The notes below the pieces were generated by a model. That model did no database searches, was not told the DNA's origin, and saw nothing but the letters and a program-made list of their open reading frames with translations. A stretch of DNA of 62,375 bases, counting the filler, from Globobulimina sp. (taxonomy: Eukaryota): assembly GCA_003354225.1 (NCBI GenBank). It is 21 parts of 21 records of this genome, joined end to end, with 100 filler letters (N's around TTAATTAATTAA, not from the genome) between each part and the next. Parts side by side here need not be neighbours in the genome. Positions count along the whole stretch, not along the records: positions 20,833 to 23,708 come from PIVH01004530.1; 20 more parts are not named here. One strand, 5' to 3'. Below, one piece after another: positions 1 through 62,375 of this stretch (positions are counted from its first letter, which is position 1; every line of letters begins with the position of its first letter). The translations under genes were made by a program, and so were the position numbers.

Positions 1-776
1 GCATTTTTTTCCTCAATTTTATAGGATGATATGTATTGATTATGTAATGAATATCCATTTATTATTGCCGTTGTATTGTTTAATATTTTAAAAGATTTAT
101 CAATCAATAATTCCAATGAAGATAAATGATGAATTAATGCATAGATTGTATTAAAAAATGAAATCCATTCATAATATTCATAAATATCGATTATTAGAAA
201 TATAATATTGAATATTTCAACGATTTGAATGATTTTATAATTAATCGGTGGATATATCAAAATGAGTGAATGTAAGATGAATAGGAAAAACAATAAAAAC
301 CTGTTTGATATAATTAATGTGGATGTGAATAGACTTTGTGTTGGTTCTGGTGATGTATTATTACTGCTATTATCATGAAAATATGAATATAAACCGGCAT
401 AAATTTGATCCATAACATGACTTTCAACATTATATGAAAAATCAGAGATGATGTTGTTTATTATTTGTTGATGTTTTGTTATTGGCTGAATCAAGCATGG
501 ACAAATAATGTATAATATTAGTAAACATTTCTGATATTCACCATCTTGGAGTTGTTTTTGAATTCTGTTGATTTCTTTTGTGATTTGCTTTTCGTTTTCA
601 TATTCACATGTTTGTGCTTTGGGTGATGTGTTCTGAGTTGATAGCTTATTTAAAGCATGTTCATATTTCTCAAAACGTACATTATCCAATCTTTGTGATG
701 TATTTCGTAAATATTCGGCGAATGGGTCATCTTCATATAATATTATGTCACTCTTTTCAAACGGGAATGGCTGCAT
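1..776 (-). CDS. Hypothetical protein, 3'-truncated (MQPFPFEKSDIILYEDDPFAEYLRN...)
   Basis: Manual translation from ATG at 776 stays open for about 258 codons to the window edge. It is absent from the ORF track because it has no stop. Confidence 0.6.
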   Translation of the reverse strand, partial: MQPFPFEKSDIILYEDDPFAEYLRNTSQRLDNVRFEKYEHALNKLSTQNTSPKAQTCEYENEKQITKEINRIQKQLQDGEYQKCLLILYIICPCLIQPITKHQQIINNIISDFSYNVESHVMDQIYAGLYSYFHDNSSNNTSPEPTQSLFTSTLIISNRFLLFFLFILHSLILIYPPINYKIIQIVEIFNIIFLIIDIYEYYEWISFFNTIYALIHHLSSLELLIDKSFKILNNTTAIINGYSLHNQYISSYKIEEKN

Positions 777-932
777 CGATGACGTTTTTAGAAAATGTAT
801 GCATGAAAAGATTTATTTAAGAAATTTTTCATCTAAACGTCAACGCCGTTTTTATGCGATCAGAAATGAAGAATATATTCAGAAATCTTAAAATAACACT
901 AATAATCATCACAAAACACAAAAAAAAATCGG

Positions 933-2876
933 TTACTTGATAATTTCTAGAATAAAATCTTTGCACTCGATACGATTAAATCTATCACAATAAGCTAACA
1001 AATCATATTTACCAGCAATATTTATAATAAATTCCCGTTTATATTTATTAATCAATATTTTTAATATTTTTAATCGATTTAATGATATACAATAAAATAT
1101 TATTGCCGCAAAATTTTCTTTTTCTTTATTTTGTCCAATTAAACATTGCGATAAATATAGACAACAAACATCCAATACAAATATATCATTATTATTATGT
1201 ACCTTAATTGGTATTATTTCCCCTAAAATTGCAATTCCTTTTTTATTATCTTTTAATATGACACTAATTGTATGCTCGATGAATAATTTCAAACTGTTTA
1301 CATACTTTAATTCGATACACATCTCCAAACAATGCATGATTTCTCCATACAATGTTCCATTTTTATCGTATTTTGAATATATTTTATGTACAAAATAACG
1401 AGTTAATTGAATTATAATTGGTTTGTTTTGTGTTTGTACGCCTAATTGTAATGCGGTCATATTCTTTATATTTGTATGTAGCAACAAATCGATTGATAAC
1501 ATATCGTTATTTAGTATGATTTTTACACATTCTTTTTTGTCGTCAATTACTGCTCTTTGCAATATTGTATTATTATTATCATCAAATATGTCCATTTTTA
1601 TATTTGCATTAAATAAATAATAAATTAAATCTGATCGTTCATAATCAATACATGCAAATATATCATGTTTAGTTATTTTACATTGAATGTGCCAATCACA
1701 TAAAACATATTCAATCTCTTTTTGTGATAAATTATATTGCAAAATGTCCAAAATTTTATAATATTTGTACATGTTTTCTCTATTATTCGCTTGTAAATAA
1801 TTACTGATTGTAAAGAAATATAAAATAACCATAAAAATATTCAAAAACATAGCACTGATTATAACTATAACCAATAACCTTAACTCATATGCTTGCTCAT
1901 TTTTTATTAATATCATGCTTGAAATAAGTAAAATGATGCAATTTTCAACGAAACGCGACGCATAAAATATATGCACAGCATTCCAATTTTTAAACAGTAC
2001 AGAAATAAGAGTCCATCCGGTCAGTATTCCAACAATATACAAATAAATATTTGTGGTTTTCGCACAAAAACCAAGATTTGGATAGGAAATAGCAATGGAA
2101 AAGCAATGTAACTGATCATTTCCTAATTTGCGTTTCTTAAATAACATAAAATAAAATATAACTCCATATAACATCCATAAACATAAATAATACGCAGTTG
2201 TACTGATCCATAATAAGCCCATTATTATTACTCTTGCAGATATTTCACAGATTTGATGTATTACAATAACGATACATTTCATATTATTATCTTCAGCAAA
2301 TTCCAATCTATTCCCATTATGTATCATTGACAAAAGCATTGAACAAAGCGATGATAATATAGATATAATTAGTAACAGAGATGTGTGCGAATTCCTATGT
2401 TTCATTAGAAATACAAACTGTATTAAAGTTTGCGGAAAACTTTGTAAAATTGCTTGCATTTTTCTTATCCATTTGAAATAAATATAATCAGAGTATGAGC
2501 CATATACATATTTATAAATTAACACATCAAAAAATTGCATAATTCCGTATTTCCAATGTATAGCGTTGCCAATAGCGAAGCAGCTGATACTTCTATAGGT
2601 TAAATTGGATAATATTGCTAATGCGGTAAAACCAGCGATGCCTTCCATATTATACCAATCCATAATTATTCCAATGTCTGTGCCAGAATCAATAATATGT
2701 ACTACGAACATAATAAAACATATATAACGACTTCTTGTGATCAGTTTATATTTTTCAGGGGGTTTGCTTTTTGGAGATGGTATAGTTGGCAATGTATCAG
2801 AATCAAAATCTGATAGATTTGGGGTATTTTGATTGTTAAATAATCTCAGTGTGTCATCGTATAAATTAACAGGAAT
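933..2876 (-). CDS. XK-related-like multipass membrane protein with C-terminal ankyrin repeats (5'-truncated)
   Basis: XK-like motifs DSGTDI, LQSFPQTLIQ and EISARV plus many TM helices. Ankyrin motifs NNNTILQRAV and NMTALQLGV. The frame is open to the contig end. Confidence 0.65.
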   Translation of the reverse strand: MPVNLYDDTLRLFNNQNTPNLSDFDSDTLPTIPSPKSKPPEKYKLITRSRYICFIMFVVHIIDSGTDIGIIMDWYNMEGIAGFTALAILSNLTYRSISCFAIGNAIHWKYGIMQFFDVLIYKYVYGSYSDYIYFKWIRKMQAILQSFPQTLIQFVFLMKHRNSHTSLLLIISILSSLCSMLLSMIHNGNRLEFAEDNNMKCIVIVIHQICEISARVIIMGLLWISTTAYYLCLWMLYGVIFYFMLFKKRKLGNDQLHCFSIAISYPNLGFCAKTTNIYLYIVGILTGWTLISVLFKNWNAVHIFYASRFVENCIILLISSMILIKNEQAYELRLLVIVIISAMFLNIFMVILYFFTISNYLQANNRENMYKYYKILDILQYNLSQKEIEYVLCDWHIQCKITKHDIFACIDYERSDLIYYLFNANIKMDIFDDNNNTILQRAVIDDKKECVKIILNNDMLSIDLLLHTNIKNMTALQLGVQTQNKPIIIQLTRYFVHKIYSKYDKNGTLYGEIMHCLEMCIELKYVNSLKLFIEHTISVILKDNKKGIAILGEIIPIKVHNNNDIFVLDVCCLYLSQCLIGQNKEKENFAAIIFYCISLNRLKILKILINKYKREFIINIAGKYDLLAYCDRFNRIECKDFILEIIK

Positions 2877-2976
2877 NNNNNNNNNNNNNNNNNNNNNNNN
2901 NNNNNNNNNNNNNNNNNNNNTTAATTAATTAANNNNNNNNNNNNNNNNNNNNNNNNNNNNNNNNNNNNNNNNNNNN
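2877..2976. other. Artificial contig linker (N44-TTAATTAATTAA-N44), first of 20
   Basis: The same 100-nt linker with six-frame stops recurs at 5853, 8829, 11805, 14781, 17757, 20733, 23709, 26684, 29659, 32634, 35609, 38584, 41559, 44534, 47508, 50482, 53456, 56430 and 59403. Contig lengths fall from 2876 to 2873. Confidence 0.98.
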
Positions 2977-3477
2977 GAAAAAAGGAAAAAAGTGAAGGAA
3001 TGGAGAGAAGAAAAGGAACGCGAAGAGACTCAACAAATTAGAAAAAAAAGTGATAGGTTAAAACAAAGAGAATTGAAACAGGAAAAACAACACAAAGCAC
3101 GAGTCAGAGAGCAGAAAAAGTTATTATTACAATTGTCGGAAAGAAAAAAATTAAATGAATTGGTGGAAAAAACCACAATTCAACAATGCAATAGAAATTT
3201 GAAGAAAATTAAAGATTCAGAGAGGAATAAAGAGTTATTAATAAAATTCCGAACAAAGGACATGTTGCTAGTGTCAAAAAAGAAGGAAGCGATAAATAGA
3301 AAACAGCAGAAAGAGAGAGACAGAGAATGGAGACTTGTAAATTTAATTGCAAAGTCACAGCCTGATATTAAGGCAAAAAGAAATACAGAAAGATTGTTAA
3401 AAATGACTGCTTCAACAAAGAAACGCATTGAATTGAAATCAAAAGAAAAATCAAAAAATAAATCCGCACATTTTTGA
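2977..3477 (+). CDS. Coiled-coil protein C-terminus (possibly CCDC112/CCDC148-like)
   Basis: K/E/R/Q-rich heptads; tail RNTERLLKMTAS; 5'-truncated. Confidence 0.5.
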   Translation, partial: EKRKKVKEWREEKEREETQQIRKKSDRLKQRELKQEKQHKARVREQKKLLLQLSERKKLNELVEKTTIQQCNRNLKKIKDSERNKELLIKFRTKDMLLVSKKKEAINRKQQKERDREWRLVNLIAKSQPDIKAKRNTERLLKMTASTKKRIELKSKEKSKNKSAHF

Positions 3478-3579
3478 ATGCACTCAAAATACTTAAATAT
3501 TGTAGTGTTTTTGTTAAGGGTATTGTGTTTATAATAAATTATTTAATCCGAAATAACTTACTAAAAAACCATTATTTGA

Positions 3580-5574
3580 ATGAAAACTTTTGAAACCAAA
3601 AGTGATCAACAGACAAACTCTTTGCTTCCAAATACATCCAAACAAAACAAGAAATTATGTACAAAGAAATGTACATTGTTGGTCATTGTGCTTGGAATTA
3701 TTGTCATTATTTGTGTGTTAATAATAACTGATGCTATTCCAAATATATTGGCTGATAAATCAAATTCAAACAAAGCAGGGACATTTGGAAAATGGTCCTC
3801 TTATGGAGGTTCTTCCAAAAATCAACAATTTGCACCAATTGAAAGTAATGCAATTATTAACCAACAAAACATTAAAAATGTATCATTGCAATGCACCCAT
3901 TCTACCAATGCAATGGATGGTGGATATTCGGGCTTTATCACCATTGATGATGATGACAATGGATATATAACCATTGAAGGCAAAGTATATAAATTTGATT
4001 TGCATATTTGTCAAGAAATTTGGAGTGTAAATATTGCGGAGTTATTGGGATATGATCCTTCATCGATATTAATGATGCGACATACTGGCACTTTATTTTC
4101 TAATTCTAACCAAGTTAAAGGAATACTTTTTGGCGCACCGAATTATTTAAGAGTAGGAATATCATATTTTGAGCCGTGTTGGGCCATTGCATTGAATATA
4201 AATAATGGCTCTTTATTATGGAAAACTAATTTAGGTCAAGGAATTGAAAATTATGGCTGCCGATTGCATGGATTTATGGTGGATGCAAATGACCACTTTG
4301 CGTATGGCGGAATGGCTGTGCCTTCGGCCAGAAATAATTCCGATGCACAACGACCATTTGTAGCTGTTCCGCGTGGAAAGATGTTCAAATTAGATATTGA
4401 CAATGGAGAAATCGTAAATGTTTGGCATTCCATCGATAATGATACATTTAGATTTGATGCAAATTATGTAAATGTATCTGACCCCTATATTTATAGAGGA
4501 GCGTCGCTTTGGAATATGCCTGCAATCATTGCCGATTACTTAGTATTTGGAACTGGAAATATCAACACCTATCCAAAATACGTTGAAAACTGTCTGTTGC
4601 AAAATGAAACGTATGCTTCTTTTGAATCAGCTCCGATTGATCCATGTGGTAACAACAGGAGTAATGATGAAAAGTTCTGGAGATGTTTAGAAAAAGGAGT
4701 ATATCCGTCAAGTTTTATTATATTAAATAAACATACATTTGATGTTGAAGCTGCAGTGCCTTTGCAAGGAATAGACGTTCATGATTACCCGTGTCGTGCT
4801 GGACACATTAATGGTTGTATGCGGGTACAATCTTTCGATGCAGACTTAGCTGCAGTCGCAACGTATGAACATGATGGCAAATATTATGCTTTGGCTGCGC
4901 CAAAATCTGGACATTTATTTTTATTCCAAGTGCCCTCTGGAAAGTTAGTGTTTGCTAAAAGAGTGGGTCTGTGGTCATTTGGTGGTGGTAACCAATGGAG
5001 CATAGCTGTGGATGAACAGCATTTAATTGCAATTGCTACCATCACCGGTGGTGTCCCTGACTATGAAATAGCTGATGTTGGCAATCAAAGATACAAAACA
5101 ATTTTGGCAGATGCAACGGAAATATGTTATAGAACTGGCTCAGCGCATGCTATGAATTTGAACAATGCGGATACAATTTGGCAAATGATGAACGGATGGG
5201 GAGTGATCAACAATTGTTCACATCGGATATTTGATGATTATGTGGATATTACAGTTTCGTGTCAATCTCAACATATAAATGATCCGTCAGAAACCGTTGA
5301 AAATGTAATCAGACCGCCAATCGATGAAAGTGAAAGAGATGAAATTGTTAGTTTAAATTTAGGTAAATTGGTAGCACCAGTTACAATCGTTAATGATATG
5401 GTATTTATTCCATCTTATTCTGGAGATATATTCATTCACAATTTATTTGATGGACAATATATTCATACATTACAATGTCCGAACAGAACAGAAATAAAAG
5501 GCGGTGTTACTGTTTTTGAAGATCGTGTCATATTTTTTTGTGGATCAAACTTATTGATATCAATGAAATTATGA
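3580..5574 (+). CDS. Membrane-anchored PQQ-type beta-propeller protein (polyvinyl-alcohol-dehydrogenase-like)
   Basis: N-terminal TM helix; WSSYGG..NQQFAP; repeated Trp-docking blades (ALNINNGSLLWK, KLDIDNGEIVNVW); GASLWNMPAI..VFGTGN. Confidence 0.7.
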   Translation: MKTFETKSDQQTNSLLPNTSKQNKKLCTKKCTLLVIVLGIIVIICVLIITDAIPNILADKSNSNKAGTFGKWSSYGGSSKNQQFAPIESNAIINQQNIKNVSLQCTHSTNAMDGGYSGFITIDDDDNGYITIEGKVYKFDLHICQEIWSVNIAELLGYDPSSILMMRHTGTLFSNSNQVKGILFGAPNYLRVGISYFEPCWAIALNINNGSLLWKTNLGQGIENYGCRLHGFMVDANDHFAYGGMAVPSARNNSDAQRPFVAVPRGKMFKLDIDNGEIVNVWHSIDNDTFRFDANYVNVSDPYIYRGASLWNMPAIIADYLVFGTGNINTYPKYVENCLLQNETYASFESAPIDPCGNNRSNDEKFWRCLEKGVYPSSFIILNKHTFDVEAAVPLQGIDVHDYPCRAGHINGCMRVQSFDADLAAVATYEHDGKYYALAAPKSGHLFLFQVPSGKLVFAKRVGLWSFGGGNQWSIAVDEQHLIAIATITGGVPDYEIADVGNQRYKTILADATEICYRTGSAHAMNLNNADTIWQMMNGWGVINNCSHRIFDDYVDITVSCQSQHINDPSETVENVIRPPIDESERDEIVSLNLGKLVAPVTIVNDMVFIPSYSGDIFIHNLFDGQYIHTLQCPNRTEIKGGVTVFEDRVIFFCGSNLLISMKL

Positions 5575-6239
5575 TGACAGTAAATGAAATATGGTTTTGC
5601 TTTTCTGACTTTATAATTAGATATTTATTATATTCATAGGTTTGATGCTTCTCGCAATCTCGCTTAGTTGAGTATACAATAAAAAGTCATGATTGGTATT
5701 TAAATGTGTTTAGATGATAGCCATTATGTTGTTATGACCTTGTTCTTGATTTGCAAACCCAAGACAAAGTTATAACAAACCTATAGAAAACCGTTTCTGT
5801 CGTTTAGTTTATAGATTAGATGACTAGTAAACAATGAATAAATCATTGTGCTNNNNNNNNNNNNNNNNNNNNNNNNNNNNNNNNNNNNNNNNNNNNTTAA
5901 TTAATTAANNNNNNNNNNNNNNNNNNNNNNNNNNNNNNNNNNNNNNNNNNNNATCAATATTTTGAAACAGCGTATCAATTTTGGTCGCATTATGGCGTGT
6001 TTTTTGCGGATCTGCATTGTGGAATTTTGGCTCTGTTTTGTGGAACCAGCATTGTGGGGAAGTCACTCAGATGACAAGTGATTTTGCGGACCAGTTTTCC
6101 ATTTGCGGAACTACATAAAGGAACCAGTACACTGATCCGCAAAATATCTTGACGAACTGATATAAAATAATTAATTAAATAAATCTGTTTTAATATTAAA
6201 TAATGACAAATTAAAACAGGAAAAATAAACAAAATAACT

Positions 6240-6365
6240 CATAAAATGCACCTAAAAATACGCCATAAAATCCACCTAAAATACTCTATAAAATTCGCAT
6301 AAAATATCCAAAAAATGCACATAAAATACGCCTAATTCACCATAAAATTCGCCATAAAATCCACA
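6240..6365. repeat. Degenerate 11-12-bp tandem repeat (cataaaat-ncnc) inside the transposon
   Basis: About 10 units such as cataaaatgcac, cataaaatccac, cataaaatacgc, cataaaattcgc. Confidence 0.75.
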
Positions 6366-6869
6366 ATATTTCATTTTAATTCCAAATAAATCAATTCATT
6401 CATTTCGTGAGGCACAATGCCACAAAAATCACCATTAAATATCCCATTAAAATCACTCAAATCGCTTTATTTCCAGTGTCAATTTTGGTGTGTTTGCAGT
6501 GGTGGATTGCCACTCAATTCCTTTCTCCATTCCTTTTCTCATTTTTTTCATCTGATTTATAAATAATTTCTGTTTCTTTTGTTGATACTTGTTTTGTGAC
6601 TGATTGCCGTCCACATAGTCATAGCTCACTCTCTTTTGCCGTATGTTATATCCATTATTTTTATTTTTATTCAATATCTGTTGCTGTTAATTCGTTTCAC
6701 GTGTTTTTGTTTTTGTTGCTGTTCATTCCGTTGTTGATGATGCGTATTATACGAACGTGATCGCGTGCTTTATCCCCAGTTGGTTATTATTGTTAGTAAT
6801 TGTAGTGATTTGACGCGATGAGTTATAGCTGGATTTACGAATATTATTATTTACTTTTGAATATATTTG

Positions 6870-6942
6870 TGGGGCTGCCTCAGGCTTTGAACCTGAATCT
6901 TCTGGATATATCTATCCAGTGCTCTACTTGAGCTAGGCAGTA
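6870..6942 (-). ncRNA. tRNA-like cloverleaf / tRNA-derived element (not a canonical tRNA)
   Basis: Minus strand reads CTGCC-TA-GCTC AAGTA GAGC-A-CTGGA TAGATATA TCCAG-AAGAT-TCAGG TTCAAAG CCTGA-GGCAG. Perfect B-box GGTTCAAAGCC. The D-loop is 5 nt without GG, the anticodon loop is 8 nt, and only 5 acceptor pairs are good. Confidence 0.75.
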
Positions 6943-7668
6943 GTTTGAGGACTGTGCAGTGGATTGATATTGCATTTGCAATTCACAATCATCCACTGAC
7001 TTTGCGGTTCGCCTTCCTTTCAGACGAACGAGAACATGACTGGATGCTGGACATAACAGAGGTAAAGTTTTTCATGTTAATCATTAAGCTTCATTTCATT
7101 TCAACATGAAAAACGCTTTGCGGGGATGTTTTTTGACTTCCACAATGCTAGTCCACAACAGAGAAACTTCCACAATGCCGATCCGCAAAAAACACGCCTC
7201 GCATTATGTCGATATTAATGATAAAAACATGAATAAAATGAATGATAAATTATTAAACGTCTTTTCGTAGAGACAGATTCTGTGAGGTATAAAATATCGC
7301 AGTTGTTTTCGTCGAGATGTTTTCGTTATATTTTAAATTAGTAAACAAATATTTCGATAAATGTAAAATTAAAGCAAATGGAGCCGGAGCCACAAGAAGA
7401 ATAAATCCGGTGTTATTGCATGCGAATGGGGGCATTGATAATGGCGATAATAATTTGCTATCGTGCATCACGCTGTCATTCATATTTGTGATGATAGCTT
7501 AAAGAAAGCACCTTATGAACAAGATTTGGGTTCAATTCCCAATCGTAACTTTTATTATTTTTATTTTATTAAAAAGTTTCAAATAACTTAAGTTTCAAAT
7601 TAATTTTAAATTGACGACAAGCTAACTAACGAGATAATCAAAGACAAATAATAATAAAAAAATATTAT

Positions 7669-8694
7669 TTAAAATGCTGCTTGTGGTACGGCAACATTTG
7701 TTGGTTCATCAAATAAGTTGTCCAATGGTGGAAAATCCCGGAGACCAGGACCTAACTTCAAATCTTGAACCGCGTTTCTTTTCCATTGTGGATTCATTAT
7801 TAATCTTTGAATGGTATCCAATTGTGTAAATAAATCATTCATCTTTACATTCATCCATTGAATTTGTAAATTAAATAACTGTGCATTGAATTCACCTAAA
7901 TATTTTTGATTTGAAATAATACGTTCACGATCTTCAAATATTGCTTGCAATTGTGTGGACGCTACTGCTCCATCTTGTAAATCTACTTCATCCAATAATA
8001 CTGAAGTTTCACTGAATAATATTTCACCTGTACCTACCAATGCTGCACATGTTATTGTTGCTACACAACCACTAATTCCTAAAGGATCTTCACAATTTTG
8101 TGCAATTTCACATACTTCTCTTAAAGCAGCTAACACTTGTGTTGCAAGATGTACATTACGAATAAGACGTGCTACAGCATTAACATCTGTATAAGAGTCT
8201 TTTGATCCACCTGGTAATAATGCAGGAGATGTTTTACCTCCAAATCCACCATAACCACCAAATCCTCGAACTTGACGTAACCAAACTTGTCGACTTAATC
8301 TGGAAAGCATTGCATTATAATCACTTCCTGAATTCGATCCTGGTGTTGCTGGGCCACAATATTGTTGACCATCATTGGAACATTGTGATTGCATTCTTCT
8401 TGCTCTTCTACGTGAATCATCTGATAATGTTGATGTTGAATTACTTGAATTAACACTTTTAACAATCCATGGAATATCAGCACATAAAGAAATAAAATCT
8501 TTTGGTAATTTTGCTGCTAATAGTTGTGTAAATTCTGATGAAACAATTAAAGATAAATTTTGAGGATGTTCTGAATGAGATGATTCTACACTTTGAAAAC
8601 AATCAATAATTGTTTTCGGTGAAAGATCACTTGAGGATCCGATGCCAAATGCAAACATAATGCCTACAATCTTTGATAACATTTTTATCAACAA
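7669..8694 (-). CDS. Secreted hypothetical protein with Cys-containing region and C-terminal coiled coil
   Basis: 341-aa ORF with a signal-peptide-like N-terminus and a basic cluster RRRARR resembling a convertase site. Confidence 0.7.
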   Translation of the reverse strand: MLIKMLSKIVGIMFAFGIGSSSDLSPKTIIDCFQSVESSHSEHPQNLSLIVSSEFTQLLAAKLPKDFISLCADIPWIVKSVNSSNSTSTLSDDSRRRARRMQSQCSNDGQQYCGPATPGSNSGSDYNAMLSRLSRQVWLRQVRGFGGYGGFGGKTSPALLPGGSKDSYTDVNAVARLIRNVHLATQVLAALREVCEIAQNCEDPLGISGCVATITCAALVGTGEILFSETSVLLDEVDLQDGAVASTQLQAIFEDRERIISNQKYLGEFNAQLFNLQIQWMNVKMNDLFTQLDTIQRLIMNPQWKRNAVQDLKLGPGLRDFPPLDNLFDEPTNVAVPQAAF

Positions 8695-8928
8695 AATTCT
8701 TCACAAATTGTGGTGTGTTTTTGTTCTTGTTTTTAATTTTTAAAGTCGAATATACAGTTTTAAAATAGAGCAAGAAGTCTAATAATAGAAACTAAAAATA
8801 GATCCTATTCTAATATTAGAAACTAAAANNNNNNNNNNNNNNNNNNNNNNNNNNNNNNNNNNNNNNNNNNNNTTAATTAATTAANNNNNNNNNNNNNNNN
8901 NNNNNNNNNNNNNNNNNNNNNNNNNNNN

Positions 8929-9357
8929 AAAGAATGGAAAATCATGCTCGGAAACAGAAATCCAAATATTTTGATTGGCATTTTGAATGTAAAAAAAGCA
9001 AAGGATTTGAAATTAAAGAAAAAAAGGCTCATATGTTATAGCTATGGAGATAGTATCGTAAGCAACGGAGATTTTACTGATCGGAAACTCTGCGGATATG
9101 GATTGTATTTAGTTGACGGTTCGCTATATCATCGACATCAAGTTCTTAGCGAGAAATATCTGAACCATCCATTTGTTAGGAATGATATAATTACAATCAT
9201 ATTAGATATGAAAACAAATCAATCATTTGGAACATTAAAATTCAATGCAAATGATAAGGAAATGAATTCAAATGCATTCGAAAGTATTGACTTAAATGAA
9301 ACTTATGTATTAGCAGTTGCGCTGTACAATGAGTTCACCATTTATTTATTGTCTTAA
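8929..9357 (+). CDS. SPRY/B30.2-like domain protein (partial)
   Basis: NDIITIILDM...GTLKFNAND...AFESIDLNETYVLAVAL matches the SPRY C-terminal pattern. Confidence 0.65.
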   Translation, partial: KEWKIMLGNRNPNILIGILNVKKAKDLKLKKKRLICYSYGDSIVSNGDFTDRKLCGYGLYLVDGSLYHRHQVLSEKYLNHPFVRNDIITIILDMKTNQSFGTLKFNANDKEMNSNAFESIDLNETYVLAVALYNEFTIYLLS

Positions 9358-9426
9358 GTGCGTGTTTGTCGTTTATGAGTGAGAGAGAGTTGACATGGTT
9401 GCAAGCGTAAACATGATTTAATTTCA

Positions 9427-11804
9427 CTATTTGCCAGTTATTTTTGTCAATGCCACGCCATCGATATCATTTTCTTCATCTTCATTCAAATCCAAAAATT
9501 GTTTAAAACTTACAACATTCTTCATTTTGCTGTTACGTTTCTTACATAAATAATAACCAAATAACAATACCAAACAAATGACAAACAGTATTCCAACAAT
9601 TAATATCACTGAAAACAATCCTGACCAATAAGACTTTAATTTCACTGCATCTCCTTCCGTATTATAATGAATTGTTATGCTTGAAGACCATCCATCATCT
9701 GAGCTCAATGTAGTTTTCAATATTGGCGCATAAGTGGGCGATGAAAATGGATTTTGTGTTGGTGATATTGTTGGATTTATAATTGGTGCGGAAGTTGGAC
9801 TTAATGTTGGACTTAATGTTGGATTTAATGTTGGATGATATGATGGATTATCTGATGGATTATATGTTGGAGGTTGTGTTGGATTATTCGTTGGTATCAT
9901 ACTTGGATTATCACTGAATATCGTTGGAGCTGACGTAGGTGATATAGTTGGTGCAGTTGTCGGTGCGTTACTCGGTGAATCTGTAATAAACCAACAGTTT
10001 GCAGGTAAAGCTTGATTAGTAAAGGTTGCATTTGGTGTCTTATCATAACAATTACAATGTCGATCTGGCGAACATTGATTACCCCAATGAGTGCTCCGTC
10101 CATCACAGTCTAAATACCATGTTACATCATCGGTGCATTCTGATATCGAGTTACATTGACCACAGCCATTGATTTCAATATCATAGTTGTGGTATCCATT
10201 AAATTTTGTATTCATATCACTGCTCGTTTTTGATATAAATACTATTTGTCCGCATCCAAAACCTTGACAATTTATTTTTGATTTTGTTCTGGGGCCATAG
10301 ATAGAGCCATGATATGCGTTATATGTCTTAGATGATGCGGTCAATTCAAAATAAGATGCATTATACGCATAGATCGGTGGATAACCGGTTAAATCACCCA
10401 ACATTTCAATGAATACTTTATTAGCAGATATTACTTCAATTTTTGGATAATAATAACCAACACAACTTTCTTTTCCTTGGCATATAATATGAACATAATC
10501 GCTCACATTATTACCATATATCCGGTGCCCTTGGCATGCACCGTCCGGCCAATCATTGCCAGCACCTTTAATTATTTGCAAATTGCAATGTAGCATAATG
10601 ATGGAATTAAAGAATATATACAGTACCTTTACAAAACAAATCAATACTTTTTGCAAAATCAGCACGAATTAGTAAATTAGAGCATGCTTTGTTGTGTGTA
10701 CATTGCACATTTAATCGGGTTGGTCCATTTGCATATATATCCATCGCAGAACAATAGCCATCATCACATCGAATATTACAGGATGTATTATCATTGCGTG
10801 GACAATATATTTTCATGTCATTGCATGAATGTCCATCACAAATTAAAGTTAGATTATTACAGTACGTTCCATTCAATAATTTACCCATACAATGGTCAGC
10901 AATTTGGCTGCAATTAAAAATACAAATATCGCCATCCAATGCATATTGTGGTATGCTTACATCGTCGCATGTTTCTGCATCAAATGGCGATATATCCGTC
11001 ATATGGTACAATTCACTGCATTCGCAATAGTCAGTACTCCAGGAACGACAATAAAAACTACCGCCATAATAATAATTGTATCCACTGCTTCCACAGTGTA
11101 GATACCATCGACTGAGACAATTCTCTGCTGAGCAAGCATTGCAACTCAATGCTGTGACATTTAGGCTGGCTTTGATATTATTAAAATTATAAAATGTTAA
11201 ATATCGGCATCCAAAACCTTTACATATTAAATGAGTTGAAATATGATCAGGGTTTTGTACGTCTGCTAAATAAATATTCATTTGGTTACATGTCAAACCG
11301 GCGTAGTCTCCACTTGCACAGGTAATGGAAACATTACTAGCATGGTTTGCAAAAATGTAAGATTTTTCACCTGAGTTGAAAATAATAGAAACATTTAACT
11401 ACTTCAAATGTGCGAAATTAAAGAACATCGGAAAACGATAAAGAATATATGATGAATACCTGCATAAGCACCATTGAAATACAATGATATATTTTTACTG
11501 TATTCAGCATGGAGATACATCAAATACATGCAATAATCACCAATGCAGTTTAATTTGAGGTTATTTGTATTATTGGCGTAAATATGTAATTTATTGCATG
11601 CAAATGGTGCACTAGAATGTGAATTTGATATTGAATTTGGATCAATATTATTCGAGGATGTATCGCAATGTATATTCACATTGTTTGCATAATGAGCCAT
11701 TATTTTAACTGAATTACAACTGTTATTATAATGCGTACAATAAATGTCCAATACATCACTGTTATTCCCTGCAATGATTGTATCGATGCATGATGAACTA
11801 CCAT
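9427..11804 (-). CDS. Cys-rich repeat cell-surface protein with PT-repeat stalk and C-terminal TM helix (5'-truncated, 2 introns)
   Basis: Three track ORFs join in frame through GT-AG introns at 11371-11459 and 10566-10626. Repeated IxC...C..M.IY units, a PT/PS repeat tract, then TM LFSVILIVGILFVICLVLLFGYYL-CKKR. Confidence 0.8.
9740..9978 (-). repeat. Coding PT/PS tetrapeptide (12-bp) repeats
   Basis: SPSNAPTTAPTISPTSAPT...NPTLSPTLSPTSAP. Confidence 0.85.
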
Positions 11805-11904
11805 NNNNNNNNNNNNNNNNNNNNNNNNNNNNNNNNNNNNNNNNNNNNTTAATTAATTAANNNNNNNNNNNNNNNNNNNNNNNNNNNNNNNNNNNNNNNN
11901 NNNN

Positions 11905-12049
11905 ACCTAGCCATAGAAAGGTCGAACATAAACTACTGTGCAAAAAATATAATATGCCATCGATTGATGTGTCAATTGATTGTGACAAATCAGTCCATGA
12001 CTTATTTGTGTTTGCTGTGAAATATTATTGGTTTTTTACGCTGAAATAA
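11905..12049 (+). CDS. 3' fragment, possibly of a divergent Ras-like small GTPase
   Basis: ...LCKKYNMPSIDVSIDCDKSVHDLFVFAVKYYWFFTLK* resembles the G5/last-helix region. Short and weak evidence. Confidence 0.3.
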
Positions 12050-12506
12050 TAGACATTTGGTTGATGCATTCTATTATTAAAACTGTTTATATTTTCTTTG
12101 TTTGATTGTACTATTTGTTTTTGTTTGATTGTATTATATTTTTATTATATATTTTTAACATATATAAATGTATTGTATGTTTGTTAATGTTTTTGATCCC
12201 AAATTAATTTGCGATCATATACATAATGTAAAAATAATGTAAAAACAATGTTTTTTGTTTGATTCATTTAGTTTGTTTATACGCTCGTGTGTCCATATTT
12301 TGTTTACCGGGAAGAGATTGGGTAACAACCCCTTACGGATTGGGTTCACATAAATTTGTACCAAGAAGTTGGTGGACAAAGGTAGAAACGAAGAAGTTGT
12401 TAACAATACTTAACATAATTATAACATAATTATGAATTATTGAAAAACTCCAACATCTCAAAACCTCTGTTTAAACAATACTCAATTCAAACAAATAAAG
12501 GAGAAC

Positions 12507-14639
12507 ATGAGTTGGGCTCAGCTAACAAATCGTCCTAACAATGCATCTCACCGATTCAACAACAATCACATCAATTGCAATAATACATATTATCGAAAAT
12601 CCACTGACAACAATAACAATAACAACAACAATTACCGTATTAAAACTGTCAACAATCGGCATAATACCGGCAAATTATCCACTACCAAAGTCCAGACCAC
12701 CTCATCCAAACGCAAACACAGTGATGTTTCTTATGTAATCCTTGACAGCGGCGCCTTTATCGGCCGACAATCATTTTTTAACAATTTCTCTCAAAATGTC
12801 ATCTATTACATGACCCCGGCCGTAAACCATGAAATCAGAGACAAACAATCTCGCCAATTTTTAGATAATTTCCCGTATCAAATTATCGTAAAAAAACCGG
12901 ATCTTCAATCTGTGCAATATGGTATGTCAGCAATTTATAACTAATTTTATAACCATTGCATACACCGACACATTACGCACAGTCTCTAAATTCATCTCAA
13001 AAAATCCCAATTTACGCTCATTGTCCAAGGTCGACCGCCAAATAATAGCTTTAGCTCACACCTTAGAGCTACAATTCGAAGGCAATAAGAACCTCTCTCC
13101 AAACAAAAAAAAAGAAACTGACAACGCTCCGTCGTCCATTGGTGACAAAAAACAGCTTAAAAAATCAAAAACCGGCAGAGTACACCGACAGGCGGTCCCT
13201 TTGCATGACAGCGGACTCAGACTCTCCAAATTAAAAAAGGTTATTCCTTTCCATTTTGATGACTTTATGACTATGGATAAACAGCAATGTATGTCCTGTC
13301 TCATATTCCTTTTGCAATTATTACTTATTTATCCTTACACATCAATTAAATTATAATTATAATCACATCACCGATCAGACGGCGACAAACACGGAAAGAC
13401 CACCTCCATGGATATGAGCGCCGCCTCTCCCAAAATCAAATACAATCCGCACATCAAAGCCAAGTCGGAATGCAATGAGAAAGATGTGAATGACAACGCA
13501 TTGCAATTAGATGACGAGAATGATGCAATAACGAAGAGTCAGCGAAGCGAAAAAAGGCAAAACGTGGTCAGTGCCGCTGATAAAGAGGAATGTAAACAAT
13601 CCGATGATGAGAATGATAGTAAGAAGCTGGAGAATGCAGAGACGGACAGCGGTGACATTGAGAAGATGATATTGGAGGATTTGAACACAACCTTTAATGA
13701 GACGGCATCGTTAATATCCTCGTTATCTGCGCAAAGCAGCAAACACCAAAAACAAATCGATGCCATTGATAAACGATTGGCTGTGGATAAGGATAAAAAT
13801 AAAAATAGCAATGAGTCGCAATCTCATGCACTTCCACCCATATTAACACCACCCAAAAGCACAGGGTTTGGCACACTGTTCAATGGCGCAAAGGGCTCTG
13901 TATTTGACGAGATACAAAACAAAGCAATCAATCCCTTACCGCCGTTAATGCAGCAAAGCACTGCGCCAATCAAGAAAACTGTGCATGACGCTTGGAATGG
14001 CGCGTGGTTAACACCTGATAATTTCAAGCCGATTCCTAAAAATGACAGGAGGAAGAAACAAAAACTGCAGTTGAGTACTTGTGTGTGTTTGCAGTTTGCA
14101 GTTTGCAGTGTGTTGTATGTGTTGATTGTGTGTACTGTGTACATAGGAATGTGGAGAATGTGTCGGCAGATTCCTCCGTGGCAGTGGTGACCGTTGATAT
14201 TGCAATGCAGCGATGTATGATTGGGATGGGACTGAGAGTGTTGACTACGAGTAATGAGCGACAATATGGCAATAATAAAAGGAACAAAAAGGGCAATAAT
14301 GGCGAACCGATAGATCATATCTTTCGATGTTATGGTTGTTTCCAATATGAACATAATACGTCGCGAACCCATTGTCGATGGTGTGGCGGACGAACGTATC
14401 AAAGAGTCGCCATCTATAAAGATGAAAATGGTAAACATCATTATCGGTATTTTTATCGGGATAGATTTGCACAGAAATATTTGGACACACATTCATTGGT
14501 TCCAAGGGGGTCGCAATTGGTTAAATATAATCAAACCAATCATATAAAGAATAATCAGCGGCGGAATCAAAAGAGGAAGAAAAAAAAGAGAACATATTTA
14601 GGCAATAATACTGGATATAGAGGCGGTTCCAGATGGTGA
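12507..14639 (+). CDS. NOB1: 20S pre-rRNA D-site endonuclease NOB1 (3 introns)
   Basis: PIN motifs VILDSGAFI and LSKVDRQIIALAHTLE; WLTPDN; VAVVTVDIAMQ..GMGLRV; Zn ribbon CYGC...CRWCGG. GT-AG introns at 12922-12982, 13289-13378 and 14070-14146 restore one frame. Confidence 0.92.
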
Positions 14640-14880
14640 TGCAAAAAGGAAGGAAGGGAAAAAAGTTGTTCGTTTTGAATTTCATGTAAAATTATTTGAA
14701 GATGTTTTTAATTAAATATAATTTTTTTTAAAATTGTCTGTTTCAATTCAACAGTAAATGTTCCATCCATGTCATGAATCNNNNNNNNNNNNNNNNNNNN
14801 NNNNNNNNNNNNNNNNNNNNNNNNTTAATTAATTAANNNNNNNNNNNNNNNNNNNNNNNNNNNNNNNNNNNNNNNNNNNN

Positions 14881-17756
14881 TTTGCGGCAAAAACTAGGGA
14901 AAACCATCAAAGAAATACTCAACTTCCACATCAGTAAATACATCAAATCCTCCTTCAATGTCTACAAAATAAAACCCGCAAACATGAATAAATTGAGCAC
15001 CAACATCAAACACAAAAACGCCAACAATAATCGCTATTCCTCGCTAAAATATAGAATGCGCGATCAAACCATCTTAATCAATGCCTGTTGCTTAGTCTTG
15101 GAACAATTGGCGGAGAGAGCCCCGCGGCAATTACAAGAGATATCGTACTATTTCCAGCGACTATTAATCGACCGGAATGCCATTTACTTACAAGATGAAG
15201 AAATAAACGAGCGATTAATGGACGCACTGGCCAGAGTCTGTCAATGTGAGTTGAAATACATGGAAGACACTTACAAAAACACCCAAATGCGCAAGAAAAA
15301 CATGCTCAAACATATCGTGGACGAGTTCGAGGAGGAAGTTGCCATCGAAGAGGAGAAGCAATTATTGTTCGATGTGGCCGACGGCAAAACTGAGGCTAAA
15401 CTCGAAGAAAAGGAAGAAAAAAGAGACAAACATCACAAGCGATTATCGAGCGGGTTGTTCGCGTTCAGTGAGCAACACAACAAACATTGGTACGATGACT
15501 CGTGTACTCGCATAGTGTTCAATGAGTTGGAGAATAATTTCGATGACTCTGTCAACGAAGACAGCAAATTAATAAACCGCGCATTGCGGATCTACGGCGC
15601 TATGATGGTCAAAGTCAATCACAAACTGATCACGCAGCAATTTCTCACCTCGTCGTTGAAAGGGATATTGACGCAGAAATTGACTGTGATATTGCCGTAT
15701 TTGATCGATACTGCCATCAATCAGCAACAGACTCAGATACAGTTCGTGAAAGAGATCGTGCAGTTATTGGTGCAGTCGTATCTGACCAAGTCCTCCTACC
15801 AATTAGATACGAAACGTAAAATTGCCGAAGCGTTTACAGAGCTGTCGTCGAATTTGACGCAGTACAAACTGCGACAGTTTGTGTTGTGCGAGCTGTTGAA
15901 AATGTTCACGACGTTAAGTAAGACCATACTCAACAACCACATCAAGAAAAAAAAGACGTTGGTGTTGGCGAGCAACGAGTTGGGATTGATATTGCCGGCG
16001 ATCGCGGTGTTGTGCACGCCGTTATATCCCACGCATACACAAATTGATGCCGCTGCCACTGCGGTGGAGGAGGATGCCGTGGATGAGGACGTGCAGGTTA
16101 TCGACGAGGAGCATGTGCATATGCACGATGACGATAAAAAGCCAAAGAAAAAGAATATATTCAAACGCAAAAAAAGCCGTCGACATAAGGTATACGCTGC
16201 TTTTTTATTTTACAATTTTGACAGCAAAATGACGTATTTTTTATAACATGACATAAGGAATCTGATGCGGAGGTGTATGAAGCGAAGAAAATCAATACGC
16301 AGCAAGAGGTTGAGGATGGAGAGGGCCCCGAAGATAATCCCACTTATTTTGGTAACAACGAATATATTGCAGAAGAATGGGGCGTCACGTTACAAGGCAA
16401 CCACTCTCAGACAGTAGCAACGTTTCGCGAGTTTTGGAATCAGATTATTTTTTTCGATTTCGTAGCCAGTACGAATAATGAATGTAAAATCTATCTGCAA
16501 AGCATAGCTTCGGTGTCTCCCGTATTGGTGTCTGGTTCCAGTACATTGTTTGGTGGTGGTTTGATCCACGAAGTGTTGAAGAATAAAACCAATTCCATGC
16601 ATATCAACAAACAGATTGTCAGTTTGCGCAGTAAGTTGCAACATATATTGCCGCGGGAAGTGGACGTGCAACATTTAGAGCCGGATGTGCTGTTATTTTT
16701 GAATGTGCTGTTTCATGTTGAATCCTTTCGAGTGTATGGTTCTGGCACAGCGTACTCATTGGCACATTACTTAAATGACGCAGGCATTATCCGTATGGGC
16801 AAGACTTTGCAGAGCTGCGTGGAAGCAGTGGTGGACTATGTATTTGACCGCTATTTGCAACATATTTATCAAAGTAAGGCGTCGAGCGAGAAGTTAATAT
16901 CATTGGAGTCGCATACCGAATATCTATTAGCTATGTGCTGCAATCGCAGCAAACGTGTCCGGAGTAAATGTTATAACTGGTTGCAACACAAATTAATTGC
17001 GAATTATTCGTATTTGCAATGGCGGCCGAAATGTTTGCAGCATATCCTGGACATTGTGAGCAAATTAGAGACCTTGATTGACGACGTGAGCACAGAGTTG
17101 TATTCGGTGTATGACTCGCATTCCGTCATTACCTTCAACGAGAAATTCAGTTTGGATTTGCCAGAGGATAGGAAATCGCGTGCGGAGATCCAAACGATTA
17201 TATTAGAAATTGCAGGTTCATGGTTGCATTCTGCATGGAATTTAGCGCCGAGTGAGATGATTAGTGTGGTTGCACATAAATTATCACTGTACAAATCTCC
17301 ATTGTTGTCATCGTTGATGTACACCCAATGCAAATACACCGACATTGCGTCATCGAGTGGCGGCAGCAAACCCAACATGGGACTCATGTACGTCGTGAGT
17401 AAATGTGAGAGATATTTGGGTGTCATGGAAGGGTTATATCGGACACATTTACTACATCACAACACAAAATCATTTGGACAGTCCAAAGCGCAGTTATTTA
17501 TACAGACGTTTAAGAAATATATTGCTCTGCGAAGCAAATCAAACAATAACAACGTGCTGATCGAACAAGGTATGATCGAGGAAATGTATCATTTGGGCGC
17601 GTTAATTGTATGGTCGGATAATAAGAAAATGCGATCAAAACACAAGAATAAATTGCATAATTTTAAATTACCATTGGAAGAGTTGTTGCATTTATTGTGT
17701 ATGGTGCCGGCCATTGTGTTTACAAACAATTTAGTATTGACCGGCACCTTCGTATG
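14881..17756 (+). CDS. PI4KA: Phosphatidylinositol 4-kinase alpha (Stt4), internal helical region (partial, 1 intron)
   Basis: FREFW..IFFDF, LESHTEYLL..CNRSKRVR, LQW..KCLQHILD and LLHLLCMVP..FT..GTFV match the PI4KA solenoid. Intron at 16190-16257. Confidence 0.78.
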
Positions 17757-17856
17757 NNNNNNNNNNNNNNNNNNNNNNNNNNNNNNNNNNNNNNNNNNNN
17801 TTAATTAATTAANNNNNNNNNNNNNNNNNNNNNNNNNNNNNNNNNNNNNNNNNNNN

Positions 17857-18943
17857 ATAATCGTTTTGTCGATATCCTGGAAAATTACTCCGTTTTGGAC
17901 GATGAATTCATTGCACATAGATTGGGATTAATACCTTTGGTCTCTACGGATGTGGCACACTTTAAATATTCGCGTGACTGCGAGTGTGAGGATGGGTGCA
18001 TTTTTTGTATGGTTGAATTTAAATTAGGTCCTTTTCTCTCGCTAATACACAAACTTTCGTTGCTAAAATATCACACAATGATTATCAATGCAATTATAAT
18101 GTATATACATTATATTACAATTGCAGTCATGTGATATTCCATGCCTTTTCTTACTAAAATTACCACACAATGTGAGTTGCCAACATTTGTGTGATAAATT
18201 TGAGCGAGAAAATAGAATGGAAACATGTAATGAAACGTAGCTAATTTAACCACACAGAAATTGTAAACAATGGCAATGAGAAATTGGTGGTGACGCAAAG
18301 AGATTTAATGAATGTGACCAAAGAAGCTATGGACGACAATCAGCCGCACGATTATATGAAGCAAGCGAGGAACTGCAAAAACGTGGAGCCATGCTATGAG
18401 TCCACCGATACGTTGCACCAATCCGAGGATGAGGAGAATAAACAAAATGTCAGTGATCAGAATATTATTTTAGTGAAATTGGGGCCAAATCAAAAGTTAC
18501 TTTTCCGTGCCAGAGCCACTAAAGGAATCGGAAAGGAACACGCTAAATTCTCACCGGTCTCTGTGGTCGGTTTTGTACAAAAGCCGAAAATTAAGTTATT
18601 AAACAAAGAGTTTATCCAACAACAGCTGTCCGTGCAAGATAAGAAAGATTTTGTTGCCTCGTGTCCCACGAAAGTGTTTAAATACGAAGAGAAAAAGGAC
18701 GAGATCGCGATTGAGGATGCGGATAAATGTACATTTTGCAACGAGTGTTTAAGGAAAGCGGAAGACTTCGGAATTGATTCCATGGAAATGGTGCAAATTG
18801 GTATACAGAAAGACCACTTTACTTTGCATATCGAGACAACCGGAGCGTTGAAACCGCAGCTTGTCGTAAAATCTGCGCTTGCAGTGTTGACCAAAAAACT
18901 AAAAGTATTAAAGGATCATTTAAAACAACTAAAACCAAATTAA
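17857..18943 (+). CDS. RPB3: RNA polymerase II subunit RPB3 (5'-truncated, 1 intron)
   Basis: [13 protein letters not shown], Zn site [22 protein letters not shown] and IETTGAL. Intron at 18028-18257. Confidence 0.93.
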
Positions 18944-19079
18944 ATGGTAACATTTTATTTAAACTCTTCAAACATTTTTGTCGGAAACTCTTGACCAAAG
19001 CAAGATGGCAGCGGCCTTTGGCAAAAAGGTTTGATCTGCATCCATTGAACTCGTGTAACCGAATAACACTTGTATAACA

Positions 19080-20184
19080 ATGCAGAAATGGAATTCCATC
19101 AAACTTGGCAAAGGAATGATATTCTTAAACGGCTTGGTGTCGTCATCATATATCGCATGCTTCATTCCGTCCGTTCTTCGTTTCATTGTTCCAAACCATC
19201 AGAGCTCGACAATGAACAGCATAGCACGCACCAATACAAATTATTTAATATTAGCAAATATATGTTTGGGAATAACCAACTTAATGACCTTACCAAATTT
19301 CGACGTTTCCTCCACGATACAATCCATAAAATCAAACATATTCACCTATGCTGCCATGCTTCTGTCACAGTTTTATCACTACAAATACTATCCACATAGT
19401 TATAAAAAAGCATTTTATATTTCATCCATCGCTGTAAACACGTTTTTATTGTTATTATCCATTTATAGCAACAACAAATTAGAGAATGCGTTTCCAAATC
19501 AAACCTTACGTTCTTTGGTAAGAATACCACACAAAACGAAAAAAAAAACGTCATCGCCTGCATCCTCAAACAGCACAGGGAACGATGGCGATGTTGAAGA
19601 CAATGATGAATATGAATATAAATCGACATTTCATAAACAAGGCTCGACCTTTTGGGCGCAATATTATACGGAAGGGACACATGAATTGCAGCTGGAACTG
19701 GGTTCCGATGATATGTTTTCTATGAAACATGCAAATCTTTGCGTGTCTGACTCACGAACAGCGGGTTTTAAATTGTCGCAGACCTTAAAATCTGTGGTTA
19801 TTGGTATGGATATATTTTGTTGTAATGTACATGGCTTTGTGCATGCGATTATATGCAGAGAAATGTGAACAAGTTTCGATTGAGATTACGGAGGAAGTGG
19901 CGAATATTGATATGGTGAATTGTGACAAATGTACGATTTATGTGCGTAAGAAAGCACCGCTGATCTCTGTGGAGAATTGTAAAGAACCAAAATTGATATT
20001 ATATAATGTTGCGGTGAATAGTAAGCCAACCATAATGTCCTCAAATTGCACAAATTTTGCGGTTGATTTGCAGAAACAAGAGAGTGAAGAAAGTGATTGG
20101 AAAACTGTAATGATACCGTTTCAATTAAAAACAGAAATAAATCCAGAACATCTGACACAAAGCACAGTTACTGTCGGACTGTAA
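19080..20184 (+). CDS. Protein with hydrophobic N-terminus and C-CAP/cofactor-C beta-helix domain (1 intron)
   Basis: After intron 19804-19858: KSVVIEKCEQVSI..VANIDMVNCDKCTIYV.KAPLISVENC..IMSSNC..DWKTVMIPFQLKT, which resembles the cyclase-associated protein C-terminus. Confidence 0.75.
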
Positions 20185-20222
20185 TTTATAGTATTTTTTG
20201 TGCGAATATTTTTTATCAATGT

Positions 20223-20732
20223 TTATTTTAGCTTTGCTTGTAAAGCATTGACAACCAAAGGATTGTCATGAACAAAAATATGTGGTTCTATCAAAACAAC
20301 AGGTTCGTTTGGTTCATGTTTATTATTGACAATAACACCCGGAATGCCACAATATTTAACTGTCTTTTGCTCATTTTTTAAATCATAATCTGCAGAATGA
20401 TGAATTTTAATAAATTGTTTCCCAGTCTCTTGTATCCAAAATGAAGAATGCGTTAATTTTAATGTATGTTGTTTCTGCAAAATCATTATCCAAAATATCA
20501 CACAACATTTCGCTATGAATATACGCATATCCGCAGATTTACGTGTTTTTAACATTGATAATAACACACTACATTTATTATTTGTATCTGGCAAAAAATT
20601 CATTTTTATTTCATCATAAATATTATCAATTATTGCATCAATACTTTGATGATCGAAATCAATCACAAATCCATCATCATTTGTCTCCATATCCTCCTCC
20701 TTATCATCATCATCCTTTTTACTCGCCCTTTT
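20223..20732 (-). CDS. Hypothetical protein, C-terminal part
   Basis: ORF of at least 155 aa running toward the contig edge. Confidence 0.5.
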   Translation of the reverse strand, partial: KRASKKDDDDKEEDMETNDDGFVIDFDHQSIDAIIDNIYDEIKMNFLPDTNNKCSVLLSMLKTRKSADMRIFIAKCCVIFWIMILQKQHTLKLTHSSFWIQETGKQFIKIHHSADYDLKNEQKTVKYCGIPGVIVNNKHEPNEPVVLIEPHIFVHDNPLVVNALQAKLK

Positions 20733-20833
20733 NNNNNNNNNNNNNNNNNNNNNNNNNNNNNNNNNNNNNNNNNNNNTTAATTAATTAANNNNNNNNNNNN
20801 NNNNNNNNNNNNNNNNNNNNNNNNNNNNNNNNT

Positions 20834-20974
20834 AAAGATCCTAATGTTGATGCGGTTTTTAATGGGGAATATGAAATTTCTTGTAGTAATGACGATTGTT
20901 TAGCTGTTTATACTCCTGGTACTAATCTAACATTAGCAGATGCAATCAAAGAATGGAATAGAGCAATGTTATAA
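20834..20974 (+). CDS. Lar-family restriction-alleviation-like Zn-binding protein, C-terminal fragment
   Basis: Manual translation KDPNVDAVFNGEYEISCSNDDCLAVYTPGTNLTLADAIKEWNRAML*. The C...C followed by AI..WNR pattern is typical of Lar-like phage proteins. Confidence 0.6.
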   Translation, partial: KDPNVDAVFNGEYEISCSNDDCLAVYTPGTNLTLADAIKEWNRAML

Positions 20975-20982
20975 ATATTCAT

Positions 20983-21360
20983 ATGACAAGAATATCTCAT
21001 AGGAAAACCATATTATCAGTAAATAAGAAGACACCATATCTATTCTTTGCCTTAGATGATGAAATTAATAAAGCAACAGGCAAGAATGATATCTACGTTT
21101 GTGTATTGGTGAAGAAATACACACCAGTAGAAGGTGATGGTATTGAGGATTTATTCCTTTGTACTAAAGTTGATAGAAATGAAGTAAGACCTATTTACCA
21201 AATGAAATTAGACGAATTATCGTATTTTATGAGAATCAATATGGATTTGTACACCATATCTACTGATATATGGCGGCCTAAACATATTTTACTGAATCCG
21301 GTAAATTATGAAAAGGTTCCCGATATCTGGTTTCCTACAAGTTTAGACGTACTTAGCTAA
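20983..21360 (+). CDS. Phage hypothetical protein
   Basis: 125-aa ORF 8 nt downstream of the previous stop, followed by a terminator. Confidence 0.75.
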   Translation: MTRISHRKTILSVNKKTPYLFFALDDEINKATGKNDIYVCVLVKKYTPVEGDGIEDLFLCTKVDRNEVRPIYQMKLDELSYFMRINMDLYTISTDIWRPKHILLNPVNYEKVPDIWFPTSLDVLS

Positions 21361-21387
21361 GTTTAGCTAACCAATTACCCCCTCCAG

Positions 21388-21426
21388 TGGCCTAGATTGA
21401 ATTTATTTTTAATCTAGGCCATTTTT
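21388..21426 (+). terminator. Rho-independent terminator
   Basis: 11-bp stem TGGCCTAGATT / AATCTAGGCCA followed by TTTTT. Confidence 0.8.
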
Positions 21427-21429
21427 ATA

Positions 21430-21458
21430 TTGACATACCCATTTTCCTATGTTAGAAT
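21430..21458 (+). promoter_or_regulatory. Consensus sigma70 promoter with extended -10
   Basis: TTGACA (21430-21435), 17-nt spacer, TAGAAT (21453-21458) preceded by TGn. SD GGAGG at 21474-21478. Confidence 0.85.
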
Positions 21459-21483
21459 CTCCTCAGACTTAATGGAGGTCTGA

Positions 21484-21807
21484 ATGAGATCTATAAAAAA
21501 CGAACAAGAGTTGGTAGGGAAGACTATTAAGTCTTTTACCACTAATTCAATGGAAGAATCTATTTGTTTAACTTTTGAGGATGATACCTTTGTTATATTC
21601 AAAATAGGCCGTAATTGAGGTGAATATGATGATATTGATATCGAGTATGAACCAGATATGGGTATGTTAAGAAATTGTGATATTCTATCCAATGAAACAT
21701 ACTGTGAATGGTACAAAGGGGATAGACTAAAATACGCAAAAAGACGATATTTCTGTAAAACAGAATATGAACAATATTTAGAATTACAAGGAGAAAATAA
21801 TGAATGA
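21484..21807 (+). pseudogene. Phage ORF (107 codons) with one in-frame TGA at 21616-21618
   Basis: SD plus ATG: MRSIKNEQELVGKTIKSF...KIGRN*GEYDDIDIEY...YLELQGENNE*. The second half stays open and ends overlapping the next start codon. Confidence 0.65.
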
Positions 21808-22180
21808 AAATTTACAAAAAGCATTAGCAGAGATCTTAGAGTCAGCATTAGCGGCTAAAGACTTCATCGTATCAGAAACACCAGAAGTAATCCAACAATT
21901 ACTCACTTACAATTTTACTATGAGTATTATACAAACTGTATGTGGAATTATCTTATGGTTATTGTTAATCCCATTATATAAAATTTCTAGAAAACTAGAG
22001 AATGACGCAGAGGGCACCTATATGACAGAGGTACCAACTATTATAGGAACTGTGGTTGGCGTTGTTATGGTTCTACTCGGCTGTGCCCTAACCTTCAACC
22101 TAACATGGCTTAAAATCTGGTTAGCACCGAAGGTGTATTTAATCGAATATATGACTGACATAGTAAAGAACAATACTTAG
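21800..22180 (+). CDS. Phage membrane protein
   Basis: SD AAGGAG, two TM helices, PEVIQQLL and WLKIWLAPKVYLIEY motifs that I recall from phage hypothetical membrane proteins. Confidence 0.8.
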   Translation: MNENLQKALAEILESALAAKDFIVSETPEVIQQLLTYNFTMSIIQTVCGIILWLLLIPLYKISRKLENDAEGTYMTEVPTIIGTVVGVVMVLLGCALTFNLTWLKIWLAPKVYLIEYMTDIVKNNT

Positions 22181-22287
22181 AATGGAGGCCCTTCACTTCA
22201 ATAGTAAGGGGTTACTATTACTTTTCAAAATTATTGGACTCAGTGCTGTGTAAGGCACCTTAAAATGGATATTAAAGGAGAATTGTT

Positions 22288-22629
22288 ATGTTGATGGTAG
22301 TTATTGGGATTTTAATATTAGTAGTTGGATTGACCACATGCGTGGCTCTATGTTATGAGGGTGAATATATTAAAGCAAGTACTTCATTTCTAGTTATACT
22401 TGTTGGTAGCTTTTTAATATATTTCGGGGTTATCGAAGAAGATAAACAAATGGAAATCGATAAACAAGTTGTAAGAGAAATTACAATCATGGTAAACAAT
22501 GAAGTAATTTACAGTGGATTACTCAAAGGTGAAATGAGTTTACCAAAATCATATTTTAAACGTATGCAGAATGGTGATAAGTTAAATGTTCTTTATAATG
22601 ATGTTATGAAGGGGGATGACGATGGTTAA
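22288..22629 (+). CDS. Phage membrane protein
   Basis: SD AAAGGAG, two N-terminal TM helices. Confidence 0.75.
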   Translation: MLMVVIGILILVVGLTTCVALCYEGEYIKASTSFLVILVGSFLIYFGVIEEDKQMEIDKQVVREITIMVNNEVIYSGLLKGEMSLPKSYFKRMQNGDKLNVLYNDVMKGDDDG

Positions 22630-22903
22630 CTTTTATTTAATTTCTACTTGTATTGCCATCATTACCGTTATAATACTTGCAGTCACCAACCATAGAAGTG
22701 AAATGAATGAATATGGTTATGTTATATATAATATTGGGGCGATTATTATAATCACCTTAATAACTATTACACCCGTATTAAACTCTATACTCATTCTTAT
22801 GGTGTTGTACAGTGGGTTGGTAGGGGTATTAGAATATATATTAGATCAAGAATTTACAATTACTAAGAAAGGAGATAAAGATGACAACAGCATGGGAAGA
22901 TAG
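22616..22903 (+). CDS. Phage membrane protein
   Basis: Overlaps the upstream gene, has 2-3 hydrophobic helices and a G-rich SD. Confidence 0.7.
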   Translation: MTMVNFYLISTCIAIITVIILAVTNHRSEMNEYGYVIYNIGAIIIITLITITPVLNSILILMVLYSGLVGVLEYILDQEFTITKKGDKDDNSMGR

Positions 22904-23087
22904 TGGTGATAACAAAGGGAAATATGATGAAAGTGTCAAATTTCTAGAGGAAACTATGAATAATATTAACGAATATTGTACAACTGATTGTATTCAAAAT
23001 ATTAAATCACAAGACGATAGACGATTTTTATACAGCTTTTATTTTAGATTGAAACGAGATCTGAAACTTCTTAAAGGTTTAAAATGA
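22881..23087 (+). CDS. Phage hypothetical protein
   Basis: SD AAGGAG; ATGA overlap with the next gene. Confidence 0.7.
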   Translation: MTTAWEDSGDNKGKYDESVKFLEETMNNINEYCTTDCIQNIKSQDDRRFLYSFYFRLKRDLKLLKGLK

Positions 23088-23521
23088 AACGTAGAGATTT
23101 CATAAAATGTACTATAGCTACAGTAGCCGGTGTGATATCAACATCGGTATTACCGGCATTACCTGAAGAAGATATTATAGTATGGGGTGAAAAAACTCTA
23201 AAACAGACTAGTTTTTCTAGACTTGATAATAGAAGAACTGTCCGATATATACAAAAAGTGGTCACACAGATATATGGCAAGTATATTGGTGAAATAAACG
23301 ATGATATAACTAGAACTTCAATGACCTACGATATCAATAAACAATTAGATCATTTATTGAATAATAATTATATAGACGAATATATGACAGTTATAGATGA
23401 ATGTAATAATGGACTTAAAGAAATAGATGCAAATAATTTGAATGTAGATGTGTATATTAAATTCGATAGAACATTACCATATACACGTTTATCATTTAAT
23501 TGTAAAAGGAGTAAATTATGA
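23084..23521 (+). CDS. Tat-like signal peptide fused to phage tail-sheath C-terminal domain
   Basis: N-terminus MKRRDFIK plus hydrophobic stretch; then IIVWGEKTL..FSRLDNRR..EINDDITR..VIDECNN..IDANNLNVDVYIK..RLSF, matching the gp18-type sheath C-terminal pattern. Confidence 0.8.
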   Translation: MKRRDFIKCTIATVAGVISTSVLPALPEEDIIVWGEKTLKQTSFSRLDNRRTVRYIQKVVTQIYGKYIGEINDDITRTSMTYDINKQLDHLLNNNYIDEYMTVIDECNNGLKEIDANNLNVDVYIKFDRTLPYTRLSFNCKRSKL

Positions 23522-23708
23522 AATTAGTAATAAATAAGTGTTTTGGTGGATTTGGATTAAGTGTTGAGGGACAAAAATTATATGCTAAAAAAGCAGGGTT
23601 CGAATTGCACTATTACAAACAAACAAAACATCAGCATAGAGATGGTGTAGACGAATGGGTTAAAATTGGAGAAGATGATGGTAGTCTTTTCATCGCCTCA
23701 GTTACTAA
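23518..23708 (+). CDS. Conserved phage hypothetical protein (3'-truncated)
   Basis: SD AAGGAG; N-terminus MKLVINKCFGGFGLS, which I recall as a recurrent phage hypothetical family. Confidence 0.75.
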
Positions 23709-24148
23709 NNNNNNNNNNNNNNNNNNNNNNNNNNNNNNNNNNNNNNNNNNNNTTAATTAATTAANNNNNNNNNNNNNNNNNNNNNNNNNNNNNNNNNNNN
23801 NNNNNNNNATTCTAAAGTATTGATAATTTTGGACACAATGTCTCTGTTCACCGAGTCATTCGATGCATTCGGGAAACTTCTTGATTCACCGAGCCCAAAT
23901 TCACTGAGTGTCAGAAAACGTGATTCGGTGATTCGACAGTTCAAAACTACTGATCATTAATGGAATGTTGGTAAAATACGTAATTAAAATTTGACCCTAG
24001 GTCCTAATTAAAATATGCTTCAAAAATTTGACGTTGTTACAATTTGTTGCAATTGCGATTACGCAATTTACCAACATTCCCTTAACAACGACTGACGTGT
24101 TGCACATTCTTTCACTGCAGTGTTTTTTAATTTTCAGCATAGTGTCAT

Positions 24149-26243
24149 AATGCTGGTATTGCAACGTGGATCTGCACAATTATCATACTCGCGGATACTA
24201 TTTATCCGGTTCCACTCTCATTCAACAAGGAACACGCCATCACCGACAGAATTCATTGTTACAAACACAAGCAATATTCTCGAATCACCACAAAATACGG
24301 AAAAACAAATGCATACTGAACAACATACCAACATTTTTAAAAATGCATTGAACAACATACCAACGCGTATTTTGCATCAATTATTAAAAAAAAATCGTAT
24401 AAAAGTGTCTTCCGCACAGAACCATAACAACAGAAACTATAAATATACGCCACCAAAAAAACTATTATTATCCAAACTATTTAGATTAACAAATTACAAC
24501 ACTCACAAAGCATCCTCTCCGTCACGCTTAGAAATCAATAATTTTGTCAACTTCTCCTCGGAATTGGTACGCAAAACCTGTTTAAAATTACGTGATTTGA
24601 ATGAATTTTATAATACAAATTACCATTTAATTAACACAAATCACCCATTTTATCAAACAGTGTCATTATTAATTGCAGAAATAAACACATTAAACAGAAA
24701 CATTTATGAAATATCAACCTCACACTCCAATCCATCCATTGATATCAATCCAAATAACACACACAATTTTGATCAATTAAAAAGAGATTTTCTTTATGAA
24801 TTATTGCCATCAATACACGACATCGATGATGAGAACAACAGTAAACATGACCATGATATGATAAAATTATGCCAAATATTTATAAAATTTATAAATTTCC
24901 CACGTTTCACAATGTTTGATCACATTCAATACATATCGCATTTATGTCATATTGATGAGATTTTAAATGGATTTTTAATCAAAAGAGTACATCCTTCGCG
25001 AACACAATATTACAATGAAAATAATAAAGATTCGGATAAGTATAACGACGACGAATACGATGATGAATATGATGACGATCAAGAATTTGAAGCAGATATT
25101 CAAATAAAAGATGAAAATGGAAATAATGTACCATTTCAAATACAAAGTGCCAGAACTTTATCAAAAACGGCACAGAAACAGTCGTTTCCGATGGACGAAG
25201 ATAAAGTAAATCAGTTATATATGAATCGCTTAAAAAATATTTATAAAATGGATTTGGCGCAATATGGTGTGTTTGGAATGGACGAAAACGTCCAAAATCA
25301 ATTAAAACGTGCACTATTATCACGTGGTTTACATCCATCATTTATTACCAATAAATCTCACAAAAACGCTAAAAATGATAACGTTTCCGCTTCGGACTTT
25401 GACGGAGATGGCACTAATAATGTGACTATAGAACATAATAAAGGAATTTTATTGCATGGCCCGCCAGGAACAGGCAAGACATTGTTGGCAAAATCATTAA
25501 AATATTTATTATTGACCGGTGAAGAGAACGTCTCCATAGTGAATGGACCAGAAATTGAGGACACATACATCGGACAAACGGAGAAAAACATTCGCAATTT
25601 ATTTGAAAATGCGAAGAATGATTCTAAACAGTATGGGGAACACAGTCCGTTACATATTATAATATTTGATGAGATTGATAGCATTGCAAAGAAAAGAGAT
25701 TCCAGCTCCAATTCAAAAGTGTATGACAAGGCCGTCCAACAGTTATTATCTTGTTTAGATGGCGCGAATACATTGAATAATGTGTTAACCATTGGCACCA
25801 CGAACAGATATCAAGATATTGATAATGCGTTATTGAGGCCGGGCCGGTTTGGGTGCCATATATTTATGAGTTTGCCCGACGAACAGCAAAGATATGATTT
25901 GTTGACAAATTGTTGTGGAGATATAGCGACGATGATGGATATGGAAAGTAACGGCGTTGGATGTGACTTGAAATGGTTAATAAATTTAACCGAAGGACTG
26001 TCGCATTCAGATATTGTTGCTTTATTGATACAAAGTAAAATTAATGGGATGGAGAGGATTATACAGGAATGGTTTGAAAAGAATGAAGAAGATGATGATT
26101 TGTATGAAAATATAAGGCAGAATTTTAAGATTAGTTCAAGAGATATTGTTTGTGCGTTGGACGAAATTAGGATCAATCAAGTTTATAGGGAACGTAATAA
26201 CAGACAATTAAATGATCACTATGCATATGATATTGTGTTTTAA
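24149..26243 (+). CDS. NSF/Sec18-like AAA+ ATPase with a single AAA module
   Basis: KGILLHGPPGTGKT, VNGPEI, SPLHIIIFDEID, QLLSCLDG, IGTTNR and ALLRPGRF form an NSF D1-type domain. The start position is uncertain. Confidence 0.85.
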
Positions 26244-26302
26244 CTTAATTTTCAATTCGTATCCTGTCCGTTCAGTCGTTTACTTCAAATATTATACTTC
26301 CA

Positions 26303-26683
26303 ATGTCGTCATTGTCTTCATTAAGAGAGAATGTTTCAGGTATTAATTGGCCATTATTTGCAAGTGCGACAGTTGGCGTATCAATGGCGGGGACAATGTT
26401 TTATGCGTATTTAAACAGAGCAAAGCCGCATGATAATATTCCAATGTTGCCATTCGAGTTTAATTATATTTTAGGTCATATACCAGCAATTTTGAAGCAT
26501 CATCATATTTTACACGACAAATTTTGTGAATTAATGGTTGAAGCAAATCAACCAAAATTAATTTCGTTCTCTCGTTTCTGGAATACTCACATTGTGATTT
26601 TAAATGACCCAAAGTTAATCGAATTTGTTTTTGAAAAAGAATTTGAATCATTTTTAAAAGGATCACGTCTTCGGGAACGTTAT
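26303..26683 (+). CDS. Cytochrome P450 N-terminal part (CYP86/704-like), truncated
   Basis: TM anchor, Pro-containing hinge with ILGHIP, then IVILNDPKLIEFVF..FESFLKG. Confidence 0.65.
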
Positions 26684-26890
26684 NNNNNNNNNNNNNNNNN
26701 NNNNNNNNNNNNNNNNNNNNNNNNNNNTTAATTAATTAANNNNNNNNNNNNNNNNNNNNNNNNNNNNNNNNNNNNNNNNNNNNGAAATAAGATATAAAAA
26801 ATATAAAATAAACACACACCAAAAAAAAAACACAAACCCACACTATACACTTATAATATTATATAATACGTTATTAATAATGTTGTTTTA

Positions 26891-28024
26891 TTATATTTGA
26901 TCAACTCCATAATGACCATAAAACATTGCATCTTTTCTCTCTGTTTCAATATAATTTATATCATTGTACGATTCCTCACTATCCGTCTCAACATCGGCCA
27001 TATCGACACTCGTCAGATCGAACGAACTGTTTTCTTGCAACACAACCAATGATTTTCTCCACAAATTATTACTGACTAATTTAGTATTTCCCAGCATTTG
27101 AATGGATTCCGATGTGACGTGTTTTGATTTTTTATTTTTTTCATATTCCTTATTCATCCAACTATCATCATTTAATATTTTCTGCTGTTTTACTTTTAAT
27201 TTGTCGCGTTGCCTTTTTTTGGAGGCTTTCTTTAATTTTAACTTACCAATTTTGCGTAGCTCCTTTCCTGTTTTCGTATATTTAATATCAATATGTTGTT
27301 CTTTATTATTTGTATCGTTTTCGACACAATTTGAAGGATTTGGCGTTGGTTTGCTACAAATTTGTTGTATTTGGTCTGCAGAATCACGATTCGAATCGAC
27401 ATTGTTATCATCAATATGAGAGTTGTTGCTATGGTCATGATTCTGAATGAAGTTATAAGTGCAATCATGATGCATTTGATTAAGACATTGTATCATTGAT
27501 ATTTCGGTATCCATCGAATGACCAAAATAGTTCAGTTTCTGTTCATCGTTATCTAATTTCGCAGTGATATCGTATAAATTGTCAATATGGTTTTGTTTAT
27601 TTAATTGCATTATGTGATTGAACATGGTTTGCATGAATTTATTGTTTGCGTCATGGTATGTGATGATATGATGATAATCGTCGCGTAAATTAAGTAAATC
27701 ATAGCCGTTCATTTTGGTACAAATTATGTCACAAATATTGTTTTTAAAATCGTGTTGCTGCTTTGGATCATAATTATGAATAAATAAATGATAGGTTGAT
27801 AATATATTGATGAGCTTAATGGAAATTGGACATAATTCAGTCATTGTATTATCGCACAATATCATCTCTGATATTTGCTCGTTAGTATTATCTTCATCTT
27901 CGTCGTCTGAGACTGACGTAATCAAATTTATATTGTCATTGTGTCGGTGTATTGATGTTTTGCTATCTTTCGCAGATGGTTTATCGCAGAGAGAATTTTT
28001 ACATTTACAACAACAGACACCCAT
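26891..28024 (-). CDS. Hypothetical protein with N-myristoylation/palmitoylation motif
   Basis: 377-aa ORF beginning MGVCCCKC. Confidence 0.7.
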   Translation of the reverse strand: MGVCCCKCKNSLCDKPSAKDSKTSIHRHNDNINLITSVSDDEDEDNTNEQISEMILCDNTMTELCPISIKLINILSTYHLFIHNYDPKQQHDFKNNICDIICTKMNGYDLLNLRDDYHHIITYHDANNKFMQTMFNHIMQLNKQNHIDNLYDITAKLDNDEQKLNYFGHSMDTEISMIQCLNQMHHDCTYNFIQNHDHSNNSHIDDNNVDSNRDSADQIQQICSKPTPNPSNCVENDTNNKEQHIDIKYTKTGKELRKIGKLKLKKASKKRQRDKLKVKQQKILNDDSWMNKEYEKNKKSKHVTSESIQMLGNTKLVSNNLWRKSLVVLQENSSFDLTSVDMADVETDSEESYNDINYIETERKDAMFYGHYGVDQI

Positions 28025-28094
28025 GTTTCAATAGGTTGAGTTTGCAAAACTTTTTTTATTAATGCGAAAAATTTCTGGAAAGTTCACCTTATTT

Positions 28095-28919
28095 TCATTC
28101 AAGACTGTCATGGTCATTTTGGGTCTCATTAATATCCTTTTTAGTCAATTCTATGATATATGTGGTGCCAAAATGCTTCCTTTTTATATTATCGATGATG
28201 ACATCATCTCTGTTTTGGATATATTTTAGAATATCTCGATTAAAATAGCAACCCCATGAATAGACATGCTTTAATAATTTTTTATTCTGATACATTTTAA
28301 TTAATTTCCAGTTTGAAATGCCATGCTCCAACAAAATTATTTTTTTGTTTGGTTTACAGACATTTATCATTTCAGTGATTGCTTTTTCTGGCTCTTCAAA
28401 TGAACAAATACCAAACGTATCAATCACAGAATCAAAAGTATCTTTTGGATATCGATTATATTCCGACAAACATTGAATATCGCAGCAATCGAACGATTTA
28501 AATATTTTTCGCCGACAAATGGGTTTTAAACGTAGTCTATCGATCATTCCTTGCGATTTATCAATGAAAAAAACCTCTGAGATATCATTATTGTATTTAT
28601 AATATTTAAGATTGCGACCAGTTCCCGCCGCAACTTCCAAAACACGCCCATTCGCTTTGCATATTGCATATTTTCGATATTTGCCCATTCTTAGAAACCA
28701 TTCGTCAAAATTTAATAACTTATCATAACTCTCTGACAATTTATCAAACACATCCATGCGCTCCTTTTCTGTCGGCGGCAAATCCGGCAGTTCATACGGT
28801 TCCTCTTCTTCTCCTTCATATTGGTTTTGATGGTACATCATAAGGTACGCAGTGCCGGTAAAACAAGTGCCAAACATTAACGCGCCACCTGCAATTTTAG
28901 CAATTGTAGGACCTGACAT
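28095..28919 (-). CDS. Class I SAM-dependent methyltransferase, OMS1-like
   Basis: N-terminal TM helix, VLEVAAGTGRN, FDSVIDTFGICS, ILLEHG and WGCYFNRDI. Confidence 0.85.
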   Translation of the reverse strand: MSGPTIAKIAGGALMFGTCFTGTAYLMMYHQNQYEGEEEEPYELPDLPPTEKERMDVFDKLSESYDKLLNFDEWFLRMGKYRKYAICKANGRVLEVAAGTGRNLKYYKYNNDISEVFFIDKSQGMIDRLRLKPICRRKIFKSFDCCDIQCLSEYNRYPKDTFDSVIDTFGICSFEEPEKAITEMINVCKPNKKIILLEHGISNWKLIKMYQNKKLLKHVYSWGCYFNRDILKYIQNRDDVIIDNIKRKHFGTTYIIELTKKDINETQNDHDSLE

Positions 28920-28972
28920 GATTAGTGCTCTCTGATAATTAATGCGTTAATTTTTAAAAAACGTTTTCAACA

Positions 28973-29658
28973 ATGACATCCCTGACGAGTTTATCAAACG
29001 GATTTTGTGAGTCATTCCTTCGAAATGGCCCGCCTGAATATGTCAACTCAGTTTCAGCATTATTTGTCATTTTCACAGGTTTATACGGCTCTTATCAAGT
29101 TTCCTGTTCTCCGAATGTTTCTAGTATATGGCGCATTATATTTTGCATGTTTGTTTTAAATGGAATGGCTTCAATGTGCTATCACTACACTCTTTATTTC
29201 GGATGGAAGTTTGCCGATGAATATAGTATGATAATTGCAGTGTATCAAGGGACCGAAGTAATGTTAAACAAAAGTATAGTGATTGATGAAAAATATTGCA
29301 ATCCAAAATATTACCCACTGCTATTGAATATAATTGCATTCATATTAATGAGTATATCAACAGTAAGTATAACATTGCTAGCAACAGATATGGAATCCAA
29401 CGATGTGGTGGCTATATCCTTTGGAATTGCTGCAATATGCATCTTGGCATTGACTTATTTTGCCACATATTATGCATATAAAAAAGAAAAAGAGTCAGAT
29501 GATGGACAGTTCAAAGTGTTTTTTAAATTATTGAATTCTATTTTAATTGTTACCTTTGTCGCTGCCGTGTCTTGGCTTGGCACAGAACCATTTTGTAAAA
29601 ATATAAAATGGATGCAATATTTACATGGACATACTTTGTGGCATTTTGGATCTTCATT
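28973..29658 (+). CDS. Alkaline ceramidase (CREST family), 3'-truncated
   Basis: FCE, EYVNSVS, SMCYHYTL, ADEYSM and HTLWH motifs; multiple TM helices. Confidence 0.88.
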
Positions 29659-30030
29659 NNNNNNNNNNNNNNNNNNNNNNNNNNNNNNNNNNNNNNNNNN
29701 NNTTAATTAATTAANNNNNNNNNNNNNNNNNNNNNNNNNNNNNNNNNNNNNNNNNNNNACCACCGCCAATATTATGAGCTCCATTCTTATTTACAATCTT
29801 AAATTGCAATGCAATCTGAATCATATCTGCAGCATATCTGCAGCAAATGACTATAATACAAAATTATGACAATGCAATTGCTGCAAGTGCGCCAACAGGT
29901 AAATCTCGAACAGCAAGGACAGCTCTTGCAGGATATGAATCCAATTCAGGCGATGATAAATCGAGCCACAAAAGTTAAATCGTTGCCCTTTCAGATTCTG
30001 GAGTCAGATTCTCGACACATTGCGGCTCAT

Positions 30031-31683
30031 TTAAACAACAGAAATCATGATTTCAATGTTCTTTGCAAACAAAATAGTGTTGGAAACGCGCCACCTGCTG
30101 CACAAAGTAGCGTCACTAAATACAATTTTTACTCCATTTTGTTGTATCTGTCTCTTCCCATTTGTAACCATACATGAATCACCATTACTATTTTTCTGTA
30201 ATATTTCAAGCGTGTATGTTACATTTTTTTTAATATATATTGGTTTTCTAAATACTAATTCTATTGGTACTTTTGATTGATAATTGTTTTTACATTCAAT
30301 GGTTTCATCAGCTGACCAAACTATGATATTTCCTTTATTATTCTTTGTATTCTCACCTGTATATATTTTACATTTCACAGTAATTGTTCCTTTATCACAA
30401 TTTAAAACACCAATCCCTCGCAAATAAATATCCTTATCCGTTTGAATACAAATTGCATCCTTTTTAAATCCACCATACTGCTTATGATACTGCCAATTCT
30501 TGAACTGAACATCACCTCTTTCTATTATAAATGTTTGAAATTTTGAAACTCTTTGTTTGGTTGAAAATAAACCACATTTAATATTTTTACAAATCAAATA
30601 ATTTAATATATCAATTGTTTCATCTTTTGTCAAACAATTTTGTGGTTCAATATTCTTTACAAAATATCGAGCATTCATTAATCCAAAACGTATCAAAGGA
30701 CATATTTCTTTTAATAACTGTAATTGGCATTCATTTGGGTTTGGTAAAATTTCTGATGCTTTCATATCATCGTTATCATTGCATGCATTTTTTATATCTT
30801 TTGTAACACACAAAAAGTAAATAACAAGCCGAAAATCCAAGAAAATTAAGTTGAATGAAATATGCTAATGAACCCAAAAGATTTAGTAATTATAACATTA
30901 CATACTAAAATCTGTTCTTTCATTAGCAAGCTGTTGTATATGAGATGGTGAGTAAACAAAAAACAATCCATAACAAAAAAGAATTTATCAACGAACAAAA
31001 AAGAATTATGCATAAATCAGAGGATGTACAGTAATACCTTTGATTGGTATATCTATGCATTGTTTTGATTGAGAATCAGCACATTTTAATGCATATTCCC
31101 AAATATCTTCTTCTTTGATCGCAAAGTTATTTGATTGCAAGACAAACTTTAATTGATTAATGCTTAAATATTGTTTTGAATTCATCAAACTATCTGCGGT
31201 AAAACTAGGTCCGTGTATAAATTGCTCGCATTTTAACACAAATTCTTTTACTTTAAATTTTATTGCTTCATTTCATAAAAAACATAAATCTTTTGCTGTT
31301 AAAAATAGATCAAAATATTCGTTGCATAATTTTGATAAAAATGATATTTGATATCTATCACAAATACTTTTTAATGAACTTATATGCTTTATATTAATTT
31401 CAGGATGTTGTGAATATGCAAACTTAATAACACATTCAAATGATTTAGCATCAATGTCGTCAATAATAACATCAGAATTAGGTTCAGATTCTTTCATGTC
31501 CCCATATAACATTGCCTTAAAAACGGGACTAATTATTGCGAGTAATAAACGATTTACTTCATATTCTGATTTATTTGGACCGATTACAAATGTGACATCA
31601 GTGAATTCATGCTGATTAAGAATCTTATTAAGATTAACAGAATGTTCTTTTCGTATCTTTGCTAACACGTCCTTGATTTCCAT
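30031..31683 (-). pseudogene. BTB-BACK-PHR domain gene with in-frame TGA and aberrant 3' end
   Basis: BTB (DVTFVIG, SPVFKAML), BACK (IKEEDIW, LIRFGLM) and PHR (DAICIQTDKDIYLRGIG). In-frame TGA at 31273-31275 (LCFL*NEAIK). The PHR domain lacks the usual GQIP ending. Confidence 0.7.
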
Positions 31684-31789
31684 TCACTTGAAAAAAAACT
31701 CTAAGTCTACTGTATGCAGAAAGAAAGAAGAAAACTAAAACAACAAAACAACGTACAATTAATAAATCGATCAATTCACTTTAAAAAAA

Positions 31790-32587
31790 TCAAAATATAA
31801 CCCATGACAACATTAATACGCCAATATCCGTATCATATGTATTGTTTATTGCCAATCTATCTGTTTTTGGACAGTACAGACTATAAAATGCAAAATGATA
31901 TGAATGTGACCATCGATATCCATTACAAAAAGACACAGCACATACAATCCATAATTGAATCATTGGCAGAATGTGCGAACAAAATATGTACAATGCTTTC
32001 TGTCTATAAATATGTTTGAAACAAATAGCATATGATCCATCGCTCTCTGATAACAACATAAATATAGTTAAATACGTTAATGTTACAATCACATAGATTA
32101 TTAATGTTGGTATAAATATCGATATCGCTACAAATAACAATGGAAAAGATACCATACAAAATACTGATAAATATATAATATCTGTTTTCCATGTTATATA
32201 TGGCACATATTTTGGCCATGTACCATTACGGAGTGTGTCCGGATCGATATTGAATGCTATAAATCCATTCAATTTCATACAAGGATGATATAAAATTAAC
32301 CCCACACAAAACGCATTGTATTTATGCCATGCGTGTAACTGCATATTTTCTGATTTATTGTACCACTCAATATAACGCATAATAATTATTACCAAACAAA
32401 CTATATTGAATATAAAACGTATCACAAAGTATATTTGACTGCAATAATATGTCAAAATAGTTCTAATATTGTCATTGCTCCGTTTCTCCGCGATATAATT
32501 ATTAATAGTATCAAAATTATCTGCCTCTATATTTTCAATCATTATTTCTGCAGTGACTGTATTCACAGTGTCTGGAATAAATGACAT
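31790..32587 (-). CDS. Multipass membrane hypothetical protein
   Basis: 265-aa ORF with several hydrophobic helices. Confidence 0.65.
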   Translation of the reverse strand: MSFIPDTVNTVTAEIMIENIEADNFDTINNYIAEKRSNDNIRTILTYYCSQIYFVIRFIFNIVCLVIIIMRYIEWYNKSENMQLHAWHKYNAFCVGLILYHPCMKLNGFIAFNIDPDTLRNGTWPKYVPYITWKTDIIYLSVFCMVSFPLLFVAISIFIPTLIIYVIVTLTYLTIFMLLSESDGSYAICFKHIYRQKALYIFCSHILPMIQLWIVCAVSFCNGYRWSHSYHFAFYSLYCPKTDRLAINNTYDTDIGVLMLSWVIF

Positions 32588-32911
32588 GACAATAATAGAT
32601 ATTTTACCGTAAATCGTATGATCAGATCGAATGNNNNNNNNNNNNNNNNNNNNNNNNNNNNNNNNNNNNNNNNNNNNTTAATTAATTAANNNNNNNNNNN
32701 NNNNNNNNNNNNNNNNNNNNNNNNNNNNNNNNNGTGTCTCGTTTTTCTGTTTTAGATGATTTATTGCATGTTGTCACAATGTCATTATTGTGTTTTTGAT
32801 GATGCACTTCCTCGCATTCGTTAGTTACTGTGTTACGATTTTTATTTTTGTGATGTTGTTGTTTGTGTTTAAGAAGGGGGGAACGTAGGGAATGTCGCTC
32901 CATTTTATGAT

Positions 32912-33271
32912 TTATAATTGTTGGAATTCCGGGTATATGTTATATTGAACTGAATGTGTTTGTGTCCAGTCGACGTAATCAAAGAATCGACACTGACAAT
33001 TTTCTATTTCAGCTCTGCAAGTTCGACACGAAGGAACAAAGAGACGATTCCAAATACCAAATGAGATTTCGTTATCGATGTAATAACAAATTTCCTCGTG
33101 TGGCGGATCAAAGTAATGTCCTTCGAGCGTAGAATCAATAATATATTGATTAATGTGTTCAGCAGTTTGTCTGCGATCGTTGGCTTCAGCTACGATCGAA
33201 CGACGAGTCTCTTCGTATAAGTCAATGGAACGCTGAACGCTAAGTTCGTTGTCCGTTGATATATATTGCAC
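32912..33271 (-). CDS. Hypothetical protein (start uncertain)
   Basis: ORF with a CxxC..CxC cluster; the frame stays open upstream to about 33400. Confidence 0.35.
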   Translation of the reverse strand: MQYISTDNELSVQRSIDLYEETRRSIVAEANDRRQTAEHINQYIIDSTLEGHYFDPPHEEICYYIDNEISFGIWNRLFVPSCRTCRAEIENCQCRFFDYVDWTQTHSVQYNIYPEFQQL

Positions 33272-33374
33272 GACTTCTAATGCTAAATCAAAATGTATCG
33301 CTGAATGTGTTGTTATAGCTGCTAATTCAAAATAGAATTCTTCTATGACGCACTCGATTTGAGTGTTATATTGA

Positions 33375-35009
33375 TTATGCTCCAGTTTGTCTTTTAGTGT
33401 CTAGAAAAATTGGCGAGGGTATTGAGTTTAGTAAAGTGAGTAAAGTGAGTAAAGTGAGTAAATCAGTATACGTATAATTCCATGAGTTCCACTCTCCGAG
33501 CAATAATTTTGGTCGATCATAAAATAAAATATTTTTCATTGCTTGATAGCATGGATTATACAGTCGATGGATATTATCGGTGTACCATGCATTGAATTGG
33601 TGTTGATTTCCTGAGACATGATTTTTTTTTTCAATTTTAGTTGCAAATATTTTTTTATTATCCTCATCAGAGATATGCTTATCGCATTGAGCATGGTTTA
33701 AATCCATCATCCAACACTTTATTACTTTCATCGAACGGGCCAAATCGGAAAATAACCACTCAAATTGGACCACTTTATACGCATTAATGTCAGTCCATTG
33801 ATTCCATATTTTATTATTTAAAACCTCATCGTATGAAAATAATGCAATTAAAAACACAGGAAAGGTAAATGGCGCCCAAATATATATATTGTCTCTTGGC
33901 GTTGCAGCAATATCTTGTGGGAAAACAAACTTTCTCTGCAAATACATGACAATAAACTCTTTATACACAGTTTTTTTTAACTCCAAATGCCGTTTTATTC
34001 CAACAATTCCATCATTATTCAATTCGTTCCATCGCACATTCATTCGCTTACAAATTCCATTTAAAAGTGAAAAAGATTCCGATGCGTCAATATTATAAAT
34101 TATGCTCCGTTTCATAGCCACATTTGTAGTCCAATTGGAAAACGGGGAATGGTCATATCGTCGACCAAATGCAGTATAAGCAGTGGTGACGTGATACACC
34201 GGATTCCTTAATATTGTGATTATCTTTGTTTGGGGCACCAAATTCGCGAAAATCATAGGGACCCAAGGCACGCGTGACTGGGATGGTCCTTTTTCAATCA
34301 AATAGCAATATTTAGTCATATTCAATGTAAATCTAATGTCGTCCACCAGCAATGGACTGAATTCTTTTAACGCGTACTTTGGATGGATACAATTCAGGTT
34401 GTCATAGCCAGAGTATTTGCTGCCGTCTACTATTTTAGCTGTCAGGTTAAACCTTTTATCCTCAGTCCAATGTCTCATGTAATTACTGACTGAGCAGAGT
34501 CTGTTCTTTTTATCAGATTGCATGATTTTAACTAAGTCCGATAACGTTCCAATGCCAGCATCATAATCATTGCTATATTGCAGCCATTGGCTTGCATTCA
34601 TTCTAGGATAGCATTTGTAACGTAATCCACTCGCACCATTCCAAAAAGAGCGCTCACGACCAAATTGCGCCACATTATCATATTTTGATAAGATATTAAG
34701 AAAAGATCTCGTGCCGCATTTGGGCGGACCCAAAAGGTTAAGCGAAGGAATGGCTGGCACAGAATAATTGGTGTTTGTTGAAACAGAATTCGAAGGAAGT
34801 GCTGTGTCTGACCATGGTGTTTGTTGAAACAGTGAGGATACGATATCTATTTCCTTGAGTGATGTTTCTTGCGTGTATGAGTACACGAATATTGATAAAC
34901 TGACACAAAATAAGACGGTGAGCATTAAACAGATATATAATAGCATTGACAGTGCTTGCTTGTGTTTGCTTGTGACGCTCATGATAGTTCTGCTTCTACT
35001 AAAGTTCAA
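33375..35009 (-). CDS. Golgi-type (type II membrane) sulfotransferase
   Basis: TM anchor; 5'-PSB loop LLGPPKCGTRS; 3'-PB motif IITILRNP. Confidence 0.85.
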   Translation of the reverse strand: MNFSRSRTIMSVTSKHKQALSMLLYICLMLTVLFCVSLSIFVYSYTQETSLKEIDIVSSLFQQTPWSDTALPSNSVSTNTNYSVPAIPSLNLLGPPKCGTRSFLNILSKYDNVAQFGRERSFWNGASGLRYKCYPRMNASQWLQYSNDYDAGIGTLSDLVKIMQSDKKNRLCSVSNYMRHWTEDKRFNLTAKIVDGSKYSGYDNLNCIHPKYALKEFSPLLVDDIRFTLNMTKYCYLIEKGPSQSRVPWVPMIFANLVPQTKIITILRNPVYHVTTAYTAFGRRYDHSPFSNWTTNVAMKRSIIYNIDASESFSLLNGICKRMNVRWNELNNDGIVGIKRHLELKKTVYKEFIVMYLQRKFVFPQDIAATPRDNIYIWAPFTFPVFLIALFSYDEVLNNKIWNQWTDINAYKVVQFEWLFSDLARSMKVIKCWMMDLNHAQCDKHISDEDNKKIFATKIEKKNHVSGNQHQFNAWYTDNIHRLYNPCYQAMKNILFYDRPKLLLGEWNSWNYTYTDLLTLLTLLTLLNSIPSPIFLDTKRQTGA

Positions 35010-35086
35010 ATGTTTTTTCCCAAACTTCCAATCAAATCAAAACAAGCAGAAAGACAACACAAAAATGAATGATTTCAATCATCGTC

Positions 35087-35608
35087 TCATGCCTTTGCAA
35101 CCAACTGAGCATAGGATAAAGTATTATATGTCTTTAAAATATGTTGATCAGAGGGCGATATATTTGCAATCATTATAGCAGTCGAATTAATTGCCTTTAA
35201 ATGTGGTCTTAACACCATTGTTAACTTCGAATCTCTATACGGAACATGGCCTTTATGTGAATGCAATGCACGAATACATTCTTTCAATGACAATAAAGAT
35301 TTATTGATTTCTTTTCTTTCTCTCAGCTGCACAATATGCTCATTCTTTATATTTTTACTGTCAGATCCCCAGTCATTTCCTGCCAAATCCACAAATACCA
35401 CCGTACCACCAATACAATCATCACATTCTCGCTTCACTTTCTCGACCATACGCTCACACTTTTTTATCTAACACAAAATATTCAACATATATGAGAATCG
35501 CTGTTGCAATTGTGTTACATACCATACCTTAATACTTAAAATTATATATTCCCGATCCAACTCAAGTTTCCTTCTTTTCAGCTTACCATCTTCCACAAAA
35601 CTCGTATT
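35087..35608 (-). CDS. Kinesin-13-like motor domain, C-terminal part
   Basis: FVDLAGND, EINKSLLSLKECIRAL, HVPYRDSKLTMVLR, MIANISP and TYNTLSYA. Confidence 0.88.
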
Positions 35609-35708
35609 NNNNNNNNNNNNNNNNNNNNNNNNNNNNNNNNNNNNNNNNNNNNTTAATTAATTAANNNNNNNNNNNNNNNNNNNNNNNNNNNNNNNNNNNN
35701 NNNNNNNN

Positions 35709-38099
35709 GATTGTATTTTCTCAATTTCGTCATCTTTATTTTTGATAGTTTTTGAATATTTTAACTTTAAGTTTTCAAATTGTTTGGCTTGTTGCACAAT
35801 TTTAGCTTGATTTGGTTTATTTGTTTTATTAAATCGTAACATTTTTTTGCAAAACAATTGATATAATATTTTACCAGACATATTTTGCACATTAATGTCA
35901 TAATTACTATAATTGCTATCTGTGGATATCGTCGTTTCTCCGTCACCATCGTTATAATGATGCTTCTCATTAATATTATCATTGACATTGGACAGCGTTA
36001 AGCCACCTCTTCCATAATGACGAGGTTTCTGTTTCTTTCTGTAATTTCGTTTGCCACTCTCACTCTTATTTTGTTGCAATAAATTTGAAATATAGCTATT
36101 ATTATGGGCCTCAACGTCACTTTGTTGCTGTTGTTTTGATAATATTTTGAATATATTATGGATGAATAATATTGCATTGCTGATATCTTTCGAATTGGAT
36201 CTGGAGTTTAAAGCATTTATTATTGACGATATTAATGATGAGCCGCATAAACTGGTTTTTAATAAATATGAAACTCCGACAATATCTTCGCTCAGCGAAC
36301 AAATTAAATTTATTAAAGATAAAAATATTTGGTTTGGTTCGCTATTTTTATTATGTTTATGTGTGTACGGACATAAAAAATAAGCTAAATCCTGAATGTT
36401 TATTAATTCAGCAAAGCAAGTTTTGAATTCATTGGATTCTCTGCATAATAAATTTAATAATTCTATAAAATACATAATATATTTTTGTGATTGGTTTAAC
36501 AGTGAATAATCTTCGATATGTCCTGAAAAACATAATTTTCTCATTATGCTGTTTCCCTTTATTTCGGTCTCTGTGTCGCCAAATAAAATATTGCATGCAT
36601 CCACAACAAAGCACATTTTACGCAAATCCGATACAAACTGTTCATTTGTATTGGAATTCGCATTTAAATTAAAATTAATCGAGTTATTATTCTCAATGTC
36701 ATCAATATCTGCCTCGCGGGGATAATTATGCGAATTACAGGTAAATATTTCACATAAATCGTCATTTAAATGCTGCGATTTTATGGTTGTCGCAAGAAAT
36801 TTAACCGCATAAATACAAATATTCACATCTGAATTTAAAAGGGCATGATTGTATAAGCATAATTTCAATACAACACTGAAATAATTGTCTTGTTTCAATA
36901 ATTTTAAAACAATTAATTGTATCTTGTTTGATGCCATTAAAATATTTAAAAACTTTAAAATTAATAAACAATACTGATTGGATAATAATAATGGGAACAA
37001 TTTGCGAACCGTTTTCTTTAATTTGGGATAATTTGCCAAGTACAAAAATATTGTATCATTCGCTACCATGCTCGATAACAAATCAATGCTAATTTCTAAC
37101 ATTTTAATATCTGTTGTTATTCCATGAAGAATCAAATTAAATATAAGTTGAAACACAATGTTAATATTATTTTTGTGGAATAATTGTGACTGCAATGCAT
37201 CATTTATTACTAATTTGGCAACGATAAACAACGAATATAGAACAATCCACATGTTTTTATTTCCCATTAATCGGCTTAGTTTTTTATATAATTTTTTCAA
37301 ATTCGATAATGATTTAATATGTCTCTGCATTGATAGACCATCTTTACTAACAATAATATTGTACAATGTCACCAATTTTGGCAAATTATTTCGATCGGAT
37401 TCATATTCACGAATAATGCATTCAATAAAATTGTTTATTAAATATTTGATTTGTGGTACTTTGCGAACGCAAATATTTGTTGAAATATATTGTAATATTA
37501 TCTCATATTCGTATATCATTACATTGTCATTACAATCTATTATGTGTTTAATGATGAAATTAATAAATGATATATCGTCTGATAATCGTAGACACCAATT
37601 ATTTTTACAACTCACTGTATAATGTGTTGTCGTAATTAATTTCGGAAAAACAAAAAGAAAGAAAGAAAATTAGTTTAACTGATTTGTGACAGTAATTGAA
37701 TAGTAATTTGGTGGATGAATGATTGGATATGAGTATGTTGGATAATTATGGATAATGATTTTGTGAAATATAATCTGTCATTTGATGAAAATGACGATAC
37801 TGCATTCTCAATAAATGAGTCAAAATTACAGGTATTCACATTAGAGACATTGTGACCATCTATGCCTGTCTTAACAAATTAATTAAACAAAATAAATGTC
37901 AATACAATTATAAGGAAATGAATAATACCAATTCATGCAATAAAGACATTAATGCTGTCTCTGTGTTCATATCACATTCATTGCATTCACCATTTTTGTG
38001 ATGGTTTGGACATAACGATTTTAAACAAAATTGTACAAAGTTTGTAAGATGTGGTGATGTATCACAATGAAAGAAGAAGGTGGACCCTGATTGGTTCAT
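35709..38099 (-). CDS. CIP2A-like armadillo plus coiled-coil protein (5' exons uncertain, 3'-truncated)
   Basis: IKSLSNLKKLYKKL..IVLYSLFIVAKLVIN..QLFHKNNINIVFQLIFNLILHG closely parallels my recollection of CIP2A ([33 protein letters not shown]). Confidence 0.72.
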
Positions 38100-38683
38100 T
38101 TAACGTGTGTGTTCCGGAGTTCAGTCTGGCCAGGCAGACTCAGAAATCCTCCGTAGCCAAAACGACTCAAATGATGTTTTGTTTGATTCTGAAGTTTCTG
38201 AAGCTACTAAATAATGCGTTCATTTTTTATGTTGTAAATGTTTGTTTAAATAATGGTATGACCCATGCTATATCCAGTAATACGGAGCAGAATCTGCAGA
38301 TTTCAATTTATTTTGACTAAAAGATGTCATCTATCAAATAAATCACGTTCATCTATCAATACATTTATCAATCCAAATGTGGCAAACTCTAAAACTGCAT
38401 TCCTTGATCGATTGGAAAACAATAACTCAGAAACTTCAACAATAACTTGATCGATTTCAATTTACTTCAACTTCAACATGGCAGCATGCCATGTCATGCT
38501 CTATGCATTTTTTCCTACTTTACCATCTCTCGTTCTCCTATTTTTAATCCATATCCAGATGGTGATGAGTATTGAGCAGAATTNNNNNNNNNNNNNNNNN
38601 NNNNNNNNNNNNNNNNNNNNNNNNNNNTTAATTAATTAANNNNNNNNNNNNNNNNNNNNNNNNNNNNNNNNNNNNNNNNNNNN

Positions 38684-38948
38684 ACATTTTTGGACGATCT
38701 GTAAAACAGCTGTGACGTGTTTCAAATATGATTGTGTTTTGTTTTCCATCGATCCTTGTACTCAAAATATATTCACAACTGAAGCAAGAGTAGCGCAGGA
38801 TAGCATTATATGCCTCAAGCAATAACAAAATACTTTTCCTCGATTTCATTTTCAATATATTACATTTGTATCCATCTATTTCTTCATCAAAACCGTGTTT
38901 GATTTCCATTGTTTTTGTATTTGTATTAAAAACGAAGTGTTTGCTCAC
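38684..38948 (-). CDS. Kelch-like repeat fragment
   Basis: KHFVFNTNTK..KSRKSILLL resembles a degenerate kelch blade; truncated. Confidence 0.3.
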
Positions 38949-39399
38949 AAAAGAATGACCAGGAATTCATCATTTCTGATTCTAAAAGGAGCAGAGAAAT
39001 TCAGATAAGCTATAACAGAGCGACTTAACCTTGCAGATATGGTTTACAGCTGACTTCAAAAAATCACTAGGTTGCCATCATTCTGCTTTGTCGCACATTG
39101 CCAACAAACCGAACACAAACAATATGGCTGGGATGCGTTCAATTTGGGTTCGGATAAACGATCTCAATAGCATTGTTCATTCAAACCCAATCAAAGTTTC
39201 ACATTCATATTCATTTGGCAATCACAAATTGGAGAATACAACTTCGACACAATCGACCACTCAACGCATAATGAATTGCATAATTCGCACGATAACAATC
39301 CTAAAAATAGATAACTATCGGTGATTCAACAAACAAATGTCAATAATTATCAACTGAAACACAATCTCTCAAAAAACAAACGCAAACTATCCAATCAGG

Positions 39400-40962
39400 A
39401 TGATGATAGTTAAGTGGAAAAGTGGTATTGGCCATTCGAGAAATGCAGCCACGACAAAGTTGGATGAAATGTTTGATGAACACGTCTCACATCTGAACGA
39501 TGATTCAAGCATGGACAGTTATAAACAAGCATTCTCCGATCTCGTTAAAGCTGGAATCGTATCAACAAATGATTACCAGAAAGGTAAACTTGTTCGCAAA
39601 TTATTGGAAGAATTTTTAATCACTGATTTTGTATTGAATCATTGTGCGCGATATACAATTATTGTTCGACTTGGTGTCAATTTTTATTTGTTTGGCTTCT
39701 CAATTATGAAATTTGGAAATGAAGCACAGCAAAGATGGCTACAAACAGTATTTGATGCAGGTGAATTAGGATGTTTTGCGTTCACTGAGAAACGAGCACG
39801 TGCGGTGACTGGAGCAATTGTTGAATCGACATGTCGATATACTGAAAAGGGATTGATATTGAATGGAGAGAAAATGTGGATTGGACAGGGTTGTACCGCA
39901 AAATGGGCCGTTGTACTGGCCAGATTAATATTGCTTGATGGTGAAGATAAAGGTCCACATTGGTTTATCGTCAATTTAGAAGAGAAAGAAAAAACAAATC
40001 AACTTGTCAGAACATTGATGCCTGCAGTTGGAAATACTGCCCAAATGTATGGAATGGATTGGGCATATTTAACATTTAATGATTGTTTATTAAGTGCAGG
40101 TAGCATGTTGTCCAAACAGTCGGATATTACAGAATTCGGTGAATATATTAATATTTCTGAAAATGATCAAAGCAGTAAAGATTATTTAAAACAATTTGTA
40201 TTTGAGAGACTCGGAATGTCATCAGGATTAATGAATGATATTAATATGATTATGAATGAACTTGAAGATACACTCAGAAACAAATTAATGTGTTATGGTA
40301 AAGGGTTGAAAGATGATATAAGTTTCACTAAATTGCCATTTTTTAGAGATCAGATTACAAAAAACAGGCATGTTTCACATGTGATACAAAGATATTTGCA
40401 TCAGGTTGCAGATCAAATTGTAAATAATGAATCAATTACAAGTGATATTGAAATGAATGTAAACATTGGTAAGATAATTGCAACAGATTATTTTTTGCAT
40501 GCAGTAGTGGAATTGAAAATGTCTGTTGGTGCATATTGTTTAGCTCATGATAATGCGTTTCATAAAAGACAAGAATTTGGATATGTTGTAAAATGTATTG
40601 GTGGAGACAGTAATCTGTTAATATTAAGATTAATGAAAACATTTATTTACGAACTTAAACCAAGGATATTCAAGAAAATCTGCAGTTTAATAGTGAGAAA
40701 GATGCAGCCATTTCATTTTCGTAGAATGTTCAGAAAAAAAGAATATGAATGTGATCGAAAATTTATTGGCTTTGTCTTATCAATGCGAAACTTAAACAGA
40801 AAGCAAAGAATTGCAAAATTTTATGATGAATATGAAGAAATTAAAAATATGGTGCAATTAAAAGGTGTTCTTCATATTTATCAAACAGTGAAAATGTTAA
40901 ATAAACCAGAAGACGATGAACCATTACAAACGTTTGAAAGATATTTGATCCCCAAATATTGA
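39400..40962 (+). CDS. Acyl-CoA oxidase/dehydrogenase-like flavoprotein
   Basis: LGVNFYLFG, GCFAFTE, KMWIG, AVVLARL..DKGPHWFIV, GMDWAYLTF and GGDSNLL. Confidence 0.8.
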   Translation: MMIVKWKSGIGHSRNAATTKLDEMFDEHVSHLNDDSSMDSYKQAFSDLVKAGIVSTNDYQKGKLVRKLLEEFLITDFVLNHCARYTIIVRLGVNFYLFGFSIMKFGNEAQQRWLQTVFDAGELGCFAFTEKRARAVTGAIVESTCRYTEKGLILNGEKMWIGQGCTAKWAVVLARLILLDGEDKGPHWFIVNLEEKEKTNQLVRTLMPAVGNTAQMYGMDWAYLTFNDCLLSAGSMLSKQSDITEFGEYINISENDQSSKDYLKQFVFERLGMSSGLMNDINMIMNELEDTLRNKLMCYGKGLKDDISFTKLPFFRDQITKNRHVSHVIQRYLHQVADQIVNNESITSDIEMNVNIGKIIATDYFLHAVVELKMSVGAYCLAHDNAFHKRQEFGYVVKCIGGDSNLLILRLMKTFIYELKPRIFKKICSLIVRKMQPFHFRRMFRKKEYECDRKFIGFVLSMRNLNRKQRIAKFYDEYEEIKNMVQLKGVLHIYQTVKMLNKPEDDEPLQTFERYLIPKY

Positions 40963-41681
40963 AATGACAAATGACGTAAATGAACCTTGTGTCCTGATAT
41001 TTAATTCACTTTTTTTTGCTAGTGAGAAATTTTAGCAGCAATAACCACAAACTCATCATTGATTATTCTAAAAGCAGTACACTAATATTTTGTTTTGTGT
41101 GTATGAATTGAGAATCAATTGGTCTTAACTCTGTCCGGAACCCACCTGAAATCTGGATATGCGGTGATACAATTCTGCGAACTCGTTTCCTTTGCGTTTC
41201 CAACAAATGCTATATGAGTTATGCCAAAAATAAAGTTCGTCCAATTCCTATTTTTTCTTCACCCAAAAATCAAGAAAAATCCACAGTTTAATCATACCAA
41301 ATTGCACATTGCTCCGATGCCTCTATCTTAAATTTACTATACTACCTTAACGCATGGAACATACAACAGTGGATTTCATGACAAATCCCCATACAGTAAA
41401 ACATTATATAAATTGATCAAAAATTACGTAAATACTACCAAAACTACAACCAACGATAGCAAATATAAATTTCAGTCAAAACAAAAGGAATCCCAGGCGA
41501 GTGTGCAGTGTGATATGTATCTAAAACTCAAACAATATTTTACAAAACACAAAATGATNNNNNNNNNNNNNNNNNNNNNNNNNNNNNNNNNNNNNNNNNN
41601 NNTTAATTAATTAANNNNNNNNNNNNNNNNNNNNNNNNNNNNNNNNNNNNNNNNNNNNTATGTCAGCTTCAAACATATTTT

Positions 41682-44223
41682 TTAATTTGCTTTTGCTTGA
41701 GCATTTTTCTGCTTTTTCATTACATTCAAAGATGATCCAGCCTTAAACCATTCAATTTGCTTTTCATTAAAACTATGCTGCAAAACAATACCATCACATA
41801 ATGCTCCATCCCGTTTCCTAACAATTAATGTCAATCCACTGTGTGGCGCCAATTCACGTAAACCAACAATGCTCACTTTATCTCCCGTTTCTATTTTACT
41901 GTAATCCTTGGCGTCATTGAATGTCAATGGGAGCATCCCTTGTTTCTTCAAATTAGTTTCATGAATCCGCGCAAATGATTTTGCGATCACCGCCACGCCG
42001 CCTAAGTATCTCGGCGATAAAGCCGCATGTTCCCGACTTGAGCCCTCCCCATAATTGTCTCCACCGACCACAATCCATGGAATATTATTTTGTTTGTAAG
42101 CTCTGGCCGTATCAGGCACAGCTTCCTCTATTCCCGACAACATATTCATTACACAGTTCTCTTTGCCATTTGCATCGTTTATGACTCCAATAAAGGTATT
42201 ATTTGATAATATATCCAAATGTCCCCGATATTTCAGCCACGGACCGGCCATCGAGATATGGTCGGTGGTGCATTTCCCTCTGGCTTTAATTAAGACCATT
42301 GCTTCCAACGTGTCTTCGCCATTCCATTCAAATTGGAATTCGTCAATCAATGCAATGCGTTGGCTGTTTGGATCAATATCAATTTGGACACTGTCAGGAT
42401 CAGCAGACGGTGCTTGATATATATCATTCAAGTCACACTCGAAGCCATTTGGCGGTAGGAAGTCACCGCTCGGGGCCTCAAATTTAAACCCATTGATTTC
42501 ATCCGTCACTGGATTGAATTTTAAGTGTCCGGCAAATGCCAAAGCAGTGCATATCTCCGGTGAGGTTATAAATGAATGCGTGACTGCATTGCCATCATTT
42601 CGTTTCGCAAAATTTCTATTAAATGACACAGCGATGGAATTAGGTTGCGATGGGTCAAATGTATCTGTTTTATCCCGCTGCCATTGTCCAATACACGGAC
42701 CACAAGAATTGGATAAAATTGTACAGCCCACTGACTCCAAAACATCCTGTATTCCATCCCGTGCTATGGTTGCACGGATTTGTTCACTTCCAGGCGATAC
42801 AAAAAATGGTATCTTAGCGCGTAAGCCGGCATTTTTTGCCTGTTTAACCAAGGAAGCAACGCGCGACATGTCTTCGTATGAGCTGTTAGTGCAAGAACCA
42901 ATTAACACTGCGGATAGTTGCTGTGGCCACTTATTTGTATCCAATGCATCGTTTATTTCCTGACCTAAACTATGCCGCAATTCCGGAGTGAATGGTCCAT
43001 TTAAAGCTGGTGTCAATTGATTCAAATCAATGTGTAGAATCTTATCAAAATCTGTAAAGGCAGTATCACTTCGTAGCAAGTCATCCTTTATAGATTCACA
43101 TTGATCCGCAACATACGCTCTTTGTGTAGCGGTTAAATATTGTTTCATTGAGTCTGTATAACCAAACAATGACGTCGTAGCACCACATTCTGCGCCCATG
43201 TTACAAATGGTTGCCATCCCAGTACATGAAATATTATCTACTCCGTCTCCAAAATATTCGATAACATATCCTGTGCCGCCAGACACGCCCAAAACATCCA
43301 CTATTTTCAATATAATATCTTTGGGCGTACACCATTCATGTAAGTGACCAGTCAATTCAACGCCAATTATTTTAGGTGTTTTCAGCTCCCATGGCAAGCC
43401 ACTCATTGTTTCGACGACTTCGGATATTCCCACGCCAATACCCGCCATACTGTAGCCACATACATATATTTTGCAAACACGTTTTCATAGATTTGCATAC
43501 GTTAAACCCCCCGCATTTGGTGAATGAGAATCTGTTGCCACCATTAAACCGGACGGAAAGGCGTAATTTTCCAAAATTATTTGATGGATAATACCGCTCC
43601 CTTTGGTGCGTTGTAATAATTGCATGGAAGTGGCTGTATATAACAAAACAAAAAATAGATATACCTGCTTTCCAAAAGCCAACACCATATTTGTTGCAGG
43701 CGGATGCTAAGAAACTATGCAATTCGTTATGCTCTTTGCCTGAAACAATCAAATCCTGCGCAGAGCCGCTATGCGCACGGATTATATGGTCACAATGCAA
43801 CGTGGTTGGAATTGCGGTTTGCTGCATTCCGGAAGATATGAATTGTAATAATGCCATCGGTCCGGATGCGTCATGAGTTGCGATGCGATCTGCTTGTAAT
43901 ACTAAATGAGATTCGCCGCGTTTGATATTGGATGCGGTTTCGGGGTCTGATAAATGAGAATATAATACTTTCTCTGCCAGAGATAATGGGCGATTCAGTT
44001 TTTTACGAACTGTTGACAGATTATCCATGAGTTTGTCATATGGCAGTTCTGTGTTTGGTTCTAGCTTTGAGATTGGCGATGAGAATAAACGGAGTGAGTG
44101 AGACAACCAGGCATTGTAATTGAGACGGAGTGCCTATATGTCATATTAAAGATGTGTGAATAATTGTGTAGATTGGGTTGCATTTCATACTGAGTTTAAA
44201 CGGAATTTGGTCCAAATCGACAT
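41682..44223 (-). CDS. ACO2: Mitochondrial-type aconitate hydratase (3 introns)
   Basis: Presequence [66 protein letters not shown] and GSSREHAA. Introns at 44134-44190, 43601-43664 and 43450-43500. Confidence 0.93.
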
Positions 44224-44292
44224 GGTCTGTGAGGAGTGGCTGAGTTTTTTATTTCATTTGGCATTCTGTCGTAAATAAGGAATACAGGAAAT

Positions 44293-44533
44293 ATGGAGAG
44301 TGTAGAAACAGATGATGATCCCAGGAAATTATTGAATGAAACAATCTCAATTCTATATCAAAAATGTAATGTTAATGTACCAACCCATGCTTTGCAATTG
44401 ATCAAAAATAAAGAAAATGATGCAGTGCAACAAGTAAAAAGCGCGGTATCTGCCATTGAAAATAAGATAAAAGCATCCCATCTTGATTTGGAAACGAGAG
44501 CGCAAGAAAAATCAGAACAAATAAGGAATGAAA
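44293..44533 (+). CDS. Hypothetical coiled-coil protein, 3'-truncated
   Basis: ATG 69 bp from the aconitase start, open to the contig end. Confidence 0.55.
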
Positions 44534-45443
44534 NNNNNNNNNNNNNNNNNNNNNNNNNNNNNNNNNNNNNNNNNNNNTTAATTAATTAANNNNNNNNNNN
44601 NNNNNNNNNNNNNNNNNNNNNNNNNNNNNNNNNACGGTAATGCAGCCACTATTTATTAATATTTTAGCTGCACAGAATCAAAACTTTTCGTTTTATGCAT
44701 ACAAATAGACGGAGATTTTATATGTAAATAACCGTAATACAATACCTTAACAAACAATCAATTATAGTCACATTTCAATACCAATAACGAGTATATACAA
44801 GAATGAGTGATTGGTCATTGGTCATTGGTTACAAGTAAAATAATAAATAATGATTTTATGAATACGTAAGTTGGATAAAACATATTTTTTGGATGCTGTT
44901 GAGTTATATAATAATATATTGGAGCAAGGATATTTACATCTCAATGAGCAAAATAATGTGTGGTTAAAAATTCCTATGAAGGGATTTGGACCCTTTAAAT
45001 TTCAAACTAAATCATACGAATGTATAACAATCCGGAACGGAAGAACCTTCCTGGGCCCCCAGACCGAAACACATGCACACAATTCAATATATCCATTTTC
45101 ACTTTCTTCAAGTGCATAGGACTGCTTTGTATATGTATTTGTATTTGTATATAACACCAAGAGAGCACGAATCATATATAAACCTAAAATATTCAATAAC
45201 AAAACACACATGGGACACTATAAAAGCGTTTCTGGATTATTAAAAAAAACAATATTCCAAGATGTTTTCTGCTTCAGTTGCATGCAAATTATCACGGTAT
45301 TGAATGTGACTGCGGCAACAACTGAATTAGATTGATTTATTCGTTTTTAGTTTTTATTTACTTTAGTCTTTATCATTTATGTATGGTACAAAGTACAGAC
45401 CGCATGATTAAATAGCTCTTGATTTTAAAATACAACAAAAAAG

Positions 45444-46766
45444 TCACAAAACAACCAGACCTTCATATTTCTTGCTCAACGGAATCTTTTTACTTTGTAA
45501 AAATACATTCCCTTCAATATCAAATATGGATAAAAACGAATTGAGATTATCTCTCTCATTCTCCTGCGTCCGTATCGCAATAATAATCGTATCATTTGTA
45601 TTTGGTAAAAATCGTATCGTTGAAAATCCTTTATTTGAATGTTGCAAATACGTTTTTAAATTCTCCTGTTTCACACTCATACTCCGCAACTGTCCCGTAT
45701 TCAAATCATTCACTGATCGATAACCGTCCATAGCAGCCATCAAAAAGCGTCTATCCATGCCAATATCCATTTTTTTAGAATTAGTTTTGAATTTAATCCA
45801 AACCAATTCAATGTTACTAAAATCCTCAGAGGCCACAATCAGCAAATTACAGCCTCGATTCTCTGTTAACTTACTGTCATACTTCTCGAATGAAACATAT
45901 CTCGGCGCAATGAACCATTTTCTCTGAATATTGCTCCATTCAATGGCTTCAATCCACAAATAGCCAGGGAACAAAGTGCCAGTCACCGTCCTTATTTTCA
46001 TATATCTATCCGTCCAGTTATGATGTTTAAGAATTCCGTGTTTGTCCAACGTGACCACCCATAGCAAGCCTAATTTCCTTATCTTTGTGCCATCAGAATT
46101 GGTATACTCGCGTCCAATGGAACCAATATAAAGCAGCTCTTCATCCTCTTTGTACGTCGCCCATTCAATCTTCATTCCTTTGGCTATGTTGCCATCTCCT
46201 TCCATGACAATGTGCCGTGGAATGGCCTCAAACTGCCGGCTGATTTCATACATAATCCCGGACCTATCATCAAAAGCATATAACGCATTATTAAATGTTA
46301 TCAATTCACTCAGTTCCATGCCACGACCTTTCTCGCTAAAGTAGCCATCAATAATCACCGTATGACAACAGGTCTCATTCTCACCATGTTCTGGATCATA
46401 GCTAATGAGCTTAACATTCTCCTCATATTCAAAGGGTGGCCGTATCCATTCCACAGAGATGTCGTTCATATCAATTTTATTCAGAGTAAGTTTTGCATGT
46501 TGCATATATGAGCGCCATTTATATTTATCATATTTGGAGGCTTTGTCCATATCAGCAATCATTGACAAATAATAGATTCCATTGTGAATGTCACTTAAAC
46601 CCATTGGATAGGCACTATATTTGTGCTTTTTTAGGTCCATAATAGGATCAATATCTTTGCTTTTACTCTCAATCCAATCATTGTTGTCTAGATCTGGATT
46701 TGTCATATCTTGCTCTGAATTTATTATGTTATCTCGCAGTGATTTCATAGAGTTTTCTTCCAACAT
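45444..46766 (-). CDS. Calcium-activated nucleotidase / apyrase (CANT1 family)
   Basis: IADMD, GRGMELSEL, DDRSG, GMKIEWAT, LYIGSIG.E, KGFS and KYEG. The 5' end is uncertain. Confidence 0.9.
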   Translation of the reverse strand: MLEENSMKSLRDNIINSEQDMTNPDLDNNDWIESKSKDIDPIMDLKKHKYSAYPMGLSDIHNGIYYLSMIADMDKASKYDKYKWRSYMQHAKLTLNKIDMNDISVEWIRPPFEYEENVKLISYDPEHGENETCCHTVIIDGYFSEKGRGMELSELITFNNALYAFDDRSGIMYEISRQFEAIPRHIVMEGDGNIAKGMKIEWATYKEDEELLYIGSIGREYTNSDGTKIRKLGLLWVVTLDKHGILKHHNWTDRYMKIRTVTGTLFPGYLWIEAIEWSNIQRKWFIAPRYVSFEKYDSKLTENRGCNLLIVASEDFSNIELVWIKFKTNSKKMDIGMDRRFLMAAMDGYRSVNDLNTGQLRSMSVKQENLKTYLQHSNKGFSTIRFLPNTNDTIIIAIRTQENERDNLNSFLSIFDIEGNVFLQSKKIPLSKKYEGLVVL

Positions 46767-47607
46767 TGGATTTTCGCGGTATTGGTCTTGATTCTCTGTG
46801 GCTGTGCTCTCGTTATTGTTTATTTTGGCTCACTTCGAGAAAAACATAAATTTAAATGTTGCTAATTTTCATTATTTCTTTCGTCTTTATTATGACTTGT
46901 TTTATTATATAATCAATCATGGTGGATTTGTATCGGTTTATCGTTTTAATATAATGAATGATTAATTAAACTTCAAATAGAATATCAAGTACAAAACAAA
47001 AACGAATACAACAAACAAAAAAAGAAAGAGAATTAATACACAATTTTGAGATTGAGGAACGGGCAATATTTTGAAATTTGCAATCTCATTATATTCAATT
47101 CAATATCAATAAATGAATATTGATATTTATGTACATTGATATTTTATTTTACTTATTTATAATTGTATATAATAAAAATACATATTTAATTATTATTTAT
47201 TAGTGATATATATACATAATCTACACATATTCAGCAGCCACATTGGTAATTTGAATACATTCTCGAGGCTTCAATAATGAAATCGCGATTTTTACACAGT
47301 CAGAGTCCGTTGCTAATACCTCTGAAAACATAATATTATTGTTATGATGCAAGAGTGTGGACACTTTCTCAGGGGTTTTAAAATTGTGGGTTGAACATTC
47401 GAGTAACATGTTCAACATGTTGTCTAAGAGCTGGCTGCACCAAATATAATATGCCTGCTTGATGCCTGCATGTTGAACAACATGTTTAACATGTTGCTTA
47501 CCAGCATNNNNNNNNNNNNNNNNNNNNNNNNNNNNNNNNNNNNNNNNNNNNTTAATTAATTAANNNNNNNNNNNNNNNNNNNNNNNNNNNNNNNNNNNNN
47601 NNNNNNN

Positions 47608-49658
47608 TAAGCATAATTAGATTCGAACTTTGAATCTGATATTTCAATCATTGCAACATCTTCTTTGACCAAATTAAATATTCCATGTCCGAGCTCGAGA
47701 CCTGTGGCTCTATTATTTGTAAAATTACTACGAGTTACTTTGATAATTGGTGCATAATCTGCGCTAAACACGCTGCTCCCTGTATGTGTACGCAGATTAC
47801 CGTCAAATACCGAATCAGTAATAAATGTGTATACCATGTCTAAGCCAGTAATTGTCAGTATTGTAGCAAAATTAGTCTCCGCTTTGGTGTCTTGCGTCTC
47901 TGTACAATCCATAAATGTACAGCCTTGAATAAGAATCATTGATTCAATGTCCATATAAATCATTGACGAATTGGTCCAATTGGAGGTATTGGAGATATTG
48001 GAATAAAACGTACCGTCAATCATTGGTATTGCTGCCGTAGATTTTTCAAAATGTATACAATTACCAACGTGTTGTATAAAATGACAATCTTCGATCAGTA
48101 GCTCAAATTCCATACTTTCATGCATTTGCGAATATAATAATGAGCCAGATCTCACTCCAACTTTATATGGATTTTCACCTATCGTATTGTTATAAAATAA
48201 ATTATTTTGCAATGAAATACTCCCACAATGCGAATCTGTTATTAATTGTACACGGCGTGAACAATACCAATAAAATATTGTGCCATATAAGCCAGCGTTG
48301 TGTGTAAAATTACTATTTTCAATGGTTATATTTGGCAATGTTATTGAATTAATTGTAAATATAGTACCATTATGTGTGTATGATTGGAGAGTTACAAATT
48401 TACCCTGGGATGGCCACCATAACTTTGCATCACCAATTTTAAGTCCATTATCTCCAAAATGCGAATGTCTAATATTAATAAATGCGTTTTGTTGCTGTAT
48501 TCGCATAGCCGATGGTCCTAATAAATCATCATTACGGTTAAAATTAAATATTATGCCATTAATATCTGTAAATGTGGATGTATCAACTTCCAAAATAAAG
48601 TAAGTTTGCGATGGATCAAATGATAAATCAATGGTAAATATATTTGTATCCGCGCCATATACATAAGAATCGGTGATAAGTAAATCACCGCATAGCTCCA
48701 CGCCATTTAATCGTTTTTGGCAAATCCAATGTACGGCACTCCCTAATGCCGATGATGCAATATTTGTTATATTCGAAGCTGAAAATGTGACATAGACATT
48801 ATTTCGTTCAATGTATAATATTGCGCCATATTCTGCAAATACGTTCTCTATTTTACAACTCCTAAAAATGTACGGCATAAAAACAAAAAATACAAATATA
48901 CAAATATACAACATATATAATAATGTATGATATCTCAACTCAAAAGTTACATTAATTCCCTTTGTATAGCCATTGTTCATGTTATTATTTGCCATATTTA
49001 TGATAGCCCCATTGATGCCATTTATATTTGAAAATTGACAGCCATCCATTACAATATCTAATTCAATATCAATTGCGACCACATCAATCAAGGAAAATAC
49101 CGTGCCATCTGAGGAAAAACTAATATTTACAATTTCCACCAATCCTTCATATGATGAAATGGATAAAAAGGTGCGAGATAATATTATATTTGTTTCATTC
49201 TCGTGATTTAATAAATGATTTTTAGATGAAAATTTGATATGATTTATTGTTATATTATGTGATAAAATATATGTCTTATCAATAATTTGTCCATCTTCGA
49301 GAAAGAATGTGCACGAATCCTCTGTCAGATAAGGGAGTGGATAATACGTTGGATCAATGATTTCAAAAAAACTGACATTGCCACAATAATTAATTAGGAC
49401 ATTGTCTATGTCGCCACAATATGATGATACATCTGTCAATGTATTGTTATGCCAATAGAATTCGTCCACGCAATACTCGTCGGCTACATTTGTTGCTACA
49501 ATGCACGAAAATGTTTTACTTTTGTTGCAATTTGGAGGATTATGTGTAGACTCAACGTGATGGTTGGAATGTAAGTTCAGCTGCGTTATTACGATAAGTC
49601 TGAATGATAATTGATAATAATAACCCTTGAATGAATAAAAAACGCAATGGTCGATCAT
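47608..49658 (-). CDS. Parallel beta-helix (pectin-lyase-like) repeat surface protein, truncated
   Basis: Repeated I..S.F..N.A..GA(I) units. Probable in-frame intron near 48860-48950. Confidence 0.65.
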
Positions 49659-49825
49659 TTATATTGGTTTGGATTAATTTCCTCATTGCTTGTGCAGAAA
49701 ACAAAGTAATAATATAACACTACAGCTAATTTATAATAAGGAGGTATACTCTTCAAACTGACTCTTTTTCCTCTATACTTTGTTGCAAAAAATCAGCATT
49801 AATTTATTTTGTCAACTAATTATAA

Positions 49826-50481
49826 TGGCAACGGATCCACGAGAATATTTTCCAACATCAATCAACATTGGCAATTACATTCCATCGCTAGATGACATCC
49901 AAAACAGTGCATTGACGTTAAAATCAACAGTAGTTGATATTGTAAAAGGCCGTAACAATAATTCTGGCCTAGCCGTGCATACTGTGACATACATGAAGTT
50001 AGTTATTTGCCTAAATTGAATACAATAAAAACATAATATAAAAAATAAAATATAAATAATAATAAATAATATAATAATACCGAAAATACTGCTAATCAAA
50101 GGTTTGAGGAATGGACATTGCATAATCAAACACATTACTACTTAATTGTCGGCACATCCACTGGGTTTCAAGTTTTTTTACTCCATGATTCACGCGATAG
50201 AGAACAAAAACTACCATCACAACAAGCATCGTCAACTAATTTAAATACAACCACCCAATCCATTCAATCCATGCAATCATCTCCAAACCACGCACCAATA
50301 AATTCAAATAACTCTCCAATTATCAATCCATTAACACCATTAATCAATGGATCGCCGCATCAATCTCCATCCTTTGGGTACACATAATTGAATTCTTTTT
50401 GTTTTATAAATACTAACATATATATTCAAAATACAAAAGCGCAATGAATTCAAAACGGAAAAAATTTCATAAAAAAGCGTT
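49826..50481 (+). CDS. 5' exons of a possible BCAS3/ATG18-like WD protein
   Basis: YLIVGTSTGFQVF motif; exons separated by AT-rich introns. Confidence 0.35.
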
Positions 50482-50581
50482 NNNNNNNNNNNNNNNNNNN
50501 NNNNNNNNNNNNNNNNNNNNNNNNNTTAATTAATTAANNNNNNNNNNNNNNNNNNNNNNNNNNNNNNNNNNNNNNNNNNNN

Positions 50582-51122
50582 TTACTTGGAGAGTCAGTTG
50601 CGAATTGAACATGCATTGTTGACATCTTCTTTTATGTTGATATTGATGATGGGCTGTTTGATAGTTGGTGGAATGTTGGCGGATAAATACAATTATTATA
50701 TTGTAATGAAAATAGGTGCGAGTATACTGTTTTTATGGTCTATTCCGGCTTATTATCTTATGAATCACATGTTTATTGTGAATGGACAACATGAGCTTTG
50801 GCCTTTGGTTGTATCTGATTTTGTCAGTGCTATTGGACTCGGTTTATTTGGTGGGCCAATGCAGATTTATATGGTTAACTCTATTGATGATGTTGTAGTG
50901 CGTTATTCTGCGATAGGAATCTCATATAATCTATGTCATGCACTATTTGGTGGCACTGCTCCGTTGGTTGGATCTGCCTTATCTTTGATGAATTTTTGTT
51001 ACGTAGGCGTTTATCTCGCCATATCTGGTGGTGTTTCTGCGATGATTTTGCACATTGTGACGAGATATAAATCATATAATTCTAAAACAAAGCATGACCT
51101 CGCATTTGCTGTAAGTCTATGA
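50582..51122 (+). CDS. MFS transporter, MHS (ProP-like) family, C-terminal half
   Basis: GGMLADKY and VRYSAIGISYNL..ALFGGTAPLV. Confidence 0.8.
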
Positions 51123-51231
51123 ATTTTGTAGAGATCATTTTTATCCTTGCACAAGATTACTTTAAAAAGTCCGTTTTTAGTGATCGTATTGTTCACAGAA
51201 ACACCAACATCTTCCCTTCTGAAATAGAACA

Positions 51232-52893
51232 ATGGCTGCTAATGATCGAACAATGATTAAAGCGGGATCTGTTTCGTCGGTGGAGGAATGTGGTGATAAT
51301 GTGATGGCTGGGCAGTATGGTATTGGTACAATGAATGTTGAATCAAAAACGAAAGAACAAATGTCAACGAAAAGTAAATTTTTATCTGGTATTTTGAAAC
51401 AAACTGAAATTAGCAGTAAATGGATGGTTTTTCATTGGATATCGTTGATCATAGCAATTATTTTAGTGATCATATGTTTAACCATTCCGTTAACCGGTGC
51501 AATTTTGGTTTATTCAGCGTTTCTGTTCCTAGTTTCCATTGACACTTTGATTACGACACTAATATGTAACAATGGAATATGCTGTATCTCAAACAAGAAA
51601 AGAATGAATAAAATGGATGATATATTTACTATTTTCACCACATTTATATGGCTCACAACATTCTTTATTTGTATTATTTGTGGATTCTCCGATACAACAT
51701 CACCGAATACATATTATAGTCGCTGGGAAGAATTAGTGCCAACATTTGTTGCTTTATTCCTCGAAATCATATTAATTCAGAAAATATATATTCGATTAAA
51801 CAAATTACCAATATATAATACCACTAATTTTAATGAATACCATCAACAAATACTATCCAGCTCAAAATCGTGTGGCTTTTATGTATTGCCTTTACGATGG
51901 TTATTATTATTATTTATGACTATTTTAGCATTATTTGGAGTGATTCATTCTGCACAGAAATCAATATTTATTAATTCTTTCCAAGATCGTGATTCAAATA
52001 TATTAACCACAGCAAGTTATGGCGATTTTGAATATATTTGCAGCGGTAATGATCCTCGAGATGCTGACATCAGAGTGATATCAATTGGCGGACTGAGCTC
52101 TGTTATAACAGCATTTGGTTGGTTTAATGCCTTGCTTTGGAATGAATATGGCATTGAACAAGGTAAAAACATTGCAGTTTGCAGTTATTCCCGCGGCGGA
52201 TTTGGATTTACTCCAACTAAATTATACAGAAACAAATTAATCAAACCTGAGGTAGATCACTTATTTGCTATTGCTGATCAACTGTTTGGTACTGACAAAT
52301 CCATTCATTTATTGGGCCATTCAAGAGCGAATATGATATTGTTACAAGCTAAAATGATAAATAATGAGAGAGTAGAAAGTATAGTGATATTTGATGGTGT
52401 TCCATTTAATACAAATACGATAGTGCTCAAACGAGGAGTGGTTGACACCAAATTCGTACCCAATAATTGGTTTTATACCTCAGTGTCAGCTGCTTCTCCT
52501 TTCCTGCCATTATCTATGGTACTACCCATCATTTTGGAGCAAGCAGGAGGAGAAGATCCAAATATTGAATTAACGGCAAGTTACTATTCATTCAGGAATT
52601 ATTTGTATCAATCCATAGCGTGGGAATCAAAGGATTATCAGCAGTCATATGTAAATACAGCAGAAATGTATCGCTCCCTCATGAGGACTAATTTTACATT
52701 TCAAGCATCGTTATCATACAATATTGAATGTGAAGAATGGTATGATGAAATTATAAGATATTCACAGCTTAATAATACTTTATATGTTAAAACGGCACAT
52801 GCTCCGTGTGTCTATAACCAAACCATCGCAAATATGATATGGAATTATAATAATACAGGACTTAAATCGTTTTATGACTCATTATTTTTGTGA
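51232..52893 (+). CDS. Multipass membrane protein with C-terminal alpha/beta-hydrolase domain
   Basis: About 5 TM helices; VCSYSRGGFG, IHLLGHSRAN and IVIFDG; late His in TAHAP. Confidence 0.72.
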   Translation: MAANDRTMIKAGSVSSVEECGDNVMAGQYGIGTMNVESKTKEQMSTKSKFLSGILKQTEISSKWMVFHWISLIIAIILVIICLTIPLTGAILVYSAFLFLVSIDTLITTLICNNGICCISNKKRMNKMDDIFTIFTTFIWLTTFFICIICGFSDTTSPNTYYSRWEELVPTFVALFLEIILIQKIYIRLNKLPIYNTTNFNEYHQQILSSSKSCGFYVLPLRWLLLLFMTILALFGVIHSAQKSIFINSFQDRDSNILTTASYGDFEYICSGNDPRDADIRVISIGGLSSVITAFGWFNALLWNEYGIEQGKNIAVCSYSRGGFGFTPTKLYRNKLIKPEVDHLFAIADQLFGTDKSIHLLGHSRANMILLQAKMINNERVESIVIFDGVPFNTNTIVLKRGVVDTKFVPNNWFYTSVSAASPFLPLSMVLPIILEQAGGEDPNIELTASYYSFRNYLYQSIAWESKDYQQSYVNTAEMYRSLMRTNFTFQASLSYNIECEEWYDEIIRYSQLNNTLYVKTAHAPCVYNQTIANMIWNYNNTGLKSFYDSLFL

Positions 52894-53555
52894 TCATGAT
52901 ATTATATCGAAATCGCATCTAGTTTAATAACAACGATGACTAGTTTAATAACACGAAAAATGTTGCTACTGTACGTTTTTATTTTTTGCTGGCAACACTT
53001 TTTGTTTGTTATTTTTTGATGTGATTTTTCAGAAATGTCTGTCGTGACTTTTTTTCTTTGTCATGACTTTTTTTTTCTTAGTTATGACTTTTTTTTTCCT
53101 GGTCATTGCTTCAAAAAAGATTCACTGTTTTTCTGTCCACAGCGAAATCAAAATAATTAATTTGGTTCATATTTGGCCATCGGCGTATTATCAGTAACAA
53201 GATTTAAAAAATAAGTTATTTTACATATGATATTTCTGCAAATAGTTTTCCATTGACACCTTTTCATTTGAAGTTAATTTTCTGTCATATATAAATAACT
53301 CAATAATTGTACCACAAAAATGATGACAAGTCCTATCAGCTCCAATTCTATCAATTTGTAAATTATTTGTTTTCTCCTTTAATGTTAAAATAGCCATTCT
53401 ATGATGGCCGCCATCCCAACGAGCTACATCCGCAGCATTTAATTCCTTTTCATCTNNNNNNNNNNNNNNNNNNNNNNNNNNNNNNNNNNNNNNNNNNNNT
53501 TAATTAATTAANNNNNNNNNNNNNNNNNNNNNNNNNNNNNNNNNNNNNNNNNNNN

Positions 53556-53838
53556 GATTTGGTGTGGACCAAAGTGGACCAAATTTTATGGACCAAACCA
53601 ACATTATTTGGACCAAACCAAATTTATAATGTTTTGAGCAGATTTTTTGTAGACTTTGGAGTAGGTTTAGAGGGACTACCTATGTATTGTTATCACAATA
53701 TCCCTGGTGTGTGAGGATAATCTAAAAGATAATATCCCTAATAACATTATAAATTTGGTTTGGTCCAAATAATGTTAATTGGTTTGGTCCATAAAATTTG
53801 GTTCAATTTTTGGACTAGTTGGACTAGTTTGGACCACT
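53556..53838. repeat. Inverted repeat built of TGGACCAAA units
   Basis: Arm 53578-53633 is the reverse complement of 53743-53802 apart from a 4-nt indel. Spacer of about 110 bp. Confidence 0.8.
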
Positions 53839-54281
53839 TGAAATAAAAACACTGTATTAGCAATAAATGATATAAATATAATACCAGTCTGGGTATTAGC
53901 TCGAGTATGAGTGACAGTGCGGCATTGTCCGTCGGAGTAAAACAATTTATCATATAAATAATCGTCAAACTCAGAACCTAAATCAAACATTGTATTATGA
54001 GAAATCGCATTTAATAATTGTAGTGTTTCTGTTTTCCAGTGTGTCGGTGATTTGTTTTCTTCATTATTTCTGTCATTGCTTAGATCATTATTCTCTATTT
54101 CGGAGTCATTGTTGTGATTTAAATTTGGCAGTTTCGAATTCGATCCGTGATAAATTATTTCTGTGGGTAATTCGATTCCATCAATTGATGCTTTCATTGG
54201 TTTGGGTTTCTGTTCAGTTTGGTTTGGTTCATTTGGTTGCGATTCCTCTGGTTTTTCATTTTTACAACAACAAGCACCCAT
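53775..54281 (-). CDS. Hypothetical acylated protein (MGACCCK), 3' end runs into the repeat
   Basis: Myristoylation/palmitoylation-type N-terminus; the C-terminal residues are encoded by the repeat arm. Confidence 0.5.
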   Translation of the reverse strand: MGACCCKNEKPEESQPNEPNQTEQKPKPMKASIDGIELPTEIIYHGSNSKLPNLNHNNDSEIENNDLSNDRNNEENKSPTHWKTETLQLLNAISHNTMFDLGSEFDDYLYDKLFYSDGQCRTVTHTRANTQTGIIFISFIANTVFLFQVVQTSPTSPKIEPNFMDQTN

Positions 54282-54404
54282 CTTCAACTTTTACTTTTAA
54301 AACTTAAAGTAGAGTTAATTTCCAATTTTATGATCTTCACGTGAAATTTGGGGTATTCGTGCTGACTGGTTTATTGTATCAGCGCTATCAACCATTGCAA
54401 AACA

Positions 54405-56429
54405 ATGAATGACTCGAACCATCCTCAACAAGAATTAATTGTCAAAACAGGTTCCAACAGAAGTGCCGGAGATTATGGTTCAGCCGCAGGTGCCTCTGAT
54501 TCTGATGATATTGTTATCAATAAAAGTTCATATTTCAGTGCAAAATGTGGTTTAAAATATTTACCATTAATATTGTCCATAATTGCTGTAATAATGTCCA
54601 TTGTTGCCGTTGTTCTCATTGTACAGGTAGCTAATCTAGCGGACGATGCTGAGGATACCCTAAAAGAGCTCGAAATATTCGCAACAGCAACAACAACAAC
54701 CGTTGGTCTTTTATCTCGTAATTTTATATTATCTCAATTTGCGGCAGAACAACGTATTCGCAGTCAAGGCGACAGCGGAATTACCAATGTCCGGCAACAT
54801 AATGATGGCGACGAAATGTATGATGACGGTACATATTCTAACGGCGCCATATCCGCTATTCATGACCATGCTGATTTTATTAATTTAGCCGGTATGGGAG
54901 AGGTATCCGCTGTGTTAAATGGGGTTGAATTCCAAACCCGACACAACGATTATAATTTAGCAATGCCATCCGTGGATTCAAGTGAATATGGTGCGACAGA
55001 ACGCATTCCGCAGCCAAACGTACCGCCCCAGGTCTTAGCATTTGGCGATGATATCGATGGTCAAATTAGTGAGTTGAAAGAATGGTTTCGTGCGTTTAAA
55101 ACGCAAAATAAATCTCACCGTTATTATCCTGACTATTTTAAACCAATTTTATGCTATTTAGAAGGTACTTGGATTATGGACCAAGGTGTTTTGGAAGAAC
55201 CATTCGATTCCGATCGTCATGCCTTTGATGCTGTCACTTGGAACGAATTACATGATAAATTTCGTTATATGGTCAGCTTACATTCTTATACTAATACCGG
55301 CCATTGGTTGGGCAAACATATACTTTCATGTACAGTGTATATAAAATTTAAATAGTTATATTTGTCCAGTCAGCGGTCGGTATGTTATATTTTTATTATA
55401 CAAACAATTTAAATATTCCAAAGGTGAATTCAGGGCGAAAAGATTTATACGAAAACTTAGCTCATTTACCATCGTCTATTAGAAACTTAATTGGCGGCAT
55501 TTATCCAGCAATCTCGAATTGGGAATATCGGATTGCTTGTGTACCATTAAAAAATGATGTACCTACCGCACGATTCCGTGTCTCAAATGATTTATCAGTT
55601 CAATTATTAAGCTCTCCATTAACTCGTCAAGAATTATATTACCATCGACGCTCCAGATTTGAGATTAGTAAATATATCAACTTAACAGATCCAGATGGAG
55701 ACAGTTCGTATCCTAATGGTTATTGGCAAACAGGTACCAAACGATGGAACTATTTGGATTATCTGATGGAGCAAGTACCAGGAAAAGACAATTTTATTGC
55801 AAATTTAACAGATGAACTACCGGGTGGTGTGGCGCGAGTCACTCATTTCAACGATGCGTCCTATGTTAACAGCGGATATTATAATAGGTTTTATGGGCTT
55901 AGTACTGAAGATGCTATGGGTGCAACGCAACATCGTCGATCCTATAATGATCGCTATTTGTTTGCAGCTAAAACCTCACAACAACGAGTCTCTCCCATTA
56001 GTATGTTGTGGGAAATTGATAAGGAGACCGGCGCAATGGAACCGGTGGAGTCCCGTTGGTCGTATGCAATCCCATTAGAAATAATTTATACCACTCCTCT
56101 GGTTAACTGGAACCCACTCGACATTAAATGGTATCCTATGTTGAATAGTACGTTCGGAGATGACCCAACGATGGGCTCCTGTGAGGAAAATAAACCGTAT
56201 GAAGGATGGGGGGATCAGAGTCGTGCAGCAAGTTATTTGGAAAAAAGTGTTCAGATTTCACGTGAGTTAGGCGAGGAAGAGGCTGAAAAGTCGTCTATGT
56301 TGCGTTTGGCATTGATGTATCGGCGTACAAATCAACTACAAACGGCCGTTGAGACATATCAAGCTTTATTAGAAATCATCCGCCCACGAAATGATAAAGA
56401 AGGTGAAGGCGAAGTCTTAAATAAACTTG
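54405..56429 (+). CDS. Type II membrane uncharacterised protein (IHDH / LNGVEFQTRHNDY family), 1 intron, TPR-like tail
   Basis: TM helix plus coiled coil; RSQGDSG, AIHDHA, GMGE, LNGVEFQTRHNDY, YLMEQVPGKDN and WSYAIPLEIIYTTPL. Intron 55272-55423 joins the two ORFs in frame. Confidence 0.8.
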
Positions 56430-56893
56430 NNNNNNNNNNNNNNNNNNNNNNNNNNNNNNNNNNNNNNNNNNNNTTAATTAATTAANNNNNNNNNNNNNNN
56501 NNNNNNNNNNNNNNNNNNNNNNNNNNNNNCATGGCTGTGTTATAATTTTTTTGAATTTGAATTTCTTTTCGGAATTATATAGAAATTTCGGACATACAAG
56601 TTGGTGGCAACACATTTTGAGGTTCCTCGTTACTGCAATCGCAACAACGGAACATGACATTTGCAAATGTTATAATTGTGGCAATTGTTGTGAGGTAGGA
56701 AATGATTTTGATGGCCATTGTCTTCTTTATGAACTAAAAGTTTTTAAATGTTTAGAAAGATTGCATATAAAACTAGACAATGAACCTAAACGTTTGTCGT
56801 CTATGATGAGGTGAGAACCCTAATATCGTTTTTAAGATTTTCTTGAAGTGAGCTATTCATATCTATTACAAATGATTGCCAGTGGTTTTATTT

Positions 56894-58502
56894 TCAAGTT
56901 TCAACCAAAGCAGCTATACATTTCATTATTTTTATTCTATGGCCAAGTTTATCGATACCAATAGATATTAAATCATTCATTCTCAAACAAGACAAAATGT
57001 CCAAATCGTCCAATCCATTGTCAATAAAGAGATCATAATAATTTTCTAAACCAACACAATTTTTTAACCATAACCAAATTTTATCATTTTTCGGCTTTTT
57101 CTGACTTTTATCATGTCGACAAAATCCATTTTTAGCATGTAACTGAATGAATGATTGCATGGTGGCACTTAATATGGAAATATCTTTCGAGATTTGATTC
57201 AATTTTTGTTCTAAATTATAATATTTATGATCATAATATGAATTTGAAATTTCTTGAAAATATTCCTTTTGTTTAATGTATTGCAGCCAATATTGCTGAA
57301 TGTATTCATCGCAGACATATGCATTCTGTCCATCATAGTCATCACTTAATGTCATAGAGGAATCATACTCATCCAATATGACAATATCGCACGACAACGA
57401 TATGCTGTCATATAACTTAAACTGTTCAAATGATAATGACTTGGATGCACTCCATAAACCATACGATTTGCCCTGTTCATATGAATACATTTTTACATTT
57501 GTCGATTGATACTCGTTGCATTTCAACGTATATTTTACTTTCAATTTACTGATATTGGACGGCAAACATATTAATTGCAAACATAATATCACATTTCCTT
57601 TGTTGCTGTTTGGACAGATGGTGATACACCACATATTATCAAATATTTTAGATTCATAGGAACTGCCCATTCTGCAGGAATGCCATGATTGCAGATCGAG
57701 ATTATTATGATCCAATTTCCATAATAAGTGTTGCTTTTTGTTATATGCTAACTCAAATTGATAAAATATTTTATTTGCTGGCTTATTTAATAGAATGCGT
57801 AGTATTTTTATATTGATTTCAAATGTTAATCTGTGTGGATTCAATTTGATGATATCTTTTAGTAATAAAGTTGCATTGCTCCATAGTGGAATGCGTGAAT
57901 CTTTTTTAATGATTTTAATGGAAGTATACAATAAATTAATTTGTGGGCATCGTGTTCTGATGCAAATAACAATGTTTTTCCATTCATTTGGTATTATTGA
58001 TAACAATTTGAGATATAATTTGAATGAGCCGTGATGGATTGAATTGTATCCGTTTGGATAAGCTTTCAAAATCTGTAAAAATCATGAACAATTCTGAAAC
58101 GTTTTCGATATTTCAGACCAGAATGCAACAAAAATAAAAACAGCAGCAACACTTTTTTGTGATGCGATTTTTTGTTGCATTCTTGCCGATATTTGAAGGG
58201 AAATTATTGTTTACCCATTTTAGCTTTCCAACTTCAAACATTTCCGATTCATATTTCTCGCCTACTTTTGCTTCAAACATTTTGCAAATCATTAGTTTAT
58301 CTGTTACCTCCCAAATATATCGACCATGATCCATCATAAAATAATCATCCACGTATAATAAACAAATATATTGAATTAGTTTTGGCATATTTTTATGGAT
58401 ATTATGTTGCAACAATCTCTTTTGAATGTTCCTTATAAATCCAAATACGATGTAATTTGTCCGTTCATCCAGTTGTTCCAATCGAGCAAAACTCAGTGAC
58501 AT
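56894..58502 (-). CDS. MATH-like plus C-terminal SAM domain protein
   Basis: YESEMFEV..W|ILKAYPNG joined through intron 58073-58214; second MATH-like repeat; SAM motif WLKNCVGLENYYDLFIDNG..DLISIGIDKLGHRIKI. Confidence 0.8.
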
Positions 58503-58557
58503 GATCTTGTCTCAAGTACAAAACACAAACTATTTCAAATAATAATACCCTCTGCCA

Positions 58558-59402
58558 ATGCAAACGGCCAAGACAGCCCGTGTGGTGCGTCCATATTCCC
58601 CATCCAAATGGTATGATTGTTGGAAATATAGAATTCAAAATGGCTTATCGTCGCAAAACAAATTTTATAAAACTTTAAACGAAGACCAAACAAATCAATT
58701 ACATTATTGGTTGTCACAATGCTTTATGAAGATAGATATGTTACTATTCGACCATGATAATCACGCAATGCAATTGCAATGCACACTCAATGAAAACACC
58801 GGAAATTTCCCAAGTATTCAGCAAACCGACAGCGTCAAATTTGTTTCCAAACATGCGTTGCCCCGCGCACTCATAGTATCCACGGAACTGCCCATTGGCT
58901 ACGTTAATTTCAAGAAATATCATGATTTCATCAAAACATATGATGAAAATTTATATTCTGATCTATTGAGCTCTGAACTAGGCACAATTTTAGAGGCAAA
59001 TTCAAATATTAATGATAACACGCAACAAAATGAGTATTACAAACATGTTCATCCAACTCAAAGATTCTGGACACCCAAATATGAAAATATTGAAGGATAT
59101 GCCCATCCAATCTGGGAAATGGTTGATTGTATCATCGAATATTTGTATAGAATGAGTATATATTTCCATAAATATGACAAGAAATTGATGCTTCAAAACT
59201 ATGATAGTATGCAAATAAGTGATGCGTTGATTCATTATTCAGTCACTCAAACTTTTATAAATCGATATGTTAAAACTTTCAATGATATGCAATGTCCAAA
59301 TCCTATGCGAGATATCAGCGAAAATCCACCCTCGCGTTTATGTGACAAATATCCCCATATTTTGCCGTTGTTTTTCAGTGAAATATTTCGAATTATTCAT
59401 CT
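58558..59402 (+). CDS. Hypothetical protein, 3'-truncated
   Basis: Open frame of more than 280 codons from the ATG. Confidence 0.65.
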
Positions 59403-59518
59403 NNNNNNNNNNNNNNNNNNNNNNNNNNNNNNNNNNNNNNNNNNNNTTAATTAATTAANNNNNNNNNNNNNNNNNNNNNNNNNNNNNNNNNNNNNNNNNN
59501 NNGAGTAAGCGTTGTTAG

Positions 59519-62375
59519 ATGTCATATTATCAGATGTCTTGCAACAAAAATCAGATGTCTTGCAACAATGTGAGAGCAATTAATATTGAATCTGACAATG
59601 AAGATACCGATGATTTAAGTGACTATATATTCAAAAAAGGGTATGAGTCGATTTCAGCACTCAACAGAAGCAGCAACTTATCACCGCATCATCATAATAC
59701 CATTAATATTATTGCCAATAAATGGAGTAAATTGTTTGCAAATTCATTATTTTGGATTAGAATTTTAACGTTATTCTTAGCTATAATATTATTAATATTA
59801 TGCAGTGCATACTGCGTTGCTCAAATACTAAACGTCGAATTAGATCTGGTCACTGAATGTGAGCCAAAAACGAATGAAGAAATTTGGAGACATTCTGCGC
59901 AAAATGCACAAAATGCTACAATGACATACGAGACACAGTATGGACTCACAAAGGAAGCATGTTACACCACCAATGCGTATGAAATAAATACACATAAGTT
60001 ATGGTACAGTAATTATTATAAAGCGCAATGGAAATCAAATATAAATGCAAAATGTGTGTTGTTTGGATCGATGGTCGTATACTGTTTGTTGTTAATGATT
60101 TATATATCGTATACCATTGTGTTTGATGTTGTTTGTGTGCAACAACATCGATTACACACAAAGTCAGTACATTTTATCAACAAATTTGATGCAAATAAAA
60201 ACAGAACTGAAGCAAATACAAAATGTAACAAATGTTTGCGTATTTACAATAAATATTTCTCCACAGATAACATCGGATGGATTGTATTATGTTTTGGTAA
60301 CGAAATGGTTGAAATTGTATTGCAATCCAACGCCTTGCTCTATTACAATGGATACAATGTTTTTGATTCACAAACAATTTCTTCAGCGTATAAACCTGAG
60401 TTCGTTGTGTTGTTTACCATAATTATTGCATTCAATTGTTGCGGATCTGCTGTTTTATGGCTGTTATACAGTTTACTCAATTACCAATGCCATGGATTAA
60501 CATTCAAACTGTCATTGTTTTTTGTGGATCAGTTTTCCGATTTGTTTTATTCAATGTTCCCATTTATTGTCATTGTTGGTGACCCATACAATGAAAATAC
60601 AAATATTTATGTGTTATTGGGACAGTTAAATCTCAATTCCGTGTTAACGTTCGTTTCTGCAGCTATTCCGTTGTTATTTTTATGTATAAAATGTTTAATG
60701 ATTACAAATAAATGTACCAGAAAGTTGCACGAACATTTTTATTATGACTGGAAGCTGATTCGTGATCTATCCAAGCAACAAAATAATGTATTAGCTGCAT
60801 ATAAAGCGCAGTTACAAGGATACAATGTTAATGTCAATGTGTTGTCAAATAATCAGGAAATGTATGATGGAAATGGAAAGTTAAAGAATGAGTTTGCATT
60901 CCGACACAATGATGAAACAAATGGATTGAAGAGTAAATGGGGCAAATTGTTGTTGGTCGTCACAGCGTTATGTTACATAGCATATGCAATAACAATCTTG
61001 ATTTTAGTCATTAATTACCTGCACCAATCCGAATCACATTGTGACTCAATTAAGGAAGATAAATATTTCATGCATGGTACAAATGGTTCAGTGTTATTGG
61101 AGAATATTACGTTATCACCAAAAGAGATTGCTTTATTTGGTGCGAATCCAGAGTTATTTTTATGGGACGCTTGCGAGTACAAAGTTTACCCATTTACCAG
61201 CAATGAGGAATATAAATGTCAATGCAAAGTATTAGTGATTGAAGATTGGAAACAATTGAAATCGACACAATATGATAGGATGAGATATTTCAATCTAACG
61301 CAGCACAAATTGATTACTGGCATGTTGCGACATTGGTCAATGTTGGAAAAGTTCCGTACTGTGGGTATTGAAGGAGAGAGAGCAGATTTTAGCTTTGAAT
61401 TAAAATCTACATTGTTTGCATCGGCAAATATGAAAGCATTCGAGTGGATAAATGCCAATGTTGTATTGAAAGAAAATGGTATTTCGAAGTGGAGTCAATT
61501 AGAATACTTAAAATTTGAACAGGTGGAGGCATTATCATTTTCGTCGACTGATATCCATCAATTGAACCACTTGAAGTTATTATCGTTAATATATAGCGGC
61601 TTGAATGAATTCTCAGTGCAAATCTGCGATATGAGCTCTTTGGAGGTATTGCTATTTCGTTGGAATTATAATGTTGAAATAATCCCAGATTGTATTGTCA
61701 ATCTGCAACAATTGAAATTATTGTCCATTGATGGAGCTGTTGGTTTGCTCTATATTCCGCTCGCTGTATTTAGTTTGCCCAACTTATTTGATTTAAGTTT
61801 ATTTCGAGCATCTATTACCTCTCAAAGCTTATTGTCATATAATAATAACACAAATGATTTTGATTTTAATTCACATACAAATTATTGGTTACAAAAAAAT
61901 CCAATTTGTAGTGAGGATGTGAGTACATTGCCGACCGCATTAGCTGCCTTCATGACGAATAACCGCACAAAATGTCATTATGAATGTGACGATTATTTGC
62001 AAATTGAACATCACCAATTGGCGGAATCCTGTATTCCATTGTTATTAGGCGATGGAAAATGCGATGACAGATGCAATGTACCACAATGTGGATATGACAA
62101 AGGTAGGTACTGCACCACAATATTTATATAAATTGAATAACATATAATATTATAAAGGAGATTGTGTTCAATTGTGCTTTGCAGAAAATGCAGATTATAC
62201 AAATTGTAGCTGGGATAAATACACCAATACTAAATGTGATGTCGACTGTGACAATGAATATTGTACTGGCTATCTTTCAGAATCAAATTTTGAAATAATT
62301 GTCAGTTTTACAGGAAACAATGCAGATTTAGAAGAATGTGAAGGCGCAGAGTGGGCATTGAAATATAAGGAGGAA
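59519..62375 (+). CDS. Multipass membrane protein with leucine-rich repeats and LNR (Notch-like) repeats, truncated
   Basis: About 7 TM helices; LRRs (LEYLKF, LKLLSL, IPDCIVNLQQLKLLSI); LNR motif GDGKCDDRCNVPQCGYDKG; a second CD..C...YC unit after a probable intron at about 62104. Confidence 0.75.

Follow-up and report, generated by a model that had tools for sequence, protein, structure and literature searches.

A tRNA-derived, non-decoding module within a non-autonomous DNA transposon of Globobulimina sp.

We describe a degenerate, tRNA-derived cloverleaf (unit 1; positions 6871 to 6942, minus strand) inside a 1205-bp non-autonomous DNA transposon (5994 to 7198) of Globobulimina sp., and we conclude that it is a non-decoding module of a genome repeat family, an uncommon kind of component for selfish DNA, and one that recurs at many places in the genome. 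With a probability of roughly 0.65, unit 1 is a Pol III module resembling the head of a SINE and an inherited part of a modular, Mutator/MULE-like family of MITEs. Read inward from the right terminal inverted repeat (TIR), the family plan would comprise the TIR and subterminal repeats, a palindrome-rich leader (hairpins H1, H2, and H3), unit 1, an AT-rich minisatellite, a further compact, tRNA-like module that only some copies have (unit 2) with oligo-T after it, and the other TIR. The A-box-like and B-box sequences of unit 1 would bind TFIIIC and thereby give rise to a short transcript, made by Pol III and folded into the cloverleaf; shape and boxes would be retained, with the anticodon loop free to change. 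Selection on shape would be unexpected in a DNA transposon, which can move without any RNA intermediate. One of two alternatives in the initial annotation of this DNA was that the transposon carries a Pol III promoter or the head of a SINE; the tRNA-derived, non-decoding module and its preserved stems fit this alternative, and the Pol III activity is what we infer from them.

The window, i.e., the whole stretch of DNA that was analyzed (62,375 nucleotides), contains one copy of the element, referred to as W. The identical 9-mer TCGCATTAT flanks both TIRs (5985 to 5993 and 7199 to 7207, no strand applicable) and forms a perfect 9-bp target site duplication (TSD). The left TIR (5994 to 6065, plus strand; core 5994 to 6028), with the subterminal motifs TTGCGGA and CATTGTGGAA, is complementary to the right TIR (7134 to 7198, minus strand; core 7164 to 7198). 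Complementarity amounts to 94% over the 35 nt of the cores and to 86% when extended to 72 nt, and the whole window contains two matches to the TIR pattern and no more, compared to an expectation of zero. TIRs and TSD enclose the three hairpins and the cloverleaf, all of which had correctly been placed inside a transposon before. The element holds no ORF of more than 80 amino acids, and with TIRs of 35 to 72 nt, a TSD, no coding capacity, and several copies (its relatives are L001, L002, and L004), it is a MITE. MULEs have TSDs of 9 to 11 bp and Merlin elements TSDs of 8 to 9 bp. From the 9-bp TSD together with the long TIRs, we take the element to be Mutator/MULE-like, an assignment that follows the TSD rule and not a transposase; Merlin stands as an alternative superfamily compatible with the TSD length. 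Like non-autonomous MULEs, the element combines this TSD with long imperfect TIRs, subterminal repeats, and a private segment reminiscent of sequence capture. It differs from them in that neither the element nor the comparison loci yielded a transposase or an autonomous partner. The private segment (6480 to 6865, minus strand) is A-rich on that strand (48% A), has no T4 run, is covered solely by contigs of single-locus depth, and has no counterpart in any comparison locus. Next to it lies the minisatellite (6231 to 6460, minus strand), which is made of the direct-repeat families D1 and D2 and is of the CCATAAAAT type when read on the plus strand and of the TATTTTATGG type when read on the minus strand; an array of the same type also comes after unit 1 in L001, L002, and L004.

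The minimum free energy fold of 6866 to 6946 on the minus strand is a cloverleaf (−29.4 kcal/mol, z = −4.87), which none of 200 shuffles equalled. In W, the acceptor stem has 5 bp, with positions 1-2 and 71-72 unpaired, the D arm has a 4-bp stem and a 5-nt loop, the anticodon arm can be drawn just as well with 5 bp and an 8-nt loop as with 7 bp and a 4-nt loop, and the T arm has a 5-bp stem and the loop TTCAAAG. This fold agrees with the initial annotation, in which a cloverleaf with D, anticodon, and T stems, a B box, a small D loop, and an 8-nt anticodon loop had been described. Given the T loop, GGTTCAAAGCC matches the B-box consensus, and we take it to be the B box; TAGCTCAAGTAG is presumably the A box, whose consensus it matches only with one extra base. 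Unit 1 differs from a functional tRNA gene, which has an acceptor stem of 7 bp, an anticodon loop of 7 nt, and a normal D loop. ARAGORN called no tRNA gene in the window, and the Rfam tRNA model found no match in the 111 nt around unit 1, even at E ≤ 10. On the family model R1, unit 1 of W scores 103.6 bits. The tRNA ancestry follows from its diverged relatives, which are recognized as tRNA-like: the Rfam tRNA model gives L008 a score of 31.1 bits, and L007 is called by ARAGORN. Furthermore, R1 and the model of unit 2, R2, cross-match each other.

A solo module resembling unit 2 is found in the window outside the TIRs (7488 to 7566, plus strand) and consists of a compact 64-nt tRNA-like sequence (7488 to 7551) and a T-rich run. 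It scores 82.6 bits on R2, and positions 7488 to 7550 score 34.1 bits on the Rfam tRNA model (gathering score, 29), without an ARAGORN call. The homology of this region to L002 is limited to 7485 to 7560, and L002 holds unit 2 internally, alongside unit 1. The unit-2 copies score 31.7 to 51.4 bits on the Rfam tRNA model, and unit 2 has a 7-bp acceptor stem. T4 or a longer run directly follows unit 2 in six of nine copies, and eight of the nine have one no farther than about 15 nt away. In five of the nine, the T loop is mutated (GGGTCT or GGGTCC for GGGTTC), which changes the core of the B box. As for unit 1, T4 runs lie 20 to 31 nt past it in L001, L002, and L004; in W, the first TTTT downstream is at 6452, after 418 nt free of T4. 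A single Pol III transcript that runs from unit 1 over the minisatellite to unit 2 was considered and rejected because of the T4 runs shortly past unit 1 in those three copies. A more far-reaching idea is that, in this family of DNA transposons, the lineages that propagate keep Pol III-transcribed, tRNA-like genes of their own that are selected for the cloverleaf shape, with unit 1 as the head and unit 2 with its oligo-T as the closing part on either side of the minisatellite; the units might also retropose, which would make the family a hybrid with two modes of mobility, or the transposon might use the RNA or the binding of TFIIIC for its own benefit. We regard this as speculative and improbable.

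The initial annotation had noted intact stems with non-canonical loops, and the alignment of eight unit-1 copies extends this observation, since stems are kept while loops vary. In total, 89.8% of 167 cells are paired (T and anticodon stems, 100%; D stem, 96.9%). The acceptor stem has 5 bp in seven of the eight copies, positions 1 and 72 are never paired, and positions 2 and 71 are paired in two. Anticodon loops are between about 4 and 15 nt long, and the B box is retained in 8/8. Three pairs are changed on both sides; the covariation score was equalled by 2 of 500 shuffles and the number of such pairs by 115 of 500, and the events behind both values are few and spread over two subfamilies. 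One-sided changes in the 19 well-formed pairs are five G.U cells and no A.C cell on the minus strand. Unit 1 has fewer variable columns than the leader (4/72 versus 31/130; P = 0.0008), also when the 24-nt bait that located the copies is excluded (3/48; P = 0.009); counting substitutions only, 3/48 columns compared to 17/116 in the flank are not significantly different (P = 0.19).

The last value leaves room for a passive relic. In this reading, the ancestor of the MITE family picked up a SINE fragment or a tRNA pseudogene a single time, and the family has carried it since as a part that is itself inactive; its conservation would stem from the youth of the copies, from gene conversion, or from the way in which copies were found. 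Indeed, three of the four sister copies had been located via an exact 24-mer from within unit 1; the mutated T loops of unit 2 and the lack of a nearby terminator after unit 1 in W also fit such a relic. However, pairing of the stems persists in a subfamily with differences at about 20% of positions, compensation is seen at three pairs, G.U but no A.C variants are present, the length of the anticodon loop varies freely beside an invariant stem, and unit 1 is present in many contexts besides the MITE family. We therefore consider a passive relic unlikely, if worth serious attention. The invariant B box is also what would be expected from a role at the DNA level, in which it serves as a TFIIIC site (an extra-TFIIIC site or tDNA-like insulator) that keeps chromatin open or shields the element from silencing, with the RNA being irrelevant; the position of units 1 and 2 on both sides of the minisatellite in L002 would suit this role. 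A B box alone, however, needs no paired or compensated D, anticodon, and acceptor stems, and its core is altered in more than half of the unit-2 copies, so that we deem a role of the DNA alone very unlikely.

Two metagenome contigs supplied some of the comparison copies, and the others lie on eukaryote-like contigs within a bacterial MAG that is mislabelled; all are short contigs of uncertain species. W, L001, L002, and L004 share leader and unit 1 at about 90% identity, and L004 carries the TIR as well. All four copies that span the junction have the same junction, and therefore, unit 1 is not a one-off SINE insertion. An independent SINE that inserted by chance into this one transposon copy would explain why the unit is far commoner than the rest of the element, and a common repeat it is. 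Such a chance insertion is, however, contradicted by L001, L002, and L004, which show that the unit is not confined to W, and we give it hardly any credence. No TSD or poly(A) surrounds unit 1 in W, and neither an A-tail nor a LINE-like tail was seen on the unit. The 3′ flanks of other unit-1 copies are A/C-rich (CCAACAAA...), on contigs too short to define ends, and the homology among copies ends about 6 nt past the acceptor stem.

The three hairpins and the cloverleaf are not one conserved RNA cassette, contrary to what had been proposed at first, for the modules occur apart. L009, a diverged copy of the hairpin region, has the leader and no unit at E ≤ 0.01. Unit 1 is present without hairpins in L003, a copy truncated upstream where the homology to W ends at 6984, and in L007 and L010, which together with L008 form the diverged unit-1 subfamily with different flanks. 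One X1 contig fuses the TIR straight to position 6952. Hence, some relatives lack parts of the assumed cassette, while unit 1 is present in every copy that spans the junction. In the contaminated MAG G001, seven loci match R1 as unit 1, and only one of them has the TIR motif, which was sought within each locus's own short contig. Loose contig ends lie at 6870, 6918, and 6935. The summed contig depth is 7500 to 12400 for the unit, 190 to 760 for leader and TIR, and 12 to 20 for the private segment; it is not a copy number and serves as a hint beside the loose ends and the tally in G001. Viral contigs yielded no match to the unit pattern.

All three hairpins of the leader were recovered on the minus strand at the positions given by the initial annotation. 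H1 (7067 to 7114) pairs 7114-7103 with 7078-7067 in 12 perfect pairs around a 24-nt loop and is the sole perfect stem of at least 12 bp (loop of 3 to 30 nt) in the 62-kb window, where first-order Markov resamples give an expectation of 0.35. H2 (7007 to 7029) pairs 7029-7022 with 7014-7007 in eight pairs, including one U.G that would become C.A on the plus strand. H3 (6957 to 6998) pairs 6998-6991 with 6964-6957 in eight pairs and has an inner 5-bp stem. Perfect 8-bp hairpins are common in the window (76, compared to 52 ± 8 in resamples), and therefore, H2 and H3 are individually unremarkable. The whole 255-nt stretch has z = −3.90 when folded as the minus strand and −2.45 as the plus strand. 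Neither H1 nor H3 is conserved as a structure. L004 retains 11 of 12 pairs and the identical loop of H1; in L001 and L002, H1 is replaced by the perfect 11-bp repeat ATGCTCGACAT/ATGTCGAGCAT, one step further inward. The H2 stem is identical in W, L001, and L002, and its 3′ arm is partly deleted in L004. H3 folded alone is strong in only two of five copies (z = −3.82 in W, −4.63 in L002, −1.58 in L004, and −1.89 in L009; in L001, which has lost the 5′ arm, z = −0.03). Its third pair is U-A in L002 versus G-C in W, the only compensatory change outside the cloverleaf; thus, the compensatory changes that were sought exist at three pairs of the cloverleaf and one pair of H3 and are missing from the remaining hairpins. 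We suggest that H1 to H3 represent palindromes of the subterminal DNA, subject to decay and to replacement from copy to copy, and that they would not share a conserved RNA with the cloverleaf.

The initial annotation had also considered a processing signal like that of mascRNA. In this model, RNase P would cut a transcript from the right TIR near 6942 and thereby free an upstream hairpin RNA as guide or scaffold for an autonomous partner. Three observations would be in line with such a signal: the hairpins precede the cloverleaf on its own strand, H2 has a U.G pair that fits the minus strand only and is kept in all three copies that have the stem, and one pair of H3 is compensated. The 5-bp acceptor stem with its unpaired positions 1 and 72, the exchange of H1 and the erosion of H2, the loss or weakness of H3 in L001, L004, and L009, and the separate occurrence of hairpins and unit 1 all speak against it. 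Furthermore, no TnpB/Fanzor-like or transposase ORF was found beside the unit in the W element, L001, L004, or any other locus, and Pfam gave a weak C2H2 match only, on ORFs downstream in L001. The likelihood of a mascRNA-like signal is therefore very slim indeed. The mascRNA of MALAT1 is tRNA-like and non-decoding. In murid gammaherpesvirus 68, tRNA-like Pol III units have hairpins after the tRNA-like part, from which they are transcribed. The combination of a tRNA-like promoter module with hairpins is similar here, but the hairpins precede unit 1, and therefore, an internal promoter of unit 1 would not transcribe them. As far as the partial description of the tRNA-like RNA GUT15 goes (PMC6152437), unit 1 shares with it and with mascRNA a tRNA-like fold without decoding. 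Those two RNAs are single-copy, arise by processing from transcripts of Pol II, and have a complete acceptor stem, whereas unit 1 is multi-copy, has a 5-bp stem, and has an upstream region that is not conserved.

The preferred reading of unit 1 as a SINE-head-like module has its closest counterpart in tRNA-derived SINE heads, which have an internal type-2 Pol III promoter with A- and B-box consensus sequences; such modules are a hallmark of SINEs, which move via RNA. Like these heads, unit 1 has A- and B-box-like motifs (the A box with one extra base), a remnant cloverleaf, no decoding, and many dispersed copies. The general features of SINEs are outlined in PMC3845634. Unlike SINEs, unit 1 is located at a fixed position in a TIR/TSD element and has no TSD of its own in W, and no LINE-derived or A-rich tail was seen. 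TIR/TSD elements move as DNA, and we know of no need that they would have for a tRNA-like Pol III module. A search of the full-text literature found no account of tRNA-like modules inside MITEs in titles and abstract openings. The pearl/DTC84 family of bivalves consists, by its description, of non-autonomous, TIR-bounded, modular MITEs with an internal minisatellite and rearranged modules (PMC5139131). The family described here is likewise modular and TIR-bounded with an internal minisatellite; it differs by tRNA-like modules, which that description, as far as it was available, does not mention, and neither the superfamily nor the host seems to be related.

This family of DNA transposons keeps one tRNA-shaped module or two, the stems of which are compensated and the loops of which are free to change, and these modules are also present in many other contexts. 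Three possibilities arise: DNA and RNA mobile elements may exchange such modules, the modules may bring the Pol III machinery to transposons, or they may be a source of new SINEs. The practical value is modest: the repeat family can be annotated, and tRNA-like matches near genes here are parts of transposons.

Leader and unit can also be read as an ORF, of 69 to 106 amino acids in L002 and L004 and of 78 amino acids in L009, and these putative ORFs share a peptide around ...SQ.LDDCEL. A coding remnant was nevertheless rejected on the basis of frameshifts in W and L001, of the differences between L002 and L009 (counted by eye, about 3 synonymous and about 13 non-synonymous), and of the finding that G001 holds no longer ORF; longer proteins related to the leader ORF were not found at E ≤ 0.01, which is weak evidence. 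For the ORF adjoining the element, a search of the protein atlas gave no usable match. The window is a mosaic of separate pieces, and its interpretation as a single gene-dense stretch was dropped for that reason. Finally, two X1 contigs connect 5992 to 7203 or 7216 and may represent an empty site; with sides of just 23 to 28 nt at the 80% threshold, their readings, TCGCATTA and ATTATGTCG, give a hint of an excision footprint.

The window does not represent one genomic stretch but a mosaic built from about 21 pieces, each of ~2876 nt. The pieces are joined by 20 linkers of 100 nt (2877-2976, 5853-5952, 8829-8928, etc., every ~2976 nt), each consisting of 44 N, TTAATTAATTAA, and another 44 N. 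Pieces on either side of a linker are not true neighbors, and any ORF spanning a linker, such as 47556-49658, is an artefact. The true context of the element is the piece 5953-8828 only; other pieces gave Pfam matches to XK-related, CIP2A_N, aconitase, apyrase, and PI4K_N, which indicate a eukaryotic source, probably an animal, with a G+C content of about 31%.

Closer inspection of this piece revealed TIRs at 5994-6028 and 7164-7198 with a complementarity of 94% (86% over 72 nt when extended), bordered on both outer sides by a perfect 9-bp duplication, TCGCATTAT. No ORF overlapping the element exceeds 80 aa. The element is a 1,205-bp non-autonomous cut-and-paste transposon; a 9-bp target site duplication is a trait of Mutator-like elements, to which it may belong, and Merlin is another possible assignment. 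An A-rich segment of 386 nt (6480-6865, minus strand; 48% A on that strand) is found only in the window copy. In X1, one of the contig sets covering the window, two contigs omit the entire element, the joint reading TCGCATTA / ATTATGTCG (5985-7216); they resemble an unoccupied site bearing an excision footprint, but this is a hint only, as the sides are 23 to 28 nt long at a threshold of 80%.

The initial annotation had described three hairpins and a cloverleaf on the minus strand of the element, and all four structures were confirmed there. The minimum free energy fold of 6866-6946 is indeed a cloverleaf (z = −4.87; 0 of 200 shuffles equal it). The core of this fold, unit 1 (6871-6942), has perfect D, anticodon, and T stems, an acceptor stem of five pairs, a small D loop of 5 nt, and a B box, GGTTCAAAGCC, which matches the consensus. 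The 8-nt anticodon loop described previously holds if the arm is read as a 5-bp stem; alternatively, the arm forms 7 bp with a 4-nt loop. As a tRNA, unit 1 of the window went unrecognized by ARAGORN and by the Rfam tRNA model, the latter even at E ≤ 10 (111 nt). Two of its relatives are recognized as tRNA-like, one (L008) with 31.1 bits on the Rfam model and the other (L007) by ARAGORN, and therefore, unit 1 has a tRNA ancestry.

To find related copies, a 24-nt pattern was taken from the anticodon arm; in one metagenome scan it led to loci L001 and L002, and it also matched L003, a 656-bp contig in a metagenome-assembled genome (MAG) labelled Gammaproteobacteria. A search of that MAG (G001) yielded more eukaryote-like contigs (L004-L021). 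G001 comprises 3.1 Mb, with many short contigs bearing eukaryote-type repeats (TIR element, tRNA-like units); these contigs are host contamination of the bin. A 117-nt repeat at 44634-44750, the start of another window piece, matches two G001 contigs (L022 and L023) at 99%. It is a further repeat family common to the window and the contaminated G001, and thus, the contaminant is the window's organism or a close relative.

The leader, i.e., the hairpin region between the right TIR and unit 1, is followed by unit 1 in the same order and at ~90% identity in the window copy, L001, L002, and L004, the last of which also has the TIR. Unit 1 therefore belongs to the transposon family and is not a one-off insertion into the window copy. 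The copies split ~6 nt past unit 1 into three different continuations: the private A-rich segment in the window, one common to L001 and L004, and a third common to L002 and L003 that runs into TATTTATGG-type repeats. In L003, homology upstream of unit 1 stops at 6984, a junction that is also a loose end in the contig set X3, and in one X1 contig the TIR is joined directly to 6952. L009 is a diverged leader copy in which no unit was found at E ≤ 0.01, and in L007, L008, and L010, a diverged unit 1 sits within other flanks. In G001, seven loci match the family model R1 as unit 1, and the short contig of only one of the seven also contains the TIR motif. Summed contig depth was 7,500 to 12,400 for unit 1, 190 to 760 for leader plus TIR, and 12 to 20 for the private segment; such depth is not copy number and was used as a hint, consistent with the G001 tally. 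The modules of the element are separable, and the proposal that hairpins and cloverleaf form one cassette was not borne out. In L010, positions 1-117 and 773-889 are the same ~117 nt, right after a unit 1 copy; hence, unit 1 there lies in a ~776-bp tandem repeat or in a circularly assembled contig. Downstream of its minisatellite, L001 contains a pair of ORFs of 151 and 192 aa (497-1524, plus strand). Both show a C-x2-C ... H-x3-H pattern, and Pfam gave one weak C2H2 match (E = 1.6e-4); L004 (178-768, minus strand) departs from L001 within this ORF region. The region may be part of a host gene or may have been captured.

In an alignment of eight copies of unit 1 (167 pair cells), 89.8% of the cells are paired, with 100% in the T and anticodon stems, 96.9% in the D stem, and 71.4% in the acceptor stem, whose positions 1 and 2 almost never pair. 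Pairing falls to 32 to 40% when partners are slid. At three pairs both bases are changed; two of these pairs lie in the acceptor stem (GTCGCC / GGCGAC versus CTGCC / GGCAG), the third in the anticodon stem. Covariation among the copies is upheld by the score (0.145, attained by 2 of 500 shuffles) and by the six cells changed on both sides (11 of 500), but not by the number of such pairs, which 115 of 500 shuffles attain. On the minus strand, one-sided changes at the 19 well-formed pairs comprise five G.U cells and no A.C cells, which hints slightly at a strand-specific constraint on the RNA. Anticodon loop length ranges between ~4 and 15 nt next to an invariant stem. Unit 1 also has fewer variable columns than the leader (4 of 72 versus 31 of 130, P = 0.0008), and the contrast persists when the 24-nt bait is excluded (3 of 48, P = 0.009). 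Restricted to substitutions, it is not significant (3 of 48 versus 17 of 116 columns, P = 0.19).

Among the hairpins, H1 (7067-7114) has 12 perfect pairs and is the sole perfect stem of at least 12 bp across the window; a first-order Markov resample is expected to contain 0.35 such stems. H2 (7007-7029) has eight pairs, one of them U.G, and the long hairpin H3 (6957-6998) has eight pairs plus an inner 5-bp stem. Since perfect 8-bp hairpins are frequent in the window (76 versus 52 ± 8 in resamples), H2 and H3 are individually unremarkable. In L004, H1 retains 11 of 12 pairs and an identical loop. L001 and L002 have an altered H1 and, one step further inward, a perfect 11-bp repeat (ATGCTCGACAT / ATGTCGAGCAT) of which only 8 of 11 positions are matched in the window copy and L004. 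The H2 stem, including U.G, is the same in the window copy, L001, and L002, and a 6-nt deletion in L004 takes out part of its 3′ arm. In the unedited MAFFT alignment of four copies, no pair is changed on both sides; one compensated pair in the H3 arms (CAGTGGAT / ATCCACTG in the window copy versus CATTGGAT / ATCCAATG in L002) is visible only once a 4-nt indel is realigned, and the L002-type base at 6959 occurs in six of six X1 contigs. Folded alone, H3 has a z score of −3.82 in the window copy, −4.63 in L002, −1.89 in L009, −1.58 in L004, and −0.03 in L001, where the 5′ arm is deleted. We read the hairpins as subterminal palindromes undergoing turnover, not as conserved RNA.

In sum, a TIR/TSD element, a tRNA-derived module keeping its shape across copies, and modular reshuffling are established, and the element is a MITE that carries a SINE-like tRNA module, a combination of known kinds. 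The initial interpretation is supported in part, as to a SINE-head-like module carried by a DNA transposon; neither a mascRNA-like cut freeing the hairpins nor a TnpB/Fanzor guide RNA is supported, the latter because no such ORF was found in the element, L001, or L004. Unit 1 would act like a SINE head: TFIIIC would bind its boxes, and Pol III would produce a short RNA that terminates at the first T run. This run lies 20 to 31 nt downstream of unit 1 in L001, L002, and L004 versus 418 nt in the window copy, whose minus strand has no T4 run over that distance. Unit 1 may instead be a passive relic that is carried along. Related published work covers SINE criteria (PMC3845634), the pearl family of modular MITEs with tandem repeats (PMC5139131), and the tRNA-like GUT15 (PMC6152437). 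In a full-text literature search evaluated at the level of titles and the openings of abstracts, tRNA-like modules inside MITEs were not described; supplements to such papers may contain relevant repeat libraries.

A second module, unit 2, is a compact cloverleaf of 64 to 65 nt; its acceptor stem is perfect over 7 bp, its D loop has 5 nt, and there is hardly any variable loop. Across nine aligned copies, 96.3% of cells are paired and one D-stem pair is compensated; T4 or longer follows immediately 3′ in six of the nine and within ~15 nt in eight. The models of the two units (R1 and R2) cross-match each other's units with 31.4 and 24.1 bits, and hence, the units are related. In L002, both flank the minisatellite in the same orientation; transcription of both units as one continuous RNA was considered and is not supported. 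The window element has no internal unit 2, as judged by eye. Outside the TIRs, a unit 2-like module at 7488-7550 (plus strand) scores 34.1 bits on the Rfam tRNA model. With its T-rich tail (7488-7566), it stands solo 290 nt beyond the transposon, and the stop codon of ORF 7669-8694 (minus strand) is ~120 nt away; homology to other copies does not extend past the module, which has no visible TSD. The window held no additional unit apart from a weak unit 2-like remnant at 44964-45021 (minus strand; R2, 18.6 bits, E = 0.02), which reads GGGTCCAAATCCC and then TTTTT. Five of the nine unit 2 copies (L015, L016, L017, L019, and L020) have upstream a minisatellite monomer that includes a GGCGGCGAAGCCGCCGC-type GC-rich palindrome, versus AT-only monomers in the window copy.

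Follow-up and report, generated by a model that had tools for sequence, protein, structure and literature searches.

A small phage protein that joins a twin-arginine type signal to the C-terminal domain of a contractile tail sheath

Results

The phage contig and its genes

The window, by which we mean the whole stretch of DNA that was analysed (62,375 bases), comprises 21 unrelated contigs of 2,873-2,876 bp each, sorted by size and placed end to end with 100-base linkers (N around TTAATTAATTAA) between the pieces. Genuine context for the gene described here, which we call the mini-sheath gene, is provided only by positions 20833-23708 (2,876 bp, GC 31.5%). Ten large ORFs from nine of the other pieces were scanned, and six gave Pfam families of eukaryotic or general appearance; matches in these pieces include XK-related and ankyrin families, the PI4-kinase N-terminal region, CIP2A, and aconitase. 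Because the sampled other pieces look eukaryotic, the 2.9-kb contig is a stray phage fragment within a eukaryote assembly. Its noteworthy ORFs all lie on the same strand, with several stop/start overlaps, and three of the nine ORFs belong to PHROG families at E <= 1e-7; as far as can be judged from its sequence, the contig looks like DNA of a phage that infects a bacterium. With the contig as query, blastn matched no phage sequence. The features to which we refer below are as follows.

21386-21423, + strand: intrinsic-terminator-like hairpin, 16 pairs and then a T run, ending the upstream unit
21430-21458, + strand: sigma70-type promoter-like site, TTGACA-17-TAGAAT, with TG before the -10 element, 11/12
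21800-22180, + strand: small 126-aa member of phrog_3054 (function unknown; E 1.9e-22), with two hydrophobic segments
22288-22629, + strand: 113-aa ORF with two N-terminal hydrophobic segments, no Pfam or PHROG family
22616-22903, + strand: 95-aa ORF with three hydrophobic segments, no Pfam or PHROG family
22881-23087, + strand: 68-aa soluble ORF whose stop overlaps the mini-sheath start (ATGA)
23073-23077, + strand: ribosome-binding site AAAGG, read directly, 6 bases 5' of the mini-sheath ATG
23084-23521, + strand: mini-sheath gene, encoding a 145-aa protein with a Tat leader and a sheath domain
23084-23158, + strand: twin-arginine type signal, residues 1-25, KRRDFIK plus 19 uncharged residues ending in LPA
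23204-23503, + strand: sheath C-terminal (innermost) domain, residues 41-140, from profiles and an AlphaFold2 model
23518-23708, + strand: downstream ORF, truncated where the contig ends (63 aa present), phrog_16527 (function unknown), E 1.3e-7

The promoter-like site is the best sigma70-like site of the contig and directly follows the terminator hairpin; the overall count of such sites is not raised (19 versus 17.8 in shuffles). Three ORFs with hydrophobic segments lie between it and the mini-sheath gene. The one belonging to phrog_3054 has relatives in 32 phage records, and the hosts named for these are Gram-negative genera, e.g., Salmonella, Vibrio, Escherichia, and Klebsiella. The truncated ORF downstream, which belongs to phrog_16527, is not a tail tube gene; a search of this ORF against phages gave no match.

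The mini-sheath gene is complete, running from an ATG at 23084 to a TGA at 23519-23521, and an in-frame TAA (23072-23074) lies four codons 5' of the start. ATGA overlaps tie it to the ORF at 22881-23087 and to that beginning at 23518. The predicted protein begins MKRRDFIK-CTIATVAGVISTSVLPALP and contains each of the motifs VWGEKTL, NRR, NDDITR, DECNN, and IDANNLNVDVYIK. Coverage of the contig is low, about 5x. A Logan contig from run X1 covers positions 22841-23617 with zero differences; this run is probably the source sample and is thus not independent, and runs X2 and X3 from the same sample do not cover the stretch. No recorded protein is identical to its product, IMG/VR lacks an exact 45-mer of the gene, and Pfam and PHROG scans of the 2.2 kb that precede it revealed nothing sheath-like among the ORFs. 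The analysis shows the mini-sheath gene to be an intact phage gene whose product consists of a Tat-type signal, a short linker, and the sheath C-terminal domain, the other domains of a sheath being absent.

The sequence-only reading of this DNA had described a complete 145-aa ORF, ATGA-coupled on both sides, downstream of a sigma70-type promoter, among small membrane-protein genes and, unlike real sheaths, outside a tail module. Direct reading of the sequence confirmed the ORF and its overlaps; the promoter-like site and the three upstream ORFs with hydrophobic segments are likewise present, and the neighbours are small hydrophobic and unknown ORFs. No chimeric or frameshifted join is apparent in the Logan contig, with the reservation about its source given above. 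The promoter-like site and the small hydrophobic ORFs, together with the position outside a tail module, fit an early accessory gene.

The C-terminal part is a sheath domain

Six tail-sheath PHROGs match the mini-sheath protein at E <= 0.0017 (the best at 1.9e-17, another at 9.6e-15), and the alignments span the final ~100 positions of the profiles. A tblastn search detected sheath genes in 322 phage records, with ~30% identity across residues 25-145. Of the 40 records listed, 34 are annotated as sheath, including one 'tail sheath stabilizer' under the name gp18, and six carry another annotation or none. The Pfam family PF17482 (Phage_sheath_1C) scores 23.4 bits on the mini-sheath protein, just below the cut-off of 26.9, and matches 20 of 21 members of the family described below; PF04984, the main sheath domain, has no match in the mini-sheath protein. 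A profile of the family aligns with residues 513-652 of the 659-residue T4 gp18 (E 2e-36) and with the sheath of Klebsiella phage KP1 (E 1.3e-37), its matches to the eCIS sheaths Pvc2 and Afp2 being far weaker.

Structure prediction led to the same domain. An AlphaFold2 model built from a 38-row alignment has a pLDDT of 83, rising above 90 for residues 41-140, which form three strands and three helices, of which two are long and one is short; the model is of low confidence over residues 1-40, where it places a helix at 3-17. Foldseek ranks sheath chains of T4 and KP1 highest (E 1.8e-4 to 1e-3), and T4 gp25 (5iw9) is also matched (E 6.3e-3, TM 0.46-0.52). Residues 41-140 are thus the innermost, C-terminal domain of a T4-type tail sheath. 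We take their counterpart to be what is called domain IV of gp18, with its strand-exchange contacts.

Family members retain the core sheath motifs no less often than sheaths do; for example, ND..TR is found in 22 of 24 family members versus 72 of 118 sheaths. The family and full-length sheaths show no difference in net charge of the domain (p 0.85), so nothing suggests that the family has adapted to a charged tube surface.

The N-terminal part is a leader of the twin-arginine type

Twin-arginine signals carry the consensus S/T-R-R-x-F-L-K near the N-terminus, and MKRRDFIK fits it. Residues 2-8 of the mini-sheath protein, K-R-R-D-F-I-K, agree with the n-region consensus (cf. PMC7317946), and they precede 19 uncharged residues with a mean Kyte-Doolittle value of 1.57, where an h-region needs at least about 13. 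The protein scores 13.9 bits against PF10518, under the cut-off of 22.7, and an NCBIfam scan of it gave no match. Among the 149 ORFs of the window (>= 60 aa, 21,166 residues in all), the pattern RRx[FLIV][LIF]K plus a run of 13 uncharged residues has a single occurrence, which is in this gene. Because the motif is unique among the window ORFs and is conserved in relatives, it is not a chance feature.

Conservation in relatives is extensive. All 24 members of the family have RR or KR within residues 2-6 and then an uncharged stretch of 12-28 residues, an arrangement seen in none of the 118 long sheaths. Across an alignment of 21 rows (identity to the window protein of roughly 24-34%), R4 never varies, and the conservation of R3 and K8 is 90% or higher; eight of the 21 match PF10518, and nine match TIGR01409 (E <= 0.1). 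The candidate cleavage site of the mini-sheath protein, L-P-A|L after A25, is poor, with L at -3 and P at -2. In most relatives the h-region ends with sites of the A-x-A type: AFA, ALA, VVA, SLA, ASA, and similar.

A conserved family of short proteins

A HMMER search of 1.84 billion cluster representatives yielded 919 matches at E <= 1e-3. Among the best 150 of these, 33 are shorter than 200 aa, and 20 of the 33 carry the leader, in the form M-x(0-3)-[RK]R-x-F/L-L/I-K plus an uncharged stretch; the same leader is found in none of the 118 long sheaths of the set. The 20 short matches, the window protein, P0151, and two metagenomic loci make up the 24 members referred to here. The combination of leader and stand-alone sheath domain is thereby shown to be a conserved, diverged family in uncultured phages and not a one-off. 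Some of the remaining 13 short matches have non-ATG starts and are nested among long sheaths, and these are probably fragments. There is also a leaderless stand-alone group of at least four proteins (P0001, P0023, P0122, and P0152) with a common C-terminal tail.

Other searches were less productive. A word-indexed protein search returned nothing with the single mini-sheath protein and only six proteins with the family alignment, which says little about family size. The related-locus search found no relative of the mini-sheath protein itself; with the family alignment, none of the best 80 of 593 confirmed loci has the leader at its start, those 80 being either long sheath genes or frames truncated where a contig ends. 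Neighbours in the ESM Atlas, at a score of 0.80, are a lead and no more. In BFVD, the best structure match is to A0A7S5RC61, a viral entry of 148 aa that carries no name, and the alignment extends over 143 columns; the idea that this is a Rhizobium phage protein was unsupported by the one T4-like Rhizobium phage searched.

The sequence-only reading had assigned the first residues of the protein to a Tat consensus with an h-region and the rest to the innermost sheath domain, and both assignments stand. KRRDFIK and its 19 uncharged residues have conserved equivalents in relatives, the domain is recognised by the sheath PHROGs, by the gp18 alignment, and by the Foldseek matches to sheath chains, and the short homologues do not lack the RR leader. 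The same reading had suggested a search of viral metagenomes for the short architecture, and it was found at the four metagenomic loci described in the next section.

In a FastTree of the domain, all 118 long sheaths fall within one group of 124 rows (support 92), and 23 of the 24 rows with a leader are placed elsewhere; leader columns are still included in this tree. The branches of the leader-bearing proteins measure 0.7-1.8 against a median of 0.32 for true sheaths, again with the leader columns included. A tree from the core columns is poorly resolved, and the leader label requires 10 changes on it versus a shuffled mean of 22.6; none of 500 shuffles reached a value as low as 10. In an AU test, one clade for all 24 members was not rejected (p 0.349), a result that is compatible with a single old origin without proving it.

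Carriers and genomic setting

Four metagenomic loci contain the same short gene: L082 in IMG/VR (5.5 kb) and L083, L084, and L085 in JGI metagenomes (1.4-6.7 kb), none of the four being above 6.7 kb. L081, a motif match in IMG/VR, proved to be a false locus. The motif patterns used (an ATGA start and fixed spacing windows) capture a part of the family, and the locus counts are lower bounds. A degenerate motif scan of one genome from each of 185,579 prokaryote species gave no matches.

Two of the four loci are fragments of T4-superfamily myophages. L084, whose nearest cultured relatives are jumbo myophages of roughly 350 kb, encodes a gp23-like capsid paralogue (T4 gp23, E 1.4e-23), together with RF-1-domain, receiver-domain, and other accessory genes. 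The other, L082, encodes a peptidase; of the 462 phage records that contain it, nearly all are from T4-like cyanophages or pelagiphages. In L083 a GIY-YIG homing endonuclease adjoins the short gene. None of the five loci (the window and these four) has a tail module context, and no neighbour is conserved; none of the small ORFs that precede the gene in the window, L083, and L085 is related to the others.

In cultured phages, by comparison, the sheath gene is followed by the tube gene. A tblastn search of cultured phages with five family members gave, among the matches listed, only places at or over sheath genes, and the family profile has a single match in each of six complete T4-superfamily genomes (6/6), in the frame of a full-length sheath of 678-1,002 aa. 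From the T4-type neighbours of the short gene, we infer that its carriers also own a full-length sheath.

Discussion

A sheath domain and a Tat signal are both textbook items; their fusion in a small protein is a conserved phage invention. We found no description of a sheath-domain protein with a Tat signal in full-text searches of the literature. The architecture is conserved and new, and it likely gives a known domain a new role; a structural domain of the virion is here reused as an accessory protein, probably targeted to the envelope.

Judging by the protein sequence, the host Tat translocase probably carries the domain across the inner membrane in its folded state. The sheath domain would fold in the cytoplasm before transport and, because it evolved to fold there, Tat would be its natural route. 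In most members, signal peptidase would then free the domain into the periplasm; the window member, with its poor cleavage site, may instead stay anchored. Once in the envelope, the domain could employ its tube-facing surface against another contractile machine that is crossing the periplasm, be it a second phage, a tailocin, or a type VI spike; by binding the tube of this machine, or something associated with the tube, it would block or report superinfection. Our main reading is that the domain may bind incoming tubes or tube-tip proteins and so exclude or sense superinfection, to which we give a probability of roughly one in three. It is favoured because the tube crosses the periplasm and its outer surface faces this domain in the extended tail, and because the exported domain is built to touch only parts of contractile machines. 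Several points speak against this reading: sheath-tube contact in known tails is weak and depends on the polymer, the domain shows no shift in net charge, no gene conserved next to it points to a partner, leaderless stand-alone relatives exist, the window member scores below the Tat profile cut-off and has a poor cleavage site, and its contig comes from a eukaryote assembly. In a narrower form, the periplasmic sheath domain would clamp the naked tube of a later contractile injector (a sibling phage, a tailocin, or a type VI spike) and stop delivery; we put this forward tentatively, as somewhat less probable than tube binding in general.

Export could equally serve another envelope role. The protein might be a sensor that links superinfection to lysis timing, a carrier that takes a signal-less partner out by Tat hitchhiking, a competitor for the Tat translocon, or a scaffold at peptidoglycan or membrane, and we regard this group of roles as only slightly less probable than the main reading. 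T4 antiholin RI offers a known case in which superinfection is coupled to lysis timing. The evidence for leader and folded domain serves such roles just as well, none of it being specific to tube binding, and the genes around the mini-sheath gene differ between loci, as they would for accessory genes with diverse roles. However, the retention of the core sheath motifs suggests an interaction inherited from the sheath and not a wholly new one, and hitchhiking with an obligate neighbour is at odds with the absence of a partner gene conserved alongside. A different view is that the leader is only an uncleaved anchor or a transient tag and that the domain acts in the cytoplasm, as a poison of sheath polymerisation or a decoy for sheath-sensing defence; it could, for instance, cap the sheaths of competing phages, tailocins, or T6SS through the strand-exchange contacts of the inner domain. 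That the fold matches gp25 indicates that a detached domain of this kind can engage sheath subunits, the cleavage site of the window member is poor, and, as leaderless stand-alone relatives exist, a detached sheath domain may also work in the cytoplasm. A Tat signal, on the other hand, places its passenger domain on the periplasmic side; most members have good A-x-A sites, and retention of the leader over deep divergence (~30% identity) is hard to explain if export is irrelevant. We consider the cytoplasmic role improbable: of the three functions proposed by the sequence-only reading, exclusion in the envelope fits better than a cytoplasmic decoy or sheath inhibitor because the conserved AxA-type sites imply the periplasm.

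It might also be argued that the gene has no function at all, being a decaying sheath fragment, an assembly chimera, the 3' end of a sheath gene that is split or recoded, or a sequence with a chance Tat-like N-terminus in AT-rich DNA. The contig is of course short, thinly covered, and a stray in a eukaryote assembly, and no identical protein has been recorded. Nevertheless, the frame is intact, it has a ribosome-binding site and ATGA coupling on both sides, an in-frame stop closely precedes it, and the 2.2 kb upstream holds no sheath-like ORF. The Logan contig spans the gene without a difference (not independently), and the leader motif is unique in the window. The same short design and leader recur in 23 other diverged proteins, and an artefact is contradicted by this conservation in the family; we judge this explanation very improbable.

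Among known systems, the closest by descent are the T4-type sheaths (gp18; PF04984 and PF17482; PDB 3j2m and 9mkb), to whose last ~140 gp18 residues residues 41-140 are homologous. The elements LDRxNxRR, ELNDxxTR, VVCDETNNTP, and ID.N.L..D.Y.KP are common to both, as is the fold. Unlike these sheaths, which have roughly 650-1,200 residues, the mini-sheath protein has only 145 and lacks the N-terminal arm and the outer domains; it also differs in having an export signal, an early-type promoter-like site upstream, and no adjoining tube gene. Bacterial Tat substrates (PF10518/TIGR01409) share the same type of n-region, a moderately hydrophobic uncharged h-region, and, in most members, A-x-A, whereas the passenger here is phage-encoded, derived from the virion, and without cofactor. 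In a term search of a Tat review (PMC13673990), 'bacteriophage' and 'viral' did not occur in the main text, and 'phage-encoded' occurred in the reference list only. The known cargo range of Tat would gain phage proteins.

In their proposed mode of action, the nearest parallels are Spackle (Sp) and Imm, small early phage proteins of the periplasm or inner membrane that bind the incoming injection apparatus. Neither is known to be exported via a twin-arginine leader. No likeness to Imm or Sp was found in the Pfam, PHROG, and Foldseek matches of the mini-sheath protein or in the Pfam and PHROG matches of its neighbours. Spackle is periplasmic and binds the gp5 lysozyme (PMC7677548), and Imm binds the tape measure protein (bioRxiv 10.64898/2026.03.06.709160). 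The mini-sheath protein may represent a further way in which a phage defends the infected cell, or senses attack, against contractile injection machines. If tube binding is true, it would provide a natural tube-binding reagent; if the clamp is true, it would be a new, self-derived form of superinfection exclusion or anti-tailocin immunity, in which a part of the virion is turned against virions.

The third comparison is with T4 gp25/TssE (PDB 5iw9), which is likewise small (~130 aa) and stand-alone and has the inner-sheath-domain fold. By sequence, the family is far closer to gp18 than to gp25, and the mini-sheath protein has no Pfam match to GPW_gp25 at E <= 1. Unlike the mini-sheath protein, gp25 is a baseplate component that is assembled in the cytoplasm and has no signal peptide. 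It is the initiator of sheath polymerisation and shows that a domain with this fold can have a role of its own when detached.

Relatives and genomic neighborhoods of the mini-sheath gene

The short proteins in the database that match the leader-bearing mini-sheath family also include P0001, P0023, P0122, and P0152, a separate group in which the sheath C-terminal domain likewise stands alone; these are 130-155 amino acids long, have no signal peptide, and carry a C-terminal extension of ~18 residues. In P0001 and P0023, the two compared, this extension closes alike (...PD.LFRMD). The leaderless proteins may constitute a cytoplasmic mini-sheath family, or they may represent the 3' portions of sheath genes that have been split. 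The top viral structure match was BFVD entry A0A7S5RC61, a 148 amino acid UniProt viral protein whose alignment spans 143 columns and takes in the N-terminal helix. This protein may be a member of the mini-sheath family from a sequenced phage.

Two JGI metagenome contigs, L083 (1.6 kb) and L084 (a jumbo-phage fragment), encode the same short leader-plus-sheath-domain gene with the following neighbors:

L083, 984-1616: GIY-YIG homing endonuclease gene (phrog_314, E 1.7e-32)
L084, 218-4104: accessory genes around the mini-sheath gene

The proximity of the endonuclease gene to the mini-sheath gene hints that this region of L083 is mobile or variable. The flanking genes in L084 form an unusual accessory-gene cluster, which codes for a gp23-like capsid paralogue, one protein with an RF-1 domain, another with a CheY-like receiver domain, and a phrog_1866 protein.

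Composition of the window and source of the phage contig

The window (1-62375) consists of 21 contigs of 2,873-2,876 bp each, arranged in order of size, with linkers of 100 bases between them in which N runs flank TTAATTAATTAA; features on opposite sides of a linker seem to be neighbors but are unrelated. The following features were noted on the phage contig and elsewhere:

21386-21458: strong hairpin terminator, then near-consensus extended -10 promoter (phage contig)
936-2876, 16252-17754, 35711-37669, 41685-43484, 59519-62128: large ORFs with family matches (non-phage contigs)
24120-26243: 707-aa ORF (contig next after the phage contig)

The promoter follows the hairpin within 7 bases, and the segment looks like a clean transcription-unit boundary. 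The families matched by these large ORFs are XK-related plus ankyrin, PI4-kinase N-terminal region, CIP2A, aconitase, and LRR. Most of the assembly is therefore eukaryotic and rich in AT, with ORFs that run long without interruption, and the phage contig is a stray within it. The 707 amino acid ORF, which has no relation to the mini-sheath finding, has a low-complexity, asparagine-rich N-terminal half and a Walker A motif (GPPGTGKT) that gives it the appearance of an AAA-type ATPase.
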